Below, in pieces: positions 1 through 64,000 of a DNA stretch of 64,000 nucleotides. The stretch lies in sequence record PZ445523.1. The stretch is one strand, 5' to 3'. Position numbers and translations under genes: made by a program. How positions within the stretch are numbered: the first letter of the stretch is position 1; every line of letters starts with the position of its first letter. The notes below the pieces were generated by a model. It was not told where the DNA came from and ran no database searches. It saw nothing but the letters and a program-made list of their open reading frames with translations. The DNA comes from a phage.

Positions 1-32
1 AATATATTAAAGCATATTAAAGAGGATTAAAA

Positions 33-2012
33 ATGACTTTATTATCTCCGGGCATTGAGCTCAAAGAAACTACGGTTCAAAGCACCGTGGTTAATAACTC
101 TACTGGTACAGCAGCTTTGGCCGGTAAATTCCAGTGGGGTCCTGCTTTTCAGATTAAACAGGTTACAAATGAAGTAGATTTAGTTAATACTTTTGGTCAA
201 CCAACCGCTGAAACTGCTGACTATTTTATGTCTGCGATGAATTTCTTGCAGTACGGAAATGACTTACGAGTAGTTCGTGCTGTTGATAGAGATACCGCTA
301 AAAACTCATCTCCGATTGCTGGTAATATTGAATACACAATTTCCACTCCAGGTAGTAACTACGCGGTTGGAGATAAAATCACTGTCAAATATGTTTCAGA
401 TGATATTGAAACTGAAGGTAAAATTACTGAAGTAGACGCAGATGGAAAAATTAAGAAAATTAATATCCCTACTGCAAAAATTATCGCTAAAGCTAAAGAA
501 GTCGGTGAATATCCGGAATTAGGTTCTAACTGGACTGCGGAAATTTCTTCGTCTTCCTCTGGTTTAGCTGCAGTAATAACTCTTGGAAAAATTATTACTG
601 ATTCTGGTATTTTATTGGCTGAAATTGAAAATGCTGAAGCTGCTATGACAGCAGTTGATTTTCAGGCAAATCTTGAAAAATACGGAATTCCAGGAGTAGT
701 AGCTCTTTATCCAGGCGAATTAGGTGATAAAATTGAAATTGAAATCGTATCTAAAGCTGACTACGCAAAAGGTGCTTCTGCATTACTGCCAATTTATCCA
801 GGTGGTGGAACACGCGCATCTACTGCCAAAGCGGTGTTTGGATATGGACCACAAACTGATTCACAATACGCTATTATAGTTCGTCGCAATGATGCTATTG
901 TTCAAAGCGTAGTTCTTTCAACAAAGCGTGGTGAAAAAGATATTTACGATAGTAACATCTATATTGATGACTTTTTCGCAAAAGGTGGTTCAGAATATAT
1001 TTTTGCAACTGCACAAAACTGGCCAGAAGGCTTCTCTGGAATTTTAACTCTGTCTGGTGGATTATCATCAAATGCTGAAGTAACAGCAGGAGATTTGATG
1101 GAAGCTTGGGACTTCTTTGCTGACCGTGAATCCGTTGATGTTCAACTGTTTATTGCGGGTTCTTGTGCCGGTGAATCTTTAGAAACAGCATCTACTGTCC
1201 AAAAACACGTCGTTTCAATTGGTGATGCTCGCCAGGATTGCTTAGTATTGTGCTCACCACCGCGTGAAACTGTAGTTGGAATTCCTGTAACTCGTGCTGT
1301 TGATAACTTAGTCAACTGGAGAACTGCAGCAGGTTCATATACTGATAATAACTTTAATATTAGTTCAACCTATGCAGCAATTGATGGTAACTACAAATAT
1401 CAGTATGACAAATATAATGATGTGAATCGTTGGGTTCCATTAGCAGCTGATATTGCTGGTTTATGCGCGAGAACCGATAACGTTTCTCAGACTTGGATGT
1501 CTCCAGCTGGTTATAATCGTGGCCAGATTCTTAACGTTATTAAACTTGCTATTGAAACTCGCCAGGCGCAGCGTGACCGTTTATATCAAGAAGCTATCAA
1601 CCCAGTAACTGGTACAGGTGGTGATGGTTACGTATTGTATGGTGATAAAACAGCTACTTCTGTTCCTTCTCCATTTGATCGTATTAACGTTCGTCGTCTG
1701 TTTAATATGTTGAAAACGAATATCGGACGTAGTTCAAAATATCGTTTGTTCGAATTAAACAACGCGTTTACTCGTTCATCATTCCGCACAGAAACTGCCC
1801 AGTACTTACAGGGAATTAAAGCTCTCGGTGGAATTTATGAATATCGTGTAGTTTGCGATACAACAAATAACACTCCGTCAGTAATTGATAGAAATGAGTT
1901 TGTTGCAACATTCTACATTCAACCGGCGCGCAGTATAAATTATATCCAACTTAATTTCGTCGCAACTGCTACTGGTGCAGATTTCGATGAGTTAACTGGT
2001 CTTGCAGGTTAA
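33..2012 (+). CDS. 18: tail sheath protein
   Basis: 659-aa ORF, same length as T4 gp18; N-terminus MTLLSPGIELKE; followed by hairpin and late promoter motifs before gene 19. Confidence 0.9.
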   Translation: MTLLSPGIELKETTVQSTVVNNSTGTAALAGKFQWGPAFQIKQVTNEVDLVNTFGQPTAETADYFMSAMNFLQYGNDLRVVRAVDRDTAKNSSPIAGNIEYTISTPGSNYAVGDKITVKYVSDDIETEGKITEVDADGKIKKINIPTAKIIAKAKEVGEYPELGSNWTAEISSSSSGLAAVITLGKIITDSGILLAEIENAEAAMTAVDFQANLEKYGIPGVVALYPGELGDKIEIEIVSKADYAKGASALLPIYPGGGTRASTAKAVFGYGPQTDSQYAIIVRRNDAIVQSVVLSTKRGEKDIYDSNIYIDDFFAKGGSEYIFATAQNWPEGFSGILTLSGGLSSNAEVTAGDLMEAWDFFADRESVDVQLFIAGSCAGESLETASTVQKHVVSIGDARQDCLVLCSPPRETVVGIPVTRAVDNLVNWRTAAGSYTDNNFNISSTYAAIDGNYKYQYDKYNDVNRWVPLAADIAGLCARTDNVSQTWMSPAGYNRGQILNVIKLAIETRQAQRDRLYQEAINPVTGTGGDGYVLYGDKTATSVPSPFDRINVRRLFNMLKTNIGRSSKYRLFELNNAFTRSSFRTETAQYLQGIKALGGIYEYRVVCDTTNNTPSVIDRNEFVATFYIQPARSINYIQLNFVATATGADFDELTGLAG

Positions 2013-2028
2013 TACGGTGCATTCTAAA

Positions 2029-2046
2029 GGCCTGTTTCGGCAGGCC
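2029..2046 (+). terminator. stem-loop after gene 18
   Basis: GGCCTG-TTTCGG-CAGGCC hairpin 17 nt after the stop. Confidence 0.4.
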
Positions 2047-2047
2047 A

Positions 2048-2055
2048 TATAAATA
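2048..2055 (+). promoter_or_regulatory. late promoter -10 box TATAAATA (first of two before gene 19)
   Basis: exact TATAAATA; second copy at 2107-2114, 15 nt before the gene 19 RBS. Confidence 0.6.
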
Positions 2056-2128
2056 CACTATATCCTTAATTCTTTAATTCTATATGCCCTAGGTTAAACA
2101 TAGGGATATAAATACTACAGAGGCTAAT

Positions 2129-2620
2129 ATGTTTGTAGATGATGTAACACGAGCGTTTGAATCTGGTGATTTTGCTCGACCTAACTTATTCCAAGTAGAA
2201 ATTTCTTATCTTGGACAAAATTTTACGTTTCAATGTAAAGCCACTGCTTTACCAGCTGGTATTGTAGAAAAAATTCCAGTCGGTTTTATGAACCGTAAAA
2301 TTAACGTAGCAGGCGATCGTACATTCGATGACTGGACTGTTACAGTAATGAACGATGAGGCACATGATGCTCGCCAGAAGTTTGTTGATTGGCAAAGCAT
2401 TGCTGCTGGGCAAGGGAACGAAATTACTGGTGGAAAACCAGCAGAGTATAAAAAGAGCGCTGTTGTTCGCCAATATGCTCGTGATGCTAAAACTGTAACA
2501 AAAGAAGTCGAAATTAAAGGCCTGTGGCCTACTAACGTGGGTGAACTTCAATTAGATTGGGATTCAAACAATGAAATCCAAACCTTTGAAGTAACTCTTG
2601 CTCTCGATTATTGGGAATAA
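2129..2620 (+). CDS. 19: tail tube protein
   Basis: 163-aa ORF directly after sheath gene, T4 gp19 size; two TATAAATA motifs upstream. Confidence 0.9.
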   Translation: MFVDDVTRAFESGDFARPNLFQVEISYLGQNFTFQCKATALPAGIVEKIPVGFMNRKINVAGDRTFDDWTVTVMNDEAHDARQKFVDWQSIAAGQGNEITGGKPAEYKKSAVVRQYARDAKTVTKEVEIKGLWPTNVGELQLDWDSNNEIQTFEVTLALDYWE

Positions 2621-2652
2621 AATGAATGGGGAGAAATCCCCATCCTGCTTAA

Positions 2653-4277
<1,625 letters not shown>

Positions 4278-4278
<1 letters not shown>

Positions 4279-4523
4279 TGGAAGGTTTAATTGAAGCTAT
4301 TAAATCAAACGACCTCGTAGCCGCTCGTAAATTATTTGCTGAAGCCATGGCTGCAAGAACGATTGATTTAATTAAAGAAGAAAAAATCGCTATCGCTTGT
4401 AATTTCTTAATCGAAGGTGAAGAACCTGATGACGAGGATGATGACGAAGACGAAGATAGTGATGATAAAGACGACAAAAAAGACAAAGACTCTGATGATG
4501 ACGAAGACGAGGATGATGAATAA
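4278..4523 (+). CDS. 67: prohead core protein with poly-acidic C-terminus
   Basis: 81-aa ORF, TAATG overlap with gene 20, Asp/Glu-rich tail; T4 gene 67 position. Confidence 0.8.
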
Positions 4524-4948
4524 TGCTTCTGATCCCTGAAACTCATGAATTAGTTCTCGAGAATGTCGAAGCACTTATTCCTGAAGCACAGGGTCGCTTT
4601 GACGAATTGTCTTCTGCTTTAAATAAAGACGATATAAATACAATTGTCGAGAATATGCTTGATGATGAAACTGATTTAGCGGTTGCATTAGCTTCTATTA
4701 ATGAAAATATGCCGCTAAATGAATTTATCGTTAAACATGTTTCCGCCCGTGGTGAAATTACACGTACCAAAGACCGCAAAACGCGTGAACGTAATGCATT
4801 TCAAACCACCGGGCTGTCTAAAGCAAAACGTAGACAAATTGCTCGTAAAGCTACCAAAACGAAGATTGCCAATCCAGCAGGTCAATCTCGTGCTCAGCGT
4901 AAGCGTAAAAAAGCTCTTAAACGCCGTAAAGCATTAGGATTAAGCTAA
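4523..4948 (+). CDS. 68: prohead core protein
   Basis: 141-aa ORF, TAATG-coupled to 67 and 21; T4 gene 68 position and size. Confidence 0.8.
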
Positions 4949-5586
4949 TGAATGAACCCCAATTACTAATTGAAACTTGGGGTCAACCTGGCGAAATTAT
5001 TGATGGCGTACCAATGCTTGAATCTCATGATGGAAAAGACTTAGGTTTAAAACCGGGTTTATACATCGAAGGAATATTCATGCAAGCGGAAGTCGTCAAT
5101 AGAAATAAACGTCTTTATCCAAAACGCATATTAGAAAAAGCGGTAAAAGACTATATTAATGAGCAAGTTTTAACTAAACAAGCTCTCGGAGAATTAAATC
5201 ATCCTCCACGCGCTAATGTTGACCCGATGCAAGCCGCTATCATTATAGAAGATATGTGGTGGAAAGGAAATGACGTATACGGACGAGCTCGTGTTATTGA
5301 AGGTGACCATGGTCCTGGAGATAAATTAGCAGCTAATATTCGTGCCGGATGGATTCCAGGAGTTTCTTCTCGTGGATTAGGTTCATTGACTGACACAAAT
5401 AAAGGTTATCGTATCGTAAACGAAGGATTCAAATTAACTGTAGGTGTTGATGCAGTATGGGGTCCAAGTGCTCCAGATGCATGGGTAACTCCTAAGGAAA
5501 TTACCGAATCACAGACGGCGGAAGCCGATACAAGTGCCGATGACGCCTATATGGCTCTCGCAGAGGCCATGAAAAAAGCGTTATAA
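4948..5586 (+). CDS. 21: prohead core scaffold protease
   Basis: 212-aa ORF, T4 gp21 size and position. Confidence 0.9.
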   Translation: MNEPQLLIETWGQPGEIIDGVPMLESHDGKDLGLKPGLYIEGIFMQAEVVNRNKRLYPKRILEKAVKDYINEQVLTKQALGELNHPPRANVDPMQAAIIIEDMWWKGNDVYGRARVIEGDHGPGDKLAANIRAGWIPGVSSRGLGSLTDTNKGYRIVNEGFKLTVGVDAVWGPSAPDAWVTPKEITESQTAEADTSADDAYMALAEAMKKAL

Positions 5587-5589
5587 ATA
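5582..5589 (+). promoter_or_regulatory. late promoter TATAAATA upstream of gene 22
   Basis: exact motif in 21-22 intergenic region. Confidence 0.55.
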
Positions 5590-5616
5590 TTATTATCTAA
5601 ACAACAGGACTACAAA

Positions 5617-6426
5617 ATGCTTAAAGAACAACTGATTGCCGAAGCGCAGAAAATTGATGCTTCCGTTGCTCTTGATAGTATTTTCGAATCAGTTAATATT
5701 TCTCCGGAAGCAAAAGAAACTTTCGGCACTGTATTCGAAGCTACCGTCAAGCAGCACGCCGTTAAATTAGCTGAATCTCATATCGCTAAAATTGCTGAAA
5801 AAGCAGAAGAAGAAGTAGAAAAAAATAAAGAAGAAGCCGAAGAAAAAGCTGAGAAGAAAATCGCTGAGCAAGCTTCTAAATTCATTGACCATCTTGCGAA
5901 AGAATGGCTCGCTGAAAATAAATTAGCAGTTGATAAAGGCATCAAAGCCGAACTGTTTGAATCCATGCTTGGTGGATTAAAAGAGCTCTTCGTTGAACAC
6001 AACGTTGTTGTTCCAGAAGAATCAGTTGATGTTGTAGCTGAAATGGAAGAAGAGCTGCAAGAACATAAAGAAGAATCAGCTCGTCTGTTCGAAGAACTCA
6101 ATAAGCGTGACGCATATATCAATTATGTGCAGCGTGAAGTGGCATTGAGCGAAAGTACTAAAGATCTGACTGAGTCTCAAAAAGAAAAAGTCTCTGCTCT
6201 GGTCGAAGGTATGGATTATTCAGATGCATTCTCAAGTAAATTGAGTGCAATCGTAGAAATGGTGAAGAAATCTAATAAAGATGAAAGCACTATTACTGAG
6301 AGTATAAATACTCCTGATACTGAAGCAGCCGGACTGAATTTCGTCACTGAAGCTGTAGAAGATAAAGCTGCACAGGGTGCAGAAGATATTGTAAGTGTAT
6401 ATGCGAAAGTCGCATCTCGTTTCTAA
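5617..6426 (+). CDS. 22: prohead core scaffold protein
   Basis: 269-aa Glu/Lys-rich coiled-coil-like ORF, T4 gp22 size; TATAAATA at 5582-5589. Confidence 0.9.
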   Translation: MLKEQLIAEAQKIDASVALDSIFESVNISPEAKETFGTVFEATVKQHAVKLAESHIAKIAEKAEEEVEKNKEEAEEKAEKKIAEQASKFIDHLAKEWLAENKLAVDKGIKAELFESMLGGLKELFVEHNVVVPEESVDVVAEMEEELQEHKEESARLFEELNKRDAYINYVQREVALSESTKDLTESQKEKVSALVEGMDYSDAFSSKLSAIVEMVKKSNKDESTITESINTPDTEAAGLNFVTEAVEDKAAQGAEDIVSVYAKVASRF

Positions 6427-6444
6427 TTTTAAAGGTTAACACAA

Positions 6445-8010
6445 ATGACTATCAAAACTAAAGCTGAACTTTTGAACAAATGGAAGCCATTACTGGAAGG
6501 TGAAGGTTTACCGGAAATTGCTAATAGCAAACAAGCGATTATCGCTAAAATCTTTGAAAACCAGGAAAAAGATTTCCAGACAGCTCCGGAATATAAAGAC
6601 GAAAAAATTGCTCAGGCATTTGGTTCTTTCTTAACAGAAGCTGAAATCGGTGGTGACCACGGTTACAATGCTACTAACATCGCTGCGGGTCAGACTTCTG
6701 GCGCAGTAACTCAGATTGGCCCAGCTGTTATGGGTATGGTACGTCGTGCTATTCCTAACCTGATTGCTTTCGATATTTGTGGTGTTCAGCCGATGAACAG
6801 CCCGACTGGCCAGGTATTCGCACTGCGCGCAGTATACGGTAAAGACCCAATCGCTTCCGATGCTAAAGAAGCATTCCACCCAATGTATGGTCCAGATGCA
6901 ATGTTCTCTGGTCAGGGTGCTGCTAAGAAATTCCCAGCTCTGGCTGCTAGCACACAAACCGTTGTAGGTGATATCTATACTCACTTCTTCCAGGAAACTG
7001 GTACTGTGTATCTGCAAGCTTCCGCTGTAGTAACAATCGATGCTACTGCTAACGATGCAACTAAATTAGATGCTGAAATTAAGAAACAAATGGAAGCTGG
7101 TGTACTGGTAGAAATCGCTGAAGGTATGGCTACTTCTATCGCTGAACTTCAGGAAGGTTTCAATGGTTCTACCGATAACCCATGGAATGAAATGGGCTTC
7201 CGTATCGATAAACAAGTTATCGAAGCTAAATCTCGTCAGCTGAAAGCTGCTTACTCTATTGAATTAGCACAAGACCTCCGCGCTGTTCACGGTATGGATG
7301 CTGATGCTGAACTGTCTGGTATTCTGGCTACAGAAATTATGCTGGAAATCAACCGTGAAGTTGTTGATTGGATTAACTACTCCGCACAGGTTGGTAAATC
7401 TGGTATGACCCTGACTCCGGGTTCTAAAGCTGGTGTATTTGACTTCCAGGACCCAATCGATATTCGTGGTGCTCGCTGGGCAGGTGAATCCTTTAAAGCT
7501 CTGTTGTTCCAGATTGACAAAGAAGCAGTTGAAATTGCTCGTCAGACCGGTCGTGGTGAAGGTAACTTCATTATCGCTTCCCGTAACGTAGTTAACGTTC
7601 TGGCTTCAGTTGATACCGGCATTTCTTATGCTGCGCAGGGTCTGGCTACCGGCTTTAACACTGATACTACCAAGTCAGTATTTGCTGGTGTTCTGGGTGG
7701 TAAATACCGTGTATATATCGACCAGTATGCTAAACAGGATTATTTCACTGTAGGTTATAAAGGTCCGAACGAAATGGATGCTGGTATTTACTATGCTCCA
7801 TATGTAGCTCTGACTCCGCTGCGTGGTTCCGATCCGAAGAACTTCCAACCGGTAATGGGATTCAAAACTCGTTACGGTATCGGTATCAACCCATTTGCAG
7901 AATCCGCTGCTCAGGCTCCGGCTTCTCGCATCCAGAGCGGTATGCCTTCTATTCTGAACAGCCTTGGTAAAAACGCTTACTTCCGCCGTGTATATGTTAA
8001 AGGTATCTAA
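6445..8010 (+). CDS. 23: major capsid protein
   Basis: 521-aa ORF, T4 gp23 length; strong codon bias; terminator hairpin downstream. Confidence 0.95.
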   Translation: MTIKTKAELLNKWKPLLEGEGLPEIANSKQAIIAKIFENQEKDFQTAPEYKDEKIAQAFGSFLTEAEIGGDHGYNATNIAAGQTSGAVTQIGPAVMGMVRRAIPNLIAFDICGVQPMNSPTGQVFALRAVYGKDPIASDAKEAFHPMYGPDAMFSGQGAAKKFPALAASTQTVVGDIYTHFFQETGTVYLQASAVVTIDATANDATKLDAEIKKQMEAGVLVEIAEGMATSIAELQEGFNGSTDNPWNEMGFRIDKQVIEAKSRQLKAAYSIELAQDLRAVHGMDADAELSGILATEIMLEINREVVDWINYSAQVGKSGMTLTPGSKAGVFDFQDPIDIRGARWAGESFKALLFQIDKEAVEIARQTGRGEGNFIIASRNVVNVLASVDTGISYAAQGLATGFNTDTTKSVFAGVLGGKYRVYIDQYAKQDYFTVGYKGPNEMDAGIYYAPYVALTPLRGSDPKNFQPVMGFKTRYGIGINPFAESAAQAPASRIQSGMPSILNSLGKNAYFRRVYVKGI

Positions 8011-8025
8011 TCTTTGACGATTTAA

Positions 8026-8053
8026 GGGACCTTCGGGTCCCTTTAGTTGTTTT
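8026..8053 (+). terminator. intrinsic terminator after gene 23
   Basis: GGGACC-TTCG-GGTCCC hairpin followed by TTTAGTTGTTTTT. Confidence 0.65.
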
Positions 8054-8058
8054 TATGG

Positions 8059-8066
8059 TATAAATA
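8059..8066 (+). promoter_or_regulatory. late promoter TATAAATA upstream of gene 24
   Basis: exact motif after the gene 23 terminator hairpin. Confidence 0.6.
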
Positions 8067-8093
8067 AATCATATAAACCAAAAGGAAAGCGCA

Positions 8094-9377
8094 ATGGCTA
8101 AAATCAACGAACTTCTGCGCGAATCAACCACAACGAATAGCAACTCAATCGGTCGCCCAAATCTCGTTGCTTTGACTCGCGCTACCACTAAATTAATATA
8201 TTCTGACATTGTAGCAACGCAAAGAACTAATCAACCTGTTGCTGCTTTTTATGGTATCAAATACCTTAACCCAGACAATGAATTTACATTTAAAACTGGT
8301 GCTACTTACGCTGGCGAAGCCGGATATGTAGACCGAGAACAAATCACAGAATTAACAGAAGAGTCTAAATTAACTCTCAATAAAGGCGATTTATTCAAAT
8401 ATAATAATATCGTTTATAAAGTATTAGAAGATACACCATTTGCTGATATTGAAGAAAGCGACTTAGAGTTAGCTCTTCAAATTGCAATCGTTCTTTTAAA
8501 GGTTCGTCTATTTTCTGACGCAGCGTCAACAAGCAAATTTGAAAGCTCTGATAGCGAAATTGCGGATGCTAGATTTCAGATTAATAAATGGCAAACCGCA
8601 GTTAAATCTCGTAAACTTAAAACTGGTATCACAGTTGAATTAGCGCAAGATTTAGAAGCAAATGGATTCGATGCTCCTAATTTCTTGGAAGATTTGCTTG
8701 CAACTGAAATGGCAGATGAAATCAATAAAGATATTCTACAGTCTTTGATTACAGTGTCAAAACGCTATAAAGTTACAGGAATTACTGATAGTGGATTCAT
8801 CGATTTGAGTTATGCATCTGCTCCTGAAGCTGGTCGTTCATTATACCGAATGGTATGTGAAATGGTTTCGCATATCCAAAAAGAATCAACTTATACAGCA
8901 ACGTTCTGTGTAGCTTCGGCTCGTGCCGCTGCGATTCTTGCTGCATCAGGTTGGTTAAAACATAAACCAGAAGATGATAAATATCTTTCACAAAATGCCT
9001 ACGGGTTCTTAGCTAATGGTTTACCACTTTATTGCGATACTAACAGCCCATTAGATTATGTAATCGTTGGTGTAGTAGAAAATATCGGTGAAAAAGAAAT
9101 TGTTGGATCAATTTTCTATGCTCCGTATACAGAAGGTCTCGACTTAGATGACCCTGAACATGTAGGTGCATTTAAAGTTGTAGTTGACCCAGAAAGTTTG
9201 CAGCCATCTATCGGTTTATTAGTTAGATATGCTTTATCAGCAAATCCTTATACCGTAGCAAAAGATGAAAAAGAAGCAAGAGTAATTGATGGTGGAGACA
9301 TGGATAAAATGGCGGGTCGTTCAGATTTGTCTGTTTTATTAGGTGTTAAGCTACCAAAAATTATCATTGATGAATAA
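8094..9377 (+). CDS. 24: capsid vertex protein
   Basis: 427-aa ORF, gp23 paralogue-like, T4 gp24 size; late promoter at 8059-8066. Confidence 0.9.
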   Translation: MAKINELLRESTTTNSNSIGRPNLVALTRATTKLIYSDIVATQRTNQPVAAFYGIKYLNPDNEFTFKTGATYAGEAGYVDREQITELTEESKLTLNKGDLFKYNNIVYKVLEDTPFADIEESDLELALQIAIVLLKVRLFSDAASTSKFESSDSEIADARFQINKWQTAVKSRKLKTGITVELAQDLEANGFDAPNFLEDLLATEMADEINKDILQSLITVSKRYKVTGITDSGFIDLSYASAPEAGRSLYRMVCEMVSHIQKESTYTATFCVASARAAAILAASGWLKHKPEDDKYLSQNAYGFLANGLPLYCDTNSPLDYVIVGVVENIGEKEIVGSIFYAPYTEGLDLDDPEHVGAFKVVVDPESLQPSIGLLVRYALSANPYTVAKDEKEARVIDGGDMDKMAGRSDLSVLLGVKLPKIIIDE

Positions 9378-9380
9378 AAC

Positions 9381-9407
9381 AAAGGGACCTTTCGGTCCCT
9401 TTTATTT
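9381..9407. terminator. bidirectional terminator between convergent genes 24 and rnlB
   Basis: AAAGGGACC-TTTC-GGTCCCTTTTATTT: hairpin flanked by A-run and T-run. Confidence 0.65.
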
Positions 9408-10410
9408 AGCTTACCAATTCAATCCAAGCCGGACGAAGTACATCTTGTACCATTTTAACTAATTCCTTCTTAATCAAAGAAGGATTATCCGCTTGAGTTA
9501 GAGTAATACCTTCACGAGAAGTTTCTTCCAAAATATCTTGAACAGTTAGCCCCATCACCTTTCCAAAATCCTTTGGACCAATTTCGCCAATTTTAGAAAT
9601 AACGTTATTTACTCGGTTCAGTGTAACGTAACAAGCTAAAATTCCCACCAATTTGTTATCAGCTTCTGATAGCTCAACTTTAGCTTTAATAGGCTTATCA
9701 GACTTTTTCTTTTCACTAAATTTAGAATTCTTGCATTTGATAGCGACACGATTTCCATTACGAAGCCAAGAAGGATAACAAGGTTTCAATACATATCCTT
9801 CAGCGGTAAATACTTCGCCTTTTGCTTCGGCATTCCAAACGCATTTATTTGCATCAACTAATCCAGCATGGTCTACTGTAAAATTATAATCTTGGACGAC
9901 AGAATCTAAATCATTTGGCAATTTAATAAGCTCTTCAAATTTACCGCGACCTAAAAGTGGAGCCATTTTAAATTTAAATGTATTGCAGAATGATTCCATC
10001 ATATAATCGTCGACATAAGTCACATCACCACTTTCTGTAGTGACAATAATGTCAAATACATAAAAATCTTTATCGCCATAATCGACATTCTTCTGAATGC
10101 CAGGTCCAGCGAATTCGCCAAAGACTTGATAAGATACAACCGCTGAGGTTTCCATAATATCTTGTACTGCTTTAATGGAATCAGCGTAATTCTTTAGAAT
10201 AATTTCATACCCAAAGAAATCTTCAGCAGGAAGAATAGGACCAGTACGTTTAGCGCAAGTTACTTTATCACGCTCAATAATCAATGAGAAATTTGTGCCG
10301 TGAATCTTTTCACGAGCTACCCACTCCCCACCAGTCAATCCCAAGCTATAAAGTTTTTCAATAAATTTAGAGTTGTAATGATTTTCAAGACTGCTATACT
10401 TTTTAAACAT
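9406..10410 (-). CDS. rnlB: RNA ligase 2
   Basis: 334-aa ORF with nucleotidyltransferase motif EKIHGTN (KxHG lysine); T4 Rnl2 size and position after gene 24. Confidence 0.85.
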
Positions 10411-10419
10411 AATTAATCC

Positions 10420-10698
10420 TCAAAATGTAATTTCTAACCAATCACCATCACGCTGATCACTATTGACTTTAAAGCTGAATCCTTCTTTTCTCAGCCAATC
10501 ACCAATTTCTTCAGTAATCAATTTATCACGAGCAATACAATAATAATTAAAATGTGTTTTACCTTGTTCAGCTGCTTTATTAGCAAGTTCCGAAAAATCT
10601 TTAATAAAACACTCTAGCTTAAACTGTTTGCTTTTGAATGCTTTTTCACGCAATTGATTAGCAAAAGATTCATTTTCATAAAGATCATACTGTTCCAT
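10420..10698 (-). CDS. hypothetical protein (T4 24.2 position)
   Basis: 92-aa ORF overlapping neighbours in the rnlB-hoc interval. Confidence 0.5.
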   Translation of the reverse strand: MEQYDLYENESFANQLREKAFKSKQFKLECFIKDFSELANKAAEQGKTHFNYYCIARDKLITEEIGDWLRKEGFSFKVNSDQRDGDWLEITF

Positions 10699-10900
10699 TT
10701 TTCACCTTTTTATTGATATGTCTTTTTCTATAGACAACTTTTTCTCGAGTTTCAAATTTATTTTTAGCAGTCATAGCTCGAGCCCATAATACAGCCACTT
10801 CTTTTGCCTGTAAGTTTAATTCACGAGCAATTTCAATGAATGACTTTCCAGACTCATGAAGAGTAAACACCACAACCTCAGTTCTCATAATCAATCTCAT
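10685..10900 (-). CDS. hypothetical small protein with helix-turn-helix-like segment (T4 24.3 position)
   Basis: 71-aa ORF; segment SFIEIARELNLQAKEVAVLWARA resembles an HTH. Confidence 0.45.
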   Translation of the reverse strand: MRLIMRTEVVVFTLHESGKSFIEIARELNLQAKEVAVLWARAMTAKNKFETREKVVYRKRHINKKVKNGTV

Positions 10901-10969
10901 GTTATCGAGTTGGTGCCATTATATACATCATTTTCTGATTGTGTTTTGTGTGCTTTCAAAATGAAGAAA

Positions 10970-10983
10970 GGGGCCGAAGCCCC
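10970..10983 (-). terminator. hairpin after hoc
   Basis: GGGGC-TTCG-GCCCC on minus strand followed by a T-rich run. Confidence 0.5.
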
Positions 10984-10989
10984 TTATGA

Positions 10990-12114
10990 TTATGGATAGG
11001 TATAGATGATACCAGTTTCTAAAGCAGTTTTATGAATGATGTATCCATTACGTGATTCTTGAACATCAACTTCTGGATAGTCTTTCATCATCTTCTGAAG
11101 AGTGTAACGATGCAGGTAGTATTTACTATCTGGATCTTCAGTTTTCCAATCTTTACCTTCTTCAGTCATTTTTTGGATTTCATCCATAACCCACCAACCG
11201 CACCAGATGTAAGCTGAGCTACGGTGTGGAAGAGGATGAACATAAGGTAATTCACCTTCTGGTTCTGGAGCAACTTTATCAGTTACCTGAACTTGGCCTT
11301 CTGCCGTAATAGTTTTGCTATCATAATCAGCAGCAGTAACAGTTGCAGTAACTTCAATAGTTTGACTTCCAACAGATGAGGTATCAACGGTATATACATT
11401 AGTTGACCCTTCTACAGGAGAAGAATCTTTCTTCCATGAATACTCAATTTGCGCTTCTTCTGGAGCATCAGTAACATTAGCAGTAAATGTAGCCGAAGCA
11501 TCTTGTTGAACGTTAATAGAAGGAGGAGTCAATGTAACCTGTGGATTCATTGTCTTCTTATTAACCGTTAATGATACTTCATTAGAAGTAACTTCCTTTG
11601 CATCATAATCTGCCGCGGTTACTTGGGCTACGCATTTAATTCTTTTAACTCCAACTGCAGTAGGAGTATAGCTAAATGTAGCGGAAGTTGCTTCACTAAC
11701 TTGTGAATCATCTACATACCACTGATACGTAGCAGATGCTCCATCAGGTTGAGAAGCTAAAGCGGCGGTAAATTCAACAGCTGTTCCAATTACTCCAGCG
11801 TCAGGGCTATTAGGAGTTACAGCTAAGGTGGTCGTTTGTGTCTTATTTTGAACTGTGATAGTTGTAGTAGCTTCTGCTGTTTCAGCTTCTGGAACTGTAT
11901 TTGTTGCAACTACTTTAATAGTCTTTTGACCGGCAGGCCCCTTTAATACATAATTAAAAGTTGCTTCAGCTCCATCTTGTGGAACATTATCTACGCTCCA
12001 AGCATAGGTAATAGTTCCACCTTCAGTTTGACCACTGGGTGCAGCAGTAAACTGCTTGGTTTCATCAATAACCCCTGTCGGTGTTTTAGGAGTTATATCA
12101 ACTGTAAAAGTCAT
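10990..12114 (-). CDS. hoc: highly immunogenic outer capsid protein Hoc (Ig-like domains)
   Basis: 374-aa Thr/Val-rich ORF with repeated beta-rich domains; T4 hoc position between rnlB and inh. Confidence 0.85.
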   Translation of the reverse strand: MTFTVDITPKTPTGVIDETKQFTAAPSGQTEGGTITYAWSVDNVPQDGAEATFNYVLKGPAGQKTIKVVATNTVPEAETAEATTTITVQNKTQTTTLAVTPNSPDAGVIGTAVEFTAALASQPDGASATYQWYVDDSQVSEATSATFSYTPTAVGVKRIKCVAQVTAADYDAKEVTSNEVSLTVNKKTMNPQVTLTPPSINVQQDASATFTANVTDAPEEAQIEYSWKKDSSPVEGSTNVYTVDTSSVGSQTIEVTATVTAADYDSKTITAEGQVQVTDKVAPEPEGELPYVHPLPHRSSAYIWCGWWVMDEIQKMTEEGKDWKTEDPDSKYYLHRYTLQKMMKDYPEVDVQESRNGYIIHKTALETGIIYTYP

Positions 12115-12123
12115 AAGTTATCC

Positions 12124-12804
12124 TTATTTTAATGTTACGAAAGAAGAATTGCGTGTTTCACGAATTAAAACTGATCCATCGCGATTAATGTAATAAATTA
12201 AGCTAAATAAAGTTTGGTGTGCTGACGCATGTTCAAAACTAGTTGGGTGAGATTTCCAATCCGGAGTTTCAGCAATCCATTGATAAATCCACCAAGGAAC
12301 AGTACAGAATCCTGGATTTTTTCCAATCAGCTGAAGATTCGGACTAAAGTTTTCTGGAAGAGTAAATACAGACGGCTTTTCAGATTCAATAATCTCAGCT
12401 ACAGCCTGTTCAAATTTTTCTTCAACAAAAGGAGTATCTTCAATCAAAACTGAAGTATTTTCAGGAATTTTATCCGTTTCTACTACTTCAATTTTAATGT
12501 CAGATTTAACCGGAGAATCAATCAGAAGTGCTGCTTCTGGATTGACTTCTTCATCGTCATATTTTAATCCCTCTGCAGCATCAGCAGCATCAATTAAGTC
12601 TTTAATAGATAACCCATCAGTCTCCGGCATGGGTTCACTAGCGAGCTTCTGGAGGGCTTCTTCAATATCAACAACGATATTATCAAAAGATTTATTCTTT
12701 TTGACCTTTATACCAAACTGTTCAGCATATTCAGCTAATTTAGCTTTAGCTTCTTTGTTATCATCAAGAGCCTTCAGCTCTGCAATATAATCTTTATCTA
12801 TCAT
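12124..12804 (-). CDS. inh: prohead protease inhibitor Inh
   Basis: 226-aa ORF immediately upstream of hoc, T4 inh position. Confidence 0.7.
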   Translation of the reverse strand: MIDKDYIAELKALDDNKEAKAKLAEYAEQFGIKVKKNKSFDNIVVDIEEALQKLASEPMPETDGLSIKDLIDAADAAEGLKYDDEEVNPEAALLIDSPVKSDIKIEVVETDKIPENTSVLIEDTPFVEEKFEQAVAEIIESEKPSVFTLPENFSPNLQLIGKNPGFCTVPWWIYQWIAETPDWKSHPTSFEHASAHQTLFSLIYYINRDGSVLIRETRNSSFVTLK

Positions 12805-12827
12805 AATATTTCCTCAGTATAAATATA

Positions 12828-12835
12828 GATATATT
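12828..12835 (+). promoter_or_regulatory. late promoter TATAAATA upstream of uvsW
   Basis: exact motif 20 nt before ATG 12855. Confidence 0.6.
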
Positions 12836-12854
12836 TATTACATGGTATTTAGAC

Positions 12855-14366
12855 ATGACTGACATTAAAGTGCATTTTTATGATTTTAGTCACGTGAGAA
12901 TTGATTGTGAAGAAAGTACATTTCATGAACTCCGTGATTTCTTTAGCTTTGAAGCTGATGGGTATCGTTTTAATCCGAAATACAAATATGGCCACTGGGA
13001 TGGACGAATCCGTCTTTTAGATTATAATCGTCTTCTTCCATTCGGCTTAGTCGGGCAAATTAAAAAGTTCTGTGATAATTTTGGCTATAAAGCTTGGATT
13101 GACCCGCAAATTAACGAAAAAGAAGAATTATCAAGAAAAGATTTTGATGAATGGCTTTCTAAATTAGAAATCTATTCAGGAAATAAAAGAATTGAACCAC
13201 ACTGGTATCAAAAAGATGCAGTGTTCGAAGGATTAGTTAATCGTCGTAGAATTCTTAATCTTCCAACATCTGCGGGTAAATCTTTAATTCAAGCTTTGCT
13301 TGCGCGATATTATTTGGAAAATTATGAAGGTAAAATTCTTATCATTGTTCCAACAACTGCTCTGACAACTCAGATGGCTGATGACTTCGTTGACTATCGT
13401 TTATTCAGTCATGCAATGATAAAGAAAATTGGCGGCGGAGCATCAAAAGATGATAAATATAAAAATGATGCACCAGTCGTTGTTGGTACATGGCAAACTG
13501 TAGTTAAACAACCGAAAGAATGGTTCTCACAGTTTGGAATGATGATGAATGATGAATGTCATCTTGCTACAGGAAAAAGTATTTCATCTATCATATCAGG
13601 TTTAAATAACTGCATGTTTAAATTTGGTTTGTCTGGTTCATTACGTGATGGCAAAGCCAATATCATGCAGTATGTTGGAATGTTTGGTGAAATATTTAAA
13701 CCAGTAACGACTTCTAAATTAATGGAAGATGGACAAGTAACTGAGCTAAAAATTAATAGTATTTTTCTTCGCTATCCCGATGAGTTCACTACTAAATTAA
13801 AGGGAAAAACTTACCAAGAAGAAATAAAAATTATTACTGGGCTCAGTAAAAGAAATAAATGGATCGCTAAATTAGCTATTAAGCTCGCGAAAAAAGATGA
13901 AAACGCTTTTGTCATGTTTAAACATGTATCACATGGTAAAGCTATTTTCGATTTAATTAAAAATGAATACGATAAAGTTTATTACGTATCAGGGGAAGTT
14001 GATACCGAAACCCGCAATATAATGAAAACCTTAGCTGAAAATGGTAAAGGAATAATTATAGTAGCTAGTTATGGTGTATTTTCTACTGGTATTTCAGTTA
14101 AAAATCTGCATCACGTTGTTTTAGCGCACGGTGTTAAATCAAAAATCATTGTATTACAAACAATCGGTCGCGTATTACGTAAGCATGGTTCTAAAACAAT
14201 AGCAACCGTCTGGGACCTCATAGATGATTGCGGCGTTAAGCCAAAATCTGCTAATACGAAAAAGAAATATGTTCATTTGAACTATCTTTTAAAACACGGC
14301 ATTGATCGTATTCAGCGCTACGCAGATGAAAAATTTAATTACGTAATGAAAACAGTTAATTTATAA
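12855..14366 (+). CDS. uvsW: UvsW DNA/RNA helicase
   Basis: 503-aa ORF with Walker A (PTSAGKS) and DECH box; late promoter TATAAATA at 12828-12835. Confidence 0.9.
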   Translation: MTDIKVHFYDFSHVRIDCEESTFHELRDFFSFEADGYRFNPKYKYGHWDGRIRLLDYNRLLPFGLVGQIKKFCDNFGYKAWIDPQINEKEELSRKDFDEWLSKLEIYSGNKRIEPHWYQKDAVFEGLVNRRRILNLPTSAGKSLIQALLARYYLENYEGKILIIVPTTALTTQMADDFVDYRLFSHAMIKKIGGGASKDDKYKNDAPVVVGTWQTVVKQPKEWFSQFGMMMNDECHLATGKSISSIISGLNNCMFKFGLSGSLRDGKANIMQYVGMFGEIFKPVTTSKLMEDGQVTELKINSIFLRYPDEFTTKLKGKTYQEEIKIITGLSKRNKWIAKLAIKLAKKDENAFVMFKHVSHGKAIFDLIKNEYDKVYYVSGEVDTETRNIMKTLAENGKGIIIVASYGVFSTGISVKNLHHVVLAHGVKSKIIVLQTIGRVLRKHGSKTIATVWDLIDDCGVKPKSANTKKKYVHLNYLLKHGIDRIQRYADEKFNYVMKTVNL

Positions 14367-14391
14367 GGGCTTCGGCCCTTTGGAGAAAAAG

Positions 14392-14622
14392 ATGTTACTA
14401 GAATTTAAACAATTTCTTTATGAAGTTTCTATTGATGAATTTATGGGTAAAATTGCCTCTTGTCAAACATTAGAAGGTCTAGAAGAACTTGAAGCTTATT
14501 ATAAGAAAAGAGTCAAAGAAACTGAATTAAAAGATACTGATGACATCTCAGTCAGAGATGCTTTGGCAGGAAAAAGAGCTGAATTAGAAGATTCAGATGA
14601 TGAAGTAGAAGAAAGTTTTTAA
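14392..14622 (+). CDS. UvsW.1 small protein
   Basis: track ORF starts at TTG 14380; ATG 14392 gives 76 aa as in T4 uvsW.1. Confidence 0.55.
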   Translation: MLLEFKQFLYEVSIDEFMGKIASCQTLEGLEELEAYYKKRVKETELKDTDDISVRDALAGKRAELEDSDDEVEESF

Positions 14623-14676
14623 ATAAAAAAGGCCCAACCAAAAAGGAAGGGCCAAAACTATAGACTAAAGGTCACA

Positions 14677-14844
14677 CTATAGCAAAAGTTGTGTTTCATT
14701 TAATTGTTCTTCCGAACTTTCTGAAACTGGTAGTTCTTTAATGTAATTATAGCAAGGCCCAGGATGTACAGGACCTTTGTCTGTTTCAACAACCAATGCA
14801 GAATCGATTGGAGTTTTACAGACAACACAAATCTTATCTGACAT
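14677..14844 (-). CDS. small Cys-containing protein (T4 uvsY.-2 position)
   Basis: about 55-aa ORF MSDKICVVCKTPIDSALVVETDKGPVHPGPCYNY... read by hand on minus strand; below track cutoff. Confidence 0.35.
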   Translation of the reverse strand: MSDKICVVCKTPIDSALVVETDKGPVHPGPCYNYIKELPVSESSEEQLNETQLLL

Positions 14845-14872
14845 GATTGTCTCCTCTGAATTATATATCTAT

Positions 14873-15097
14873 TTATACAACTCTCATATGCATATCAATG
14901 CCCATATCTTTAGAATAAAAATATTCATCAAGATATCCGGCAAATTTTCCTTTAATATAAAGGACATCTTCACCACACGGGTGGTCGGCCAGGATACGAA
15001 TATCCTGACGCTTAAGATTATGCTTTTTCATTAAGAATTGAATTTCCGTTTCAAATTCTTCTTCATAATTAAAAGCATCATCAATGCTATATCTCAT
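14873..15097 (-). CDS. hypothetical protein (T4 uvsY.-1 position)
   Basis: 74-aa ORF directly downstream of uvsY. Confidence 0.5.
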   Translation of the reverse strand: MRYSIDDAFNYEEEFETEIQFLMKKHNLKRQDIRILADHPCGEDVLYIKGKFAGYLDEYFYSKDMGIDMHMRVV

Positions 15098-15510
15098 TAT
15101 TTTCCAGCCTCAAATGCCCGCATGTCTTGAATATGCTTAATAGCAAATCCACGTGATTTAATAGCATCAAGAGCTCCGCTACAGAAATCTAATAAAATCC
15201 CCCAATACTGTAACGAGGTATCAACCTTTAAAACATCCTTATCAGCTGATAGAACTGTCTTCATTTCTGATTTCTCATAACGATCCATACTAAATTCATC
15301 ACCATCTCCTCGTCCCGAGTAGTAGTCTAATTTAGCTTTAAGAGCAACTTTTTTCTGTGCTTCAATTCTAAGCATTTCCTTTTTAATACTTGAATGCTTA
15401 TTAAGCCATTTACTATATAACATCACATTATTAGCTGCTTCATACTGTAATTTAGTCGAATCTATAAACACATCTTTCTTCAATTCTTCTTGAAGATCTT
15501 CTAATTTCAT
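15097..15510 (-). CDS. uvsY: recombination mediator UvsY
   Basis: 137-aa ORF MKLEDLQEELKKDVFIDSTKLQYEAANN..., T4 UvsY size; MotA-box middle promoter upstream. Confidence 0.9.
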   Translation of the reverse strand: MKLEDLQEELKKDVFIDSTKLQYEAANNVMLYSKWLNKHSSIKKEMLRIEAQKKVALKAKLDYYSGRGDGDEFSMDRYEKSEMKTVLSADKDVLKVDTSLQYWGILLDFCSGALDAIKSRGFAIKHIQDMRAFEAGK

Positions 15511-15550
15511 ATTGTTCTCTATTCAATTGTTATTGGATGGACTTAGATTC

Positions 15551-15579
15551 ATTATACCACGTTTTAACGTGAAGCATTA
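15551..15579 (-). promoter_or_regulatory. MotA-dependent middle promoter for uvsY
   Basis: MotA box TAATGCTTCA then 13 nt then TATAAT. Confidence 0.5.
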
Positions 15580-15975
15580 TACTCTATTACTGGAAGCCAG
15601 TTGCAGTTTTATCTGCTCAATATCATCAGGGTTATCAATGACCGAAAAGCGTATTTCTACTATCAGAGTATAATCATCATAAACTGGTATCACATTAACT
15701 GCTAATTTATCAATACGTGGCTCATAGTTTCTTACTGCGCTTTCGATATTACGCTCAACTGTGTCAGCAGTAAGAGGAGTCATATTTTCAAAAAGCTGGT
15801 CTGATAAATCACATCCAAATTCAGGGTCAAACGGTCTTGAACCTTTTCTTGTTGTAATAATTCCCAAAAGACTGTTTTTAATTGACCTTAATCCAAGCGA
15901 TCTGGAAACATCTTTGTTCCAATCCATTTTCATTTCTGGGTCAATGTCAGAATAAAGCTTATTAATATTTGCCAT
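15577..15975 (-). CDS. 25: baseplate wedge protein gp25
   Basis: 132-aa [22 protein letters not shown]..., T4 gp25 size. Confidence 0.9.
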   Translation of the reverse strand: MANINKLYSDIDPEMKMDWNKDVSRSLGLRSIKNSLLGIITTRKGSRPFDPEFGCDLSDQLFENMTPLTADTVERNIESAVRNYEPRIDKLAVNVIPVYDDYTLIVEIRFSVIDNPDDIEQIKLQLASSNRV

Positions 15976-16601
15976 TATAGTAACTCAAAGAACTCTTTGA
16001 GGCCTCTTATTACGTGAGCATGGGTTTTTCCACACTCTGGACACTTAATTGGAACAGCCAAATAAACGGTAGGTTTTAAAAGCATATCTTTTATAGCTAC
16101 AATATCTGACTCTGTGATGATAGAATATAAATCTTCTAGTTCCTTTTCATTTAAGTCTTCAACTGGAATGCTTTCACCGTTAGCATGAATCGTTTCTATG
16201 CATGATACTATCATGTGGGCTATATTTTTATCATCAAAAATTTTAGGGTATCGGAATTTAATTTTAATGTCACCCAGTGTATACCAGAGGTCTTCTGGTG
16301 CATCTATTTGTGTATGTAATAGATTTATATGGGTTGGTATTTCAGTTCCGCAGGTGCACTTCCAGGAGTTTTCATGATTAACTTCACCGAGAGAATGCGC
16401 CCATAAATGAATCAACAATAGTTCTGATTCTTGGCGGTTTAAATCTTTTGCATTTGTGCAGTCTTTGATTAGCTTTTTAACAATTACTTCTACAGAACCA
16501 TTATTTTTAGCAGTAATAAGTTCTAGATATTCTTTAAGCGTGAATGCGCGACAATTGATTATTTTAGAACCAACTCTCACATCAAATTTGTATTCATACA
16601 T
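15975..16601 (-). CDS. 26: baseplate hub protein gp26
   Basis: 208-aa ORF coupled to gene 25, T4 gp26 size. Confidence 0.85.
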
Positions 16602-16622
16602 ATTTAGCTCCTTTATTTATCA

Positions 16623-16634
16623 TATTTATAAATA
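16623..16634. promoter_or_regulatory. back-to-back late promoters (TATTTATAAATA) between divergent genes 26 and 51
   Basis: 12-nt palindrome reads TATAAATA on both strands. Confidence 0.55.
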
Positions 16635-16651
16635 GAATAAAAGGAGCATCT

Positions 16652-17401
16652 ATGGCAAACATTATTCGTTGTAAATTACCAGATGGTGTTCATCGTTTTA
16701 AACCATTTACGGTAGAAGATTATCGAGATTTTTTGTTAGTTCGAAACGATATAGAACATCGGTCACCACAAGAACAAAAAGAAATAATTACTGATTTAAT
16801 TGATGATTATTTTGGAGACTATCCGAAGACTTGGCAACCATTTATATTTTTGCAGGTATTTGTAGGGTCAATAGGTAAAACTAAAGTACCGGTCACATTT
16901 GTATGTCCAAAATGTAAAAAAGAAAAGACAGTTCCATTTGAAATATATCAAAAAGAATTAAAGGAACCTGTTTTTGATGTAGCTAATGTTAAAATTAAAT
17001 TAAAGTTTCCTTCTGAGTTTTATGAAAATAAAGCAAAGATGATTACTGAAAATATTCATTCTGTTCAAGTAGATGAAATATGGTATGATTGGAAGGAAAT
17101 TAGCGAGTCCAGTCAAATAGAACTTGTTGATGCTATCGAGATAGAAACATTAGAAAAAATTCTCGATGCAATGAATCCTATTAATTTAACTCTACATATG
17201 TCATGCTGTAATAAGTACATTAAAAAATACACTGATATAGTAGACGTGTTTAAGCTATTAGTTAACCCAGATGAGATATTTACTTTTTATCAAATTAATC
17301 ACACACTCGTAAAAAGTAATTATAGCTTAAATTCAATAATGAAAATGATTCCTGCTGAGCGCGGATTCGTATTAAAACTGATTGAGAAGGATAAACAATA
17401 A
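16652..17401 (+). CDS. 51: baseplate hub assembly protein gp51
   Basis: 249-aa ORF divergent from 26, T4 gp51 size; late promoter at 16627-16634. Confidence 0.85.
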
Positions 17402-18576
17402 TGAGTATGTTGCAACGCCCTGGATATCCAAATCTCAGCGTTAAATTATTTGATAGCTACGACGCTTGGAGTAATAATAGATTTGTTGAATTAGCTGCTA
17501 CTATTACCACATTAACTATGCGGGATTCTCTTTATGGCCGAAATGAAGGAATGCTGCAGTTTTATGATTCTAAAAACATCCATACAAAAATGGATGGAAA
17601 TGAAATAATTCAGATTTCTGTAGCTAATGCAAATGATATTAATAATGTTAAAACACGAATTTATGGATGTAAGCATTTTTCCGTGTCAGTAGATTCAAAA
17701 GGTGATAACATCATTGCTATTGAATTGGGAACTATTCATTCTATAGAAAATCTTAAATTTGGTCGACCATTTTTCCCTGATGCAGGTGAATCTATAAAAG
17801 AAATGCTTGGCGTCATTTATCAAGACCGCACATTATTAACTCCAGCAATAAATGCTATAAATGCTTATGTTCCTGATATTCCATGGACTAGTACATTTGA
17901 AAATTATTTGTCATATGTAAGAGAAGTTGCTCTAGCTGTAGGAAGCGACAAATTTGTATTTGTATGGCAAGACATCATGGGAGTTAACATGATGGACTAT
18001 GATATGATGATAAATCAAGAACCATATCCAATGATTGTCGGTGAGCCATCTTTAATAGGTCAATTTGTCCAAGAATTAAAATATCCATTAGCATATGATT
18101 TTGTTTGGTTGACTAAATCGAATCCTCACAAACGTGACCCAATGAAAAATGCTACTATCTATGCTCATTCATTTTTAGATTCTTCACTGCCAATGATTAC
18201 TACAGGAAAGGGTGAAAACTCTATTGTGGTGTCAAGGTCAGGTGCTTATTCTGAAATGACTTATAGGAATGGATATGAAGAAGCTATTCGTCTTCAAACT
18301 ATGGCACAATATGACGGCTATGCTAAATGTTCTACTGTCGGTAATTTTAACTTGACTCCTGGTGTTAAAATTATTTTTAATGATAGTAAAAACCAATTTA
18401 AAACAGAATTTTACGTTGATGAAGTTATCCATGAATTATCTAATAATAATTCAGTAACTCATCTATATATGTTCACTAATGCAACGAAACTGGAAACAAT
18501 AGACCCAGTTAAGGTTAAAAATGAATTTAAATCTGATACTACCACTGAAGAAAGTAGTTCTTCCAATAAGCAATAA
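17401..18576 (+). CDS. 27: baseplate hub protein gp27
   Basis: 391-aa ORF, T4 gp27 size and order. Confidence 0.9.
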
Positions 18577-19054
18577 AGAAGTTTCTATTCCTAAAATGGG
18601 TCTTAAACATTATAACATTTTAAAGGATGTTAAAGGTCCTGATGAAAATTTAAAACTTCTTATTGATTCTATTTGTCCGAATTTATCACCGGCAGAAGTT
18701 GATTTCGTTTCTATTCATTTATTGGAATTTAATGGAAAGATTAAATCTCGTAAAGAAATAGATGGCTATACTTATGACATTAATGATGTTTATGTGTGCC
18801 AAAGATTAGAATTTCAATACCAAGGAAATACATTTTATTTTAGACCTCCTGGAAAATTTGAACAATTTTTAACGGTGAGCGATATGTTATCTAAATGCTT
18901 GCTTAAGGTCAACGATGAAGTTAAAGAAATTAATTTTCTTGAGATGCCAGCATTCGTTTTAAAATGGGCAAATGATATTTTTACAACTTTAGCAATTCCT
19001 GGCCCTAATGGTCCAATAACTGGAATTGGCAATATTATTGGATTATTTGAATGA
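18521..19054 (+). CDS. 28: baseplate hub distal protein gp28
   Basis: 177-aa ORF overlapping 27 end, T4 gp28 size. Confidence 0.8.
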
Positions 19055-20823
19055 AAAAGCCACAAGAAATGCAAACGATGCGTAGAAAAGTTATTTCAGA
19101 TAATAAACCAACACAGGAAGCGGCTAAATCCGCTTCCAATACTTTATCTGGACTTAACGATATATCTACGAAATTGGATGATGCTCAAGCTGCTTCTGAA
19201 TTAATTGCTCAAACTGTCGAAGAAAAATCGAATGAAATAATTGGAGCAATTGACAATGTAGAAAGCGCAGTGAGTGATACTACCGCTGGTTCTGAGTTAA
19301 TTGCTGAAACTGTCGAAATTGGCAACAATATTAATAAAGAAATTGGTGAATCACTCGGAAGCAAATTAGATAAATTAACAAGTTTACTAGAGCAAAAAAT
19401 CCAGACAGCTGGAATTCAACAGACTGGAACTAGTTTAGCCACAGTTGAAAGCGCTATTCCTGTTAAAGTCGTTGAGGATGATACTGCTGAATCTGTGGGT
19501 CCTTTATTACCGGCTCCCGAAGCAGTTAATAATGATCCTGACGCTGATTTTTTCCCTACCCCTCAGCCAGTTGAGCCAAAGCAAGAATCACCAGAAGAAA
19601 AACAGAAAAAAGAAGCATTTAACTTAAAATTATCTCAAGCTTTAGATAAATTAACAAAGACAGTTGATTTTGGATTTAAGAAATCCATTTCAATTAGTGA
19701 TAAAATATCAAGCATGTTATTTAAGTACACCATCAGTGCTGCTATTGAAGCTGCTAAAATGACTGCAATGATATTGGCTGTTGTTGTTGGAATAGACCTG
19801 TTGATGGTTCATTTTAAATACTGGTCAGATAAATTTTCAAAAGCCTGGGATTTATATGATACTAACTTTAATAAATTCTCTACCGAAACCGGAACATGGG
19901 GTCCTTTATTACAGAGCATCTTTGGTTCTATTGATAAAATTAGACAGCTTTGGGAAGATGGAGATTGGGGTGGATTGACAGTAGCTATTATAGAAGGGCT
20001 TGGAAAGGTTCTTTTTAATTTAGGAGAGCTTATTCAATTAGGTATGGCTAAATTATCTGCTGCAATTCTTCGAGTCATTCCTGGCATGAAAGACACTGCT
20101 GATGAAGTAGAAGGAAGAGCACTGGAAAATTTCCAAAATACTACAAATGCTTCTCTTAGCAAAGAAGACCAAGAAAAAGTTGCAAATTATCAATACAAAA
20201 GAATGAACGGAGATCTTGGGCCTATAGCGAAAGGATTAGACAAAATTGCGAACTGGAAAACTCGCGCATCTAACTGGATTCGTGGTGTTGATAATAAAGA
20301 AGCACTAACGACTGATGACGAGAGAGCAGAGGAAGAAGAAAAATTAAAGCAACTTTCTCCGGAAGAAGCTAAAATTGCTTTAATGAAAGCTAATGAAGCT
20401 CGTGCTGCTATGAATCGTTTTGAACAATATGCCGATTCAGCTGATATGAGTAAAGACTCAACGGTTAAATCAGTTGAAGCTGCCTATGAAGACCTTAAAA
20501 AACGGATGGATGACCCGGATTTAAATAATTCACCGGCAGTTAAAAAAGAACTTGCTGCTAGATTTTCTAAAATTGATGCTACTTATCAAGAGCTCAAGAA
20601 AAATCAGCCTAATGCCAAACCTGAAACTTCTGCTAAATCACCAGAAGCGAAACAAGTCCAGGTGATTGAAAAGAACAAAGCACAGCAAGCTCCTGTTCAA
20701 CAAGCATCTCCTTCAATCAATAATACTAATAATGTTATTAAGAAAAATACTGTCGTTCATAATATGACACCCGTAACGAGCACGACTGCTCCTGGTGTAT
20801 TTGATGCGACTGGAGTTAATTAA
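19051..20823 (+). CDS. 29: baseplate hub / tail length determinator gp29
   Basis: 590-aa ORF, ATGA overlap with 28, T4 gp29 size. Confidence 0.85.
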   Translation: MKKPQEMQTMRRKVISDNKPTQEAAKSASNTLSGLNDISTKLDDAQAASELIAQTVEEKSNEIIGAIDNVESAVSDTTAGSELIAETVEIGNNINKEIGESLGSKLDKLTSLLEQKIQTAGIQQTGTSLATVESAIPVKVVEDDTAESVGPLLPAPEAVNNDPDADFFPTPQPVEPKQESPEEKQKKEAFNLKLSQALDKLTKTVDFGFKKSISISDKISSMLFKYTISAAIEAAKMTAMILAVVVGIDLLMVHFKYWSDKFSKAWDLYDTNFNKFSTETGTWGPLLQSIFGSIDKIRQLWEDGDWGGLTVAIIEGLGKVLFNLGELIQLGMAKLSAAILRVIPGMKDTADEVEGRALENFQNTTNASLSKEDQEKVANYQYKRMNGDLGPIAKGLDKIANWKTRASNWIRGVDNKEALTTDDERAEEEEKLKQLSPEEAKIALMKANEARAAMNRFEQYADSADMSKDSTVKSVEAAYEDLKKRMDDPDLNNSPAVKKELAARFSKIDATYQELKKNQPNAKPETSAKSPEAKQVQVIEKNKAQQAPVQQASPSINNTNNVIKKNTVVHNMTPVTSTTAPGVFDATGVN

Positions 20824-20831
20824 GGAATAAT

Positions 20832-21926
20832 ATGGCAATTGTTAAAGAAATAACTGCTGATTTAATTAAAAAGTCCGGTGAGAAAATTTCAGCCGGACAG
20901 AGTACTAAATCAGAAGTAGGAACTAAAACATACACTGCCCAGTTTCCAACTGGGCGTGCTAGTGGTAATGACACTACAGGGGACTTCCAGGTAACAGATC
21001 TATATAAGAATGGATTATTATTTACTGCATACAATATGTCATCTAGGGATTCTGGAAGTCTTAGATCGATGAGATCTAACTACTCTTCTTCATCTTCGAG
21101 TATTTTACGTACAGCTAGAAACACTATTAGTAGTACAGTATCAAAACTATCAAATGGATTAATATCAAATAATAATTCAGGAACAATAAGTAAATCTCCT
21201 ATCGCAAACATTCTTTTACCGAGATCTAAATCTGATGTTGATACATCATCACATAGATTTAATGATGTTCAAGAAAGCCTTATCAGTAGAGGCGGAGGTA
21301 CTGCTACTGGTGTGCTAAGTAATATTGCTTCAACCGCAGTATTTGGGGCACTGGAAAGTATAACACAAGGTATAATGGCTGATAATAATGAACAGATTTA
21401 TACGACAGCCAGAAGTATGTATGGTGGTGCTGAAAATAGAACTAAAGTGTTTACATGGGATTTGACTCCACGTTCAACAGAAGATTTAATGGCTATTATT
21501 AATATCTATCAATATTTTAACTATTTTTCTTATGGTGAAACGGGTAAATCTCAATATGCTGCTGAAATAAAGGGGTATTTAGATGATTGGTATCGTTCTA
21601 CGTTAATTGAACCTTTATCTCCGGAAGACGCAGCTAAAAATAAAACACTATTTGAGAAAATGACATCGAGTTTAACTAACGTTCTAGTGGTTTCAAACCC
21701 GACAATTTGGATGGTGAAAAACTTTGGTGCAACATCTAAGTTTGATGGAAAAACGGAAATATTTGGCCCATGCCAAATACAGAGCATCAGATTTGATAAA
21801 ACACCTAATGGTAACTTTAACGGATTAGCTATTGCTCCAAACCTCCCTAGTACATTTACTCTCGAGATTACTATGAGAGAAATTATCACGTTAAACCGTG
21901 CTTCTTTATATGCGGGGACTTTTTAA
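20832..21926 (+). CDS. 48: baseplate tail tube cap gp48
   Basis: 364-aa ORF, T4 gp48 size and order. Confidence 0.85.
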   Translation: MAIVKEITADLIKKSGEKISAGQSTKSEVGTKTYTAQFPTGRASGNDTTGDFQVTDLYKNGLLFTAYNMSSRDSGSLRSMRSNYSSSSSSILRTARNTISSTVSKLSNGLISNNNSGTISKSPIANILLPRSKSDVDTSSHRFNDVQESLISRGGGTATGVLSNIASTAVFGALESITQGIMADNNEQIYTTARSMYGGAENRTKVFTWDLTPRSTEDLMAIINIYQYFNYFSYGETGKSQYAAEIKGYLDDWYRSTLIEPLSPEDAAKNKTLFEKMTSSLTNVLVVSNPTIWMVKNFGATSKFDGKTEIFGPCQIQSIRFDKTPNGNFNGLAIAPNLPSTFTLEITMREIITLNRASLYAGTF

Positions 21927-22891
21927 TGTATTCTTTAGAGGAATTTAATAATCAAGCAATAAACGCAGATTTCCAACGTAATAATATGTTTAGCTGCGTT
22001 TTTGCGACAACTCCATCAACTAAAAGCTCTTCGTTGATAAGTTCAATTAGCAACTTTTCTTATAATAACTTGGGCCTAAATTCAGATTGGTTAGGATTAA
22101 CTCAAGGCGATATTAATCAGGGAATTACCACGCTAATTACAGCTGGCACACAAAAACTGATAAGAAAATCAGGGGTTAGTAAATATCTTATTGGTGCCAT
22201 GAGTCAACGTACAGTTCAAAGTTTATTAGGCTCATTTACAGTTGGTACATATTTAATTGACTTCTTTAACATGGCATATAACTCATCTGGATTGATGATA
22301 TACTCTGTAAAAATGCCAGAGAATAGATTATCCTATGAAACTGACTGGAACTATAATTCTCCTAATATTCGTATAACTGGGAGAGAATTAGACCCTTTGG
22401 TTATTTCATTTAGAATGGATTCAGAAGCTTGTAACTATCGTGCAATGCAAGACTGGGTTAACTCTGTTCAAGACCCAGTAACTGGATTGCGTGCTTTGCC
22501 GCAAGATGTCGAGGCAGATATTCAGGTTAATCTTCATTCTCGTAATGGATTGCCTCATACTGCGGTGATGTTCACTGGATGCATTCCAGTGTCAGTGAGC
22601 GCTCCTGAGTTATCATATGATGGAGATAACCAAATAACTACATTTGATGTTACTTTTGCATACAGAGTCATGCAGGCTGGAGCAGTTGATAGACAAGCTG
22701 CGCTTGAATGGCTTGAATCTGCTGCTATAAATGGTATTCAAAGCGTTCTCGGAAATAGTGGAGGTGTTACTGGACTATCTAATTCGCTTTCACGACTTAG
22801 TAGATTAGGAGGGACTGCAGGAAGCATTTCAAACATTAATACTATGACAGGGATTGTCAATTCACAGAGTAAAATATTAGGAGCAATATAA
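21926..22891 (+). CDS. 54: baseplate tail tube initiator gp54
   Basis: 321-aa ORF, T4 gp54 size and order; terminator hairpin downstream. Confidence 0.85.
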   Translation: MYSLEEFNNQAINADFQRNNMFSCVFATTPSTKSSSLISSISNFSYNNLGLNSDWLGLTQGDINQGITTLITAGTQKLIRKSGVSKYLIGAMSQRTVQSLLGSFTVGTYLIDFFNMAYNSSGLMIYSVKMPENRLSYETDWNYNSPNIRITGRELDPLVISFRMDSEACNYRAMQDWVNSVQDPVTGLRALPQDVEADIQVNLHSRNGLPHTAVMFTGCIPVSVSAPELSYDGDNQITTFDVTFAYRVMQAGAVDRQAALEWLESAAINGIQSVLGNSGGVTGLSNSLSRLSRLGGTAGSISNINTMTGIVNSQSKILGAI

Positions 22892-22895
22892 CAAT

Positions 22896-22913
22896 GGGGA
22901 CCTTTCGGTCCCC
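22896..22913. terminator. hairpin between convergent gene 54 and the alt-downstream ORF
   Basis: GGGGACC-TTTC-GGTCCCC. Confidence 0.55.
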
Positions 22914-22919
22914 ATATTT

Positions 22920-23210
22920 TTATTTACGGAATGAAATGAAAGCAGAAACTGAAGCAACTAAACTGTCTTCAATATAAACTTCAATTTTTACCGGAGCTTC
23001 TGACTCAAATTTACCTGTTACTACACCCTGAAAAATACTTTCAGTCTGTTCTGGCTTTGAAAAATTTTCAGAAGGAAAAATTCCGAACTTTTTATCTGTT
23101 CCAAAAATTTTAATAAATTCATCGTAAACTGCTTCATTAAAAGCATTATCAGCAGGAATAACGCCTTCAACTACAAGTTCTTGACCTAAAAAGCGCAAAG
23201 AAGATTTCAT
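22920..23210 (-). CDS. hypothetical protein (T4 alt.-1 position)
   Basis: 96-aa ORF with its own early-type promoter and RBS GAGGAA. Confidence 0.5.
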   Translation of the reverse strand: MKSSLRFLGQELVVEGVIPADNAFNEAVYDEFIKIFGTDKKFGIFPSENFSKPEQTESIFQGVVTGKFESEAPVKIEVYIEDSLVASVSAFISFRK

Positions 23211-23241
23211 TTTGTGTTCCTCATGTTATGTCAGTAAGACT

Positions 23242-23271
23242 ACTATAACACAACATAAGGAACTTGTAAAC
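23242..23271 (-). promoter_or_regulatory. T4-type early promoter (GTTTAC -35, TGTTATAGT extended -10) for the ORF downstream of alt
   Basis: GTTTAC, 18-nt spacer, TG-n-TATAGT, then RBS GAGGAA; leader identical to the alc promoter copy. Confidence 0.6.
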
Positions 23272-25331
23272 TACATTTTGAACTTTTTAGACATTCCGTT
23301 GATGTTAACCAAAGAAGCTAAGATTTGAGAAACTTCATTTTCCTCTTCTTTTGATTCTTCTACAAGGAATTGATTAAATCCAGTCATTGGACGAACTTCA
23401 CCAGTTTCCATTAAATGGTCGCCATCATATACTGATTCTTCTAATTGTTCAGAAGGAGGAACGATTGTACCTTCGATTAGATACTTGTTATAAGCAGTTT
23501 CTTTCATAAAGTACGTACTTACTTTATTAATCTTTAGTAAAATTCCACGCGGTAGAATAACTTCAGCTTCTGTTGCTATTCCGAGACTTCCTGGATATAC
23601 AACATTAACTTTATGAGCTCCATCAATTGCCCATCCTATTTGAACTTTAACGTATTCAGGATTTTCTTTATACGCTCTTATTTCGTTTGGATTAATAGTT
23701 ATTCCTTCTTCATTTTTATCAACTGTTAATTCATTGCGAGCTTCTGGTTCTAAAAGACCAATACCAGCATGTGTAATTCCAAAACGTCCAAAAATGATAG
23801 GAGTTAAAGAAGTAGATACAAAATTTCTGAAATAGAACACTTTATTTTTAACTAGTGCTTCGTATATAGGAGCAGTCATACTTTGAGCACGATAAACTGT
23901 GATGCCTTCCGGTATACGGTCACCATTTTCAAAAGCTGAATCTAAATTATTTATAGCAGATTCAATTTCTTTTTCACTCATTACATCATATCGTTCTGGA
24001 TTGTAACGACCTAAAAGAAGATTATTAATGTCTGTATATCCTGAACCACAATATTCTCTAATACCGCGCTTTTGTGATGGAGTATATTTAGAACCATCAC
24101 GAGCAATAGTAATATCAATCATTGGACCTGCACCAATTCCGGAAAAGCTATAAATCATTCGTTTGAGGAATTTAGTTTTTGCTGCATTCCAGGCATTTTT
24201 AGTTATTTCTCCCCAGACTTCATCTGGTTGCCCTTTACGAGTTTTATTATGTTTATCAAGCCAATTATCTTTATATTCTTCAAAGAATTTATTAATAGCT
24301 GCTGCGTATTTCTCTAAACATTTTATTGAAGTAGTTGGTTCATTTTTGATTGCGTTAAAAATTACATCTTTAATTTTTTCTGAAACTTCATCAACCTCAC
24401 TTTTTGAAAAGAATTTATAGTCATAGTGAAGTTCATTCGCAGTTCCTTCAGCAATAATTTTTGCTGCCTTAGTTTTAGAAGCTAATGAATTAATTCCAAG
24501 TTTCATTTCTTCTGCTTCGGGAATTAAAGGAGCGGTAGCAGGTTTATTGAAATTAGCTGCGGTAGATTCATACTTCTGGAATAATTCACTTTCAAATCTA
24601 GAAGATTCCAATGATTGACTTTGCGCAATTGCTCTACGGGAAATTTTAACTTTAACGATTACAGCTTGGTCAGTACGTTTATCATTTTCTTGTGCAATAG
24701 ATGCTGCAATTGCCTCATTTTTAGTTACTTGAGCTCCAGTATCTTTATTGATATAAACATCACCGACCTTCGATTCAACTTTAGTAAAGAGCTCAGTACT
24801 AATTTCCGGAACTCCTGGAATGTCTTCTAGTGATACATTTTTGCGATGTATAAGAATATATGCATACTTTTTATCGTAATCCCAGAGTTCCTTAAGAAGG
24901 ACGTATCTACCACCTGAACGACTACGGATAAGTCTATCAGCAATAACTTGAATTTGTCGAGCTTGTCCAGCAGTTTTAGACTTAAGAATACGAAGCATAC
25001 AAGCATCAATTTTATACTGACGCATAGTTTGCATTGCAACAGTAAAAACTGAATTGATATAATTAATTGGGCTTGGACCAAGACCTTTTAATTTAGCAAT
25101 TGAACCTTTAGCAGTTAATGTAAAAGGAACAATATGCATCATTTTATCACCCATTTTTAAATCGCGATTAGTATCACCTCCAGATGTATAGGTACATAAA
25201 CGAAAGCCTGGTTGTTCAATTGCGTCATCAACATGAACTGAAAAAATTTGCGGTATTTTCTTCTTTGGATTTAAGTTTGTAATCGGAAGAGTAGTATCTT
25301 CGTCAAATAATTCTGTAATAAGTTCCATCAT
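23271..25331 (-). CDS. alt: Alt ADP-ribosyltransferase (virion-packaged, modifies host RNA polymerase)
   Basis: 686-aa ORF, T4 Alt is 682 aa, position between 54 and 30; TATAAATA on minus strand 21 nt upstream. Confidence 0.85.
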   Translation of the reverse strand: MMELITELFDEDTTLPITNLNPKKKIPQIFSVHVDDAIEQPGFRLCTYTSGGDTNRDLKMGDKMMHIVPFTLTAKGSIAKLKGLGPSPINYINSVFTVAMQTMRQYKIDACMLRILKSKTAGQARQIQVIADRLIRSRSGGRYVLLKELWDYDKKYAYILIHRKNVSLEDIPGVPEISTELFTKVESKVGDVYINKDTGAQVTKNEAIAASIAQENDKRTDQAVIVKVKISRRAIAQSQSLESSRFESELFQKYESTAANFNKPATAPLIPEAEEMKLGINSLASKTKAAKIIAEGTANELHYDYKFFSKSEVDEVSEKIKDVIFNAIKNEPTTSIKCLEKYAAAINKFFEEYKDNWLDKHNKTRKGQPDEVWGEITKNAWNAAKTKFLKRMIYSFSGIGAGPMIDITIARDGSKYTPSQKRGIREYCGSGYTDINNLLLGRYNPERYDVMSEKEIESAINNLDSAFENGDRIPEGITVYRAQSMTAPIYEALVKNKVFYFRNFVSTSLTPIIFGRFGITHAGIGLLEPEARNELTVDKNEEGITINPNEIRAYKENPEYVKVQIGWAIDGAHKVNVVYPGSLGIATEAEVILPRGILLKINKVSTYFMKETAYNKYLIEGTIVPPSEQLEESVYDGDHLMETGEVRPMTGFNQFLVEESKEEENEVSQILASLVNINGMSKKFKM

Positions 25332-25351
25332 ATCCTCTCTAGTGTTTATTC

Positions 25352-25359
25352 TATTTATA
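25352..25359 (-). promoter_or_regulatory. late promoter TATAAATA (minus strand) upstream of alt
   Basis: plus-strand TATTTATA 21 nt upstream of alt ATG, followed by GAGAGGA RBS. Confidence 0.5.
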
Positions 25360-25380
25360 AAATTAAAGGCCCGAAGGCCT

Positions 25381-25569
25381 TTAATAATCTATTGGTAAGA
25401 GAGTACGATATATTTCAAACTTTGGACCTTTTTCATAAGCATCAAATGTTTCTGTGAATTTATTATAAGCATATGCATCTATAAATTCAATCATGATTTG
25501 TGATACAGAAGTAGAAACATCTCCACCTTCTTTTTGAGCCACGACAATTGTTTCTAAGTAAGCTTTCAT
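25381..25569 (-). CDS. hypothetical small protein
   Basis: 62-aa ORF, ATGA-coupled to gene 30 stop. Confidence 0.4.
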   Translation of the reverse strand: MKAYLETIVVAQKEGGDVSTSVSQIMIEFIDAYAYNKFTETFDAYEKGPKFEIYRTLLPIDY

Positions 25570-27029
25570 AGACCAGTTACCTCATGAAAATCACCAAATA
25601 CATCTTCGAACGTATTAGCTTTAGTTTTATCTTCACGTAAACGAATCGCAATTGGAAGAAATAATTTAACGTAATCAGTGCGGCCATCAGATTTTAACCA
25701 ACCGTTGCATTCACACTCTAGAATTTTTCCAATATAATAATTTTGGTTTTCCATAATGCGAGTACGGTCAAGTTCATGCGATTTTACACCGGCTTTATCT
25801 TTTAAGCCTGAACCGGCATTTACTTTAATTTTTCCACACTCTGATTCAAGAATAAATCCACCCGCTTTAGTAGGGTCTTTACGGTGAGGATAAATTCCTA
25901 CAATTTTTAAATCAACATCAATTACTTCTTTAAATTTATAGAGATTTTTTGAACGAGCATTTTCCCATAATCCATCGATATTTTTGAGAATAATACCTTC
26001 AAGACCTTGGTCAATATACTTTTTATAAATTACCTTAGCTTCATCTAGGTTATTTACTACCCGGTTTTCAATTAAAATTACTTTATCATATCCTGATGTC
26101 ATTTGTTCTAGTTTAGAAAAACGTACATCATATTTCAAACGAAATGCAGGAAGACCGTATATTTCTACCAACGGGACATAATCCCAGACCTGAAACTTCA
26201 TGCATTGTGCTTCTTTTTCAGAAATAGTTCCCTTTAAAGATTTATTGGCGATGCCATTAGATGCAGTACGTGATTCAGCTACTTCTGTGAAGTCTTTAAC
26301 TTTACTGTTTTCAGGATGAGCATCAAAAAGAAAATCTAGGCCTTCTGGCTCCTTTTTAACTTGCTCATGGTATACCAATTCGCCATCAATTAACACACCT
26401 TCTGGATGAATCTGGCGAGCTTCAGCGGTCATTTTGATTAACTCTTCTTTAAGAAGATCTAATCCTAGATATTCATTACCGGCTCGTGATAAAAGACGAA
26501 CATCATCTAATTCATCACCTCTGACTTCAGCAAAGCACCGAGCCCCATCAGCTTTTAACTGGGCAAAGGCTGGAAATTTGATATTCTTATTAATGCCTTT
26601 TTCATCATAAGAACTTGCGAGCATTTGAGGTTGTTCAGGAATTAAACCTGGCCAAACTTTGTTTGCAATAGATACTGAAGCACCACATTCAAGGTCTCTC
26701 ATCATCACTCGACGCAAAACTTCAACATCATCTTTTTTACCATCGGTGATGTATCCAGTTAATTCCTCAATTGCCGCATTTCCAGTCAATTTCCGAGTAG
26801 CTAATGTAAATTCAATGAAATCAAGCATATCGGTAAGAGTCAACATTCCAAAACTCTGGGTAGCAATACCAGGTTTAGGCCATTTCTTGATATAATACTG
26901 CAACCCACGAGAATAAGTCAGACGATATACCCGTTTAAGCAATTCATTATCTTTATTCTTTTCAAGAATTGCTTGTTTTTGTTTAGTTGAACCAATAGAT
27001 GCTATTTCGTTCAGAATTTTAAGAATCAT
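25566..27029 (-). CDS. 30: ATP-dependent DNA ligase
   Basis: 487-aa ORF with adenylation motif LKADGAR (KxDG); T4 gp30 size. Confidence 0.92.
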   Translation of the reverse strand: MILKILNEIASIGSTKQKQAILEKNKDNELLKRVYRLTYSRGLQYYIKKWPKPGIATQSFGMLTLTDMLDFIEFTLATRKLTGNAAIEELTGYITDGKKDDVEVLRRVMMRDLECGASVSIANKVWPGLIPEQPQMLASSYDEKGINKNIKFPAFAQLKADGARCFAEVRGDELDDVRLLSRAGNEYLGLDLLKEELIKMTAEARQIHPEGVLIDGELVYHEQVKKEPEGLDFLFDAHPENSKVKDFTEVAESRTASNGIANKSLKGTISEKEAQCMKFQVWDYVPLVEIYGLPAFRLKYDVRFSKLEQMTSGYDKVILIENRVVNNLDEAKVIYKKYIDQGLEGIILKNIDGLWENARSKNLYKFKEVIDVDLKIVGIYPHRKDPTKAGGFILESECGKIKVNAGSGLKDKAGVKSHELDRTRIMENQNYYIGKILECECNGWLKSDGRTDYVKLFLPIAIRLREDKTKANTFEDVFGDFHEVTGL

Positions 27030-27295
27030 TGTTCATCCTTTAGAGTTTGGTTTACAGCTCTATTATAAATCAATTCATCATTAAGCTCAGTCAAAGACCT
27101 GTGGTACGTGGTTCTAACTTTATTTCCTTGCATCCAGTGCTTGACGTAAATGAAACCTTGCTCTACACATTTTTTAAAAATTCGTTCGTCTTTTTGAGCT
27201 CGGAATTCTGGATTGCATCTAAAAAATTGATTTACGTGACCGTAATCACGTGTAGTATTACCTTCATTTTCATAAATAGTGTGAACAACAAACAT
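27026..27295 (-). CDS. hypothetical protein (30.1 position)
   Basis: 89-aa ORF coupled to gene 30. Confidence 0.5.
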   Translation of the reverse strand: MFVVHTIYENEGNTTRDYGHVNQFFRCNPEFRAQKDERIFKKCVEQGFIYVKHWMQGNKVRTTYHRSLTELNDELIYNRAVNQTLKDEQ

Positions 27296-28131
27296 TAGAA
27301 TGCTCCTTGGAAAATATTATCACCACAAGTAGGTCTATTATACAAATACTCTATACCACCGGGTTTAATATAGTTCCATGTCTGAAACGGATGCGTCTGA
27401 TATGGATGATATAGATTATAAGGATTAAATCCAGGAGTTCTCCAGGCAGTGTTCCAAGGAAAAGAATCGTTTTTAATCATCTTTTCAATTACATCTTTTA
27501 TAGCTTTTTCACTATCAAAACTTTCTTTATTTTCCTTTGGTGAAAAAAGCTTATTCTCTACATCATTCCATGTATAAACTCGCTGTGCAGTTTTTGGAAT
27601 ACTGTCACGTTCCCCTCGAGCCATCCAATAAACAGGAACATTTAATATTTCACTCGCATGATCGCAATGGTGAGCGAGATCGTCAATATAACAAATTACG
27701 TTATATTTCTCTTTTGCCTTTTTGAACAACTCTTCTTTTGAAGAATCATGACCACACATCATTACTTCTGAGAAGGCACCGGGAAAAAGAGCATTCAAAT
27801 TAAATTGACGATTTAATAGAGCGTCAATAGAATCACCCAATGCTGTAACAGCTACAAAATTATAATCTTCTTTTAATTTGTTAATTACACACAGAGCATC
27901 TTTATATGGAGACAAGTAACGAATAAAATCTGAACGATTGTATTTTTCAATTAGCTTAACGCCAAGCTCTTCATCACAGTTAAAGAGTTTACCAGGTGAA
28001 ATAAATTTCTCATCTTGGATCATTTTTAAAATATGTTCTAACGGAAGATTATATTTCTGAGCAAAATAAGGAAGGCCTGATTGCCAGCTTAAACATACTC
28101 CATCAATATCAGTTAAAATAGTAGGCTTCAT
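27295..28131 (-). CDS. hypothetical protein (30.2 position)
   Basis: 278-aa ORF. Confidence 0.55.
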   Translation of the reverse strand: MKPTILTDIDGVCLSWQSGLPYFAQKYNLPLEHILKMIQDEKFISPGKLFNCDEELGVKLIEKYNRSDFIRYLSPYKDALCVINKLKEDYNFVAVTALGDSIDALLNRQFNLNALFPGAFSEVMMCGHDSSKEELFKKAKEKYNVICYIDDLAHHCDHASEILNVPVYWMARGERDSIPKTAQRVYTWNDVENKLFSPKENKESFDSEKAIKDVIEKMIKNDSFPWNTAWRTPGFNPYNLYHPYQTHPFQTWNYIKPGGIEYLYNRPTCGDNIFQGAF

Positions 28132-28592
28132 AAAGAGTCTCTTAATAGGTTTAACACATCAATAAATTCAGCTTCGGTTAGTATTGTATCATCTTTTGTT
28201 AGACCACTAGCCATGCTGTGCTTCAAAACTTTTCCTTTCGAGGCTTGTAATGCATCACGAAAGCCCTTGTTTTGGATCGCTGCTTCAAAATATGCATTTG
28301 TGTATAATTCTTTCCACGCCGGGGAGTATCTTGAAAATGGAACTCCAAGCCAGAAGAGGGTCCCACGGTCCTGAGCTCTAACATAAGACCTTCCAGCTTG
28401 TTGGGCGGCAAGCCCGGATAACCCAAATATACGACGTTGTTGTTCAACATTTTTCACCTTGCATCCTTGGAGGAATCCTTCAAGACCTCCGAATTGAATA
28501 CCATCCATAACGAAAGGCCATTGGGCGAAATTACTTAATGCACATGATGGCCACCTAAAATTACTTCTAATCTCTAACTCAGACATTTTCAA
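28128..28592 (-). CDS. hypothetical protein (30.3 position)
   Basis: 154-aa ORF, overlaps neighbours by 4 nt. Confidence 0.5.
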   Translation of the reverse strand: MKMSELEIRSNFRWPSCALSNFAQWPFVMDGIQFGGLEGFLQGCKVKNVEQQRRIFGLSGLAAQQAGRSYVRAQDRGTLFWLGVPFSRYSPAWKELYTNAYFEAAIQNKGFRDALQASKGKVLKHSMASGLTKDDTILTEAEFIDVLNLLRDSL

Positions 28593-28785
28593 TGCTTATA
28601 ATTTCAACATCAGCCCAATGACCATAGTTTGGTAGACGAAATTCAACTGGCCAGTCACTGCCTTTTTCTAATATAATAGACTTAACTTGTGGTTCTTCAT
28701 GTTCATCAGTATACGGATTTTTATCTGTTACTTTATATGTGACCTTAATGTACTGAATTCCAAAAATCTTATTAATTATATTCAT
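28579..28785 (-). CDS. hypothetical protein
   Basis: 68-aa ORF in coupled chain. Confidence 0.45.
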   Translation of the reverse strand: MNIINKIFGIQYIKVTYKVTDKNPYTDEHEEPQVKSIILEKGSDWPVEFRLPNYGHWADVEIISIENV

Positions 28786-28979
28786 ACTAATTCCTTTAAT
28801 CCGTAGATAGGAGATAATTCATCACCCATACGAAGGTCTTCATTCCCATCTACCCAAGAAACAATATAAGCCTCTTTTACTTGAACATCTCCCAATTTAA
28901 ATGCGGGTAAAACCTTAGAAATTAATCCAGGTATACCAACTCCCTTTAATTCAACGGTTTGACCTAAAAAGAATTTCAT
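28782..28979 (-). CDS. hypothetical protein
   Basis: 65-aa ORF in coupled chain. Confidence 0.45.
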   Translation of the reverse strand: MKFFLGQTVELKGVGIPGLISKVLPAFKLGDVQVKEAYIVSWVDGNEDLRMGDELSPIYGLKELV

Positions 28980-29266
28980 TAAAACCTCATCTGAAAACCA
29001 TGTGATTTAACATTACCGCCATTAATATCAGAACTATTAATTTCACGTGCAATTGAAGGATCAATGTCAATTTCGCCATTAAGTTTAATGATAGACAAAG
29101 TATCACACCCATTTACAGTGCGGAACTCTAAAGGACAAACCGCATCAACGTAGTTTTTAATCGATTCACTGGTAGGCTGCAAATGAGCAGAAAGGTCTTT
29201 AGGTGCCTTTGAGAAAACCACTTCACAGAAATTTTTGCGGGTATCAAAATAAGTAGTCATAAACAT
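28979..29266 (-). CDS. hypothetical protein
   Basis: track ORF to 29362 runs through a hairpin; ATG at 29266 with GAGGAAA RBS gives 95 aa. Confidence 0.5.
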   Translation of the reverse strand: MFMTTYFDTRKNFCEVVFSKAPKDLSAHLQPTSESIKNYVDAVCPLEFRTVNGCDTLSIIKLNGEIDIDPSIAREINSSDINGGNVKSHGFQMRF

Positions 29267-29319
29267 AATATTTTCCTCAGTAAGGGGCCGAAGCCCTTTT
29301 CTTTTGTTTGTATAAGATA

Positions 29320-29350
29320 ATACTATCACAAAGGAACCGTTACTGTAAAC
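29320..29350 (-). promoter_or_regulatory. early-type promoter between two UUCG hairpins
   Basis: GTTTAC -35 at 29345-29350 and TGATAGTAT-like -10. Confidence 0.4.
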
Positions 29351-29380
29351 AACTTTGTGCAATCTTTGGAAAATAAAAAA

Positions 29381-29398
29381 GGACTCCCGAAGGAGTCC
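29381..29398 (-). terminator. intrinsic terminator after the small basic protein ORF
   Basis: GGACTCC-TTCG-GGAGTCC followed by TTTTTTATTTT on minus strand. Confidence 0.6.
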
Positions 29399-29403
29399 TC
29401 AAC

Positions 29404-29580
29404 TTATGCTTTCTGCTTACCAAAACGAGAAGCATCATCTCGAAGAACCGCACGTGCTCGACGCATGATCTTCTCAACAGTTTGATTGATACGAGAGTTC
29501 GACCCACGCTTGTAGCCAGCGCGTTTAGAATCACCAACTTTCTTTTCAACTGCTTTCTTTGCTTTAGCTTGTTTTGCCAT
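29404..29580 (-). CDS. small highly basic Lys/Arg-rich protein
   Basis: ATG 29580 with AAGAGA RBS gives 58 aa MAKQAKAKKAVEKK...; terminator hairpin directly downstream. Confidence 0.45.
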   Translation of the reverse strand: MAKQAKAKKAVEKKVGDSKRAGYKRGSNSRINQTVEKIMRRARAVLRDDASRFGKQKA

Positions 29581-29868
29581 TATAAATTCTCTTTTAAATG
29601 AAAATGCAGGACTTATTGGCATTGCCTGCGCAAGCCCTCAAGGGGAACATAGGTTTTGAATATTTACCGACAGGATAACCATAAACCTCGTCATCATACC
29701 ACCAAGACTTACACAGATAACACTTTTCTGACGCATGATAGTAACATTCAAGAGGTACACCATAAAACTGCCGGGGTCTTAAAACTACAATGATTCGCAA
29801 ATCATTAATCAGACAGTTCGATGGCTCCTCGATTTTAGCTCACACTAAGGCAGTGAATCTCCAATAAA

Positions 29869-30117
29869 TTACTTCAATGTTACCACAAAGTGACGAACTG
29901 CTTTTCGTGCAGCAGAAGCCAGAGGCTTAGCATATTTAAGTTCATCTTTTTCCTGAAGCTCAGCAGCTAATGCAGTTTGAGCAGGATTCAGATGTTTGAA
30001 ATAACGCAGGATTTCAAGAGCTTCGGCTTCAACATCAATAGATGCGCCATAGTTTTCGTGACCATTATTCCATGCGTTTCGTTGCAGTTCAAGAGCGTGT
30101 TGTAATTGTTTAATCAT
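29869..30117 (-). CDS. hypothetical protein
   Basis: 82-aa ORF downstream of a long leader. Confidence 0.45.
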   Translation of the reverse strand: MIKQLQHALELQRNAWNNGHENYGASIDVEAEALEILRYFKHLNPAQTALAAELQEKDELKYAKPLASAARKAVRHFVVTLK

Positions 30118-30264
30118 TTAAAAATTCTCGTTAGAGATTAAAACTCGGTAGTCACGTTCTTCTGAATTTCATCTTCTTTCGACAGATCTCTCAGTTGTAG
30201 ACTACCACGTAGAATTGTTCGGTTAACTTATTATTCCGACACCCAATTCATATTATTATTTATA

Positions 30265-30600
30265 TCACTTATAAAGACACGGAATAGCTTTATAGTGACA
30301 AGTAACGAATTTTTGTTTAATTTCTTTTGGCTGCTTAAGACCCAAAGCTACAAAAGGATGCGGAACATTTCGAATTTGACCAACTGGAAGAGAAGTCAAA
30401 TCACCAACTTCGCAGAAACCTTCAGGAACATCAGGACCGACAGAGTGAACTACACACAGTTCAGGAACTTCACCTTGGACACGTTTACCAATAATAAGTC
30501 CTGATTCTGTAACTTCTTCATCACCAGCTTGTGCAGGTTCAGAAACTAAAATAACATATTCACCGACAGCACGAATTGGTAGCTGTTGTACTTCAGACAT
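30265..30600 (-). CDS. 31: co-chaperonin gp31 (GroES analogue)
   Basis: 111-aa [32 protein letters not shown]..., T4 gp31 size. Confidence 0.9.
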
Positions 30601-30630
30601 CGTTTTTCCTTTTTGTTAACAGATGAATTA

Positions 30631-30655
30631 ATAATAACAAATAATTCTTAAAGCA
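30631..30655 (-). promoter_or_regulatory. MotA-dependent middle promoter for gene 31
   Basis: MotA box AAATGCTTTA then 12 nt then TATTAT. Confidence 0.45.
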
Positions 30656-30656
30656 T

Positions 30657-30965
30657 TTATTTACCAATAAATTGGAGTAAATGCTCAACTTTCATACCAT
30701 TAACAGAAATCAATTTGTCAATAGAAAAACCTCGCCATGCACCAAGTTCAACATCAAATACTGGAATCATGTCAGTAGATTCTTTCCGAGTAGATTCAGT
30801 CAATTTGCCGGTTTGCATGGTTGGCATAAAGTCTGCATCACGAGTACCTTTCATAACACGAATAGTACCATCAGACTTTTCAAAAACTACGTTTGAAACA
30901 CCCATGGACAATTTAGTTTTCAAAATTTCGCGAATTGCTACTTTTTGTTCAGTCGTCAGTTTCAT
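30657..30965 (-). CDS. hypothetical protein (31.1 position)
   Basis: 102-aa ORF. Confidence 0.5.
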   Translation of the reverse strand: MKLTTEQKVAIREILKTKLSMGVSNVVFEKSDGTIRVMKGTRDADFMPTMQTGKLTESTRKESTDMIPVFDVELGAWRGFSIDKLISVNGMKVEHLLQFIGK

Positions 30966-31202
30966 TTATTTACCTATTACAGTTTTAATATGAGTTGTTC
31001 CACGTTCTTTAAGGGTGGAAAGTAATTTTTGGCATTTTTCTAAATCAGATTTCCAACTATATGGTCTATCATTACAAACCCAATTTGTCTTATAATACTG
31101 TTTCCATTTAGAGAAAAAATATTTCTTATACTCTACAGCAAATGAGATGTTCTCGTTAGAATAAGAACTAATTGCTGTGAGCTTTACCAAACGAAATTTC
31201 AT
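30966..31202 (-). CDS. hypothetical protein (31.2 position)
   Basis: 78-aa ORF. Confidence 0.45.
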   Translation of the reverse strand: MKFRLVKLTAISSYSNENISFAVEYKKYFFSKWKQYYKTNWVCNDRPYSWKSDLEKCQKLLSTLKERGTTHIKTVIGK

Positions 31203-31783
31203 TATTCACCACAGAATTCGTTGATATTTTCCCAGTTTAACTTATTCAAGTTTTTCTTAGGAACATTAAACACTTCAATACCTGCATTTCGCAGAATATC
31301 ATCCCAGCCAGGTTTATTTTTATCATATGTTTCGCAGTAAACCAGCTTTTTAATACCAGATTGAGCTATCGCTTTTGCGCAATCTGGACATGGAGAAAGT
31401 GTTACATACATAGTAGCACCTTCAATAGAAGAACCATTTCGCGCAGCAAACAAAATTGCATTTAGTTCAGCATGAATTTCATTTTTAGACGACCATTCAG
31501 AGTGAGCGCCGCGATGTTCTTTCGCCAAGACAAAACGATCAGTTGAACCAAATGATACACATTCAGGCTTATGACCTTGAATGATAGTATGTTTAGGTTT
31601 ATTTAGCAACCAACCTTGCTCAGCAGCATAATCACAACAGTTCACACCCCCTGCGGGGGAACCATTATACCCAGTAGAAATAATACGTCCATTCTTTTCA
31701 ATTACTGCTCCTACCTTCCAGGAGCAACATTTTGATTCCTGCGATACTAAATATGCAATTTGAAGTACTGTACTCGCTTTCAT
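31202..31783 (-). CDS. cd: dCMP deaminase
   Basis: 193-aa ORF with zinc-binding HAE...PCPDC cytidine-deaminase motifs. Confidence 0.9.
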   Translation of the reverse strand: MKASTVLQIAYLVSQESKCCSWKVGAVIEKNGRIISTGYNGSPAGGVNCCDYAAEQGWLLNKPKHTIIQGHKPECVSFGSTDRFVLAKEHRGAHSEWSSKNEIHAELNAILFAARNGSSIEGATMYVTLSPCPDCAKAIAQSGIKKLVYCETYDKNKPGWDDILRNAGIEVFNVPKKNLNKLNWENINEFCGE

Positions 31784-32118
31784 TTCATAATCACCAGATA
31801 AGCAGATTTAGCAGTTTCAACACGATAAATTTCGTGACGAAGTTTAGTTATACTTTTAATAACAGAACTAATTATATTCTGCCCATCTTTAAAGCGGTTT
31901 TTCTTATCAATAAAAACTGCGCCAGTCATCTTTTTGTGAAGCTCAACTGGATACTTCGTCACAATAATTGCATCATACACAGAAGGATGAATACTATTCA
32001 CCAGAGTATCATTCATTAAAGTTATTCTAATGAACTGTGCTGTTTCAGAATCAAGCGCTCTATGATCGCCAGTATCATTTTCAAGACAATTATCAATTAT
32101 ATCAGTTAAATTCATCAT
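31780..32118 (-). CDS. hypothetical protein (cd.1 position)
   Basis: 112-aa ORF. Confidence 0.5.
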   Translation of the reverse strand: MMNLTDIIDNCLENDTGDHRALDSETAQFIRITLMNDTLVNSIHPSVYDAIIVTKYPVELHKKMTGAVFIDKKNRFKDGQNIISSVIKSITKLRHEIYRVETAKSAYLVIMK

Positions 32119-32354
32119 AGTACGCCATACACCCTTTGTGCTTCAACTAATCCATCAAAATCCAGTTTAAGATGCGATATTTGATCGCCATCGCCTGGAT
32201 TCACAATTACTAATACTGAACGAGGAGTTTCGGTAATAACACGAACCGATGTTTCAGGAAATCGTTCAGAAACCTTATTTACTAATTCCTGTGCAAATAG
32301 TTTAACTTTTTCTTGGAATTCTTTAACAGTAATTGGTTTTTCACTTAGTAGCAT
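32115..32354 (-). CDS. hypothetical protein
   Basis: 79-aa ORF. Confidence 0.5.
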   Translation of the reverse strand: MLLSEKPITVKEFQEKVKLFAQELVNKVSERFPETSVRVITETPRSVLVIVNPGDGDQISHLKLDFDGLVEAQRVYGVL

Positions 32355-32875
32355 GTTGATCCCAGCTCCTTACTTTCAACATTTTTAACTAATTTGACAG
32401 AAACTAATTCAGCATCTTGAGTAATCATTACCGGACCTTCTTCATACTCTTCAAGATATTCTAGAGCTTTCTTTTTAGCTTCTTCCTTCGTATCAGTTTG
32501 AGCATAGATATAAAACATACAACCAGTAATACCTACTACTTTCCACTTAATTTCTTTATCAGCTTTAATTTCAAATTTACTGACAGAATCATCTTTTTGA
32601 ACTTCTTCGAAAAAAGAATATTCTAACATATAAGCAATTGAAAATAACGGGCTAACTTTATAGGATTCGCCCATTACATCAACAGCTTTATACCAGCAGT
32701 CATCAATTTCGCGTTTAATGCTAATAACATTTTTCGCAGGATCTATTTTTACTTTAAATGAATTTTCTCCAATAAACTGAGCAATTCGTTTATTAGCCCC
32801 GCAAGTTTCATTAAAAATATCTTTATATCCAGCTTTAAAGCGATAAACCTTATCTTCTTCAAACCATTCGCTCAT
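32345..32875 (-). CDS. hypothetical protein
   Basis: 176-aa ORF; early-type promoter within inverted repeat upstream. Confidence 0.5.
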   Translation of the reverse strand: MSEWFEEDKVYRFKAGYKDIFNETCGANKRIAQFIGENSFKVKIDPAKNVISIKREIDDCWYKAVDVMGESYKVSPLFSIAYMLEYSFFEEVQKDDSVSKFEIKADKEIKWKVVGITGCMFYIYAQTDTKEEAKKKALEYLEEYEEGPVMITQDAELVSVKLVKNVESKELGSTCY

Positions 32876-32904
32876 TTCAATTTCCTCGTTTGTTTTGGTA
32901 GAGC

Positions 32905-32935
32905 TATAATATCACAACTCTACCGTAAAGTAAAC
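32905..32935 (-). promoter_or_regulatory. early-type promoter for the 176-aa cd-region ORF
   Basis: GTTTAC, 18-nt spacer, TGATATTAT; -10 lies in the loop of a 7-bp inverted repeat. Confidence 0.45.
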
Positions 32936-32937
32936 TA

Positions 32938-33213
32938 TTAAATTGCTTTGAATTCTGATGTCTGTGATTCAAAGCGAATGTCGCCTTTGATAACTAGCTC
33001 AGCATCAAGACCAAATACGACAATGATATGCGCGGAACCTGGATACAGTGTAATGGCAATAGAATCCACCTGGTCTGGAAGCAAAGTGTTCAATACATGA
33101 GTCACTTGAGCATGGATTCGAAGCTCAGCTGCATTATCAAGTTTTTCAAACATATTATTAGCTATAATTTGGCTAAACACTACTTCTACGATTTTAGAGT
33201 AAGTCGGAAACAT
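32938..33213 (-). CDS. hypothetical protein
   Basis: 91-aa ORF. Confidence 0.4.
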   Translation of the reverse strand: MFPTYSKIVEVVFSQIIANNMFEKLDNAAELRIHAQVTHVLNTLLPDQVDSIAITLYPGSAHIIVVFGLDAELVIKGDIRFESQTSEFKAI

Positions 33214-33277
33214 ATTTACCTCACATAATTTTCTTCAAGCCAATTAATAATATCCCAAGTTTTATGATGCAAAGCCA

Positions 33278-34481
<1,204 letters not shown>

Positions 34482-34485
<4 letters not shown>

Positions 34486-34712
34486 TTATTTTTCTCAACC
34501 AGTGATTGAATATAATCATGCAGGTCTTTAGATGCTTTACCCCACTTATTTTGGTATTCATTTTTAAGATTAGCACGTGATTGAGCTAATAAAACATCAT
34601 TAGTTGGAGGTAAAGATTCTAACCGCTGAATCTGGCGTCCATAAATCATTGCAGCCATCTCGGATTCATAAATCAATCCTTTGAGATGTTCAAATTGATG
34701 CCATGAAATCAT
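34482..34712 (-). CDS. hypothetical protein
   Basis: 76-aa ORF. Confidence 0.5.
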
Positions 34713-35008
34713 TTACATTTATCCTCTTTTAACTCTTGGCGATAATAACATATCATAGTTTTCTGGTCGTGTACATATCGTTTTACATCATTAAGCCAAA
34801 TACGAAATTCCTGAGAATCTTCAAATGGCATACCGACCCAAGCTTTACCATCAATAACTTTAACTTGCCAAGATAATTTAGCTTCGTCATATGACTTTAT
34901 TTGTACAGGCCAATTAGGATGAACTGTTTCTTTCTTTACTTCTAGAGGCTTTGTCGAACAACCAACTAGAAGACCAATAGATAATATTACTGCTGATAGT
35001 TTAATCAT
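34709..35008 (-). CDS. outer-membrane spanin-like lipoprotein (Rz1-like, T4 pseT.2-like)
   Basis: 99-aa ORF with signal peptide and lipobox LVGC. Confidence 0.6.
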   Translation of the reverse strand: MIKLSAVILSIGLLVGCSTKPLEVKKETVHPNWPVQIKSYDEAKLSWQVKVIDGKAWVGMPFEDSQEFRIWLNDVKRYVHDQKTMICYYRQELKEDKCK

Positions 35009-35358
35009 TTAGAAAGGTCCTGGATGTCTTCTGCGAACTTGTTGAAGGAGTTGTTGATTTGTTTTTCAACCAATCCTGGCTTATGAGCCACCACATCCGC
35101 CTTCTTTGCATCTTTGCGCAGTTTTTCATTTTCACGCTCAATAGCAGCAATTGCCTCACGATTTTTATTATTCATCGCATCAATATAATTATACTGAATT
35201 TGCAAATTATTTAACGCTAAGGCGTTTTCATTGGCCGTTTTTGTAATTTCAGTAACTGATGTTTCTAATCTTTCTACCTTATTTTTTAAAATAATAGATG
35301 TTCCGCCAAATGCTATTACAAGTAATAGCAATCCAGCTGTAAAATTACTTACATGCAT
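35005..35358 (-). CDS. inner-membrane spanin-like protein (Rz-like, T4 pseT.3-like)
   Basis: 117-aa ORF, N-terminal TM helix then coiled-coil-like region; overlaps the lipoprotein ORF. Confidence 0.6.
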   Translation of the reverse strand: MHVSNFTAGLLLLVIAFGGTSIILKNKVERLETSVTEITKTANENALALNNLQIQYNYIDAMNNKNREAIAAIERENEKLRKDAKKADVVAHKPGLVEKQINNSFNKFAEDIQDLSK

Positions 35359-35855
35359 AAAGTTTTAATAACCTCTACAATATCGTCTTGAGAAAGACCG
35401 TTAATTAAAATATGGTGTTCAGCTGGAGATTTAGAAATTTTAAAGCATGCCTCAACATCTTCTGCCATATCCGATGCACTACGATTTGGATTACTAATTC
35501 CAAGACGATGCTTTCCAGTCAAAGGATTAACAATAATGTAGCATTTACAACTATTGATATGAACATTAGGTTGAGTCTGATTAATGAACACTTCACAATC
35601 ATACTTAGCGAGTTGATTTTCTAAAAAGACTTTCATCTCTTCAACCGCATCAGGAAGCATATCACGGGCTTGCTCAAGACGACGATTTCGATATTCTTTA
35701 ATGGTCGTTTTCCGCTTGACTTGCTTAGCTAAATCTTTCTTAAGATCGGTGATATATCCAACTCGACGATTTCCTTTAAATACAGAAATCCCATCTGTAG
35801 TATCACCGTATGCTTCAACGACCATTTCTGTAGTAATAAGTTGTAAATCCATCAT
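35349..35855 (-). CDS. alc: Alc transcription terminator / host shutoff protein
   Basis: 168-aa ORF at T4 alc position between spanins and rnlA. Confidence 0.7.
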   Translation of the reverse strand: MMDLQLITTEMVVEAYGDTTDGISVFKGNRRVGYITDLKKDLAKQVKRKTTIKEYRNRRLEQARDMLPDAVEEMKVFLENQLAKYDCEVFINQTQPNVHINSCKCYIIVNPLTGKHRLGISNPNRSASDMAEDVEACFKISKSPAEHHILINGLSQDDIVEVIKTLCM

Positions 35856-35883
35856 AAAGTCCTCATGTTATGTCAGTAAGACT

Positions 35884-35913
35884 ACTATAACACAACACGA
35901 GGGACTTGTAAAC
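35884..35913 (-). promoter_or_regulatory. T4-type early promoter for alc (second copy of the duplicated cassette)
   Basis: GTTTAC, 18-nt spacer, TGTTATAGT, RBS GAGGA then ATGATG of alc. Confidence 0.6.
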
Positions 35914-35916
35914 AGC

Positions 35917-37504
<1,588 letters not shown>

Positions 37505-37513
37505 AATAAAATG

Positions 37514-37527
37514 GGCCTTGCGGCCCA
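37514..37527 (-). terminator. hairpin between nrdB and denA
   Basis: GGGCC-GCAA-GGCCC then AUUUUAUU. Confidence 0.45.
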
Positions 37528-37531
37528 CTCC

Positions 37532-38710
37532 TTAAAAGTATTTTTTAAAACTCATCATAACTTTATCATCAACATCATTATCAATCTGTGCAACAAGGTA
37601 AGATGACAGTTCTACTTCTTGTGGCGCGGATTGAACATTATCAGAATTAAGATATTCACGAATCCAAGGATATGGATGTTTAACCGGAGCATCGGTAATT
37701 GGGCATGGAAGACCACACTGCTTCATACGAGATACAGTTAAGTAATCAATAAAGCTCCACATGCTATTTGTATTTAATCCAGGAACATCGCCATCTTTAA
37801 ATAAATGAACTGCCCAATCTTTTTCTTGGCGGTTAACTTCCATGAAAATATCAACTGCTTCTTGCTCACACTCTTGAGCAATTTTAACCCATTCATCGCC
37901 ATCAGTGCCAAGTTGAAGTTGACGAATAATATATTGAGTGCCTTTAAGGTGAAGCTGTTCATCACGTGCAATGAACTTCATAATCTTGGCATTACCTTCC
38001 ATGATTTCCATATTCTTATGAAAGTTAAAGGTACATGCAAAAGATACATAAAAACGAATAGCTTCCAATGCGTTGATTACATGAAGGCAAAGATAAAGAG
38101 ATTTCATTAGTGCTCGTTTAGCTTCGGCTTCTTGTTTAATAGCTCGATTTAAACGAAAATCAGCATCAGGAGATTCTTTAGCTAGTTCTACAAATTCTTT
38201 AGCATTTTCCCATTCACGAGTTTTAATCAGAACATCATCATAATAACGTCCAATGGATTCAGCACGTTTCATAATAGCTTCATCTAGTACAATCTCATCA
38301 AATACCTTTGACGGATCAGTATAAAGATTTCGCATGATATGTGTATATGAACGGCTGTGAATAGTTTCACTAAAAGTCCACGTAGCAACCCATGTATCAA
38401 GGCTCGGGTCTGAAATTAATGACATAAGTACAGCAGACGGCGCACGACCCTGAATGCTATCCAAAAGCGATTGATACTTCAGATTATTAGTAAAAATATT
38501 TTGCTGATACTGAGGAAGCTTATTAAACTGTGCAGCATCCATCATTAAGTTTACTTCTTCGGGACGCCAGAAAAATGACAATTGCTTTTCGGTCAAATCT
38601 TCAAAAACTTTATGGCGTTGAATATCATAACGTGCAATACCAAGACCTGAACCAAAAAACATAGGTTCTTTTAAAACATCAACTGGATTTGTATTAAAAA
38701 CTGTGCTCAT
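37532..38710 (-). CDS. nrdB: ribonucleotide reductase small subunit, uninterrupted
   Basis: 392-aa contiguous ORF with di-iron/tyrosyl radical region; no intron. Confidence 0.92.
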   Translation of the reverse strand: MSTVFNTNPVDVLKEPMFFGSGLGIARYDIQRHKVFEDLTEKQLSFFWRPEEVNLMMDAAQFNKLPQYQQNIFTNNLKYQSLLDSIQGRAPSAVLMSLISDPSLDTWVATWTFSETIHSRSYTHIMRNLYTDPSKVFDEIVLDEAIMKRAESIGRYYDDVLIKTREWENAKEFVELAKESPDADFRLNRAIKQEAEAKRALMKSLYLCLHVINALEAIRFYVSFACTFNFHKNMEIMEGNAKIMKFIARDEQLHLKGTQYIIRQLQLGTDGDEWVKIAQECEQEAVDIFMEVNRQEKDWAVHLFKDGDVPGLNTNSMWSFIDYLTVSRMKQCGLPCPITDAPVKHPYPWIREYLNSDNVQSAPQEVELSSYLVAQIDNDVDDKVMMSFKKYF

Positions 38711-38761
38711 AAATTTTCCACTTAGTTAATAGTTGGTGAATCGTCCGTGAGTCAAATTATA

Positions 38762-41026
38762 TCATAATTTACAGGATGAACAATCTTCAGCTTTTGGAGT
38801 TTCTATTTCATAATCATCAGTACCAGAACCATCGCGGGTATTATGATAATAGAAATTTTTTCCGCCAAAATACCAAAAATACAAAAGGTCATCAATCATT
38901 ATTGACATTGGAACCTTTCCTTTTGGAAAAATCTGCGGGTCATAGTATGTATTCGTTGAAGCTGATTGACACACCCATTTCAGCATAATAGCTACCTGCG
39001 TAAGATAAGGTTTATTACCTTTCTTAGCTAATTTCCACGTATAATCATATAGGTCTATGTTATGCTCAATATTGGGCACGACTTGATTAAAGGAGCCCTC
39101 TTTTGATTCTTTAACAGAGACTGGTCCACGTGGAGGCTCGATACCGTTTGTACTGTTAGAAACTTGGGAAGATGACTCACATGGCATAAGTGCTGATAAT
39201 GTGCTATTACGGATGCCAAAGAGCTTAAGGTCTTCCCGCAGCGACGACCAGTCACAAACGTATTTTGGAGCTGCGATTTGGTCAATCTTTTTATTGTACC
39301 AGTCGATAGGTAATTCGCCTCGAGACCAACGAGTGTCTGAATAATATTCGCAAGGTCCTTTTTCTTTGGCGAGCTTAATGGATGCTTTAATGAGTCCATA
39401 CTGTAATCTCTCAAATAGTTCATGTGTTAAATCGTTAGCATCTTCATAAGAAGCAAAGTTACTTGCCAGCCAAGCTGCATAGTTGGTAACACCTACACCG
39501 AGGTTACGACGCTTTTTGGCTTTTTCTGCTTCAGGAACCGGATATCCTTGGTAATCCAAAAGATTATCAAGAGCACGAACTTGGACTTCTGCCAATTCAT
39601 TAATTTTATCTTGGTCTTGCCAATCAAAGTTATCCAGCACAAATGCTGATAACGTGCACAATCCAATTTCAGCATCAGGGCTATTCACATCATTTGTTGG
39701 AATAGCAATTTCACAGCACAAGTTACTCTGACGAATAGGTGCCTTTTCACGAATAAACGGAGTGTAGTTATTCGTATTATCAATGAACTGCACATAAATC
39801 CTTGCTGTTCCTGAACGTTCAGTCATGAGCAATTCAAATAGTTCACGAGCTTTAATACGCTTTTTACGAATATTAGGGTCTTTTTCTGCTGCTTCGTATA
39901 ATTCACGGAAACGGTCTTGGTCTTTAAAATAAGAATAATAAAGCTCTCCACCCATTTCATGTGGACTGAACAAAGTAATGTAATCGTTCTTTCCAAAACG
40001 TTCCATCATTAGGTCATTCAGTTGAACACCATAATCCATATGACGGATACGGTTTTCTTCTACACCTTTGTTATTTTTCAAAACGAGAAGATTTTCAACT
40101 TCCAAATGCCAAATAGGATAATAAGCAGTTGCAGCGCCGCCACGAATTCCGCCCTGTGAACATGATTTAACAGCAGTCTGAAAATGTTTCCAAAAAGGAA
40201 TAACCCCAGTATGGCGTACTTCACCCATGCCAATCTTAGAACCTTCGGCACGAATCATACCAACGTTAATACCAATTCCAGCGCGTTTAGAGATATATTC
40301 AACAATCGAAGCGGAAGCCTTATTGATAGACTTCAGCGAATCACCTGCCTCAATAACAACACATGAACTAAACTGTCGAGTCGGAGTACGACAACCAGCC
40401 ATAATAGGAGTTGGTAATGAAATCTGTCGAGTAGATACTGCTTCATAAAAACTAATAACATGTTTTAATCTATCAACAGGTTCATCTTGATGCAATGCCA
40501 TTCCAATAGTCATAAATGCAAACTGCGGAGTTTCATAAATTTGACCAGTGGTTTTATCTTTAACTAGATATTTTTCTTTTAATTGCATCGCCCCGGAATA
40601 AGTAAATTCCATATCCCGTTCGTGCTTAATTTTTGATTCTAAAAATGTAATTTCTTCTGCTGAATATTTTGACAATAATTCAGGGTCATATTTACCTTCA
40701 TTTACACAATAAGAAATATGGTCAATAAATGAACGTGGTTCATACTGTCCATAAACATGCTTACGAAGAGCAAACATTAAACAGCGTGCAGCTACATATT
40801 GATAATCAGGCTCTTCAACTGAAATAGAATTCGCAGCAGCCTTAATGACAATAGTCTGAATATCATCAGTTGTCATTCCATCACGGAGATAAGATTTAAT
40901 ATTTTCATATAATTCATAAGGATCTACTGATGTTCCTTCAGCTGCCCAAGATAAAACTTTAATAATTTTTTGCGGGTCAAAGCTCTGAGAAACACCACTA
41001 CTTTTGATAACATTAATTAATTGCAT
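38762..41026 (-). CDS. nrdA: ribonucleotide reductase large subunit
   Basis: 754-aa ORF with active-site NLCCEIA. Confidence 0.92.
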   Translation of the reverse strand: MQLINVIKSSGVSQSFDPQKIIKVLSWAAEGTSVDPYELYENIKSYLRDGMTTDDIQTIVIKAAANSISVEEPDYQYVAARCLMFALRKHVYGQYEPRSFIDHISYCVNEGKYDPELLSKYSAEEITFLESKIKHERDMEFTYSGAMQLKEKYLVKDKTTGQIYETPQFAFMTIGMALHQDEPVDRLKHVISFYEAVSTRQISLPTPIMAGCRTPTRQFSSCVVIEAGDSLKSINKASASIVEYISKRAGIGINVGMIRAEGSKIGMGEVRHTGVIPFWKHFQTAVKSCSQGGIRGGAATAYYPIWHLEVENLLVLKNNKGVEENRIRHMDYGVQLNDLMMERFGKNDYITLFSPHEMGGELYYSYFKDQDRFRELYEAAEKDPNIRKKRIKARELFELLMTERSGTARIYVQFIDNTNNYTPFIREKAPIRQSNLCCEIAIPTNDVNSPDAEIGLCTLSAFVLDNFDWQDQDKINELAEVQVRALDNLLDYQGYPVPEAEKAKKRRNLGVGVTNYAAWLASNFASYEDANDLTHELFERLQYGLIKASIKLAKEKGPCEYYSDTRWSRGELPIDWYNKKIDQIAAPKYVCDWSSLREDLKLFGIRNSTLSALMPCESSSQVSNSTNGIEPPRGPVSVKESKEGSFNQVVPNIEHNIDLYDYTWKLAKKGNKPYLTQVAIMLKWVCQSASTNTYYDPQIFPKGKVPMSIMIDDLLYFWYFGGKNFYYHNTRDGSGTDDYEIETPKAEDCSSCKL

Positions 41027-41343
41027 AAGTCCTCAACTTGAAAATCGTCTTTAAACAATCGGTTAACTATATGAGCTATTATATCACCATGACACGGCTT
41101 TGGTTTACATGTGCATCCTAGCCTCATTCCACGTAAAGGCTCTAAATGTGCTTTAGTTATTTCTCCGGATTTAATTCGACGTATAAAATCTTTTTTGAAT
41201 AATTCAATGGCAGCCTCCCGGCTGCCAGCATCTTTACCGACGTAATTTCCCCAAAATGTACCGCGGTGAATATTAACATCAAAGTCGGATTTATATTTAT
41301 TCACTACCTGGCATAGACGGCCCGCGTGGTGATAATTCGTCAT
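41017..41343 (-). CDS. hypothetical protein (nrdA.1 position)
   Basis: 108-aa ORF. Confidence 0.5.
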
Positions 41344-41572
41344 ATTGTTTTTCCGTTAAAACAGTAATATCATAGTAACAATCAGAAGAAGTTTTAACTG
41401 TAGAAATTTTATTATCAAAATACTCACGAGTCATTTTATGAGTATAATATTTTTTGCCATAAATGATAATAGGCTGATTTGGTCCTGGAACTTCTAGCTC
41501 ACTTGGATTAGGAAGTGTAAAAAGAACTACACCAGAAGTATCTTTAAATCGTAAAATCATATATCCTCGCAA
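41297..41572 (-). CDS. hypothetical protein (nrdA.2 position)
   Basis: 91-aa ORF. Confidence 0.45.
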
Positions 41573-41580
41573 TAATAAAA

Positions 41581-42441
41581 TTACACCGCCATCTTTCCTT
41601 TAATTGGCGGGTGAGATACATAGTTGTTAAGAACAAAATTATGCGGCTTTGCGAATTGACTCAACCAAAATACCTGCGATTCTGTGTTCCATTCATCAAA
41701 TTCATCTGGAAATTTTAATTGTAATTCGCATAAATCCATAGGTTCACGACGCAAAATTTCTTTACATTGTTCTACGTGATTCATATAGATATGAGTATTA
41801 CCACCAGAAAATATCAAATCTCCAGGAATAAGATTACACATCTTAGCTACAATATGAACTAACGTAGCATATGATGCAATATTAAATGGAAGACCGAGGA
41901 AAACATCTACCGAACGTTGATACCACTGCAAATCCAAATAGCCGTTACGCACATTAAACTGATAGAACATATGACAAGGCGGTAATGCCATCTGCTTGAG
42001 TTCAGCTGGATTCCATGCAGAAACAATTTGACGCCTATCATTTGGCAATTTTTTAATACGATCAACAACTTCTATAATTTGGTCTACACCGCCAAAATCG
42101 CGCCATTGTTTTCCATAAATTGGACCAAGTTCACCGCTATGGTATCCTAAATCTTTTGCTTGATTTTCGTAATTTTCATCCCAGACTGTTTTGCCTTGAA
42201 TTAATGAATCATGTTGAATTAATCGTAAATCATTGACATTTGTGCTTCCCGATAAAAACCATATTAGCTCAGCAATGCAAGCTTTCCAGGCGAGCTTCTT
42301 AGTTGTTACTGCAGGAAAACCTTTAGTTAAATCCCAGCGTAATTTAGTACCGAACAAAGCAATTGTTCCTGTGCCCGTTCTGTCATCGGTTTCATAGCCA
42401 TTTTCAAAAATGTCTTTAATTAAATCTTGGTATTGTTTCAT
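41581..42441 (-). CDS. td: thymidylate synthase, uninterrupted
   Basis: 286-aa contiguous ORF with PPCHMFYQF active-site motif; no intron. Confidence 0.92.
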
Positions 42442-42486
42442 TTAGTACCTTATATAAATTATAATACATTTTATGAAGCTAAATAA

Positions 42487-42846
42487 TCAATACGGTTTAG
42501 CATCAAATTTTCTCTCAATTTCAGGCGTGAAATATAATTCTTTACCGCGTTTGGAAAAGCGACCAATAATATGATAATTATTCTCATCAAACGTAATATT
42601 ACCAATATCCATAGCTTTCAACCAAATATCGATATTTCTATCCAGCTTTATGTCAAAATTCCAATACGGAGAACTATTACCGAAAATACTGCAAGCAGAT
42701 TCAGTGAAACAACTGCTATAAATCTTGTCTTTAGGAACTACTAATTGATAGACACCTTTAATAAACTGAGGACCCTGCCATTTAGGTTGTTTCACGTCTT
42801 TTTCTAATAGAATAGGGTAATAATTAAAATTCATATTTTCCGCCAC
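42487..42846 (-). CDS. hypothetical protein inserted between frd and td
   Basis: ORF starts at GTG 42846 (119 aa) or ATG 42834 (115 aa); no motif recognised; absent from the T4 frd-td junction. Confidence 0.5.
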   Translation of the reverse strand: MAENMNFNYYPILLEKDVKQPKWQGPQFIKGVYQLVVPKDKIYSSCFTESACSIFGNSSPYWNFDIKLDRNIDIWLKAMDIGNITFDENNYHIIGRFSKRGKELYFTPEIERKFDAKPY

Positions 42847-42854
42847 GCGTTATT

Positions 42855-43677
<823 letters not shown>

Positions 43678-43693
<16 letters not shown>

Positions 43694-44037
43694 TGAAAAG
43701 AGTCATGAGCATATCCGCTAGCGTCAATCATTTTAACTAAAGTTACCATTCCTCTGTTAACTGCTTGCGCGATTTCATCAAAAACTTCGTCACTATCATC
43801 GTAAAGATCATTAAAAAGTTCTAACACGTTCTTCTGAACTTTTAATTTACGGCCGACAATTTCGCCTACAGTAAATTCGTTTCCGCCAAATCCAGCGTAA
43901 AATGTAATTACACCCATTAACTGGCTTTCACGGGAATCTATGTCGTGTGATAAATTAATAAAAGCCGTCCCAGGCGCGGTTTTAAGTTGGCAACGAATTT
44001 TTACTTGGGTAATTCCAGTTATATGAATGTTAGACAT
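43678..44037 (-). CDS. hypothetical protein (frd.2 position)
   Basis: 119-aa ORF. Confidence 0.5.
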
Positions 44038-44047
44038 AATATTTTCC

Positions 44048-44290
44048 TCAGACAGACTTTTTCACAATTTTCCAATCAGCTTTAAACTGCTCGACGTCAG
44101 AATGGTAAATCCAGAATCCTGCGCTTTCTCCGTCTTCATAAAGAGGACATCCATCGCATTCATCTTCCCATCCCATATCACGTAAAAGATGTTCAGCTTT
44201 TTCAACAAGTTCAGAATCTTTACCGATGATATTAAAATACCATTTACCTCTAACTTCCGAATCTTTAATGCTCTGACGTTGTAATCTCAT
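44048..44290 (-). CDS. hypothetical protein (frd.3 position)
   Basis: 80-aa ORF with GGAG RBS. Confidence 0.5.
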   Translation of the reverse strand: MRLQRQSIKDSEVRGKWYFNIIGKDSELVEKAEHLLRDMGWEDECDGCPLYEDGESAGFWIYHSDVEQFKADWKIVKKSV

Positions 44291-44399
44291 TTTATTCTCC
44301 TTAGCAAGCTTTAATCAAAAGATATAAACAAACCAACATAACTGCTGCCATAATATAAGGTGCGAACATTTTCTTTTCTCCATTAGTTTTGATAGGGTA

Positions 44400-44429
44400 A
44401 TAGTATCACACTACTACCCTGTTGTAAAC
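44400..44429 (-). promoter_or_regulatory. early-type promoter upstream of frd.3-position ORF
   Basis: GTTTAC, 18-nt spacer, TGATACTAT. Confidence 0.45.
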
Positions 44430-44815
44430 TACTTTTTGAAAGTTTTTCGCAAAAGTTCAATGATTTCATCTGCATTGTTTTCATCTACAATGCAGTGAAT
44501 TTTTGTTACACCAGAAACCTTGTCTTTAACTTCATCCTCTTCAGAAGTCGGTTCTTTATATTCGCGGAAACAATAAAACTCTTCTTCACTAAGTTCAAAA
44601 TAATCATCACCCATACCATCATCATTATAGATTTCACCATTAGCACAAATGATTTCGGTTACATAATCAAATCCATCTAAACTTGATATTGATTTAACTT
44701 CAAACCAACCACCATTTTCTTGAATGATGCCGACCATACTAGCATTTGATGAACTAATATCAATGAAAGATTTAATACGATGTGGATTTAACTCGTATTT
44801 TTTGCCGATTTCCAT
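44429..44815 (-). CDS. hypothetical acidic protein
   Basis: 128 aa from ATG 44815 with GAGGAAA RBS (track gives 133 aa). Confidence 0.45.
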   Translation of the reverse strand: MEIGKKYELNPHRIKSFIDISSSNASMVGIIQENGGWFEVKSISSLDGFDYVTEIICANGEIYNDDGMGDDYFELSEEEFYCFREYKEPTSEEDEVKDKVSGVTKIHCIVDENNADEIIELLRKTFKK

Positions 44816-44860
44816 TTTGATTTTCCTCATTTTAATAGGGGCTTGATAGCCCCTTGATAA

Positions 44861-45090
44861 TTATTGTTCAATCAGTCCCATGTAAAATTCTGCGTCTTCA
44901 GCATCCATACCGTCGCAGTATTCATTAGCCATAAAGCGGGTGAGGTCTTCAAGAGGACCTTCAATAACGATTTGAATACTCCAAAACTTAGAATCTTGCA
45001 CGCTTGTAATACTAAGTTCAGGATAACGATTACGAATAATCTCTTCAATATATTCAAAATCAACAATATCAATATCAACTTTAGCCATAT
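44861..45090 (-). CDS. hypothetical acidic protein
   Basis: 75 aa from [10 protein letters not shown] with AAAGAGGAAAA RBS; track N-terminal extension overlaps promoter. Confidence 0.45.
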
Positions 45091-45131
45091 TATTTTCCTC
45101 TTTAATTATTAGCAGTATTGTCGATAGTTGT

Positions 45132-45161
45132 ATAGTACCATGGAAGGACAAGGATGTAAAC
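45132..45161 (-). promoter_or_regulatory. early promoter downstream of the gene 32 terminator
   Basis: GTTTAC, 18-nt spacer, TGGTACTAT. Confidence 0.5.
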
Positions 45162-45192
45162 AGTTTTGTGAAAAAATTTTTGAAATAAAAAA

Positions 45193-45211
45193 GGGGACCT
45201 CTAGGGTCCCC
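45193..45211 (-). terminator. intrinsic terminator after gene 32
   Basis: GGGGACC-CTAGA-GGTCCCC followed by TTTTTTATTT on minus strand. Confidence 0.65.
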
Positions 45212-45233
45212 AATTAATTAGTAATATAATCTA

Positions 45234-46139
45234 TTAAAGGTCATTCAAAAGGTCATCCAGGTCCGTGTCATCAGCACTAGATGAACTGCCAGAGCTTGAG
45301 CTCATAAAATCATCTTCAGTTTTTGTATTGAAGTCATCAACATTGAATGCATCCAAATCATCAGCAACTTTATCAGCTTTCTTAGCAGCAGTTGCAGCGG
45401 CACCGCCCATCACAGCAGTTCCCATAACTTGACTGAACTTAGTGCTCAGTTCTTCAAACGATTTGAATTTATCTTTAGAAGTCATTTCAGAAAGGTCAAC
45501 CATTTGTTCGAACAGTTCTTTCTGGAAAGATTCATCGTCAATGTTTGGAATCGCAGATTGATTTAGGAATTTAGATTCATCGTAGTTACTAAATCCAGAA
45601 ACTTGTTTAACTTTCAGTACAAAGTTAGCACCTTCCCACGGACAAGTTACATCAACTGGAGTTTCACCCATTTCAACATCAACCGCAATCATCGCGTTGA
45701 TTTTATCCCAGATTTTCTTACCGAAACGATATTTAAATACTTTACCTTCATTTTCTGGAGCAGCTGGGTCTTTTACAACAAGAATATTAGCCCAGTAAGA
45801 AGTTTTACGTTTAACAAGATTGTACTCTTTATTGTCAGTGTTGTACAGATCATTTTTACTGATGTATTGACATACTGGGCAAGAATCGTAATCACCATGG
45901 GTAGATGAACATGTTTCAATATACCATTTACCATTTTTCTTGAAACCGTGATTTACAAGAATTGCGAATGGTGCTTGTTCATCATTTTTAGACGGAAGAA
46001 AACGAATTACTGCTTGACCGTTACCCGCATTATCGAGTTTCAGTTTCCACTCGCCTTTATCTTCAGAAGAAAAACCTTTATTGCCATTCAGTTTAGCCAT
46101 TTGTGCAGCAAGTTCAGCAGTAGATTTACGTTTAAACAT
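45234..46139 (-). CDS. 32: single-stranded DNA-binding protein gp32
   Basis: 301-aa [26 protein letters not shown]...; zinc site C..H..C..C; acidic C-terminus. Confidence 0.95.
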
Positions 46140-46200
46140 TTTATTTCCTTTTTAATTTAATTTAATTAACAGTTGGTGCTATGACACTTTACCTCATAGC
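46140..46200 (-). promoter_or_regulatory. gene 32 translational operator (pseudoknot plus AU-rich UUAAA repeats)
   Basis: minus strand reads GCUAUGAGGUAAAGUGUCAUAGCACCAACUGUUAAUUAAAUUAAAUUAAAAAGGAAAUAAA-AUG; inverted repeat GCUAUGA/UCAUAGC forms stem 1. Confidence 0.7.
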
Positions 46201-46826
46201 TGGCATAATTCGCAATACTCTGGGTCTTCGAGAGGTATCCAACCTGAGTTGAAATACTTTACCATCGATTTAGCAGTTGTATCAGTTATATTTATATTAC
46301 CTTTAACTCTTCGCCATCCAGGAGTTTTACCGTACAGATTAGAGGATAATAATAACACATAATTCTCGTAAGCGATATGAGATAATTTCCAAGACTCTAT
46401 ATTAGCTCGTGATGTTTTCCAAGGTCTAAAATCGTCACGGTTCATATAATTAGCCAATCTCATATGCTCTCTAACTTCCGGGTCTTTGGCTGGATGAGTT
46501 TCACCACTCACACCAAATCCACCACCAGCATATACCAGATTAAAATAGTCTGGATTATCTCTGGCATTTACTTCAAGTTGGTATTTTCGTTCTGCTTCAA
46601 TAACATCCAAGTCATCATCAATTTGAATTATTTTAACGCTCGGTTTTTGAAGCATTACCGCATTCAAAAATCTTTTTTGTTTACATGAGCTCCAGTATTC
46701 CTTTCCAGAAGAGTCATATATTATTCCGTTCTCAAATGAGCAATTTAATTTACTACCGATATAGTAGTATGGCGGAGTCTTATTTTTGACACGGTCTTCA
46801 AATGTAAACCAATATACTATATTCAT
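46194..46826 (-). CDS. segG: putative GIY-YIG (Seg-like) homing endonuclease at the T4 segG position
   Basis: 210-aa ORF between 59 and 32; N-terminus IVYWFTF...YYYIGSK resembles a degenerate GIY-YIG motif; stop lies inside the gene 32 leader. Confidence 0.45.
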   Translation of the reverse strand: MNIVYWFTFEDRVKNKTPPYYYIGSKLNCSFENGIIYDSSGKEYWSSCKQKRFLNAVMLQKPSVKIIQIDDDLDVIEAERKYQLEVNARDNPDYFNLVYAGGGFGVSGETHPAKDPEVREHMRLANYMNRDDFRPWKTSRANIESWKLSHIAYENYVLLLSSNLYGKTPGWRRVKGNINITDTTAKSMVKYFNSGWIPLEDPEYCELCQL

Positions 46827-46827
46827 A

Positions 46828-47481
46828 TCAATACTTGCAAGATTTCACAGTTTCAATGAAAACATTTTTAGCTTTCTGTGAATCAATATTTAAAATTTTT
46901 CTATAAGCCTTTAACTTTATAGAATAATTATTCCAGACTAAATTATCAGTCTGTTCATCATGTTTATCAATTATATTTAAAAATGAATCAAGCAAGATAA
47001 ACGTCTCAAACGAAATTATGTTCGATTGCAGAAGTTTAAAAATATAACTTGACTGAACCTTTGGATTATATTCAAAGATTTCTTTAAAAGCAGAAACTTC
47101 AACTTTTTTACTAAAATAGTAAATATTGCGAATATCTTCTTCAAACTTAAATTTAATTTGCTTCAAGCGTCCGATATATTCACGATAAAACACAAGTGCA
47201 TCAGCGTCAGAGATGTCGCCAATCCAAGCATCTTGGTTAGCAACCAAATTACTTATAAAGATTAAAGCAAGTTCCTTTAATTTATATTTTTCTGATAACT
47301 TCTGGAAAAAATACTTATCCCTTCGCTTTTGATAAGCGGCATCAGACACCCGCATGCACCAATTATACTTAATTACATCATACTTTCCATTCATATGTTG
47401 TTTTATCATTAAGTATAATTTATAAACTGATTTACCATCAATGTATCTTTCACCACCAGCAGGCATGCGGAGTTTAATCAT
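46828..47481 (-). CDS. 59: helicase loader gp59
   Basis: 217-aa ORF MIKLRMPAGGERYIDGKSVYKLY..., T4 gp59 size. Confidence 0.9.
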   Translation of the reverse strand: MIKLRMPAGGERYIDGKSVYKLYLMIKQHMNGKYDVIKYNWCMRVSDAAYQKRRDKYFFQKLSEKYKLKELALIFISNLVANQDAWIGDISDADALVFYREYIGRLKQIKFKFEEDIRNIYYFSKKVEVSAFKEIFEYNPKVQSSYIFKLLQSNIISFETFILLDSFLNIIDKHDEQTDNLVWNNYSIKLKAYRKILNIDSQKAKNVFIETVKSCKY

Positions 47482-47816
47482 AGTAGAAAATCTAATGTAT
47501 TAGTTTTTTCACAACGAACAACAGAAGGACGTAAAAGATTTTCGTCAATAGCTTCTGACTGAATTTTTTCAATTATACCCGAAGGAATAAATTTAGCAAA
47601 TTGAGTTTCAGGAATAGAGTTTTCTTCTAAGAATGCTGTCGTAGCTTCAAGATAACTCATTCCAAACTCTTCTACCATTTTTTCAATAATAAATCCATTT
47701 TCTTGACGATCAAGAAGCTTTGCTATTTCATCCTTTTCTTTCTTGATTGAAAGTTCTTTTTCTGAAAGACCGGTCTCATCGACCGGACGAATATCATTTA
47801 GAGAAAACTGTGTCAT
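47478..47816 (-). CDS. 33: late transcription co-activator gp33
   Basis: 112 aa from MTQFSLNDIRPVDETG... Confidence 0.85.
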   Translation of the reverse strand: MTQFSLNDIRPVDETGLSEKELSIKKEKDEIAKLLDRQENGFIIEKMVEEFGMSYLEATTAFLEENSIPETQFAKFIPSGIIEKIQSEAIDENLLRPSVVRCEKTNTLDFLL

Positions 47817-48063
47817 AAAGTTCAACTACCTCTTCGGTTTCAGCTTCAAACACATCACGGTTATCTTTATGATACAAAGCTAATAGACGATTAAACATCT
47901 TACCATCAACGCCAAGTTCATCTTTGGCACGAATTCGAATATCTTTAATCAGTTCATTATAACCGGAAATTTTCAGTTTATGATCAGATGCTTCTTTAAT
48001 AAATTTAGCCAAGTCTTCGCCGTGGATAGCTTCATCAAATTCAACCATTTCTTTTTTAGCCAT
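47794..48063 (-). CDS. dsbA: dsDNA-binding protein DsbA
   Basis: 89-aa ORF MAKKEMVEFDEAIHGEDLAKFIKEA..., overlaps gene 33 start. Confidence 0.85.
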   Translation of the reverse strand: MAKKEMVEFDEAIHGEDLAKFIKEASDHKLKISGYNELIKDIRIRAKDELGVDGKMFNRLLALYHKDNRDVFEAETEEVVELYDTVFSK

Positions 48064-48071
48064 TATTCACC

Positions 48072-48989
48072 TCAAAATTCATTAATGCTATTAGTTAATT
48101 TAGAAAGACCCGCTTTTACAAAATATGAATAAATTTTGCCACGCGGTGGTAATTTATATGAATTATAGTAATTCACAATGTTTGAAGCAATATTATCAGG
48201 AATATAATCAAAATCAATTAGAATTAAATTTTCTTTATAACGATTATATTCAGATTCGGTGAGAAGCACCTTAGCTTGCTCACGGTCATTAGCAATAGCT
48301 TCAACGATTGAAGTTTTCATTGAAGGAGTTCGTTCACCTTCAACTCTGGTAAACCAAAAGTCAGATCGTACTTTAACTGAAGCAACGTTATCCTTTTTGT
48401 CGCCTTTAAGGATTTTAGTCATACAGTCAATTTCAGCAGAACCGCTTTTAATTTTAACCCATTTCTTATGCATCGGAGACCATTGCTTAACATTTGGATA
48501 TTTGTGAAGCTGAGTAAAGTCACCATCAGATGAAATGATTAAAATCTTATGTCCTTCTAAGGAGAACTTTTTAACAAGAACAGCAATGTGGTCATCTGCT
48601 TCATACTTATCAATATCCATAACAATGTATGGCATATAAGCTTTCAATTCATCTATAACTTTATGGCTGGATTCAAAATAACCTTCCCAGTCCCAAGTAG
48701 ATTCTTCTCGTGCTTTTCCACGGTTTTTCTTGTAATAATAAGCGAAATCACGACGCCAGTATCCAGATTTCGCGTTATCAATACACAGCACAATTTTAGT
48801 GTATCCAAGCGTTTTTGCTTTTTTGACATTAAACTTAATTGAGTTCAATATCAAATGACGAACCATCGATAAATTAATTTTTTCTTTATCTGGGAAGTTT
48901 ACCAGAGCAGTTGAAAGAGCAATTTGACTAAAGTCAATTAAGCAAATTCCTTCTTTGTAGTCTTCATCCAGCATCATTTCTAAATCCAT
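48072..48989 (-). CDS. rnh: RNase H (5'-3' exonuclease / flap endonuclease)
   Basis: track start 49004 is TTG; ATG 48989 gives 305 aa MDLEMMLDEDYKEG... Confidence 0.9.
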   Translation of the reverse strand: MDLEMMLDEDYKEGICLIDFSQIALSTALVNFPDKEKINLSMVRHLILNSIKFNVKKAKTLGYTKIVLCIDNAKSGYWRRDFAYYYKKNRGKAREESTWDWEGYFESSHKVIDELKAYMPYIVMDIDKYEADDHIAVLVKKFSLEGHKILIISSDGDFTQLHKYPNVKQWSPMHKKWVKIKSGSAEIDCMTKILKGDKKDNVASVKVRSDFWFTRVEGERTPSMKTSIVEAIANDREQAKVLLTESEYNRYKENLILIDFDYIPDNIASNIVNYYNSYKLPPRGKIYSYFVKAGLSKLTNSINEF

Positions 48990-49018
48990 ATGAACCTCGT
49001 TCAATTAGTGAGATTTCT

Positions 49019-49048
49019 ATTATATACTATCTAAATCTTAAAGTAAAC
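49019..49048 (-). promoter_or_regulatory. early promoter for rnh
   Basis: GTTTAC, 18-nt spacer, perfect TATAAT, about 25-nt leader to rnh ATG. Confidence 0.55.
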
Positions 49049-49051
49049 AGG

Positions 49052-49059
49052 TATAAATA
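49052..49059 (+). promoter_or_regulatory. late promoter TATAAATA upstream of gene 34
   Basis: exact motif; overlaps the divergent rnh early promoter. Confidence 0.6.
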
Positions 49060-49093
49060 CTTATTATTGAAAACACAATAGGAGCCCGGGAGA

Positions 49094-52000
49094 ATGGCCG
49101 AGATTAAAAGAAAGTTCAGAGCAGAAGATGGTCTGGACGCAGGTGGCGATAAAATAATCAACGTAGCTTTAGCTGATCGTACCGTAGGAACTGACGGTGT
49201 TAACGTTGATTACTTAATTCAAGAAAACACAGTTCAGCAATATGATCCAACTCGTGGATATTTAAAAGATTTTGTAATCATTTATAATAATCGTTTTTGG
49301 GCAGCAACGGATAATATTCCAAAACCTGCTGGAAATTTTAATAGAATTCGTTGGAAAGCATTACGTACTGATGCTGTATATACAACCGTATCATCTGGAC
49401 CATATCAATTAAAATCCGGAGAAGCAATTTCAGTAGATACATCAGTTGGCAATGACATTGAATTTACTTTACCACCTTCTCCGCTTGATGGAGAAACCGT
49501 AATAATTCAAGATATCGGTGGAAAACCTGGCATAAATCAGGTTAAAATAAATTCTTCAAATCAGAGTATTGTCAATTTTAGAGGTGAACAGGTACGTTCA
49601 GTTTTAATGACTCATCCAAAGTCACAGATGGTATTCATTTTTAATAACCGTTTGTGGCAAATGTATGTTGCTGATTATAGCAGAGAAGCTGCAATTGTTA
49701 CTCCATCGACTGCATATCAAGCACAATCTAACGATTTTATCGTACGTAGATTTACTTCTGCCGCACCGATTAATGTTAAGCTTCCAAGATTTGCCAATCA
49801 TGGAGATATCATTAATTTCGTTGATTTAGATAAATTAAATCCACTTTATCATACAATTGTTACGACATATGATGAAACAACGTCAGTGCAAGAAGTTGGA
49901 ACTCATTCCATTGAAGGCCGTACATCGATTGACGGTTTCTTGATGTTTGATGATAATGAGAAATTGTGGAGATTGTTTGACGGGGATAGTAAAGCACGTT
50001 TACGCATTATAACAACTAATTCTAATATTCGTCCAAATGAAGAAGTCATGGTATTTGGCGCGAATAATGGAACAACCCAAACAATTGAACTTCAGCTTCC
50101 GACTGATATTTCTGTTGGTGATACTGTTAAAATTTCCATGAATTACATGAGAAAAGGACAAACAGTTAAAATCAAAGCTGCCGGTGAAGATAAAATTGCT
50201 TCTTCAGTTCAATTGCTGCAATTCCCAAAACGCTCAGAATATCCGCCTGAAGCTGAATGGGTAACAGTTCAAGAATTAGTTTTTAACGGTGAAACTAATT
50301 ATGTTCCAGTTTTACAACTTGCTTATATAGAAGATTCTGATGGAAAATACTGGGTTGTACAGCAAAACGTTCCAACTGTAGAAAGAGTAGACTCTTTAAA
50401 TGCTTCTACTAGAGCAAGATTAGGCGTAATTGCTTTAGCTACGCAAGCTCAAGCAAATGCTGATTTAGAAAATTCTCCACAAAAAGAATTGGCAATTACT
50501 CCAGAAACGTTAGCTAATCGTACTGCTACAGAAACTCGCAGAGGTATTGCAAGAATAGCAACTACTGCTCAAGTGAATCAGAACACCACATTCTCTTTTG
50601 CAGATGACCTTATCATCACTCCTAAAAAGCTGAATGAAAGAACTGCTACAGAAACTCGTAGAGGTGTCGCTGAAATTGCTACGCAGCAGGAAACTAATAC
50701 AGGTACTGATGATACTACAATCATCACTCCTAAAAAGCTTCAAGCCCGTCAAGGTTCTGAATCATTATCTGGTATTGTAACTTTTGTATCTACCGCAGGT
50801 GCTACTCCAGCTTCTAGTCGTGAATTAAATGGTACGAATGTTTATAATAAAAACACTAATAATTTAGTTGTTTCACCTAAAGCTTTGGATCAGTATAAAG
50901 CTACTCCAACGCAACAAGGCGCAGTAATTTTAGCAGTTGAAAGTGAAGTAATTGCTGGACAAAGCCAAGAAGGATGGGCAAATGCGGTTGTAACGCCAGA
51001 AACGTTACATAAAAAGACATCAACTGATGGAAGAATTGGTTTAATTGAAATTGCTACGCAAAGTGAAGTTAATACAGGAACTGACTATACTCGTGCAGTC
51101 ACTCCTAAAACTTTAAATGACCGTAGAGCAACTGAAAGTTTAAGTGGTATAGCTGAAATTGCTACACAAGTTGAATTCGACGCAGGCGTCGACGATACTC
51201 GTATCTCTACACCATTAAAAATTAAAACCAGATTTAATAGTACTGATCGTACTTCTGTTGTTGCTCTATCTGGATTAGTTGAATCAGGAACTCTCTGGGA
51301 CCATTATACCCTTAATATTCTTGAAGCAAATGAGACACAGCGTGGTACACTTCGTGTAGCTACACAAGTTGAAGCTGCTGCAGGAACATTAGATAATGTT
51401 TTAATAACTCCTAAAAAGCTTTTAGGTACTAAATCTACTGAAGCGCAAGAAGGTGTTATTAAAGTTGCAACTCAGTCTGAAACTGTGACTGGAACGTCAA
51501 CAAATACTGCTGTATCTCCAAAAAATTTAAAATGGATTGTGCAGAGTGAACCTACTTGGGCAGCAACTACTGCGATAAGGGGCTTTGTTAAAACTTCTTC
51601 TGGTTCAATTACATTCGTTGGTAATGATACGGTAGGTTCAACACAGCCATTAGAATCATATGAGAAAAATGGTTATGCAGTATCACCATATGAATTAAAT
51701 CGCGTATTAGCAAATTACTTGCCATTAAAAGCAAAAGCTGTAGATAGTAATTTATTAGATGGTCTAGATTCGCTCCAGTTCATTCGTAGGGACATTGCAC
51801 AAACAGTTAATGGTTCACTAACCTTAACCCAACAAACGAATCTGAGTGCCCCTCTTGTATCATCTAGTACTGCTACATTCGGTGGGTCAGTTTCAGCAAA
51901 TAGTACATTAACTATTTCTAATACTGGAACAGCAACTCGATTGATTTTTGAGAAAGGACCTCAAACTGGAACAAACCCGGCTCAAACGATGACTGTCAGA

Positions 52001-52963
52001 GTGTGGGGAAATCAATTTAGTGGGGAATCAGACACAACACGTTCTACCGTATTTGAAGTTAGTGATGAAACGTCTAGTCATTTTTATTCTCAGCGTAATA
52101 AAGCTGGAAATATAACATTTAATATCAACGGTACAGTAACACCGATAAATGTTAATGCTTCAGGAACATTGAATGCAAATGGTGTAGCAACATTTGGTAA
52201 TTCAGTCACTGCAACTGGTGAAATTATTTCTCGAAGCGCAAATGCTTTCCGTGCTATTAACGGAAATTATGGTTTCATTGTTCGCAATGATGGGTCAGTA
52301 ACGAATTTTATGCTTACTGCATCGGGTGATCAAACCGGCGGATTTAATGGATTGCGTCCTTTAGCTATTAATAATGCATCTGGCCAAGTAACGATTGGTG
52401 AAAGCTTAATCATTGCAAAAGGTGCTACTATAAGTTCAGGCGGTTTAACTGTTAACTCGAGAATTCGTTCTCAAGGTGTTAAAACATCTGATTTATATAC
52501 CCGTGCGCCAACATCTGATACAGTAGGATTCTGGTCAATTGATATTAACGATTCAGCCACTTATAATCAATTCCCTGGTTATTTTAAAATGGTTGAAAAA
52601 ACTAATGAAGTGACTGGACTTCCATATTTAGAACGCGGTGAAGAAGTTAAATCTCCTGGTACATTGACTCAGTTTGGTAACACGCTTGATTCGCTTTATC
52701 AAGATTGGATTACTTATCCAACGACCCCAGAAGCACGTACCACTCGCTGGACGCGTACATGGCAGAAAACTAAAAATTCTTGGTCAAGTTTTGTTCAGGT
52801 ATTCGATGGAGGTAACCCTCCTCAACCTTCGGATATAGGAGCAATCCCATCTGATAATGGAATAATAGGTAATCTTACTATTCGTGATTTCTTACGAATT
52901 GGTAATGTTCGCATTATTCCTGACCCAGTGAATAAAACTGTTAAATTTGAATGGGTTGAATAA
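49094..52963 (+). CDS. 34: long tail fibre proximal subunit
   Basis: 1289-aa ORF, same length as T4 gp34; late promoter at 49052-49059. Confidence 0.9.
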   Translation: MAEIKRKFRAEDGLDAGGDKIINVALADRTVGTDGVNVDYLIQENTVQQYDPTRGYLKDFVIIYNNRFWAATDNIPKPAGNFNRIRWKALRTDAVYTTVSSGPYQLKSGEAISVDTSVGNDIEFTLPPSPLDGETVIIQDIGGKPGINQVKINSSNQSIVNFRGEQVRSVLMTHPKSQMVFIFNNRLWQMYVADYSREAAIVTPSTAYQAQSNDFIVRRFTSAAPINVKLPRFANHGDIINFVDLDKLNPLYHTIVTTYDETTSVQEVGTHSIEGRTSIDGFLMFDDNEKLWRLFDGDSKARLRIITTNSNIRPNEEVMVFGANNGTTQTIELQLPTDISVGDTVKISMNYMRKGQTVKIKAAGEDKIASSVQLLQFPKRSEYPPEAEWVTVQELVFNGETNYVPVLQLAYIEDSDGKYWVVQQNVPTVERVDSLNASTRARLGVIALATQAQANADLENSPQKELAITPETLANRTATETRRGIARIATTAQVNQNTTFSFADDLIITPKKLNERTATETRRGVAEIATQQETNTGTDDTTIITPKKLQARQGSESLSGIVTFVSTAGATPASSRELNGTNVYNKNTNNLVVSPKALDQYKATPTQQGAVILAVESEVIAGQSQEGWANAVVTPETLHKKTSTDGRIGLIEIATQSEVNTGTDYTRAVTPKTLNDRRATESLSGIAEIATQVEFDAGVDDTRISTPLKIKTRFNSTDRTSVVALSGLVESGTLWDHYTLNILEANETQRGTLRVATQVEAAAGTLDNVLITPKKLLGTKSTEAQEGVIKVATQSETVTGTSTNTAVSPKNLKWIVQSEPTWAATTAIRGFVKTSSGSITFVGNDTVGSTQPLESYEKNGYAVSPYELNRVLANYLPLKAKAVDSNLLDGLDSLQFIRRDIAQTVNGSLTLTQQTNLSAPLVSSSTATFGGSVSANSTLTISNTGTATRLIFEKGPQTGTNPAQTMTVRVWGNQFSGESDTTRSTVFEVSDETSSHFYSQRNKAGNITFNINGTVTPINVNASGTLNANGVATFGNSVTATGEIISRSANAFRAINGNYGFIVRNDGSVTNFMLTASGDQTGGFNGLRPLAINNASGQVTIGESLIIAKGATISSGGLTVNSRIRSQGVKTSDLYTRAPTSDTVGFWSIDINDSATYNQFPGYFKMVEKTNEVTGLPYLERGEEVKSPGTLTQFGNTLDSLYQDWITYPTTPEARTTRWTRTWQKTKNSWSSFVQVFDGGNPPQPSDIGAIPSDNGIIGNLTIRDFLRIGNVRIIPDPVNKTVKFEWVE

Positions 52964-52971
52964 GAGGTATT

Positions 52972-54087
52972 ATGGAAAAATTTATGGCAGAGTTTGGACA
53001 AGGATATGTCCAAACGCCATTTTTATCGGAAAGCAATTCAGTAAGATATAAAATAAGCATAGCGGGTTCTTGCCCGCTTTCTACAGCAGGTCCATATGTT
53101 AAATTTCAGGATAATCCTGTCGGAAGTCAAACATTTAGTGCAGGTCTTCATTTAAGAGTTTTTGATCCTTCTACGGGAGCATTAGTTGATAGTAAGTCAT
53201 ATGCTTTTTCTGCTTCAAACAATACAACATCTGCCGCTTTTGTCAGTTTCATGAATTCTTTGTCAAACAATAAACTTGTTGCTATATTAACTAGCGGAAA
53301 GGTTAATTTTCCTCCTGAAGTGGTATCTTGGTTAAGGGAAGCAGGAACTTCAGTTTTTCCATCAGATTCCGTATTGTCAAGATTTGACGTATCATATGCT
53401 GCTTTTTACACTTCTTCTAAAAGAGCTATCGCATTAGAGCATGTTAAACTAAGTAATAGAAAAAGCACAGATGACTATCAAACTATGTTAGATGTTGTAT
53501 TTGATAGTTTAGAAGACGTTGGAGCGACAGGATTTCCAAAAAGAACTTATGAAAGCGTTGAACAATTTATGTCTGCGGTTGGAGGAACTAATAATGAAAT
53601 TGCGCGATTGCCAACTTCAGCTGCTATAAGTAAACTTTCTGACTACAATTTAATTCCTGGTGATGTTCTTTATCTTAAAGCACAGTTATATGCTGATGCT
53701 GATTTACTTGATCTTGGAACTGCAAATATATCTATTCGTTTTTATGATGCATCAAATGGATATATTTCCTCGACCCAAGCTGAGTTTACTGGGCAAGCTG
53801 GGTCTTGGGAATTAAAAGAAGATTATGTAGTTGTTCCTGAAAATGCAGTAGGATTTACGATATATGCACAAAGAACTGCTCAAGCAGGTCAAGGCGGCAT
53901 GAGAAATTTAAGCTTTTCTGAAGTATCAAGAAATGGCGGAATTTCGAAACCTGCTGAATTTGGTGTCAATGGTATTCGTGTTAATTATATCGGTGAATCC
54001 TCTTCACCTCCAGATATAATGGTACTTCCTACACAGGCATCGTCTAAAACTGGTAAAGTGTTTGGGCAGGAATTTAGAGAAGTTTAA
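52972..54087 (+). CDS. 35: long tail fibre hinge protein
   Basis: 371-aa ORF after gene 34. Confidence 0.85.
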   Translation: MEKFMAEFGQGYVQTPFLSESNSVRYKISIAGSCPLSTAGPYVKFQDNPVGSQTFSAGLHLRVFDPSTGALVDSKSYAFSASNNTTSAAFVSFMNSLSNNKLVAILTSGKVNFPPEVVSWLREAGTSVFPSDSVLSRFDVSYAAFYTSSKRAIALEHVKLSNRKSTDDYQTMLDVVFDSLEDVGATGFPKRTYESVEQFMSAVGGTNNEIARLPTSAAISKLSDYNLIPGDVLYLKAQLYADADLLDLGTANISIRFYDASNGYISSTQAEFTGQAGSWELKEDYVVVPENAVGFTIYAQRTAQAGQGGMRNLSFSEVSRNGGISKPAEFGVNGIRVNYIGESSSPPDIMVLPTQASSKTGKVFGQEFREV

Positions 54088-54092
54088 ACTGA

Positions 54093-54116
54093 GGGAGCCT
54101 TCGGGTTCCTTTTTTC
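54093..54116 (+). terminator. intrinsic terminator after gene 35
   Basis: GGGAGCC-TTCG-GGTTCC hairpin then TTTTTTC. Confidence 0.55.
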
Positions 54117-54118
54117 TT

Positions 54119-54126
54119 TATAAATA
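54119..54126 (+). promoter_or_regulatory. late promoter TATAAATA upstream of gene 36
   Basis: exact motif after the gene 35 terminator. Confidence 0.55.
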
Positions 54127-54149
54127 ATATTAAAATAAAGGGGCATACA

Positions 54150-54800
54150 ATGGCTGATTTAAAAGTAGGTTCAACTGTAGGTGGATCTGTCATTTGGCAT
54201 CAAGGAAATTTTCCGTTGAATTCAGCCGGTGACGATGTACTCTACAAATCATTTAAAATATATTCAGAATATAATAAACCACAGGCAGCTGATAATGATT
54301 TCGTTTCTAAATCTACTGGTGGTACTTACACAGGCCCAGTTACTATTAATTATGGTGTAAATAGTTATCTTCAATTAAGTAATAATGAAACCCCCATCCG
54401 AATTCGTTCTGGTGGCGGCACTGGTAATACTCTTGTAGTTGGTGGCTCTTCTGGCGGTATTAGTTTTAGACCAGCAGGTAGTGAAATCACTACTGGACAA
54501 ATTACTATTACGCCAGAAGGTTTGACAACATTTACCAAAGCTGTAACGGCTCCATCTGTAACTGTTACATCTACTCCTTCCGCAGCATCTGATGTTACTC
54601 GTAAAGATTATGTTGATGGAGCAATAAATACTGTTACAGCAAATGCAAACTCTAGGGTATTACGCTCTGGAGACACTATGACAGGAAATTTAACTGCGCC
54701 AAACCTTTTTTCACAGAATCCTGCATCTCAACCTTCACACGTTCCACGATTTGACCAAATCGTAATTAAGGATTCTGTTCAAGATTTCGGCTATTATTAA
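54150..54800 (+). CDS. 36: long tail fibre distal connector
   Basis: 216-aa ORF; late promoter at 54119-54126. Confidence 0.85.
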
Positions 54801-54808
54801 GAGGACTT

Positions 54809-57754
54809 ATGGCTACTTTAAAACAAATACAATTTAAAAGAAGCAAAACCGCAGGTCAACGTCCTGCTGCTTCAGTATTAGCCGAAGGTGAATTGGCTAT
54901 AAACTTAAAAGATAAAACAATTTTCACAAAAGATGACTCAGGTAGTGTTATAGAATTAGGTTTAAAATATGGAGGAACAATTGATGGTTCTTTAACTGTT
55001 AATGGAAGCATAATTGGAAATTTAACAGGTAACGCTGCAACTGCAACGAAATTAAAAACAGCACGAAAAATTAATGGTATATCCTTTGATGGGTCAAAAG
55101 ATATCACGCTAACTCCATCTGACATAAATGTCAATAGCACAACGTTTATAAAAAATAACGGCGAATTACCTGTTGATGCTAATTTAGATGAGTATGGGCC
55201 TGTTGAAGAATATCTTGGAGTTTGGTCGAAAGCAACTTCAACCAACGCTCAACCAGCAAATAAATTTCCAGAAGAAAATGCTGTAGGTGTTCTAGAAGTA
55301 TTTGTGGCCGGTCAATTTGCTGGTACTCAGAGATATACAACTAGATACGGAAATGTTTATATTCGTTCCTTGACTGCTACATGGAACGGAGTAAACGGTC
55401 CGTGGAGTGCGTGGCGAAATATTCAATCTGGTACTCGTCCACTGTCAACAACGATTGATCTTAATGATCTAGGAGGCGCTGAACACCTTGGTTTGTGGCG
55501 AAATAGTTCAAATTCCATTGCTACCTTTGACAGAAATTTCCCAGAAGAAGGATCGTCCGCTCAAGGACTTTTAGAAGTATATGAAGGTGGAAACTATTCT
55601 CGCACACAGAGATATACGACCAGATTTGGTGTTGTTTATACTCGTTGTCTTGCTGCTGCGTGGGATGCTTCTGCGCCTAAATGGGGACCTTGGCAACAAG
55701 TCGGTAATGTCACACCGGCGACTTTCTATGACGGAGATCTGAATGATTTTAAAATTCCTGGGTTATATAATATTTTAGGCACTGATGCCGTTATTAACTG
55801 TCCTACCGGTGAAGGTTTGCCGACTGTTATTGTTGGTTTGCTGGAAGTTAAACAGCGCGCTTCTGGCGGTGCTATTTTCCAAAAATTTACTACTGCCGGA
55901 ACGGGTTCAACTACTCGCGATCGTATTTTTGAGCGTGCATATACTGGTGGTGCGTGGGGTGCATGGAACGAAGTATATACATCTTATTCCCTGCCAATTA
56001 CTTTGGGTATGGGTGGTATTAAAGCTCAATTAGCGGAGTTAGATTGGCAAACATTTGATTTTGTTCCTGGTAGTATGTTTAGCGTTCCTTTGAACAAAAT
56101 AAAGAACATGCCAGCAAATATGAATTGGGGCACGATTGATGGAAACCTGGTTATGTTTTCCGTTGGTCCTAGCGAACACACTGGCACAGGACGTACTGTT
56201 CAGATTTGGCGCGGCACCGTATCCCAGACAAACTACCGTTATTTTGTCGTTCGTGTATTTGGTAATTCAGGAAATAGAACTTGCACAGTTCGCCGTGTTG
56301 TTCTTGAAGACGGATCACATACTTGGACTGCTCAACAAAACTTTAGGGGATTGCTGAATATCACTGCTGCTGTTAATCTTGGTGCTAATCAGAAAATTTC
56401 ACTTGCTCCAGGAGCATATATTCAAGCCCCTGCTAGCGGTTCTGGTTCTAATACTTACGCAAATCAGAATACTACCATTGCACCATTATATCAGGCCATT
56501 GACGATTCAAATAAAAACCAGTTTGCACCAATTGTTAAACAGAAAAACACTGTAAGTAATATCACCTTTGCCACTGGTATGGCTATAGGTACATCCGAAT
56601 ATAAGATCATTGCTCAGGGTGATTTATCCGCTAATGGAACAGCAGATGGGTTAAAACAATGGACTTTCATGCCGTCAGGTTATTTTAAATCTCCAGGGCG
56701 TGTATATGTTGGTGATGCGTTCCTTAATACAGATGGTAATATTGCCGGTTCAATCTGGAAGAAATATAACAATGCGACAAATTTAGATGCTGCCTTGAAT
56801 ACTCGCGTAGGTAAAGGCGGTGATACGATGACAGGTCGGTTAACAATCAATGCACCTAATGATTCTATTGTATTATCAACAACTGCTAGTAATTCTTTGT
56901 ATATTCGCGGTGACATAGACGGGACTGGTAACTGGTATATTGGCAAGGGTGGTGCTGATAATTCGCTAGCATTTTATAGCTATGCTTCTCAGGCGGCAGT
57001 ACATATCACAAACAATGGTGAGATTGCGTTAAACCCGCAAAATACCGCAATGGTTAACGTTAACCGCGACCGTGTACACATTAACGGTTCTGGATGGATT
57101 GCTAGACAACCGGGTGATTGGGGCAACCAATGGCGAGTAGAAGCTCCATTATTCGTTGATCATGGTTATGTTGGTCAAGATAGTTATTATCCTATTCTTA
57201 AAGCAAGAAGCGTTATAACCAATCAAGGATATAGCACCGCTGTTGACTTTGGTATGCGTCGTATTCCATCACAGTGGGGGCAAGCAATCATTCGTGTCGG
57301 ATCCACGGAGGCTTCTCCTGATGCTGGACACCCACAAGCTGTGTTTGAATTCCATCATGATGGATTCTTTTATACACCAGGAAATGGTAGCTTTAGCGAT
57401 GTGTATATTCGTTCTGACTCCCGTCTCAAGATTAATAAAGAAGAATTAGAATATGGAGCAGTCGAAAAAGTTTGCCGACTGAAAGTTTATATTTACGATA
57501 AAGTTAAGTCTATTAAAGACCGTAGTGTTATTAAACGTGAAGTTGGTATTATTGCTCAGGACCTTGAAAAGGAATTACCGGAAGCTGTATCTAAAGTTGA
57601 AGTTGATGGATCTGATGTTCTGACAATTTCTAACTCTGCTGTGAATGCTCTTTTAATTAAGGCTATTCAGGAAATGAGTGAAGAAATTAAAGAATTGAAA
57701 ACGCCTCTCTTTACTAAAATTGCTCGCAAAATTAGTAAATATTTTAAATTCTAA
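54809..57754 (+). CDS. 37: long tail fibre distal subunit
   Basis: 981-aa ORF with N-terminal similarity to gp36-type repeats; shorter than the 1026 aa of T4 gp37. Confidence 0.85.
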
Positions 57755-57790
57755 CAACAAGGGGGAAATGCCCCCTTTGGAGTATAAATT

Positions 57791-58573
57791 ATGGCAGTAG
57801 TTGGAGTTCCTGGCTGGATTGGAAGTTCAGCCGTAAATGAAACGGGTCAGCGCTGGATGAGTCAAGCGGCTGGTCAATTAAGATTGGGTGTTCCTTGCTG
57901 GATGAGTCAATTTGCAGGTCGCTCACGAGAAATTATTCACACGCTTGGAGCAGACCATAACTTCAATGGTCAATGGTTCCGAGATAGATGTTTTGAGGCA
58001 GGTAGTGCACCTATAGTGTTTAATATTACAGGTGATTTAGTATCATATTCTAAAGATGTTCCTTTATTCTTCATGTACGGAGATACACCAAATGAATATG
58101 TTCAGTTAAATATACATGGCGTAACGATGTATGGTCGTGGAGGTAATGGTGGTAGCAATAGTCCTGGCTCAGCTGGGGGTCATTGTATTCAAAACGATAT
58201 TGGTGGGAGACTAAGAATTAATAATGGCGGAGCTATTGCAGGCGGCGGTGGCGGCGGTGGCGGCGGATATTATTCTCCTTTTTCACAAATGAGATTGACC
58301 TTTGGCGGTGGTGGCGGTCGTCCTTTTGGTGCGCCAGGCGGATCTATTGATATGCAATCAGGCGCGACTGGTGGTACTATTTCTTCACCTGGCTCAGGAT
58401 CCGTGAATGGTATCTATAATGGTGGAAACGGTGGTGAAGTAGGTTCCGCGGGAGGTAGATGCAATATTCGCGGTCAAGGATCTGAATATGATGGCGGTGC
58501 TGCTGGTTATGCTGTCATAGGGTCCGCTCCAACATGGCAAAATGTTGGAGCAATATATGGTCCAAGAGTATAA
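57791..58573 (+). CDS. 38: tail fibre adhesin gp38 (T2-type, glycine-rich motifs)
   Basis: 260-aa [28 protein letters not shown]... with several poly-Gly motifs in the C-terminal half. Confidence 0.8.
58241..58267 (+). repeat. tandem 9-nt Gly-codon repeat (GGCGGCGGT x3) inside gene 38
   Basis: ggcggcggtggcggcggtggcggcgga encodes a GGGGGGGGG run. Confidence 0.8.
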
Positions 58574-58603
58574 TGTGAATAAATACCCTTAAAAGGAGGG
58601 TCT

Positions 58604-59260
58604 ATGGCAGCACCTAGAATATCATTTTCGCCCTCTGATATTCTATTTGGTGTTCTAGATCGCTTGTTCAAAGATAATGCTACCGGGAAAGTTCTTGCTT
58701 CCCGGGTAGCTGTCGTAATTCTTTTGTTTATAATGGCGATTGTATGGTATAGGGGAGATAGTTTCTTTGAGTACTATAAGCAATCAAAGTATGAAACATA
58801 CAGTGAAATTATTGAAAAGGAAAGAAATGCACGCTTTGAATCTGTCGCCCTGGAACAACTCCAGATAGTTCATATATCATCTGAGGCAGACTTTAGTGCG
58901 GTGTATTCTTTCCGCCCTAAAAACTTAAACTATTTTGTTGATATTATAGCATACGAAGGAAAATTACCTTCAACAATAAGTGAAAAATCACTTGGAGGAT
59001 ATCCTGTCGATAAAACTATGGATGAATATACAGTTCATTTAAATGGACGTCATTATTATTCCAGCTCAAAATTTGCTTTTTTACCAACTAAAAAGCCTAC
59101 TCCCGAAATAAACTACATGTACAGTTGTCCATATTTTAATTTGGATAATATCTATGCTGGAACGATAACCATGTACTGGTATAGAAATGATCATATAAGT
59201 AATGACCGCCTTGAATCAATATGTGCTCAGGCGGCCAGAATATTAGGAAGGGCTAAATAA
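58604..59260 (+). CDS. t: holin T
   Basis: 218-aa ORF with single N-terminal TM segment and large periplasmic domain. Confidence 0.9.
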   Translation: MAAPRISFSPSDILFGVLDRLFKDNATGKVLASRVAVVILLFIMAIVWYRGDSFFEYYKQSKYETYSEIIEKERNARFESVALEQLQIVHISSEADFSAVYSFRPKNLNYFVDIIAYEGKLPSTISEKSLGGYPVDKTMDEYTVHLNGRHYYSSSKFAFLPTKKPTPEINYMYSCPYFNLDNIYAGTITMYWYRNDHISNDRLESICAQAARILGRAK

Positions 59261-59533
59261 TTATTTGTTCGTATACATCTCTAGATATCGATATACACCC
59301 TCAAAACCCTCGTTGAATTCGTCGATGAGGGTTTTCTTATCTTCTTGAGTTAATTCAGAAACAATTTTACGGAATGAATTCTGATTTAACTTTCTACCTT
59401 CATGCGTTACTCCAATCTCATTCAGAAATGCAATAAAATTAGCACGATTTTCAACAATATCTTCTCTGGAAAATTTAATCAAAATAGATGCAACAGTAAT
59501 AATTTCACGAACTGTATCAATGTTTTTATTCAT
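59261..59533 (-). CDS. asiA: anti-sigma-70 factor AsiA
   Basis: 90-aa ORF MNKNIDTVREIITVASILIKFSRED... Confidence 0.9.
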   Translation of the reverse strand: MNKNIDTVREIITVASILIKFSREDIVENRANFIAFLNEIGVTHEGRKLNQNSFRKIVSELTQEDKKTLIDEFNEGFEGVYRYLEMYTNK

Positions 59534-59545
59534 TAACTATACCAC

Positions 59546-59698
59546 TCAATTAGTTGACTTTGTTATAATATCATCAGACGCTTGATTTGTAAACTGGTCT
59601 GTGTTATTTTCTTCAAAAATTTTTTCTACGAATTCCTTGAACGACTCACGTTCCTGGGCTACATTATGCTCGATTACCTTTTCAAGATTATGACTCAT
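59546..59698 (-). CDS. small ORF overlapping the asiA early promoter (asiA.1 position)
   Basis: 50-aa ORF read by hand, ATGA-coupled to upstream ORF; may not be translated. Confidence 0.3.
   Translation of the reverse strand: MSHNLEKVIEHNVAQERESFKEFVEKIFEENNTDQFTNQASDDIITKSTN
59565..59594 (-). promoter_or_regulatory. early promoter for asiA
   Basis: GTTTAC, 18-nt spacer, TGATATTAT. Confidence 0.5.
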
Positions 59699-59973
59699 TC
59701 GAAATAATCTTCAATTTCGTAATCATGGACATAAATCATTATAGTTTTTAATACATCATCGATACTTTTTCCTGGAGCTGGAATTACGTAGAAATATCCT
59801 GCTTTTGAGAGGTCTTTATAAGTTCCAATCAAGAAATCATTATTCTCAAGATGTAGTTCTTCAACTAATTCATTGACAATTGAGTGGTATAAATTTGGTA
59901 GAAACTTATATAGCTTTTCTAGAATATCAATTTTGATTGTGTATTGAACCACAGACTGAGAATCAATAATCAT
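59695..59973 (-). CDS. arn: anti-restriction nuclease Arn-like protein
   Basis: 92-aa acidic ORF at the T4 arn position with GGGGAAGG RBS. Confidence 0.6.
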   Translation of the reverse strand: MIIDSQSVVQYTIKIDILEKLYKFLPNLYHSIVNELVEELHLENNDFLIGTYKDLSKAGYFYVIPAPGKSIDDVLKTIMIYVHDYEIEDYFE

Positions 59974-60056
59974 AGACCTTCCCCTTATGTTTCTGTTTGC
60001 GATTAGATTCTTTAAACGCTTTCTTCTTATCCTTATGAACAGAAGCTTTATTAAAA

Positions 60057-60275
60057 TTATGTTTTGCGACTAAATTGTTCATAGTGCTGAATTACCTCTC
60101 TTAAACATTTGCATGTGAATGAAAACTTTTTAGCTACACCACATTCAAATATATGTTCTCTTAAATCGCGCGTATCGGTATATCCCATCTCAACAATAAA
60201 ATGCCGTATTAGATTTTTATCTTTATCATTGAGAGAATTAAAATAATCGGATTTTGAATTAATTTCCCTGGCCAA
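60057..60275 (-). CDS. hypothetical protein (arn.1 position)
   Basis: 72-aa ORF. Confidence 0.45.
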   Translation of the reverse strand: MAREINSKSDYFNSLNDKDKNLIRHFIVEMGYTDTRDLREHIFECGVAKKFSFTCKCLREVIQHYEQFSRKT

Positions 60276-60555
60276 ATTGAATCACCTTCAGTTGACGTTT
60301 TAGTTCTTTTATCATCTCTTCGTTCATCGCAATATAAAGATCGCGTAAAGCAGGTTTTAACATTCCATTTACTGGAGAACTAAATGGACATACATAATCT
60401 TTTCCTACAAGCTTTTTGGTGAATTCCATATCACAGAACTTAAATCCCGGCTCATTGGTATAAATTCCCCAATTAGTTGACATCATTTTATTAGCATATT
60501 CCAGTGCCTGGATTTGATTCATAATTCCATCAATTTGAAACTTTTTAATATTCAT
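60259..60555 (-). CDS. hypothetical protein (arn.2 position)
   Basis: 98-aa ORF. Confidence 0.45.
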   Translation of the reverse strand: MNIKKFQIDGIMNQIQALEYANKMMSTNWGIYTNEPGFKFCDMEFTKKLVGKDYVCPFSSPVNGMLKPALRDLYIAMNEEMIKELKRQLKVIQFGQGN

Positions 60556-61016
60556 TAGTAAAGGTCCTCAGAGTACAGTTCTTTTTCACTACCACCACGT
60601 TCAATACGTACTTGTCCAGCGTAAGTTGCAATAATCATTGCTTCTTCACGTGTCCAATAATTACTATATTGGTCAATAAACCCTTGGTCATCATCACAAA
60701 CTTGTTGAGTAACTAATTGAGGTTTAACTACATCTAAAACTTCTGCCATATCTTTAGAATAATGACGAGCACCTGGAATAATAAGAATTCGTCCATCTTT
60801 TAATTTAAAACGATTAGCTGCGCAGACAATTCGTCGTTGATACTTTTGGTTTTCATCCCAGTACGCAGTCTGCCAACAGATTTCAGGAACTTCTTTCAGA
60901 ATATCTTCTTCTGTGCATTTATAACCATGCGCTTTAAATTTTTGAACAAGACTCTCCGGAGTCTCACGAGATAAAGGAACATTTAGCATTTTTAAACGAT
61001 TAATAAATGGGTTCAT
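60555..61016 (-). CDS. hypothetical protein (arn.3 position)
   Basis: 153-aa ORF. Confidence 0.5.
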
Positions 61017-61342
61017 TTAAACCATCCTTTAATACGTTGCCACAAAGTTTTCTGCTGAGCTTTGTTAACACCAATTGAACGAATAACTGGTTGAGATTCC
61101 TGAAATTCTTTATAATCAGCAAGGTAAATTTCGTAAGCTGCATCTGTAAATGAACTTATCGCTGCCATAAAATTATTACGAATACCTATTGGAGCATCTT
61201 TACTTTCACGAATAATCATATATTTACCAGTCTTAATCTTTACAATAGTTCCAAGATAAGCTCCATGGTACCAAATATCCCAACCCTCTTGAGTAGGTTC
61301 TGCACAACGACGAAGTTCATTGACAATTTCTAACTTGTTCAT
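61013..61342 (-). CDS. hypothetical protein (arn.4 position)
   Basis: 109-aa ORF. Confidence 0.5.
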
Positions 61343-61352
61343 TATTTATTCC

Positions 61353-61988
61353 TCACAGTTCAGATGCTACAGTGATTACAGCTTCAATGTTTTCTGCCGA
61401 GCGTTTAATGTCAAGATACACATTACCGTTTTTAGCGATTTTACATGACATTCCGATGTCAGTAAATTTCTGAATATGATGTTCCATCATTTTGTATCCA
61501 AAAATTCGCATATTTCCATTGTTGTTAATTTCAAAATTACGAATTCCGTGAGTACGTTTTTCTAAAATAGCGAGATAGTTACTACGATAAGTTTCAACCT
61601 TTTTAAGAACAAATCCATTTTCATCTAAAAGTTTTAACATGAAGTCTTTATCTTCTTCCATATCGGAAGTAATTTCGCGAGCTTTACGAGTTGCTCGTTT
61701 TTTCAGCAGTTCCGGAGCATTTTCTTGTGCGTATAAAGTTGCTGCATTTGAAATAATATCCTGAGCTTCGCCTGTAATGATTAATCCATCACCAGATTTC
61801 TCTACCAGGCCTTTTTTAATCAATACCCCAATATTACTATTAACTACTGCGTTACCTAAATCTGGATGCACCTCACGAACTTCTGCAGCTGTAATGAAAT
61901 CTTTCTTAGCAATAGTAATTAAAATCGCAGCAGTTTTTTCATTCAGAACATCGTTAGAAGCTTTGATGATGTAAGTTACTTTAGACAT
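61353..61988 (-). CDS. motA: middle-transcription activator MotA
   Basis: 211-aa ORF MSKVTYIIKASNDVLNEKTAAILITIAKKDF...; early promoter and terminator upstream. Confidence 0.9.
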   Translation of the reverse strand: MSKVTYIIKASNDVLNEKTAAILITIAKKDFITAAEVREVHPDLGNAVVNSNIGVLIKKGLVEKSGDGLIITGEAQDIISNAATLYAQENAPELLKKRATRKAREITSDMEEDKDFMLKLLDENGFVLKKVETYRSNYLAILEKRTHGIRNFEINNNGNMRIFGYKMMEHHIQKFTDIGMSCKIAKNGNVYLDIKRSAENIEAVITVASEL

Positions 61989-62029
61989 TTTCTAATCTCC
62001 GTAATTCTGTATCAGTAGTTGATAGTTGT

Positions 62030-62059
62030 ATAGTACCACAGTATGCTTTGGTTGTAAAC
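62030..62059 (-). promoter_or_regulatory. early promoter for motA
   Basis: AT-rich UP region, GTTTAC, 18-nt spacer, TGGTACTAT; sequence nearly identical to the 45132-45161 promoter. Confidence 0.6.
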
Positions 62060-62087
62060 CATTTTGTGAAAAAAATTAAAATAAAAA

Positions 62088-62107
62088 GGGAGAGCCGAGG
62101 CTCTCCC
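62088..62107 (-). terminator. intrinsic terminator upstream of the motA promoter
   Basis: GGGAGAGCC-TC-GGCTCTCCC followed by TTTTTATTTT on minus strand. Confidence 0.65.
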
Positions 62108-62112
62108 TAAAA

Positions 62113-62262
62113 TTACTGCATGACTGTGATAACTATCATGATAACACGTTGAATTCCGAACGCAAGAAGACCTCCTGCTACGGCTGGAACAACACCTAAC
62201 CCCGCAAGTAAAATGCTACCAGATACTAATGCAGCGCTTGTAATACCAATGAATGGACTCAT
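62113..62262 (-). CDS. small hydrophobic membrane peptide (motA.1 position)
   Basis: 49-aa ORF MSPFIGITSAALVSGSILLAGLGVVPAVAGG..., ATGA-coupled to gene 52 stop. Confidence 0.35.
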   Translation of the reverse strand: MSPFIGITSAALVSGSILLAGLGVVPAVAGGLLAFGIQRVIMIVITVMQ

Positions 62263-63587
62263 TTGATTTCCTCTAAATCTTTGGTGTATTCTGTAACTAC
62301 ATCAGTAGTTTTCCAATATTCGTTTTCTTCTTTTTTAGCTTTAGCTTCTTCAGCAAGTTTCTTCGCTTCATCGGAAGTCATATGAAAAATATTCATTCCA
62401 ACTAGTTTATCAACATAAGAAGAATACATATCAATTTTAGAAAGTTCTTCGGTCAGTTCTTTACGAGTTTTACCCTGTACAACAATTTCACCTGAAATTA
62501 CTTTCTTAATGAAATGTGCCTTGGCAAAGGCTAAACGAAAAGCTGACTCAGTTTCTTTAATTTTGTTATCAATTCGTTTTTGGACATAAGTTTTACGAAC
62601 TTCAACGAAGTCTTTAATTAAATCAACTACGTTATCGTAAACTTGTAGCTTTCCTTTCTCATTAATGACGGTAATATTCTGAGAACGACGCTCAATCAGT
62701 CCGAAGTCTTTCATAATTTTTGCATGGCGTTCTTCTTCGTTATCGCTCAAAGAATATTCTTTACGGAATTTAACTTTGAATCCAAAACCATGCTCACCAC
62801 AAGCATCATCCCATGTAATGAAGCCTTTATCTTCAAGTGGATCTAAGATTTTACTCACATAAGTTTCACGATCATACTTATACGGAATCTCAGTGATATG
62901 CATTTGAGTTCGTGAAGTAAACTTATATGTTCCACGAATTTCATATTGACCGTCAATCTCAACGACTTCACCACGAAATTCTGGGAATTCTACCTTTGGT
63001 TTAGTTACTTTCTTTCCTTGAAGAGCTTGTAATACAGCTTTCTTAACAGAAGAAACACTATGAGGAAGAATGTAAGTTGCATAACCAGTTGCAATACCGG
63101 AAACACCATTAAGAAGAACGGTAGGAATAATAGGCAAATAGAAAGCAGGCGGAATGTGTTCTTTATCTTGATGTACCGGAGCATACTCAGTATCTTTATA
63201 TACGTTATAGAAATTTTTACTTACACGAGCAAAAATATAACGACTTGCCGCTGCTTTTTGAACGGTACGAGAACCAAAGTTTCCTTGACCATCTAACAAA
63301 GGAAAGTTATTATTCCAAGTATTAGCCATCAAAGCTCCCGCATCTTGTGCAGAGTTTTCGCCATGATGATATCCAAGGTCCGCTACACCACCTGCGATAG
63401 AAGCGAGTTTGTGAAACTTATCTTTATTCCCTCGTGCCAAATCAAGAGCTCGAGCAATAACAAATCGTTGAACTGGCTTAAATCCATCAATCATATTTGG
63501 GATAGCACGATTTTCAACCGTGTACATAGCATAAGCCAATGCTTCATTATCAATGATACTTTTTAAATCGCGATTATTCAGTTGCAT
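62259..63587 (-). CDS. 52: DNA topoisomerase II medium subunit
   Basis: 442-aa GyrA-like N-terminal domain ORF, T4 gp52 size. Confidence 0.9.
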   Translation of the reverse strand: MQLNNRDLKSIIDNEALAYAMYTVENRAIPNMIDGFKPVQRFVIARALDLARGNKDKFHKLASIAGGVADLGYHHGENSAQDAGALMANTWNNNFPLLDGQGNFGSRTVQKAAASRYIFARVSKNFYNVYKDTEYAPVHQDKEHIPPAFYLPIIPTVLLNGVSGIATGYATYILPHSVSSVKKAVLQALQGKKVTKPKVEFPEFRGEVVEIDGQYEIRGTYKFTSRTQMHITEIPYKYDRETYVSKILDPLEDKGFITWDDACGEHGFGFKVKFRKEYSLSDNEEERHAKIMKDFGLIERRSQNITVINEKGKLQVYDNVVDLIKDFVEVRKTYVQKRIDNKIKETESAFRLAFAKAHFIKKVISGEIVVQGKTRKELTEELSKIDMYSSYVDKLVGMNIFHMTSDEAKKLAEEAKAKKEENEYWKTTDVVTEYTKDLEEIK

Positions 63588-63591
63588 AAAT

Positions 63592-63732
63592 TTACCATAC
63601 TAGTGAATGTAGTGCCATAATAACATCAGAAATGAAAAGCACGACTTGAATTAATCCTAACATTACTCCATAATATAATGCTACCAATAAAGTAGCAAGG
63701 GCTAATGAATAGCCCAAGATTTTCTTAATCAT
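63592..63732 (-). CDS. small hydrophobic membrane peptide
   Basis: 46-aa ORF MIKKILGYSLALATLLVALYYGVMLGLIQVV... read by hand. Confidence 0.3.
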   Translation of the reverse strand: MIKKILGYSLALATLLVALYYGVMLGLIQVVLFISDVIMALHSLVW

Positions 63733-63883
63733 TAGTAGATAACAACACAAATGTTAAATATGCACACATACCCTGGGCTAAAGCTTGTGAAAACACACTG
63801 CTAGCATCGATACAGATAGTTAAAACACATGCTACTATCCAACAAATAAATGAAATAACTCCTAATAATTTTGCAATATTCAT
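63726..63883 (-). CDS. small hydrophobic membrane protein, possibly ac
   Basis: 52-aa ORF MNIAKLLGVISFICWIVACVLTICIDASS..., between 52 and stp where T4 carries ac. Confidence 0.35.
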
Positions 63884-63890
63884 ATTTTCC

Positions 63891-63971
63891 TCACTGGCGT
63901 CCGAAGACGCCTTTAGTTTTAAGATTGTTACGATAGAACTGCATCACATGTTCGTTATGGAAATTACTCAT
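63891..63971 (-). CDS. stp: Stp peptide (activator of host PrrC anticodon nuclease)
   Basis: 26-aa [29 protein letters not shown] matches my recollection of T4 Stp; last six codons form a GGCGUC-UUCG-GACGCC hairpin. Confidence 0.75.
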
Positions 63972-64000
63972 TAATATGCCTGCAAAACAAATTTAAAGTT

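Follow-up and report, generated by a model that had tools for sequence, protein, structure and literature searches.

A candidate early-promoter hairpin over the Shine-Dalgarno sequences of alc and alt.-3, probably copied between the two loci in an ancestor of Tequatrovirus

Introduction

In bacteriophage T4, the transcripts that reach the genes e, soc, 49 and I-TevI from upstream promoters are long and lock the Shine-Dalgarno (SD) sequence or AUG in a helix, while a promoter within or just after the 5′ strand of the structure gives rise to transcripts that lack this strand and are well translated (PMC3014915). The internal promoter of these genes is a late promoter, TATAAATA, and expression is delayed until late in infection (PMC3014915).

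Promoter-early stem-loop (PeSL) elements form a second related group (Arbiol et al. 2010, PMC2839356; Comeau et al. 2014, PMC4122927). PeSLs are intergenic, start at the stop codon of the upstream gene and carry a sigma-70-like early promoter, which in the PST/T4 PeSLs reads TTTACW-N17-TAYWAT (PMC4122927). They are repeated within a genome and serve as recombination sites that shuffle regulatory regions and genes (PMC2839356, PMC4122927), and recombination between PeSL cassettes has been shown experimentally (PMC2839356). The 2010 paper treats terminator or attenuator function only and never mentions translation or ribosomes (PMC2839356); neither is mentioned in the accessible part of the 2014 paper (PMC4122927). 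A third case is the T-even internal-protein (IP) locus, where conserved regulatory or leader segments lie on either side of unrelated genes and are used for exchange among related phages (Repoila et al. 1994, via PMC4122927).

Here, we analysed a 64,000-nt stretch of phage DNA (sequence record PZ445523.1; hereafter, the window) from a Tequatrovirus with ~97% identity to T6. Two cassettes in the window, one upstream of alt.-3 and one upstream of alc, are nearly identical. We consider it fairly probable that each is a promoter/hairpin module that gates the SD of its gene, and that the module was copied by recombination in an ancestor of Tequatrovirus, most likely from alc to alt.-3.

Results

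Two copies of one cassette

The first-pass annotation of the window had described a near-identical direct repeat, which is indeed present but lies one base lower than had been given (Table 1). On the plus strand, the copies match over 38 of 38 bases and then over 13 of 16, exactly as described, which makes 51 of 54 in total; they are 12.6 kb apart. Genes and promoter are on the minus strand, where both copies read GTTTACAAGT(T/C)CCT(T/C)(A/G)TGTTGTGTTATAGTAGTCTTACTGACATAACATGAGGA. Each cassette spans the region between the upstream stop codon and the SD GAGGA, the last element before the ATG. The stretches upstream of it, AAAAATTATAAAAAATTTATCC at the alc copy and CTAAAAAGTTCAAAATG at the alt.-3 copy, both fall within the preceding coding sequence. 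With up to 3 mismatches allowed, the 27-nt part designated as leader has two occurrences in the window and no more (0.00 expected from shuffles), and no third copy of the cassette was found in the window within 3 mismatches. The downstream genes had been called unrelated, in line with BLASTP, which gives no alignment between the products of alt.-3 and alc.

Table 1 Features of the two cassettes and their surroundings (positions in the window unless an accession is given)
Feature	Position	Strand	Remarks
Copy 1, 54-nt cassette (−35 through SD)	23218-23271	−	Upstream of alt.-3; T4 orthologue NC_000866 123040-123093
Copy 2, 54-nt cassette	35860-35913	−	Upstream of alc; identical to T4 NC_000866 136283-136336
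alt.-3	22920-23210	−	96 aa, Pfam DUF5498; served by copy 1
alc	35349-35855	−	168 aa, Pfam ALC; served by copy 2
alt-like ADP-ribosyltransferase gene	23271-25331	−	Upstream of copy 1; source of read-through RNA
rnlA (RNA ligase 1)	35917-37041	−	Upstream of copy 2; source of read-through RNA
−35 TTTACA, copy 1	23265-23270	−	Preceding G (23271) is the last base of the TAG stop of the alt-like gene
Extended −10 TGtTATAGT, copy 1	23242-23250	−	Consensus scan; hexamer ends at 23242
Predicted transcription start, copy 1	23235 (±2 nt)	−	A 7 nt past the −10, on the hairpin loop side; predicted from the −10
SD GAGGA of alt.-3	23218-23222	−	4/4 SD bases paired (predicted), partners are cassette positions 12-15
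Predicted hairpin, copy 1 read-through RNA	23216-23263	−	5′ arm 23247-23263 (spacer), 3′ arm 23216-23232 (leader, SD, AC)
−35 TTTACA, copy 2	35907-35912	−	rnlA stop TAA at 35917-35919, 3 nt (GCT) upstream of the G of GTTTAC
Extended −10 TGtTATAGT, copy 2	35884-35892	−	Consensus scan
Predicted transcription start, copy 2	35877 (±2 nt)	−	Predicted from the −10 position
SD GAGGA of alc	35860-35864	−	Paired in the predicted hairpin
Predicted hairpin, copy 2 read-through RNA	35857-35907	−	5′ arm 35889-35907, 3′ arm 35857-35874; 22 bp, one bulged C
Predicted starts, T4 equivalents	NC_000866.4 ~123057 and ~136300	−	

Promoter and predicted transcription start

A consensus scan identified the same promoter at both sites, namely TTTACA, a 17-nt spacer and TATAGT preceded by TG, with 10 of 12 matches. 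The GTTTAC, 18-nt spacer and TGTTATAGT of the first-pass annotation describe this same element. Considering that the −10 is TATAGT, transcription is expected to start about 7 nt downstream, at the A of ACUGAC. With such a start, AGUCUU, the first 6 nt of the leader, are probably not transcribed from the cassette promoter. The sequence that had been proposed as a transcribed leader is common to both copies, but its first six nucleotides probably do not belong to the transcript.

The T4 ‘uber’ early promoters (UP / −35 / TGn / −10; PMC2988021) are similar with respect to the GTTTAC-type −35, the TGn, the near-consensus −10 and the A/T-rich upstream stretch. In the cassettes, however, the A/T-rich region sits in the coding sequence of the preceding gene, and the sequence of the spacer is constrained by its predicted pairing with the leader.

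A predicted hairpin over the Shine-Dalgarno sequence

The promoter spacer is predicted to pair with the leader and the SD, a complementarity that we report here as new. The read-through RNA of copy 1 folds with −25.7 kcal/mol (z −4.69, and z −6.1 in a separate scan) and that of copy 2 with −27.3 kcal/mol (z −3.94, and z −5.2 in a separate scan); in either case, none of 200 shuffles folded as well. Both predicted hairpins comprise 21-22 bp and bury the SD, and CGUGUUGUG/CAUAACAUG form a part of the stem outside the SD itself. In copy 1, an inner 4-bp helix with a GUCU loop spans the −10 and the start-site region. RNA that begins near the predicted start is predicted to be unstructured in copy 1 (−1.0 kcal/mol, z +0.5) as well as in copy 2 (−1.8 kcal/mol, z −0.6).

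All three differences between the copies of the window are located in the 5′ arm, and the pairing with the locus-specific 3′ flank is kept or better (C.A to U-A, C-G to U.G and G.U to A-U). For either spacer, the flank of its own locus is the better pairing partner (−21.9 versus −18.3 and −20.1 versus −19.2 kcal/mol). Across Tequatrovirus, 92.2% of cells are paired for the alt.-3 hairpin (11 distinct variants) and 99.4% for the alc hairpin (8 distinct variants). C-to-A changes break an SD pair in the alt.-3 variants ECO07P5 and SsoM_113, T6 alc has a U.U mismatch in the hairpin, and a G-to-A change in the −10 hexamer breaks the inner 4-bp helix in 6 of the 11 alt.-3 variants. Pair counting detected no two-sided covariation within Tequatrovirus. 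As the 3′ arm is invariant within the genus, it is uninformative on covariation, and the high degree of pairing neither supports nor contradicts the structure. The sense strand of Tequatrovirus folds better (−23 to −26 kcal/mol) than the antisense strand (−15 to −18 kcal/mol) because of G.U pairs. A search against Rfam returned no match in the window at the gathering score; near copy 1, the minus strand gave only sub-threshold matches to generic miRNA hairpins.

The hairpin at alc in other lineages

Per-sequence folding with shuffles predicted a spacer-to-SD hairpin at alc in 16 of 19 distinct cassettes from other lineages (z −2.8 to −6.7). The sequences of the arms vary from lineage to lineage, for example CTCCATTTGG/CCAAATGGAG, TCCTCATTTTGTTG/CAACAAAATGAGGA and CCTCGTTTGTT/AACAAACGAGG. 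To compare them free of an alignment, each spacer was paired either with its own translation start region or with those of other lineages. Cognate spacers and start regions had a mean of −19.2 kcal/mol versus −11.5 kcal/mol when swapped across lineages, and none of 20,000 permutations reached the observed sum. Of 13 cassettes, 12 have each of the four scored SD bases paired with spacer positions 9-15, and the remaining one has three of the four paired. RNAalifold recovered no structure from a MAFFT alignment of alc cassettes of different genera, since MAFFT had set GAGG-type and GGAG-type arms out of register. Taken together, these comparisons suggest that the design has been conserved at alc across many genera through compensatory change.

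The alc cassettes of Mosigvirus and of PS2-like phages are without an SD hairpin, which indicates that some lineages can do without the gate proposed below. Outside Tequatrovirus, the antisense strand folds as well as the sense strand, and the element may be a DNA-level palindrome there.

Distribution and relationship of the two copies

T4 carries the cassette at both loci, with 53 of 54 identical bases. The same holds for the 10 GenBank Tequatroviruses and the IMG/VR contigs examined, in which blastn-short found 30 copies with strictly locus-specific flanks. BLAST returned 588 records with 1087 places, and all 51 Tequatrovirus rows among the matches listed had exactly 2 places each. A scan of IMG/VR with the loose 15-mer TATAGTAGTCYTACT yielded 119 stretches, nearly all of them chance matches, with promoter context only at T4-like and Mosigvirus loci. 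The duplication is a fixed, genus-wide feature rather than an assembly artefact, and for annotation the two sites are the early promoters of alt.-3 and alc in a T4-type phage.

An early promoter is present at both loci in every genus examined. The alc and alt.-3 cassettes are near-identical in Tequatrovirus only (94-98% over the 54-nt core). For the whole intergenic cassette, defined as the sequence from the −35 to the base before the ATG, the Tequatrovirus pair shares 85-89% identity versus 58-79% for other cassette pairs. A cassette of the alc type at alt.-3 likewise occurs in Tequatrovirus only; the alt.-3 cassettes of Dhaka-, Gapriver-, Mosig-, Karam- and Marfavirus have a small palindrome within the spacer instead. 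Given this different type of alt.-3 cassette outside Tequatrovirus, alc was probably the donor. In Tequatrovirus alt.-3, the bases past the SD (ACACAAA) have kept a resemblance to their alt.-3 counterparts in other genera (AAACAAA). Cross-genus identities of the cassettes are too close (63-73%) to give a direction, so the proposed direction of transfer rests on the structural type.

We propose that the near-identity arose by ectopic recombination or gene conversion in an ancestor of Tequatrovirus, most likely with the alc cassette as the source and the gap before alt.-3 as the target. We would place the crossovers in motifs common to such cassettes, with GTTTACA on the 5′ side and CATGAGGA on the 3′ side. 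Both the direction and the mechanism are read from present-day sequences. The comparison with other phages thus speaks for the transfer of a promoter cassette by recombination, which had been one of the two suggestions of the first-pass annotation. In one genome (L165/L180), the leaders of alc and alt.-3 are identical over 27 bases on the 3′ side while their spacers differ, a pattern that is probably the result of a second, partial exchange. The ndd.1 cassette of Mosigvirus has a leader like that of Tequatrovirus alt.-3, which hints at a further exchange.

Discussion

A possible translational gate

According to our model, each copy would be a compact intergenic module with a strong sigma-70 early promoter (TTTACA, 17-nt spacer, TGn, TATAGT). 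Read-through RNA, from rnlA into alc or from alt into alt.-3, would contain both arms and form the 21-22 bp hairpin that buries the SD. The downstream gene would consequently be poorly translated from read-through transcripts. RNA from the embedded promoter would begin in the loop, lack the 5′ arm and leave the SD free, which would tie the translation of Alc and Alt.-3 to their own early promoters and thereby to the first minutes of infection. The start site is predicted from the −10 element and the translational effect from folding. Read-through is plausible because the stretch from the upstream gene to the cassette is free of terminator-like sites at both loci. Our literature search found no translation or RNA-structure experiments on alc or alt.-3.

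Translational coupling, in which a ribosome ending at the upstream stop codon melts the hairpin, is unlikely by our own estimate from the geometry of the ribosome, which on termination covers or melts roughly 5-10 nt past the stop codon. The SD-pairing bases lie ~11-17 nt past it, and thus beyond its reach.

Alternative explanations

The stem-loop could instead attenuate or terminate upstream transcripts, so that the downstream gene is driven by its own promoter only and the burial of the SD is incidental. The PeSL211/210 stem-loop lowered lacZ expression to a similar degree as the rrnB T1 terminator did (PMC2839356), the hairpins of the cassettes are long and stable, and two other early promoters of the window (44428 and 32934) have −10 stem-loops that are clear of the SD (z −3.1 and −3.8). 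However, both hairpins lack a U-tract downstream (GGAACACAAAAUG; GGACUUUAUGAUGG), and a scan for intrinsic terminators, i.e. a G+C-rich stem with a U-run, found none at either cassette; the nearest one is bidirectional and located after alt.-3 (22894-22915). Moreover, wherever the hairpin is present at alc, the SD is part of its 3′ arm, which a pure terminator would not need. We therefore regard termination as the sole function as unlikely, while termination and SD burial are not mutually exclusive. A trans-acting factor as the reason for the shared sequence is far less probable still. Candidates would be RegB, RegA or a dimeric DNA-binding protein that silences both promoters via the inverted repeat at the −10. 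The stretch ACATAACATGAGGA is invariant in 30 of 30 copies and common to two unrelated genes, the element is almost palindromic, with its centre in the −10 and start-site region, and the shut-off of early promoters has been described as not completely understood (PMC3014915). Against this, RegB cuts GGAG or GGAU in unstructured intergenic translation start regions with an A-rich 3′ context (PMC3014915), and the leaders, which read AUGAGGAACACAAAAUG and AUGAGGACUUUAUG, contain neither motif (GAGGAAC, GAGGACU); the RegB target considered in the first-pass annotation is thus not supported. RegA sites are A+U-rich, overlap the AUG and are without structure (PMC3014915). In Tequatrovirus, G.U pairs make the structure strand-specific, and in other genera the arms are entirely different while their complementarity is kept, which is the signature of base pairing and not of a conserved operator. 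The annotated ‘shared RNA-level regulatory site’ accordingly holds insofar as the leader is the 3′ arm and the spacer the 5′ arm of a predicted hairpin, but not as a site for a trans-acting factor.

With regard to the origin of the likeness, we give hardly any weight to convergence without duplication, by which the T4 early-promoter consensus and a common SD would suffice. T4 early promoters do share a consensus that extends beyond the −35 and −10 elements (PMC2988021), and unrelated cassettes are already 58-79% identical. Yet the copies are identical over an unbroken run of 38 bases and at 51-53 of 54 positions in total, other genera have different sequences at these two loci, and the Tequatrovirus matches listed have exactly two places per genome. 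Within the window, the leader has more than 3 mismatches to every other early promoter, and these other five are different all along the spacer and leader; had all early promoters shared the leader, the first-pass annotation would have read the repeat as consensus and not as duplication, but they do not. A more serious alternative, though one that we still consider somewhat unlikely, is that frequent ongoing gene conversion and exchange among co-infecting phages keep the copies alike, rather than a single ancestral copying event with purifying selection thereafter. The two loci have polymorphisms in common (spacer G/A, −10 T/C, AGT/AAT, and CTT/TTT after the −10), recombination is frequent in T4 and measurable between PeSL pairs (PMC2839356), and the partial exchange in the L165 lineage as well as the Mosigvirus ndd.1 cassette would fit. 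On the other hand, the variants are not consistently shared by the copies of one genome (wV7, CrRp10 and the window), and the shared changes are all transitions at change-tolerant loop positions, which makes parallel mutation plausible. Moreover, 54 bp reportedly approaches the minimum that T4 needs to recombine homologously with good efficiency (Singer et al. 1982).

Relation to described systems and implications

Having weighed these alternatives, we return to the gated module copied between alc and alt.-3. The cassettes show the traits of PeSLs in their intergenic span from stop codon to SD, their sigma-70-like early promoter (by sequence match) and their stem-loop, a 21-22 bp hairpin over spacer, −10 and leader with z −3.9 to −6.1. 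The stem-loop differs from that of PeSLs in that it spans spacer to SD, encloses the −10 and the predicted start and buries the ribosome-binding site. Because the copies are 12.6 kb apart and flank essential genes, they cannot serve as an excisable mini-circle pair, unlike PeSLs. With the gates of T4 e, soc, 49 and I-TevI the cassettes have in common that the SD is paired in the predicted read-through RNA of both copies. The late promoter is absent from the cassettes, whose internal promoter is of the early sigma-70 type. Here it is the spacer of an early promoter that serves as the 5′ arm, and the predicted effect is reversed, with expression confined to the early period. The cassette would therefore be a variant of this hairpin class, and the element as a whole probably belongs to the PeSL class of mobile regulatory cassettes and would work like the T4 gates. 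Compared with the IP locus, where genes are swapped between conserved flanks, the regulatory segment appears to have been copied between two fixed, conserved genes.

More tentatively, and as a view that may well prove too broad, we suggest an early promoter that is itself a translational gate, with its spacer doubling as an anti-Shine-Dalgarno sequence. It would be conserved at alc, would have been copied between loci at least twice, and would set output by where the transcript starts and not by the amount of RNA; PeSL stem-loops might then in part be start-site-dependent translational switches. If the gate works, it would account for the restriction of Alc, a blocker of host transcription, to the first minutes despite ongoing upstream transcription. 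It would also add an early-promoter version to the classic late-promoter hairpin gates, and give PeSL stem-loops a translational role beside the transcriptional and recombinational ones proposed for them. For phage engineering, an altered spacer or a new upstream promoter is predicted to change the translation of the downstream gene. For genome evolution, the cassettes would offer a clean example of a regulatory module that moved between fixed genes, with crossovers in shared short motifs.

Finally, the leader also contains an AUG (AUGAGGA...), which in both copies starts a mini-ORF of 4-5 codons whose UGA overlaps the real AUG. We rejected a functional role for this mini-ORF, which has no SD of its own and whose AUG is missing in several genera (L152, L161, L166), and regard it as a by-product of the arm sequence.

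An early promoter cassette duplicated throughout Tequatrovirus

The window belongs to Tequatrovirus, with ~97% identity to T6 and RB27 over 15.5 kb, and no record identical to it was found. The direct repeat described in the first-pass annotation exists and has the identity reported there (51/54; on the plus strand 38/38, then 13/16), although its positions lie one base lower than had been stated (see table). Both copies read, on the minus strand, GTTTAC-AAGT(T/C)CCT(T/C)(A/G)TGTTGTGT-TATAGT-AGTCTTACTGACATAACATGAGGA, and every gene in the cassette region lies on this strand. A consensus scan recovered the early promoter proposed for each copy (TTTACA, 17-nt spacer, TATAGT preceded by TG; 10/12 matches), and the alt.-3 and alc proteins encoded downstream are indeed unrelated.

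Positions of the two cassette copies and of the genes behind them in the window
Feature	Position	Strand	Remark
Copy 1	23218-23271	minus	precedes alt.-3
Copy 2	35860-35913	minus	precedes alc
alt.-3, 96-aa ORF	22920-23210	minus	Pfam DUF5498
alc	35349-35855	minus	Pfam ALC

The repeat begins exactly at the G of GTTTAC in both copies. In copy 1, this G completes the TAG stop codon with which the upstream alt-like gene ends; in copy 2, it lies 3 nt (GCT) past the TAA stop codon of rnlA. At the other end, the repeat stops right after GAGGA; the spacers between the Shine-Dalgarno sequence (SD) and ATG are locus-specific (ACACAAA for alt.-3, CTTT for alc), as is the sequence beyond the repeat. The 27-nt leader occurs twice in the 64-kb window at ≤3 mismatches, where shuffles expect 0.00 occurrences. 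The window's five other early-promoter-like cassettes differ from it in both spacer and leader, so the repeat is not a leader common to all early promoters, which would have made it a consensus. An AUG within the leader (AUGAGGA...) opens a mini-ORF of 4-5 codons (23208-23228 and 35850-35870, minus strand); in each copy, its UGA overlaps the true start codon (AUGA). This mini-ORF lacks its own SD, and its AUG is missing from several other genera.

In T4 (NC_000866), the cassette is 53/54 identical and precedes alt.-3 at 123040-123093 and alc at 136283-136336. By BLAST, an 81-nt query centered on the copy 1 region matched 1087 places in 588 phage records, with exactly two places per Tequatrovirus record (51/51 rows among the matches listed). 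Given that the cassette stands at both loci in the Tequatroviruses compared, the duplication is a fixed, genus-wide feature. In 30 copies, drawn from the window and T4, from IMG/VR contigs, and from 10 additional phages in GenBank, GTTTACAAGT, GTGTTGTGTTA, TTACT, and ACATAACATGAGGA are invariant. Variation was observed in the -10 hexamer (TATAGT, TACAGT, TATAAT, TACAAT), the bases just past it (AGTCTT, AATCTT, AATTTT, AGTTTT, AGACTT), a few spacer positions, and one base of ACT(G/A/T)AC.

A predicted hairpin that pairs the promoter spacer with the SD

In read-through RNA, i.e., transcripts entering from rnlA or the alt-like gene, the cassette is predicted to fold on itself. Copy 2 would form 22 bp, AAGUCC(C)UCGUGUUGUGUU..AGUA[GUCU]UACU GACAUAACAUGA GGACUU, at -27.3 kcal/mol (z -3.94; tighter segment z -5.2), and copy 1 would form 21 bp at -25.7 kcal/mol (z -4.69; tighter segment z -6.1); none of 200 dinucleotide shuffles of either copy folded as well. 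The predicted hairpin top holds the -10 hexamer and the start site, expected at the A 7 nt past TATAGT (23235 and 35877), and all four scored SD bases (GAGG of GAGGA) are predicted to pair with spacer bases. RNA from the expected start would retain the 3' arm only and shows almost no predicted structure (-1.0 and -1.8 kcal/mol, z ~0).

The two hairpin arms make up the invariant parts of the 30 copies; variation falls mostly at the top of the structure and otherwise at four positions in the outer part of the 5' arm. All three differences between the window's copies lie in the 5' arm: one C to U converts a C.A mismatch opposite the alt.-3-specific flank (GGAAC) to U-A, another converts C-G to U.G, and a G to A converts G.U to A-U. 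Because of these differences, each spacer pairs best with the 3' region of its own locus (-21.9 vs -18.3 and -20.1 vs -19.2 kcal/mol). Within Tequatrovirus, 92.2% (alt.-3) and 99.4% (alc) of cells were paired, compared to 25-58% with partners slid; two-sided covariation was absent in this genus because the 3' arm never varies. Pair-breaking variants include C to A in ECO07P5 and SsoM_113 and U.U in T6 alc, and the inner helix is broken in 6/11 alt.-3 variants. Tequatrovirus sense RNA is far stabler than antisense (-23 to -26 vs -15 to -18 kcal/mol) due to G.U pairs; outside this genus, the two strands fold equally stably. The module matched no Rfam family at the gathering score.

Conservation of the predicted pairing across genera

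We collected the rnlA-alc and alt-alt.-3 intergenic regions of other genera from GenBank records and protein-guided IMG/VR searches. In every lineage collected, both gaps span ~58-63 nt and carry a GTTTAC-type early promoter right behind the upstream stop codon. At alc, a spacer-to-SD hairpin was predicted in 16/19 distinct cassettes (z -2.8 to -6.7), with arms CTCCATTTGG/CCAAATGGAG in Karamvirus-like phages, TCTCCTCAT/ATGAGGAGA in Dhakavirus, and TCCTCATTTTGTTG/CAACAAAATGAGGA, TCCTCATCAG/CTGATGAGGA, and CCTCGTTTGTT/AACAAACGAGG in the compared stretches L150, L156, and L166, respectively. Mosigvirus and Serratia PS2-like alc cassettes lack this hairpin and have only a small palindrome within the spacer (z ~0).

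RNAalifold returned no structure for a MAFFT alignment of the alc cassettes across genera because the arms were left out of register. We therefore used an alignment-free test, computing the duplex energy of every spacer with every translation start region. Cognate pairs averaged -19.2 kcal/mol and swapped pairs -11.5 kcal/mol; the cognate partner ranked top for 8/13 spacers, and the observed sum was reached by 0/20,000 permutations. The extended identity coincides with a predicted promoter-enclosing, SD-burying hairpin, which is conserved at alc across genera by compensatory change.

At alt.-3 of Kanagawavirus-like phages (L140, L192-L194), the spacer CTCGAATGAACG is predicted to pair with the start codon and first codons, AUGCGUUCAUUCAUUCGAG, and not with the SD (-20 to -30 kcal/mol, z -3.2 to -5.9), which would be the same logic with another target.

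Origin of the duplication

The proposal that the cassette was transferred by recombination is supported by the near-identity of the alc/alt.-3 pair in Tequatrovirus and by a different alt.-3 type elsewhere. Tequatrovirus alc and alt.-3 cassettes share 85-89% identity from the -35 to the base preceding ATG, and 94-98% over the 54-nt core; other cassette pairs, orthologous or not, share 58-79% over the whole cassette. In Dhaka-, Gapriver-, Mosig-, Karam-, and Marfavirus, the alt.-3 cassette has a palindrome within the spacer, e.g., CCACAAGGATGTGG or GCACAAGGAAGTGC, and no SD pairing (z ~0). By sequence, the Tequatrovirus cassette belongs to the alc type, sharing CCTC(A/G)TG.TGTG.TA, CTTAC, and AACATGAGGA with Dhaka-like alc cassettes. 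Past the SD, its alt.-3 leader (ACACAAA) still resembles the alt.-3 leaders of other genera (Gaprivervirus: AAACAAA). Most simply, the Tequatrovirus ancestor would have received a copy of the alc cassette in its alt.-3 gap; the junctions would fall in motifs already common to both cassettes, GTTTACA and CATGAGGA.

Further exchanges are indicated by two other lineages. In a Dhakavirus-like IMG/VR contig (2706795356; L165 547-615 and L180), the leaders of alc and alt.-3 are identical over 27 bases at the 3' end, ACCTTACACAAACATGAGGAGAACATT, up to ATG and including the SD-to-ATG spacer, and the promoter spacers differ, which points to an independent, partial exchange between the loci. The Mosigvirus cassette before ndd.1 (L010 1483-1543, Shigella phage Shf125875; also L011, L017, and L104) carries TATAGTAGTCCTACTGAAACATGAGGAACACAAAATG and from -10 to ATG matches the Tequatrovirus alt.-3 leader at 87% identity; the match takes in the alt.-3-specific ACACAAA / ACACAAAATG. 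Its predicted hairpin differs, with the spacer paired to the -10 and start-site region and the SD free. This may reflect cassette exchange between genera and between loci.

Gene conversion between the two Tequatrovirus loci could be continuing, as identical polymorphisms occur at both among the 30 copies. However, copies within one genome do not consistently share variants, and a single transfer followed by selection is thus at least as likely.

A proposed start-site-dependent gate and its alternatives

The most likely mechanism is an SD gate that depends on where transcription starts. Read-through transcripts from rnlA or alt would contain both arms and hide the SD of alc or alt.-3; a scan of both copies found no terminator-like site between the upstream gene and the cassette. 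Transcripts begun at the embedded early promoter would lack the 5' arm and expose the SD, confining alc and alt.-3 translation to the period of early-promoter firing. As Alt is a late product destined for packaging and rnlA (gene 63) is still expressed in the late period, such a gate would be useful.

The same logic is known from T4 e, soc, 49, and I-TevI: the SD or AUG is masked in the long early RNAs, translatable RNA comes from promoters placed within the 5' strand region, and lysozyme synthesis is ~100-fold lower on structured RNA (PMC3014915). In our predicted case, the internal promoter is an early sigma-70 and not a late promoter, and translation would be limited to the early-promoter period.

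The stem-loop might instead attenuate transcription from upstream, as shown for one PeSL (promoter-early stem-loop; PMC2839356), but the hairpins have no U-tract and the SD lies regularly within the stem; attenuation would therefore be a subsidiary or an added function. The arms differ in sequence from genus to genus yet stay complementary, which makes a conserved protein operator unlikely, and the suggested RegB site finds no support, as the cleavage motif GGAG/GGAU (PMC3014915) is absent from both leaders. Our analysis shows the promoter match, the predicted fold with its significance, and the covariation; the start site and translational effect are both inferred.

In the PeSL accounts of PMC2839356 and PMC4122927, these mobile regulatory cassettes combine an early promoter with a stem-loop that either lies between -35 and -10 or overlaps -10; a stop codon upstream and an A/T-rich stretch also belong to them, as do an SD and start codon at the 3' end. 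They are described there as repeated and recombining with one another, with the stem-loop read as terminator/attenuator and recombination site; the T4/PST promoter is given as TTTACW-N17-TAYWAT (PMC4122927). The alc/alt.-3 module has this structure and is an ordinary conserved part of T4-type genomes, a member of the described class. Translation and ribosomes are mentioned neither in the full text of PMC2839356 nor in the consulted part of PMC4122927. Our analysis adds that the extended identity corresponds to a predicted SD-burying hairpin and that comparison gives a direction of transfer, which together make clear, cheap experimental predictions.

Neighboring features

Two other early promoters on the minus strand have strong predicted stem-loops around the -10, AGGGUAGUAGUG...UACCCU (-35 at 44428; z -3.1) and GGUAGAGUUGUG...AGCUCUACC (-35 at 32934; z -3.8). 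Their spacers are predicted to pair with the first transcribed bases, not the SD, and both are PeSL-type. The early promoter pair 45120-45179 / 62018-62077 is 78% identical over 60 nt, a stretch that takes in the A/T-rich segment upstream as well as TGGTACTATACAACTATC, which surrounds the -10 and start site. The promoter at 62058 lies before a gene whose first bases, ATGTCTAAAGTAACTTACA, match the motA qPCR primer given in a paper on T4.

Only one alt-like gene, of 686 aa (23271-25331), lies directly upstream of alt.-3; its counterparts are a tandem pair of paralogs, alt and alt.-2, in T6-like phages, and alt with the alt.-1 and alt.-2 fragments in T4. For most relatives, alignment to 22700-23700 ends at ~23573; KAW1E185, which likewise has one alt gene, and NIC06P2 are the only ones to align across this point. 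This suggests a deletion by recombination between tandem paralogs. A terminator-like hairpin, GGGACCTT(T)CGGTCCC, occurs at 8026-8056, 9384-9414, and 22897-22927, and the last of these three copies, at 22894-22915, is a bidirectional terminator between gene 54 and alt.-3.

In the T4-like Escherichia phage Ge15 (PP359696.1; L125 10021-11055), an insertion whose annotation is transposase InsC/InsD sits in the gene 30.x region, between the two cassettes; such an insertion is not usual in virulent phages whose DNA is modified. In Shigella phage SP18 (L144 5072-5822), alc is partly duplicated: an N-terminal fragment, alcb, comes first and alca second. The early promoter cassette stands before alcb, while alca has just a short TGAGGAAAATATT leader in front of it.

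Follow-up and report, generated by a model that had tools for sequence, protein, structure and literature searches.

A three-state cassette site between frd and td in Tequatrovirus phages

The junction between the genes frd and td of Tequatrovirus is a polymorphic cassette site, found in three states. In the 64,000-nucleotide stretch of phage DNA analysed here (sequence record PZ445523.1, hereafter the window), it is occupied by ORF115, a gene for a 115-aa protein. A tblastn search with this protein gave 555 phage records and 555 places, that is one per genome; in 363 records, including T2, T6, RB14, RB18, RB32, AR1 and wV7, it was encoded at an amino acid identity of at least 90%. An unrelated 68-aa frame, ORF68 (phrog_9550), was present at the junction in about 135 records. 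The T4-type direct overlap of the two genes, counted with a 79-nt probe spanning the T4 junction, was found in 35 records, about half of which were re-deposits of T4. ORF115 accounted for about 68% of records, ORF68 for about 25% and the T4 ATGA overlap for about 7%. ORF115 is the majority allele of Tequatrovirus, and T4 is in an unusual, minority state.

The original prediction, made on the letters of the window, saw in this segment an accessory cassette dropped precisely into a translationally coupled junction. The site is indeed variable and the segment is an exact indel relative to T4, but as the majority allele it is not an unusual insertion, nor is it peculiar to this genome (363 records against 35 of the T4 type, with T2, T6, RB14 and RB32 among the carriers). 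The prediction had itself named what would speak against it, a conserved homologue at this very position in most T-even genomes, and this is what was found. ORF115 is an already known, annotated, lineage-typical accessory gene.

Layout and expression of the junction

Positions of the features are collected in Table 1. The arrangement read from the letters alone (end of frd, ATG-AAA-TAA, an open reading frame, a 45-bp spacer and td starting at 42441) held throughout, and comparison with T4 confirmed that frd and td overlap there by ATGA. In the window they are separated by 413 bp, which amounts to a net surplus of 417 bp over T4, whose genes overlap by 4 nt. Frd of the window shares 97.4% identity with T4 Frd. 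The gene ends with ...TATAAATGA, followed by ATG-AAA-TAA, which overlaps the frd stop because TAT AAA TGA continues into AAT AA. The td start reads ATGAAACAATAC, and downstream of td are nrdA.2, nrdA.1 and nrdA. No td intron sequence was found in the window, and Rfam gave 0 matches in 38000–46000.

Table 1. Features of the frd–td region of the window.
Feature	Position	Strand	Basis or remark
DUF7247 protein ORF	43678-44037	minus	
85-aa ORF, phrog_3183; stop overlaps frd start	43436-43693	minus	
frd (dihydrofolate reductase, 193 aa)	43436..42855	minus	ORF list; DHFR annotation in all matching records
Left copy of 12-nt direct repeat, TAAATGAAATAA	42861..42850	minus (coding strand)	repeat search
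frd stop TGA	42857..42855	minus	
ORF115 leader, CGCGTGGCGGAAAAT	42835..42849	minus	homologous to 3' coding tail of outgroup-contig frd
Shine-Dalgarno-like GGCGG, 5 nt upstream of ATG 42834	42844..42840	minus	
ORF115 (115-aa protein, phrog_1928)	42487..42834	minus	PHROG match, tblastn, dN/dS, alignments, AlphaFold
AT-rich spacer, 45 nt, containing TATTATAAT	42442..42486	minus	
Shine-Dalgarno AAGG for td	42451..42448	minus	
Right copy of 12-nt direct repeat, TAAATGAAACAA, includes td start codon	42444..42433	minus	repeat search
td (thymidylate synthase, 286 aa), intronless	41581..42441	minus	ORF list

Two candidate starts, GTG 42846 and ATG 42834, precede the stop at 42487, and the frame had accordingly been given as 115–119 aa. 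The frame exists, and the 115-aa start is the conserved one: ATG 42834 is the real start, because homologues all begin with MNFNYYP and because a 1-nt deletion in phage Lutter shifts the upstream GTG out of the ORF115 frame. The ATG at the frd stop, which is in frame with ORF115 in the window, was considered as a relic of a coupled start of ORF115 itself; this was rejected, since the same deletion in Lutter means that its frame relative to ORF115 is not conserved.

The T4-type junction, seen in T4, RB55, RB59 and Mosigvirus, has the same frd end (...ESVYK and stop) and the same td beginning (MKQYQ...) as the window. The window differs from it by the 417 additional bp, and td there is not coupled to frd, being preceded by a Shine-Dalgarno sequence of its own. 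The ORF68 cassette lies between exactly the same junction points as ORF115 and, like it, is part of a three-gene array in outgroup phages. Its protein is unrelated to ORF115, and unlike ORF115 in the window it is fully coupled, by ATGA with frd and by TAATG with td. ORF68 of Tequatrovirus (L002, 1343-1549) and of Dhakavirus (JS98, JS10; L004, 2143-2349) are 98.5% identical, and 43% identical homologues exist in phAPEC8-like phages, so that ORF68 may be more mobile than ORF115. The labels “DUF4858” and “flagellar biosynthesis protein” attached to ORF68 were not reproduced by Pfam or NCBIfam.

Upstream, between frd.1 (DUF5417, 44048-44290) and frd, the minus strand of the window carries two further small frames (the DUF7247 and phrog_3183 ORFs of Table 1). 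T4 has a 72-nt gap alone between frd.1 and frd, and is therefore reduced on both sides of frd.

As a consequence of this layout, td would be translationally uncoupled from frd and would rely on its own AAGG Shine-Dalgarno sequence. It may also be served by a promoter within the 45-nt spacer. A promoter scan found there a sigma-70-like site (TTGATT-18-TATTAT, 42490..42461), at a place where the authors of phage Lutter annotated a predicted promoter in the homologous DNA, and the spacer also holds a possible MotA-box-like TTAGCTTCA. As a candidate, the spacer promoter was not retained: promoter-like sites in the region (16, versus 12 +/− 3.7 in shuffled sequence) were not above chance, and the element is absent from phage F2, whose spacer is only 13 nt long. 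The same scan found neither a promoter-like site between frd and ORF115 nor a terminator after ORF115, the sole promoter-like site being downstream of ORF115 and facing td. A moron-like cassette with its own promoter was rejected on these grounds.

The ORF115 protein and its family

ORF115 matched the phrog_1928 profile with an E value of 1.6e-35, residues 8–115 aligning on profile positions 2–125 of 126. As judged by sequence comparison, it is a member of this family, which has no assigned function or structure and includes the hypothetical proteins ECML134_232, RB32ORF229c and BASEL bas42_0068; position and length are the same and no difference was seen. An identical sequence is deposited at NCBI as “hypothetical protein”, from 34 contigs. 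The ratio dN/dS was 0.016–0.09 in comparisons with T2, Lutter, F2 and a 63% identical relative, a pattern of substitution that marks ORF115 as a genuine gene.

In an alignment of 66 sequences, the conserved positions were L9, W19, G27, Y29, G91, F93, K95, G97 and F102. W19, G27, Y29 and the GRFxKxG hairpin, all present in ORF115, were invariant or at least 90% conserved. None of the conserved positions is a typical catalytic residue, and Pfam remained empty even at E values up to 10; the first reading, in which no catalytic motif had been recognised, was thus borne out. There was likewise no match in NCBIfam, in PADLOC (which covers defence proteins, not anti-defence proteins) or among PDB sequences, and no paralogue was found elsewhere in the window. 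Searched exhaustively with the profile, 1.84 billion representatives yielded only 50 clusters for a protein of the phrog_1928 type. Two long matches among them, P0062 and P0077, were spurious (repetitive low-complexity proteins); the others were all 39–148 aa long, nearly all of them 95–148 aa.

The AlphaFold model built on the 66-sequence alignment had a pLDDT of 91.8 and a pTM of 0.85. It contains strands at 6–12, 27–34, 38–41, 47–50, 62–64 and 80–82, a helix at 68–76, and a long hairpin formed by 86–96 and 99–104. This predicts a compact beta-barrel that includes one helix and faintly recalls an OB fold; OB-fold nucleic-acid-binding domains (RPA, SSB, S1, Teb1, HIN) are among the nearest systems with which it was compared. 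Structural matches in BFVD were uncharacterised T4-like phage proteins only. In the papers found, ORF115 is neither named nor characterised. It is one of many conserved T-even frames of unassigned function, and of slightly above-average interest for its strict linkage to frd across genera and for a confidently predicted fold that has no solved relative.

The annotation of the locus is uneven. The old T2 record AY310907 leaves the frd–td gap without annotation, and database labels of the cassette frames are inconsistent (L018, L019, L002 and MH809535, which is H147). The label “putative glucose-1-phosphate adenylyltransferase” in BW-1 was not reproduced by Pfam or NCBIfam.

Outside Tequatrovirus, frd is immediately followed by a phrog_1928 member in six or more genera of Tevenvirinae, and tandem paralogues are frequent. 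It lies directly 3' of frd and 5' of td in Jiaodavirus (Mineola), Kanagawavirus (CIP9, Q7622) and Roskildevirus (Cronus), and the same position was found in Moonvirus (KM16, CF1) and in Klebsiella phage Clarke_MM3. The six contigs examined, metagenomic or genomic, all have it between frd and td as well. Among the contexts covered by this positional test (the window, nine annotated phages from seven genera and the six contigs), phrog_1928 was never found outside the frd–td interval. To judge from these comparisons, phrog_1928 is an accessory family native to the interval directly after frd throughout Tevenvirinae.

In the outgroups, stop/start codon overlaps join every gene from frd through td. 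The tandem paralogue has the same motifs and belongs to the same PHROG as ORF115 (E = 8e-36 against phrog_1928), and some outgroup phages have a 68-aa frame as well. One contig, L014, contains the complete overlapped array frd-ORF115-paralogue-ORF69-td. Its identity to the window was 48.7% for frd, 78.3% for td and 63.5% for ORF115; to Kanagawavirus it was 61% for frd and 90% for td, but only 49–50% for ORF115. The ORF115 tree thus disagrees with the frd and td trees, which argues for lateral exchange of alleles at a fixed locus. A remnant of the paralogue was also sought in the 45-nt spacer of the window; the apparent match (“MLNRID”) was discarded, since the conserved C-terminus of ORF115 overlaps there and dictates it.

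Candidate roles of the protein

The invariant residues of ORF115 are aromatic, glycine and one lysine, and they cluster in the GRFxKxG hairpin. The protein may be a non-enzymatic binding module for a nucleic acid or a protein partner, and it would be made alongside the nucleotide-precursor enzymes. It is probably dispensable under laboratory conditions, because T4 is without the gene.

T-even genomes are rich in free-standing homing endonuclease genes, and insertions of this kind had been suggested to be often such genes or anti-defence genes. Records of the BASEL phages AndreasVesalius and WilhelmHis, and related ones, do label the protein “putative homing endonuclease”, and KGVYQL bears a superficial likeness to the GIY motif of I-TevI (SGIYQI). 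This resemblance was rejected, as it is not conserved in phrog_1928 and hhalign gave a probability of 0.7% against I-TevI; the value against MobE was 0.2%, and there was no Pfam match. Conserved YIG, Arg, Glu and HNH residues are absent across the 66 aligned members, and a single domain of 115 aa leaves no room for a DNA-binding domain. Like Seg, Mob and I-TevI, ORF115 is a small optional gene of variable presence between conserved genes. It differs from them in having no nuclease motifs, one fixed locus, another predicted fold and half their size. The prediction had also proposed looking for the gene in other genomic contexts as a sign of mobility; phrog_1928 was locus-bound, single-copy and between frd and td in every context inspected. 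With no profile support, a fixed locus, one copy per genome and a predicted beta-barrel, it is very improbable that ORF115 is a free-standing homing endonuclease or another self-mobile element. In two relatives (L016, 4202-4960; L024, 5249-5977), a GIY-YIG endonuclease gene lies between td and nrdA, on the opposite strand, so that true homing endonucleases do insert nearby, yet not in the frd–td interval.

ORF115 could instead be a putative anti-defence or host-takeover factor, acting by binding and neutralising some host component; an arms race would then be reflected in its variable presence, tandem paralogues and lateral exchange. Presence or absence does vary among close relatives, the gene is duplicated in tandem in several genera, and its alleles are laterally exchanged. 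The protein is small and without a catalytic motif, and the family is restricted to phages, with 50 cluster representatives among 1.84 billion proteins and no cellular homologues. Purifying selection is nevertheless very strong, and diversifying selection within Tequatrovirus was not seen. Known anti-defence islands do not typically have so rigid a place inside an operon, beside the gene of a metabolic enzyme, and the main text of the accessory-gene screens consulted mentions neither frd nor dihydrofolate reductase nor thymidylate synthase. We regard this role as unlikely, though not negligibly so. A position always between frd and td, with a start that coincides with the frd stop or lies inside it (overlaps of ATGA or more) in every lineage examined outside Tequatrovirus, would suit a partner, adaptor or regulator, of dihydrofolate reductase (DHFR) or of the T4-type dNTP-synthesising complex. 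Yet T4, Mosigvirus and the ORF68-type phages are without the gene and their Frd is 97% identical to that of the window; T4-like gene order is moreover generally conserved, so that linkage alone is weak evidence. Such a partnership is distinctly unlikely. A bolder proposal, to which we give little credence, is that phrog_1928 is a structurally new OB-like beta-barrel functionally tied to DHFR, either as an adaptor or regulator of the folate/dTMP branch of phage nucleotide synthesis or as a binder shielding this branch against a counter-measure of the host. If it were true, the tandem duplications and the exchange of alleles across genera would be marks of host-specific adaptation. T2 and T6 carry ORF115 by nature and T4 does not, which makes both knock-out and knock-in easy.

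Origin of the ORF115 allele and local mosaicism

The two repeat copies that flank the extra segment are identical at 11 of 12 positions, with a spacing of 417. The left copy contains the frd stop and the vestigial ATG-AAA-TAA, which corresponds to td codons 1–3 with CAA changed to TAA. The idea of a re-created td start was therefore right in that the left boundary copies the first three codons of td, with a stop at codon 3. The junction core TAAATGAAA occurs at both ends of the segment. It is found 11 times in the window, versus 2.5 expected, and represents a favoured gene-start context, so that the repeat could in part have arisen by convergence.

Next to the left copy, the ORF115 leader (TGGCGGAAAATATG) aligned with the frd tails of outgroup contigs (TGGTGAAAAGCGATG and TGGTGAAAAACGTG). 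This homology is short, about 15 nt, and overlaps the probable ribosome-binding site. In phage F2 (L003, 1062-1679), frd reads through the leader stretch and ends with ...GGKYEF, resembling the ...GEKREF end of frd in outgroup contig L015. In F2, a 2-nt difference abolishes the frd stop and results in a 12-residue C-terminal extension of Frd (KNEIATGGKYEF), which overlaps the ORF115 start by 11 nt.

We consider, with a probability of roughly 55%, that Tequatrovirus acquired the ORF115 allele through recombination with a related phage, a donor whose array frd-ORF115-paralogue-ORF68-td would have been fuller and overlapped throughout. On the left, the crossover would have taken place at the td start of an overlapped junction of the T4/Mosigvirus type, leaving the ATG-AAA-TAA relic and a fragment of the donor frd tail, and the right crossover inside td. 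Afterwards, the allele would have spread through homologous recombination. We infer the direction of the event from the copy of the td start in the repeat, the donor-like frd tail, the Mosigvirus junction (in this sister genus of Tequatrovirus, frd and td overlap directly, the core sequence is shared and the intron is absent) and the tree incongruence. Counting against an insertion, the state with the ORF predominates and extends to distant genera, and the same repeat permits a precise deletion.

This leads to the converse reading, in which frd-ORF115 is ancestral to Tevenvirinae and was inherited vertically by Tequatrovirus, and the T4-type phages and Mosigvirus lost the frame independently, by precise deletion between the TAAATGAAA(C/T)AA repeats; within Tequatrovirus, homing by I-TevI would then have spread the ORF-less junction along with the td intron through co-conversion. 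We find ancestral retention plausible, at less than even odds. It agrees with the majority state in Tequatrovirus and with the homologues that occupy this position in six or more further genera and whose divergence roughly tracks that of frd. The repeat is a perfect deletion substrate, the product being exactly the T4 sequence, and T4 also lacks the DUF7247 and 85-aa frames upstream of frd. All ten T4-type phages examined (T4, F1, HY03, SG1, FL18, ECO07P1, G2133, 112, G28 and JEP6) carry the td intron, against 94 of the 363 ORF115 carriers (about 26%, by a composite query). Since the records share ancestry, the association is suggestive and does not amount to a statistical test. This linkage to the intron, together with a distance of about 550 bp between the T4-type junction and the homing site, points to spread by co-conversion; intron homing may carry the ORF-less junction along. 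What retention leaves unexplained is the earlier origin, at the frd stop, of a 12-nt td-start copy with a stop at codon 3. It also requires the same deletion independently in Mosigvirus, and gives no account of why ORF115 of L014 resembles the Tequatrovirus version more than those of the phages with which L014 groups by frd and td.

Both readings make the event an old one: the footprint is also present in F2, whose dS to the window is about 0.9, and the event would be older than the split of the window's lineage from this phage. Both also imply that related phages exchanged DNA at one fixed locus, with no self-mobile element involved. The linkage also corrects the perspective on the textbook frd/td overlap, which is in the minority and goes together with the td intron. 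Together, the three-allele site and its intron linkage offer a natural system for cassette exchange and co-conversion in T-even phages.

Several observations concern the intron and its surroundings. In several T4-type phages, the td group I intron contains a degenerate 55-aa remnant of I-TevI. At about 41890–41915, the intronless td of the window reads TTCCTCGGTCTTCCATTTAAT, versus TTCTTGGGTCTACCGTTTAAT at the T4 exon junction, and these differences around the I-TevI homing site might alter the susceptibility of td to I-TevI. Phage FL18 is labelled Mosigvirus, and has a frd/td junction 96% identical to that of T4 and a degenerate td intron endonuclease; either its taxonomic label is wrong or the segment crossed between genera.

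Over the 14 kb of positions 36000–50000, the best deposited matches to the window were 96–97.6% identical and none was exact, so that the window represents a mosaic Tequatrovirus. Within 42300–43000, the 701-bp frd-ORF-td junction was 100% identical to that of Escherichia phage ECML-134, which differs from the window by a td intron with I-TevI and by other frames upstream of frd. The identity of these 701 bp between differing flanks therefore points to a sharp local mosaic and to recent recombination close to the junction.

Follow-up and report, generated by a model that had tools for sequence, protein, structure and literature searches.

A T6-like gp38 adhesin gene whose glycine-codon tracts flank the family's most variable segment

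Results

The window analyzed here is a 64,000-nucleotide stretch of phage DNA (PZ445523.1). Its gene 38 is an ATG-initiated open reading frame encoding 260 amino acids, and is preceded by GGAG at positions 57779-57782. The gene order is g34 (1289 aa), g35 (371 aa), g36 (216 aa), g37 (981 aa), g38 (260 aa) and t (218 aa), and the same g37-g38-t order was found in phages PYps47T, D5505 and KarlGJung. Two Pfam profiles matched the gene product, both passing their curated cut-offs: Gp38_N (PF21721) over residues 1-42 (E = 1.2e-20; 73.6 bits versus a cut-off of 25) and GP38 (PF05268) over residues 47-260 (E = 1.4e-71; 241.2 bits versus a cut-off of 25), the latter covering profile positions 1-218 of 218. 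The reading frame, the Pfam matches and the synteny together bear out a preliminary description of this DNA, which had placed a 260-residue gp38 adhesin at this locus. Coordinates of the genes and of the gp38 segments are collected in Table 1.

The spacer between g37 and g38 contains a G+C-rich hairpin (-15.8 kcal/mol, z = -2.0 by RNA folding) with a terminator-like match on the minus strand, and the record of phage fPS-65 annotates this hairpin as a minus-strand terminator. A promoter and terminator scan gave weak consensus matches only, and an Rfam scan of positions 57000-59500 found no family at the gathering score. Two terminator-like matches inside the g38 reading frame, one of them over its block of five glycine codons, were dismissed as G+C-rich coding sequence.

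Table 1. Genes and gp38 segments at the locus, with positions in the window. GRM, glycine-rich motif; HVS, hypervariable segment.
Feature	Positions	Strand	Evidence
Gene 37, distal long-tail-fiber subunit, 981 aa	54809..57754	+	ORF, Pfam
G+C-rich hairpin A GGGGG AAATG CCCCC T, g37-g38 spacer	57760..57776		RNA fold
Gene 38, T6-like receptor-recognizing adhesin gp38	57791..58573	+	Pfam, PDB matches, AF2 model, Foldseek
N-terminal attachment domain, residues 1-42, predicted to dock on the gp37 trimer tip	57791..57916	+	Pfam PF21721
GRM1 GRGGNGG, residues 115-121	58133..58153	+	mean top-residue frequency 0.94, 71 homologues
GRM2 Gly9 tract GGCGGCGGT GGCGGCGGT GGCGGCGGA, residues 151-159	58241..58267	+	sequence, Tandem Repeats Finder, S16 alignment
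HVS2, residues 160-171, 12 residues, distal loop	58268..58303	+	entropy, model
GRM3, residues 172-184, 13 residues, begins with Gly5 block	58304..58342	+	sequence, homologue comparison
HVS3, residues 185-210; BamHI GGATCC at 58397-58402	58343..58420	+	entropy
GRM4, residues 211-222, 12 residues; SacII CCGCGG at 58446-58451	58421..58456	+	homologue comparison
HVS4, residues 223-234, 12 residues	58457..58492	+	entropy
GRM5 GGAAGYAV, residues 235-242	58493..58516	+	homologue comparison
Gene t, holin, 218 aa, downstream neighbor fixing synteny	58604..59260	+	Pfam Phage_holin_T, E 3e-117

Across the surrounding 24 kb of the window, identity is 97.2% to Yersinia phage PST and 95-97% to many Tequatrovirus genomes. 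Gene 38 itself shares 98.9% nucleotide identity with its counterpart in HEMP5, 98.7% with KEP10 and 97.6% with RB14, and at the protein level gp38 is 99% identical to that of HEMP5 (two residues differ), 98% to that of KarlGJung and 95% to that of T6. We regard gene 38 as very probably an ordinary, near-identical Tequatrovirus member of the well-studied gp38 adhesin family. Its N-terminal domain is of the T6 type as defined by Trojet 2011. The preliminary description had called the adhesin T2-type; the protein is of the T2/T6 kind, and its T6-type N-terminal domain, together with its identity to gp38 of T6 (95%) and of the Tsx-dependent KarlGJung (98%), makes 'T6-like' the more exact label. 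The same description correctly gave gp37 as 981 residues and took this length as consistent with a T2-like tip, an argument that is weak alone; a g37 of 2946 nt is also present in PYps47T and PYps32T. Pfam places a Peptidase_S74 intramolecular chaperone domain in gp37 at residues 869-927 (nt 57413-57589), and this domain combined with an adhesin-type gp38 is better evidence for a T2/T6-like tip than the length of gp37.

We numbered the glycine-rich motifs and hypervariable segments of gp38 after Trojet 2011, anchoring them by the BamHI site in HVS3 and the SacII site in GRM4, which mark the same two segments of T6 in that study. Glycine makes up 47 of the 126 residues across positions 115-240. 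Among 71 homologues, motif entropies lay between 0.3 and 1.0 bits (GRM1 0.31, GRM2 0.47, GRM3 0.48 and GRM5 0.80), whereas those of the variable segments were 1.87 (HVS1), 2.42 (HVS2), 1.69 (HVS3) and 2.21 (HVS4), bearing out the earlier proposal that glycine-rich motifs separate variable segments. HVS2, which varies more than any other segment in the family, is flanked by the two Gly tracts that are conserved best. In the attachment domain W9 is the same in all 71 sequences, and W22 and W37 are conserved in ≥90% of them; the S16 structure describes the role of three conserved Trp residues that plug into the gp37 trimer.

An AlphaFold2 model computed from the 71 homologues (mean pLDDT 88.8; pTM 0.79) predicts a beta-helix plus polyglycine-II sandwich for gp38, with helices at residues 10-18 and 23-29 and a short turn at 38-40 in the attachment domain. 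Foldseek matched the model to PP01 gp38 (9v85_C; E = 1.7e-25; target-normalized TM 0.87; rmsd 2.2 Å) and to S16 gp38 (6f45_D; E = 2.5e-23; TM 0.73-0.76), and returned no significant fold match besides the structures of these two proteins. A PDB sequence search likewise retrieved the receptor-binding domain of PP01 gp38 (9v85; E = 3e-79) and S16 gp38 (6f45_D; E = 8e-50). Both proteins (6F45 chain D for S16, 9V85 for PP01) share with the model the attachment domain, the beta-helix, the polyglycine-II sandwich, a long central poly-Gly helix and variable distal loops; S16 gp38 binds Salmonella OmpC and PP01 gp38 binds O157 OmpC, and their loops differ from those of the window protein. By analogy, residues 1-42 would dock on gp37 and the middle and C-terminal end would form the beta-helix, while residues ~115-242 would make up the polyglycine-II sandwich, its motifs serving as structural helices and its hypervariable segments as distal, receptor-contacting loops.

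A glycine-rich core with protruding variable loops was proposed by Drexler 1989 and confirmed by the S16 structure, whose authors describe ten glycine-rich motifs arranged in a three-layer lattice of polyglycine-II helices. In their account helix 3, formed by the central GRM 3 (151-GGGGGGGG-158), is the long helix at the center, its hydrogen-bond network being saturated, and the hypervariable segments supply the distal loops, the proposed site of receptor binding. The structure and mutagenesis of PP01 gp38 agree with this layout, loop-B directly after the poly-Gly run being essential for adsorption. HMMER aligned G151-159 of the window protein with G151-158 of S16, a Gly9 in place of a Gly8, and HVS2 is the equivalent of PP01 loop-B, modelled here as a beta-hairpin (strands 159-164 and 167-172). 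The Gly9 tract is thus predicted to be the central polyglycine-II helix and is mainly a conserved structural element.

Several relatives still carry the database name 'distal long tail fiber assembly catalyst', which would fit a gp38 of the T4 type acting as assembly chaperone outside the virion, with receptor binding left to gp37. We give this identity essentially no credence. The only Pfam matches of gp38 are to the adhesin families PF05268 and PF21721, and in its modelled fold it matches the adhesins of S16 and PP01; gp37, for its part, ends in an S74 chaperone domain that is predicted to be cleavable, and matched no PDB sequence at E ≤ 1e-3. Pfam, the PDB sequence matches and Foldseek all refute the T4-type assignment.

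At the DNA level, positions 58241-58267 had been described as three identical 9-mers. Read in frame, they do encode nine consecutive glycines (Gly151-Gly159), spelled as GGC GGC GGT twice and then GGC GGC GGA, the third unit therefore ending in GGA and not GGT. Tandem Repeats Finder reported a period of 9 and 2.9 copies with a 100% match over 58241-58266 (score 52). The second glycine block, earlier put at about 58301-58320, is present, its exact position being 58304-58318 (GGC GGT GGT GGC GGT; residues 172-176).

Any run of nine glycines is of necessity a (GGN)9 stretch, and the predicted role of the Gly9 run as the longest, central helix explains both why such a stretch is required and why there is strong conservation of its length. 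For the additional 9-nt periodicity five codons have to match at lag 3, which has p ~0.005 under the Gly codon usage of the window. GGC fills six of the nine tract codons, versus 13.9% in the window's other long open reading frames (p = 4e-4). Close relatives encode the nine glycines with other codons, with PYps47T using five GGC followed by GGT GGC GGC GGA, and D5505 using three GGC GGT pairs followed by GGC GGC GGA; thus the protein sequence is conserved and the DNA repeat unit is not. The window GRM2 has a 17-nt exact self-homology at lag 9, which makes gains or losses of 9 nt the likeliest event here, and the window's GRM2 and GRM3 have only 8 nt in common, compared with 14 nt in the gene backgrounds that gave rise to duplications. 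When both strands of the tract were folded as single-stranded DNA, with HVS2 included or left out, no structure exceeded that of shuffled controls (z = -0.9, +1.85, -0.3 and +1.2), leaving hairpin-driven instability of the tract unsupported.

The length of GRM2 varied among 171 distinct full-length relatives, with nine glycines in 103, eight in 38, seven in 14, six in nine, five in two and four in two, the runs other than Gly9 belonging largely to other clades. The block before Arg-Pro was Gly5 in 161 of 164 scored relatives, and the gene was 783 nt long in nearly all of the ~100 phage records listed. A pattern scan of IMG/VR for length variants found three loci, all with the canonical 28-nt gap; in JGI metagenomes all four close matches were canonical and three further short matches were due to chance, and in GTDB genomes chance matches only were found, in unrelated bacteria. 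The preliminary description had termed the repeat slippage-prone. In-frame expansion, contraction, duplication and deletion do occur at the Gly tracts of relatives, but with Gly9 in 103 of 171 the term overstates the case. Relatives do show length polymorphism at the repeat, and the segments between the motifs are not invariant.

In a set of 74 distinct sequences sharing at least 85% identity with the window protein, we counted seven tract-linked events. Simple one-residue indels elsewhere in these sequences numbered only two (T6 +G109 and PYps15T -N210), and the remainder consisted of swaps of whole modules, a gap of 15 residues near the N-terminus of P0146 and, in the divergent phage M1, several small indels. 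In PYps47T a stretch of 54 nt, starting inside GRM2 and extending through HVS2, is duplicated in tandem, with the junction inside GGCGGCGGTGGCGG, 14 nt that GRM2 and GRM3 have in common there. Phage vB_YepM_ZN18 (IMG/VR locus L006; hereafter ZN18) carries a 51-nt duplication of HVS2 with its junction inside a different 14-nt microhomology, GGCGGTGGCGGCGG; because of this different junction, and because its gene is only ~93% identical to that of PYps47T, the ZN18 duplication is a second, independent event. A literature search on ZN18 found nothing. Smaller changes were a gain of 9 nt inside the tract of PYps32T, giving Gly10-Val-Gly, the loss of one codon of the Gly5 block in D5505 (-3 nt), and a Gly7 run in the assembly-derived proteins P0146 and P0148. 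In the assembly-derived genes P0022, P0023 and P0025, GRM2 is fused to GRM3 and HVS2 is gone, the reciprocal product of the duplications, and loci L021 and L022 show the same fusion with loss of HVS2, L021 together with a gp37 of only 477 aa.

The HVS2-deletion variants stem from automatic Logan assemblies, and T6 phages deleted for HVS1-3 or GRM2-4 could not be recovered (Trojet 2011); it is therefore possible that the assemblies lacking HVS2 are artefacts or do not function. Both points could be extended to all of the length variants, by taking the tract as purely structural and the variants as errors of sequencing or assembly in G+C-rich, low-complexity DNA, or as dead-end, defective genomes. 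Consistent with this, one deletion variant has a collapsed gp37, and the RefSeq gene of HP3 has a frameshift located precisely at the tract, whereas that of HP3.1 is intact. According to the HP3 paper, HP3 and HP3.1 differ by two SNPs elsewhere only, so we rejected this pair as an experimental tract change and regard the HP3 frameshift as a probable sequence error. PYps47T, PYps32T, ZN18 and D5505, however, have finished genomes, obtained from plaque-purified isolates by three separate groups, and the insertion in PYps47T was remarked on by its own authors. Moreover, the duplications total less than 110 nt each and could be spanned by single reads, their junctions are in frame and lie in microhomologies, and De Bruijn collapse requires repeats longer than k, whereas the homologies here are 8-14 nt. 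We therefore consider a wholly artefactual origin of the variants improbable. In-frame rearrangement products exist in viable natural relatives.

PYps47T and PYps32T are plaque-forming isolates from the same zoo survey, and over record positions 40001-90000 they are identical apart from the gp38 tract. One genome is exactly 45 nt longer than the other, from which we infer that the identity extends over the ~116 kb beyond this interval. The PYps32T allele equals the PYps47T allele minus 45 nt, plus one GGC-to-GTC substitution, and the endpoints of the 45-nt deletion lie within a microhomology of ~9 nt. Two to three events within ~100 nt thus separate the pair, compared with none in ~49.9 kb. 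The host ranges of the two phages also differ, one comprising 52 and the other 87 of 128 Y. pseudotuberculosis strains. This difference coincides with the tract difference, which may have a causal role in it.

The three GRM2-linked insertions seen in isolates, those of PYps47T, PYps32T and ZN18, are all in phages of Y. pseudotuberculosis. They represent two independent lineages only, and a link to Yersinia hosts is a suggestive hypothesis.

The clustering of events between PYps47T and PYps32T would also fit a dedicated contingency locus, in which the tandem Gly-codon repeat is kept up at the DNA level for frequent and reversible receptor switching. The over-use of GGC, the 17-nt exact repeat at lag 9 in the window allele, the two to three events in ~100 nt between phages otherwise identical over 50 kb and the confinement of the GRM2-linked insertions to Y. 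pseudotuberculosis phages speak for such a locus, but we find it very improbable, as the repeat is short (2.9 copies of the 9-mer) and its register is not conserved, relatives' codons differing synonymously. Copy number is kept in most relatives, tract changes occur in a handful of the 74 T6-like sequences, and the need of the protein for a polyglycine-II helix explains the tract. There is also no on/off frameshift logic, the lone frameshifted record (HP3) looking like a sequence error. The tract is most likely an incidental hotspot and not a programmed switch, and its mutability is real but rare.

As for the receptor, the nucleoside channel Tsx is the most likely E. coli receptor predicted for the window gp38, because the protein is 98% identical to adhesins of phages experimentally shown to need Tsx. 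KarlGJung, Paracelsus and WilhelmHis are reported as Tsx-dependent (Maffei 2021), and in Trojet 2011 nearly all Tsx binders had one common set of four variable segments. The window gp38 carries this set, and differs from KarlGJung gp38 at four positions (V15, G194, S199 and D234). T6 and the T6-like Tsx binders (KarlGJung/Bas37, Paracelsus, WilhelmHis, HEMP5, KEP10, RB14, PST and fPS-65) have gp38 proteins of 260-261 aa, like that of the window, and share with it the T6-type N-terminal domain, the four hypervariable segments and the Gly9 and Gly5 tracts; they differ from it by point differences and other codon spelling in the tract, and PST additionally in HVS2. PST, with few changes in HVS2 (PFPRIRL) and HVS3, was reported to have gained OmpA recognition (Trojet 2011). 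The gp38 proteins of fPS-65 and KarlGJung are identical, yet fPS-65-resistant mutants of Y. pseudotuberculosis map to LPS inner-core genes, and the receptor call is therefore host-dependent.

Discussion

In T2/T6-like phages, which find wide use in phage therapy and diagnostics, host range is determined mainly by gp38. The comparative results leave the understanding of this family unchanged. Membership of the window allele in the Tsx group illustrates that a receptor can be predicted from sequence.

The mutability that the preliminary description suggested for the glycine tracts receives qualitative support from the relatives. Its idea that glycine-rich motifs might promote recombination is not new: in the proposal of Tetart 1998 (Tetart, Desplats & Krisch) they are hotspots of recombination through which modules are shuffled, and Trojet 2011 tested such shuffling by crosses. 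The published recombination between motifs is an exchange between phages, whereas the events described here are unequal events within one gene, involving GRM2 and GRM3. In the gp38 literature we examined, we did not find a description of intragenic, microhomology-mediated duplication or deletion of HVS2, nor of the isogenic pair. The duplications and deletions are features of relatives and not of the window.

How the rearrangements arise, and what they do to host range, can be stated as a proposal. As a by-product of what the protein needs, the GGC-rich GRM2 and GRM3 would act as short direct DNA repeats, and in-frame changes would result from slippage during replication, or from unequal recombination mediated by microhomology, inside one tract or between the two. 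Gly codons would be gained or lost in this way, or the intervening HVS2 loop would be duplicated or deleted.

A more far-reaching reading, which we put forward tentatively and consider rather doubtful as a whole, is that the Gly tracts flanking HVS2 (loop-B) form a recurrent hotspot of in-frame rearrangement that is used to retune host range. On this reading loop-B was duplicated independently at least twice, both times in phages isolated on Y. pseudotuberculosis; the change would be partly reversible in another register, as from PYps47T to PYps32T, leaving a longer tract; and the window allele, with its perfect repeat, would be predisposed to gain or lose three glycines. If true, loop-B rearrangement would be an intragenic gp38 analogue of the domain duplications of T4 gp37, where duplication of a small adhesin domain extends host range (Tetart et al. 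1996). The two cases are alike in that a receptor-recognition segment at the T-even fiber tip is duplicated in tandem and in frame between short conserved flanking motifs; they involve different proteins and motifs, and the effect on host range is one shown for T4 gp37 only.

In practical terms, the HVS2 site is a natural design point for loop engineering, and GRM2/GRM3 rearrangement provides a cheap marker for microevolution in phage stocks. The Gly-tract site is also one at which assemblies and annotations err, as in the HP3 record.

Codon bias and a frameshifted record in the glycine tracts

Codon usage in the two glycine tracts of g38 was strongly skewed, with GGC over-used at 8 of 14 codons (p = 2e-4) relative to the 13.9% of glycine codons that it represents across the other long ORFs of the window. 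The same GGC bias was present in the glycine tracts of relatives. Candidate causes include homogenisation by gene conversion or slippage, selection for linkers that serve inter-phage recombination, and an effect on translation.

RefSeq annotates gp38 of Escherichia phage HP3 (YP_010278715.1) at 187 aa. When it was set against positions 58241-58345 of the window, its sequence beyond eight glycines proved to be the DNA further downstream read in the +2 frame, and the HP3 record therefore contains a frameshift within the glycine tract. Its derivative HP3.1 encodes an intact gp38 of 260 aa and, according to the published paper, differs from HP3 by only two SNPs, both located elsewhere. The HP3 frameshift is probably a sequencing error at this G+C-rich tract.

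Closely related phages and apparent receptors

The Yersinia phages PYps47T and PYps32T showed no differences over 50 kb outside the gp38 glycine tract and HVS2, the variable loop between the tracts (record positions 40001-90000 compared), and their genome totals are exactly 45 nt apart. Despite this near-identity over 50 kb, NCBI taxonomy splits them between two species, Tequatrovirus sf21 and Tequatrovirus cm8.

The gp38 proteins of the E. coli phage KarlGJung and the Yersinia phage fPS-65 are identical (cluster member P0122). KarlGJung is reported to depend on Tsx, and resistance to fPS-65 maps to LPS inner-core heptose genes; one adhesin is thus tied to differing apparent receptors by host.

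A hairpin in the g37-g38 spacer

The spacer upstream of g38 contains a G+C-rich hairpin (-15.8 kcal/mol, z -2.0), with the gp37 stop codon immediately 5' of it and the GGAG of g38 3 nt further on. A terminator scan gave a terminator-like score on the minus strand, where the fPS-65 record annotates a terminator at the equivalent hairpin. Candidate roles are a transcript-end stabiliser, a weak terminator or a translational coupling element.

Coordinates of the features described
Feature	Position	Context	Sequence or basis
Spacer hairpin	window 57760-57776	g37-g38 spacer	A-GGGGG-AAATG-CCCCC-T; RNA fold
Two Gly tracts	window 58241-58318	g38	
L021 genes	1533-2966 and 3001-3717	T-even	Logan SRR30543803 contig, 29.5 kb

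Atypical database relatives

The Logan-assembled contig L021 pairs a gp37 of merely 477 aa with a gp38 that lacks HVS2; either the repeats of gp37 were collapsed during assembly or the fibre is strongly shortened. The closest protein cluster is represented by a protein labelled 'Bacillus cereus' (P0001, PJZ22119.1) that lies on a 171.5-kb contig, which suggests a bacterial assembly contaminated by a T-even phage. Another protein, labelled E. coli (P0034, 303 aa), combines Peptidase_S74 and GP38 domains and is possibly a g37/g38 fusion or frameshift.

What the first reader, a model, noticed from the sequence alone, without database searches (positions are those of the whole stretch)
59546..61342. 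Block of five uncharacterised small early ORFs between asiA and motA
Between the anti-sigma factor gene asiA and motA lie a 50-aa ORF overlapping the asiA promoter, an acidic 92-aa Arn-like ORF, and four further ORFs (72, 98, 153 and 109 aa) joined by overlapping stop/start codons. Their neighbours are host-takeover and anti-restriction genes (asiA, arn, motA, and stp further on), so these are reasonable candidates for additional host-interference or anti-defence functions. I cannot assign any of them from sequence.
Basis: inference. Interest (0 to 1): 0.45.

Follow-up and report, generated by a model that had tools for sequence, protein, structure and literature searches.

The report
T4 arn operon small accessory genes
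This stretch is the already annotated "arn operon" of T4-type phages: seven tightly packed, expressed small genes, of which only Arn (an anti-restriction DNA mimic) has a known job, so it is a real but familiar set of unknowns.

Summary
The ORFs exist as described on the minus strand. They are the T-even genes asiA.1, arn, arn.1, arn.2, arn.3 and arn.4; the window is about 98% identical to T6/T2. The "Arn-like" ORF is Arn itself (PDB 3WX4, E 1e-55). It is the best-conserved member of the block (1,219 phage records) and is not annotated in the T4 RefSeq record.

All segments are under purifying selection (dN/dS 0.02-0.29), and the six annotated genes are detected as RNA and protein in published T4 omics.

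- **Gene models.** The 109-aa arn.4 is the normal form. T4 (ATG>ATA) and T2 (2-bp deletion) carry damaged alleles.
- **Function.** None could be assigned. Arn.3 carries a roughly 95-aa, almost phage-only domain (3,643 clusters) with invariant polar residues and no PDB fold match. Arn.4 has no informative fold match either. Arn.1 has an invariant H-C-C-H quartet.

The anti-defence or host-interference reading stays plausible but unproven. It was already suggested in the literature.

The parts
59546..59698 (-). asiA.1: 50-aa acidic peptide (pI 4.6, net charge -6). Its N-terminal leader MSHNLEKVIE is shared with unrelated ORF bodies at the same slot in other T4-like phages.
   Evidence: phrog_3762; 485 phage records; early RNA and late protein in T4
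59695..59973 (-). arn: the Arn DNA-mimic inhibitor of McrBC. This is the T2-type allele (I13, S70).
   Evidence: Pfam DM_Arn 4e-54; PDB 3WX4 E 1e-55; 485 phage records, all at least 90% identical; allele comparison; remote homologues at the same slot in other T4-likes, hhalign probability 96.2%, E 2.4e-9
59963..60082 (-). Unnamed 39-aa basic ORF (pI 10.2, net +9), Pfam DUF7230.
   Evidence: DUF7230, 44.9 bits vs cut-off 27; phrog_1359; annotated in T2; 1,219 phage records; dN/dS 0.12
60057..60275 (-). arn.1: 72-aa form with a TTG start preceded by the Shine-Dalgarno sequence AAGGTGA. Invariant H41, C45, C57 and H64.
   Evidence: 803 of 808 matches cover at least 80% of the 72 aa; family members 62-74 aa; N-terminal 29 codons, dN/dS 0.22
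60259..60555 (-). arn.2: 98 aa, few invariant residues, and no family, PDB sequence or defence-system match.
   Evidence: phrog_1844; 950 records; His-tagged Arn.2 seen by immunoblot in bioRxiv 10.64898/2026.06.19.733364
60555..61016 (-). arn.3: 153 aa. A variable helical N-terminus precedes a ~95-aa core domain (about residues 58-153; precomputed accession PF26092) with invariant R84, H85, Q111, G112, F113, R123, Q135, L147, E150 and Y153.
61013..61342 (-). arn.4: intact 109-aa form. Its N-terminal 41 residues are the most conserved part.
60262..60271 (-). CCAGGGAAAT, complementary to the ArcZ stretch AUUUCCCUGG. It covers the last codons of arn.2 and nucleotides +5 to +14 of the arn.1 TTG reading frame.
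   Evidence: site position reported in bioRxiv 10.64898/2026.06.19.733364; ArcZ sequence verified by Rfam RF00081, 117.6 bits; only exact copy in the window; sequence
60200..60204 (-). GCATT, the putative RNase E motif reported 11 nt upstream of the internal ATG (60188). In the 72-aa gene model it lies inside arn.1 coding sequence.
59565..59593 (-). Sigma-70-like promoter for asiA (TTTACA-17-TATTAT, extended TG), inside the 3' end of asiA.1.
62030..62108 (-). Intrinsic terminator-like hairpin (62108-62087) followed by a sigma-70-like promoter (62058-62030) upstream of motA. No minus-strand terminator is predicted from here to asiA, so read-through transcription of the block is likely.
   Evidence: the read-through itself is inference

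Best explanation
**Identity (shown, about 0.97).** The region is the T-even 'arn operon'. Seven small genes follow motA without any intergenic gap: arn.4, arn.3, arn.2, arn.1, an unnamed 39-aa gene, arn and asiA.1. Their stop and start codons overlap, which suggests translational coupling. They are transcribed before replication, most simply by read-through from the motA early promoter. All seven are under purifying selection. In T4 the six annotated ones are detected as RNA and protein.

**Function (inferred, about 0.45).** The cassette is a set of dispensable accessory factors aimed at the host, acting early in infection.
- Arn is a proven DNA mimic that blocks McrBC.
- I expect most of the others to act as stoichiometric binders or inhibitors of host proteins or nucleic acids. 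These are the acidic peptide AsiA.1, the strongly basic 39-aa peptide (nucleic-acid or ribosome binding), Arn.2 and the small alpha/beta protein Arn.4.
- Arn.1, with an invariant H-x3-C-x11-C-x6-H quartet, is most likely a small metal-stabilised nucleic-acid- or protein-binding module.
- Arn.3 is the exception. Its ~95-aa core keeps a constellation of invariant polar residues (R-H, Q-G-F, R, Q, E, C-terminal Y) across thousands of sequence clusters. That pattern fits an active site or a small-molecule pocket, so I expect an enzyme or ligand binder.

**Regulation (reported by others, extended here).** The host sRNA ArcZ pairs with CCAGGGAAAU at the arn.2/arn.1 junction. With the corrected arn.1 gene model, this site lies inside the arn.1 translation-initiation region.
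For: Identity:
- 98% DNA identity to T6/T2 with matching annotation.
- Arn confirmed by Pfam and PDB.

Real genes:
- dN/dS 0.02-0.29 for every segment, including the arn.1 and arn.4 N-terminal extensions and the 39-aa ORF.
- The order motA, arn.4, arn.3, arn.2, (arn.1), orf39, Arn-like, MSHNLE-ORF, asiA is kept in about 40 divergent T4-like loci where AsiA is only 48-63% identical.
- RNA and protein of all six annotated genes detected in T4.

Transcription: no minus-strand terminator between the motA promoter and asiA; one transcript reported in T2.

Host-directed accessory role:
- Co-expressed with Arn.
- arn.4 is broken in both T4 and T2 laboratory strains, so it is dispensable.
- Arn and AsiA.1 evolve fast and are confined to Tequatrovirus at BLAST level: 485 records each, all or nearly all at least 90% identical.
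- The slot beside asiA carries different gene bodies in different phages.

Arn.3:
- 3,643 clusters and 1,611 phage records across T4-, rV5-, Vi1- and phiKZ-like phages.
- Only 1 of 72,556 plasmids and 2 MAG contigs among 185,579 species genomes.
- Invariant polar residues.
- Confident model with no PDB analogue.
- Structural matches to 'large polyvalent protein associated domain' proteins.

Arn.1 H/C quartet. Charges.

ArcZ.
Against: - No uncharacterised ORF matches any known anti-defence, defence or host-takeover family.
- The near-absence of the Arn.3 domain from plasmids and bacterial genomes argues against a general anti-restriction role of the kind mobile elements share. It fits a function specific to virulent phages equally well.
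- The conserved core (arn.4, arn.3, arn.2, orf39) is stable in order and sequence across the subfamily. That is less typical of arms-race genes than the behaviour of Arn and AsiA.1.
- The polyvalent-protein matches are weak (E 7e-3 to 0.12).
- The per-ORF mechanisms rest on composition and conservation patterns only.
- The ArcZ work is a single preprint.
Confidence: 0.45

Rival explanations
1. Host-physiology takeover rather than immunity. The proteins retune host transcription, nucleoid structure, RNA decay or translation for phage benefit, like the neighbours AsiA, MotA and Ndd, and do not target defence systems.
For: - The block sits between two transcription takeover factors and is co-expressed early.
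- Arn is also reported to inhibit H-NS DNA binding (reference cited in PMC12871103).
- The 39-aa peptide is extremely basic.
- Arn.1 has a possible metal-binding quartet.
- The core genes are stably conserved across the subfamily, as expected for targets that do not vary between hosts.
- The Arn.3 domain is confined to phages and nearly absent from bacterial genomes, hence from prophages.
Against: - No homology to any known takeover factor.
- arn.4 is inactivated in two laboratory strains without obvious cost.
- Arn and the asiA.1 slot show the fast turnover typical of conflict genes.
Confidence: 0.3
2. Phage-internal functions. At least Arn.3 (an enzyme) and Arn.1 (a small regulator) act on phage DNA, nucleotides or phage gene expression rather than on the host.
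For: - The invariant polar constellation in Arn.3 suggests catalysis or ligand binding.
- The domain is widespread among large virulent myoviruses, including families I recall as carrying modified DNA (own knowledge, not tested).
- It has no conserved partner gene outside T4-likes, so it works alone.
- Position directly after motA in about 40 loci.
Against: - No match to any nucleotide-metabolism or DNA-modification family or fold.
- The domain also occurs in phage groups I do not recall as having modified DNA (phiKZ-like, rV5-like; own knowledge).
Confidence: 0.2
3. Some of the smallest ORFs (asiA.1, the 39-aa ORF) are not functional proteins. They would be remnants, or reading frames kept open by overlapping regulatory DNA or RNA.
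For: - asiA.1 overlaps the asiA promoter.
- In T4-type phages it is only 50 aa, while proteins with the same leader reach 88-112 aa elsewhere.
- The 39-aa ORF overlaps both neighbours and is not annotated in T4 RefSeq.
Against: - The 39-aa ORF has 17 invariant residues across divergent phages, dN/dS 0.12 and a Pfam family.
- The MSHNLE leader is conserved at the amino-acid level through synonymous codon changes.
- AsiA.1 protein was detected in T4 proteomics.
Confidence: 0.05

Closest known systems
Bacteriophage T4/T2/T6 genes asiA.1, arn, arn.1, arn.2, arn.3, arn.4 (the 'arn operon')
   Same: Same genes in the same order and orientation between asiA and motA. Protein identity is 95-100%.
   Different: - The window keeps an intact 109-aa arn.4. 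T4 has lost the ATG and T2 carries a 2-bp deletion.
- Its Arn is the T2-type I13/S70 allele.
- The T4 and T2 records annotate arn.1 as 43 aa, whereas comparative data support 72 aa.
- T4 RefSeq omits the 39-aa gene.
Arn DNA-mimic protein (Pfam DM_Arn PF22134; PDB 3WX4)
   Same: The 92-aa ORF is this protein: 181 bits and E 1e-55, acidic with pI 4.55.
   Different: None of the other ORFs resembles it. The label 'anti-restriction nuclease' on Arn.1-4 in GenBank, UniRef and PHROGs looks like locus-name propagation. Remote Arn homologues that Pfam misses occupy the same slot in other T4-like genera.
Domains of phage 'large polyvalent proteins' (Iyer et al. 2017; cited from my own knowledge)
   Same: The Arn.3 model matches regions of three proteins named 'Large polyvalent protein associated domain-containing protein'. 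Foldseek probability is 0.94-1.0. Long fusion proteins carrying the domain at the C-terminus exist.
   Different: E-values are weak (7e-3 to 0.12). No Pfam LPD family matches Arn.3 or the fusion proteins by sequence. In most phages the domain stands alone at about 95 aa.
Phage small-molecule 'sponge' proteins (Tad1, Tad2, Acb2)
   Same: Small, stand-alone, widespread in phages and expressed early, with a conserved polar pocket-like residue set. The resemblance is in logic only.
T4 internal-protein locus with its conserved capsid-targeting leader (own knowledge)
   Same: A short conserved N-terminal leader (MSHNLE[NK]V[IV]E) is attached to unrelated bodies at one hypervariable locus. The leader contains L-x-E and I-x-E, like prohead-protease sites.
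   Different: The leader sequence is unrelated to MKTYQEFIAE. The locus is transcribed early. Packaging and cleavage are untested.

Membership tests
Arn (DM_Arn, PF22134), applied to the 92-aa ORF | Sequence match above the Pfam gathering score, and identity to the solved T4 Arn | tested here: met
   181.2 bits against a cut-off of 26; 3WX4 E 1.1e-55 over residues 1-92
Arn (DM_Arn, PF22134), applied to the 92-aa ORF | Strongly acidic, DNA-mimic charge | tested here: met
   pI 4.55, net charge -9
Arn (DM_Arn, PF22134), applied to the 92-aa ORF | Inhibits McrBC restriction of hydroxymethylcytosine DNA | not testable with these tools
   Activity known from the literature for T4 Arn. This allele differs at F13I and N70S.
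'Anti-restriction nuclease' label, applied to Arn.1, Arn.2, Arn.3 and Arn.4 | Homology to Arn or to any known anti-restriction or nuclease family | tested here: not met
   No Pfam, NCBIfam or PADLOC family at meaningful E-values. No PDB sequence match for Arn.2, Arn.3 or Arn.4, and none for profiles of the Arn.3 core and Arn.1 families.
DUF7230 (PF23876), applied to the 39-aa ORF | Sequence match above the gathering score | tested here: met
   44.9 bits against a cut-off of 27, E 1.2e-11. A relative scores 37.1 bits.
PF26092 (Arn.3 domain), PF26821 (Arn.4), PF26827 (Arn.1) | Membership of the Pfam family precomputed on all close homologues | tested here: inconclusive
   Every homologue carries the accession. 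These models are absent from the local Pfam copy, and I do not know their names or descriptions.
Large-polyvalent-protein-associated domains, applied to Arn.3 | The domain occurs as a module of multi-domain polyvalent phage proteins | tested here: inconclusive
   Foldseek BFVD hits to three such proteins, E 7e-3 to 0.12, probability 0.94-1.0. Fusion proteins of 244-434 aa exist but carry no Pfam domain.
Signal-sponge or known anti-defence folds, applied to Arn.3 and Arn.4 | Structural similarity to a solved anti-defence protein | tested here: not met
ArfA-like ribosome-rescue peptides, applied to the 39-aa ORF | Sequence similarity to ArfA | tested here: not met
   A profile of the family found nothing in PDB sequences at E up to 10 (ArfA chains are there to my knowledge). 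Pfam reports only DUF7230.
Tad2/DUF2829, applied to the MSHNLE-leader proteins of 88-96 aa in relatives | Pfam DUF2829 match | tested here: not met
   No families at E up to 1

The most novel reading that the evidence does not exclude
The ~95-aa core of Arn.3 (precomputed accession PF26092) is a new-fold catalytic or small-molecule-binding domain, almost exclusive to phages. It would destroy, sequester or modify a host molecule, for example an immune signal or a nucleotide, early in infection.

Separately, the host sRNA ArcZ may act directly on the arn.1 translation-initiation region, not on an untranslated spacer. A host RNA would then set the translation of a phage gene.
Probability: 0.15. 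Interest if true: 0.65.

Novelty: already known. Interest (0 to 1): 0.3.

Why it matters
T4 is the reference phage, yet this cassette, sitting between its two master transcription takeover genes, is still functionally blank apart from Arn.

- The corrected gene models matter for anyone deleting, cloning or screening these genes: a 72-aa Arn.1, a 109-aa Arn.4 that is defective in both T4 and T2, and a conserved 39-aa gene missing from the T4 reference.
- T4 and T2 are poor backgrounds for studying arn.4.
- A published 'intergenic region' used to dissect ArcZ/RNase E control appears to be arn.1 coding sequence.
- Arn.3 marks a very large phage-specific domain family with a confident model and no known fold. 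That makes it a sensible target for structural and biochemical work.

Tried and rejected
- **Family and sequence searches.** Pfam, PHROGs, NCBIfam and PADLOC on all ORFs gave only Arn, AsiA, MotA and DUF7230. The weak hits (Thr_dehydrat_C, PD-T4-9_B, REase_II, the Nif11 leader, Prok-E2_B) all fall far below their cut-offs and were discarded. PDB sequence and profile searches for Arn.2, Arn.3, Arn.4, the 39-aa family, the wide Arn.3 family and Arn.1 found nothing.
- **Arn.3 fusions.** N-terminal parts of ten long Arn.3-domain fusion proteins carry no Pfam domain.
- **Arn.3 partner gene.** No conserved neighbour exists outside T4-like phages.
- **Annotated labels.** 'C-N hydrolase superfamily' and 'polynucleotide kinase' appear on a few Arn.3 relatives. 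Fold and family searches do not support them.
- **Tad2/DUF2829 idea** for the 88-96-aa MSHNLE-leader proteins: no Pfam hit.
- **ArfA-like idea** for the 39-aa peptide: no support.
- **Internal middle promoter.** The MotA box TGCTTTA (60352-60346) lies only 9 nt from TATATT, which is not canonical spacing.
- **Rfam scan of the region:** no credible RNA family.
- **Tool limits.** The scan that did run used T4-type motifs only.
- **Literature.** No paper assigns a function to arn.1-4 or asiA.1.
Full report
**What is there.** All genes of the block lie on the minus strand. The ORF list gives asiA (59261-59533), then ORFs of 50 aa (59546-59698), 92 aa (59695-59973), 39 aa (59963-60082), 72 aa (60057-60275, TTG start), 98 aa (60259-60555), 153 aa (60555-61016) and 109 aa (61013-61342), then motA (61353-61988). 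Pfam confirms AsiA and both MotA domains. The 2.9-kb region is about 98% identical to T6, T2 and hundreds of other Tequatrovirus genomes. In the T2 and T4 records the ORFs are named asiA.1, arn, arn.1, arn.2, arn.3 and arn.4. The finding is therefore a known, named gene block.

Sizes, coordinates and overlapping junctions are as described. A sigma-70-like promoter (TTTACA-17-TATTAT, extended TG) lies at 59593-59565 inside the 3' end of asiA.1, just upstream of asiA. The 'Arn-like' ORF is Arn itself: Pfam DM_Arn at 181 bits and PDB 3WX4 at E 1e-55. It overlaps both neighbours, matches Pfam DUF7230 (44.9 bits, cut-off 27) and phrog_1359, is annotated in T2 but not in T4 RefSeq, and occurs in 1,219 of 50,697 phage records.

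**These are real genes.** I fetched 78 loci carrying an Arn.3 relative. In about 40 T4-like loci AsiA is only 48-63% identical and MotA 33-68%. Even there, the order motA, arn.4, arn.3, arn.2, (arn.1), 39-aa ORF, a ~90-aa protein, an ORF beginning MSHNLE, asiA is kept. Pairwise dN/dS is 0.02-0.29 for every segment, in the range of AsiA and below MotA (0.03-0.41). In published T4 omics, arn, arn.2, arn.3 and arn.4 are early RNA and early protein. arn.1 is early RNA and middle protein, and asiA.1 is early RNA and late protein (PMC9697503 supplement). No minus-strand terminator is predicted between the promoter upstream of motA (62058-62030, preceded by a terminator at 62108-62087) and asiA. A 2026 preprint reports arn.4 to arn as one transcript in T2. 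Read-through from the motA promoter is my inference.

**Distribution.**

| Protein | Phage records with a tblastn hit (of 50,697) |
|---|---|
| Arn.3 core | 1,611 |
| 39-aa ORF | 1,219 |
| Arn.4 | 1,002 |
| Arn.2 | 950 |
| Arn.1 (72-aa form) | 808 |
| Arn | 485 |
| AsiA.1 | 485 |

All Arn hits, and all but two AsiA.1 hits, are at least 90% identical. Arn and AsiA.1 are thus the fast-evolving, genus-restricted end of the block, and the rest is a conserved core. Arn is not truly absent elsewhere. The ~90-aa proteins ending in 'EDYF' at the same slot in other genera align with Arn over their full length (hhalign probability 96.2%, E 2.4e-9), although Pfam DM_Arn misses them.

**Gene-model corrections.**

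- **arn.1.** T4 and T2 annotate 43 aa from an internal ATG. In most relatives that Met is Leu. The 29 upstream residues hold 11 of the family's 24 invariant positions (SKSDYFNSLN..K..I..FI.E). Relatives start with ATG, GTG or TTG at the equivalent place behind a Shine-Dalgarno sequence. 803 of 808 phage matches cover at least 80% of the 72 aa, and database members are 62-74 aa. The N-terminal codons have dN/dS 0.22.
- **arn.4.** All 55 homologue clusters are 107-119 aa except T4's 68-aa entry, and the first 41 residues are the most conserved. T4 has ATG>ATA at the start codon. T2 has a 2-bp deletion. The window has the intact gene.

**Regulatory element.** The preprint places ArcZ pairing at +285 to +294 of arn.2. 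It also reports an RNase E motif, GCAUU, 11 nt before the internal ATG, inside a '70-nt intergenic region'. In the window these are CCAGGGAAAT at 60271-60262 and GCATT at 60204-60200. I verified ArcZ from an E. coli genome (Rfam RF00081, 117.6 bits); it contains AUUUCCCUGG. The 10-mer occurs once in the window, which alone is not beyond chance. With the 72-aa model, the 'intergenic region' is arn.1 coding sequence, and the ArcZ site is nucleotides +5 to +14 of the arn.1 frame, inside its initiation region. This is an inference that the preprint's authors did not consider.

**Search for function.** No Pfam, NCBIfam, PADLOC or PDB sequence match of any weight was found for AsiA.1, Arn.1, Arn.2, Arn.3 or Arn.4. 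I did not run a PDB sequence search for AsiA.1.

- **Arn.3.** All homologues carry the accession PF26092, which is absent from the local Pfam copy.
  - A profile search of 1.84 billion representatives found 3,643 clusters (1,425 at E of 1e-10 or better). Most are stand-alone proteins of 83-110 aa that match only the C-terminal ~95 residues.
  - R84, H85, Q111, G112, F113, R123, Q135, L147, E150 and the C-terminal Y153 are invariant across that wide family.
  - In the viral structure library the significant matches are uncharacterised phage proteins. Three weaker matches are named 'large polyvalent protein associated domain-containing protein'.
  - The domain is present in T4-, rV5-, Vi1- and phiKZ-like phages. 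It was found in 1 of 72,556 plasmids and in 2 MAG contigs among 185,579 species genomes; that scan was limited to T4-type motifs.
  - It has no conserved neighbour outside T4-likes.
- **Arn.1.** H41, C45, C57 and H64 are invariant, which suggests a metal site.
- **Arn.2.** It has few invariant residues.
- **Charges.** AsiA.1 has pI 4.6 and net charge -6. The 39-aa peptide has pI 10.2 and net charge +9.

**Interpretation.** Identity is settled. For function I commit, at about 0.45, to an early-expressed, dispensable, host-directed accessory cassette. Most members would be stoichiometric binders, and Arn.3 an enzyme or ligand binder. The main rivals are host-physiology takeover that does not target immunity (0.3) and phage-internal roles for Arn.3 and Arn.1 (0.2). 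That the smallest ORFs are non-functional is unlikely (0.05). No experiment or homology here demonstrates an anti-defence activity. The literature states that the functions are unknown and offers the same guess.

**Verdict.** This is a correct observation of an already known block of T4 hypothetical genes. The added value lies in the corrected gene models, the overlooked conserved 39-aa gene, the wider Arn family, the size and novel fold of the Arn.3 domain family, and the reinterpretation of the ArcZ site.

Noticed in passing
window 59669-59698 (-); L011-L018, L023, L028-L034, L037, L053, L061: The N-terminal leader MSHNLE[NK]V[IV]E is conserved at the amino-acid level through synonymous codon changes. 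It heads unrelated ORF bodies (50-58, 88-96 and 112 aa) at the slot next to asiA. The logic resembles the capsid-targeting leader of T4 internal proteins (own knowledge), and the leader contains L-x-E and I-x-E motifs. AsiA.1 protein is classed 'late' in T4 proteomics.
   Followed up: partly
window 61220-61342 (-); L003 3335-3457 (T4); L001 (T2): The conserved N-terminal 41 codons of arn.4 are disabled independently in the two classic laboratory phages. T4 has its start codon changed from ATG to ATA, and T2 has a 2-bp deletion (CCATGGAG to CCATAG). The window has the intact gene.
   Followed up: yes
window 59695-59973 (-): The window's Arn carries I13 and S70, the T2 type. T4 has F13 and N70. 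A 2026 preprint (PMC12871103) reports that N70S abolishes T4 Arn's inhibition of the PUA-Cal-HAD defence system, so this allele may lack that activity.
   Followed up: partly
window 60057-61342 (-); GenBank, UniRef and PHROG annotations of relatives: Arn.1, Arn.2, Arn.3 and Arn.4 are widely labelled 'anti-restriction nuclease' (phrog_4452, for example, is even filed under DNA, RNA and nucleotide metabolism). None shows any similarity to Arn or to a nuclease. The label appears to be propagated from the locus name.
   Followed up: yes
L010, L009 and L019 versus the window: There is mosaicism inside the block. L010 is 94-100% identical in protein from asiA to arn.2, but only 77% in Arn.3, 68-83% in Arn.4 and 51% in MotA. 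L009 and L019 are diverged only in Arn.3 (88% and 79%). This implies recombination breakpoints around arn.3.
   Followed up: no
window 59303-59335 (+): A 14-bp-stem hairpin followed by a T-rich tail lies on the plus strand, just downstream of the holin gene t. It is probably the t terminator, embedded in the asiA coding sequence on the opposite strand.
   Followed up: no
window 60346-60352 (-): A MotA-box-like TGCTTTA sits inside arn.2, only 9 nt upstream of TATATT. That is closer than the usual middle-promoter spacing, so it is probably not a functional middle promoter.
   Followed up: partly
window 57791-58573 (+): A 260-aa glycine-rich ORF occupies the position of gene 38. It looks like the T2/T6-type gp38 adhesin rather than the T4-type assembly chaperone, which fits the window being a T2/T6-like phage.
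   Followed up: no
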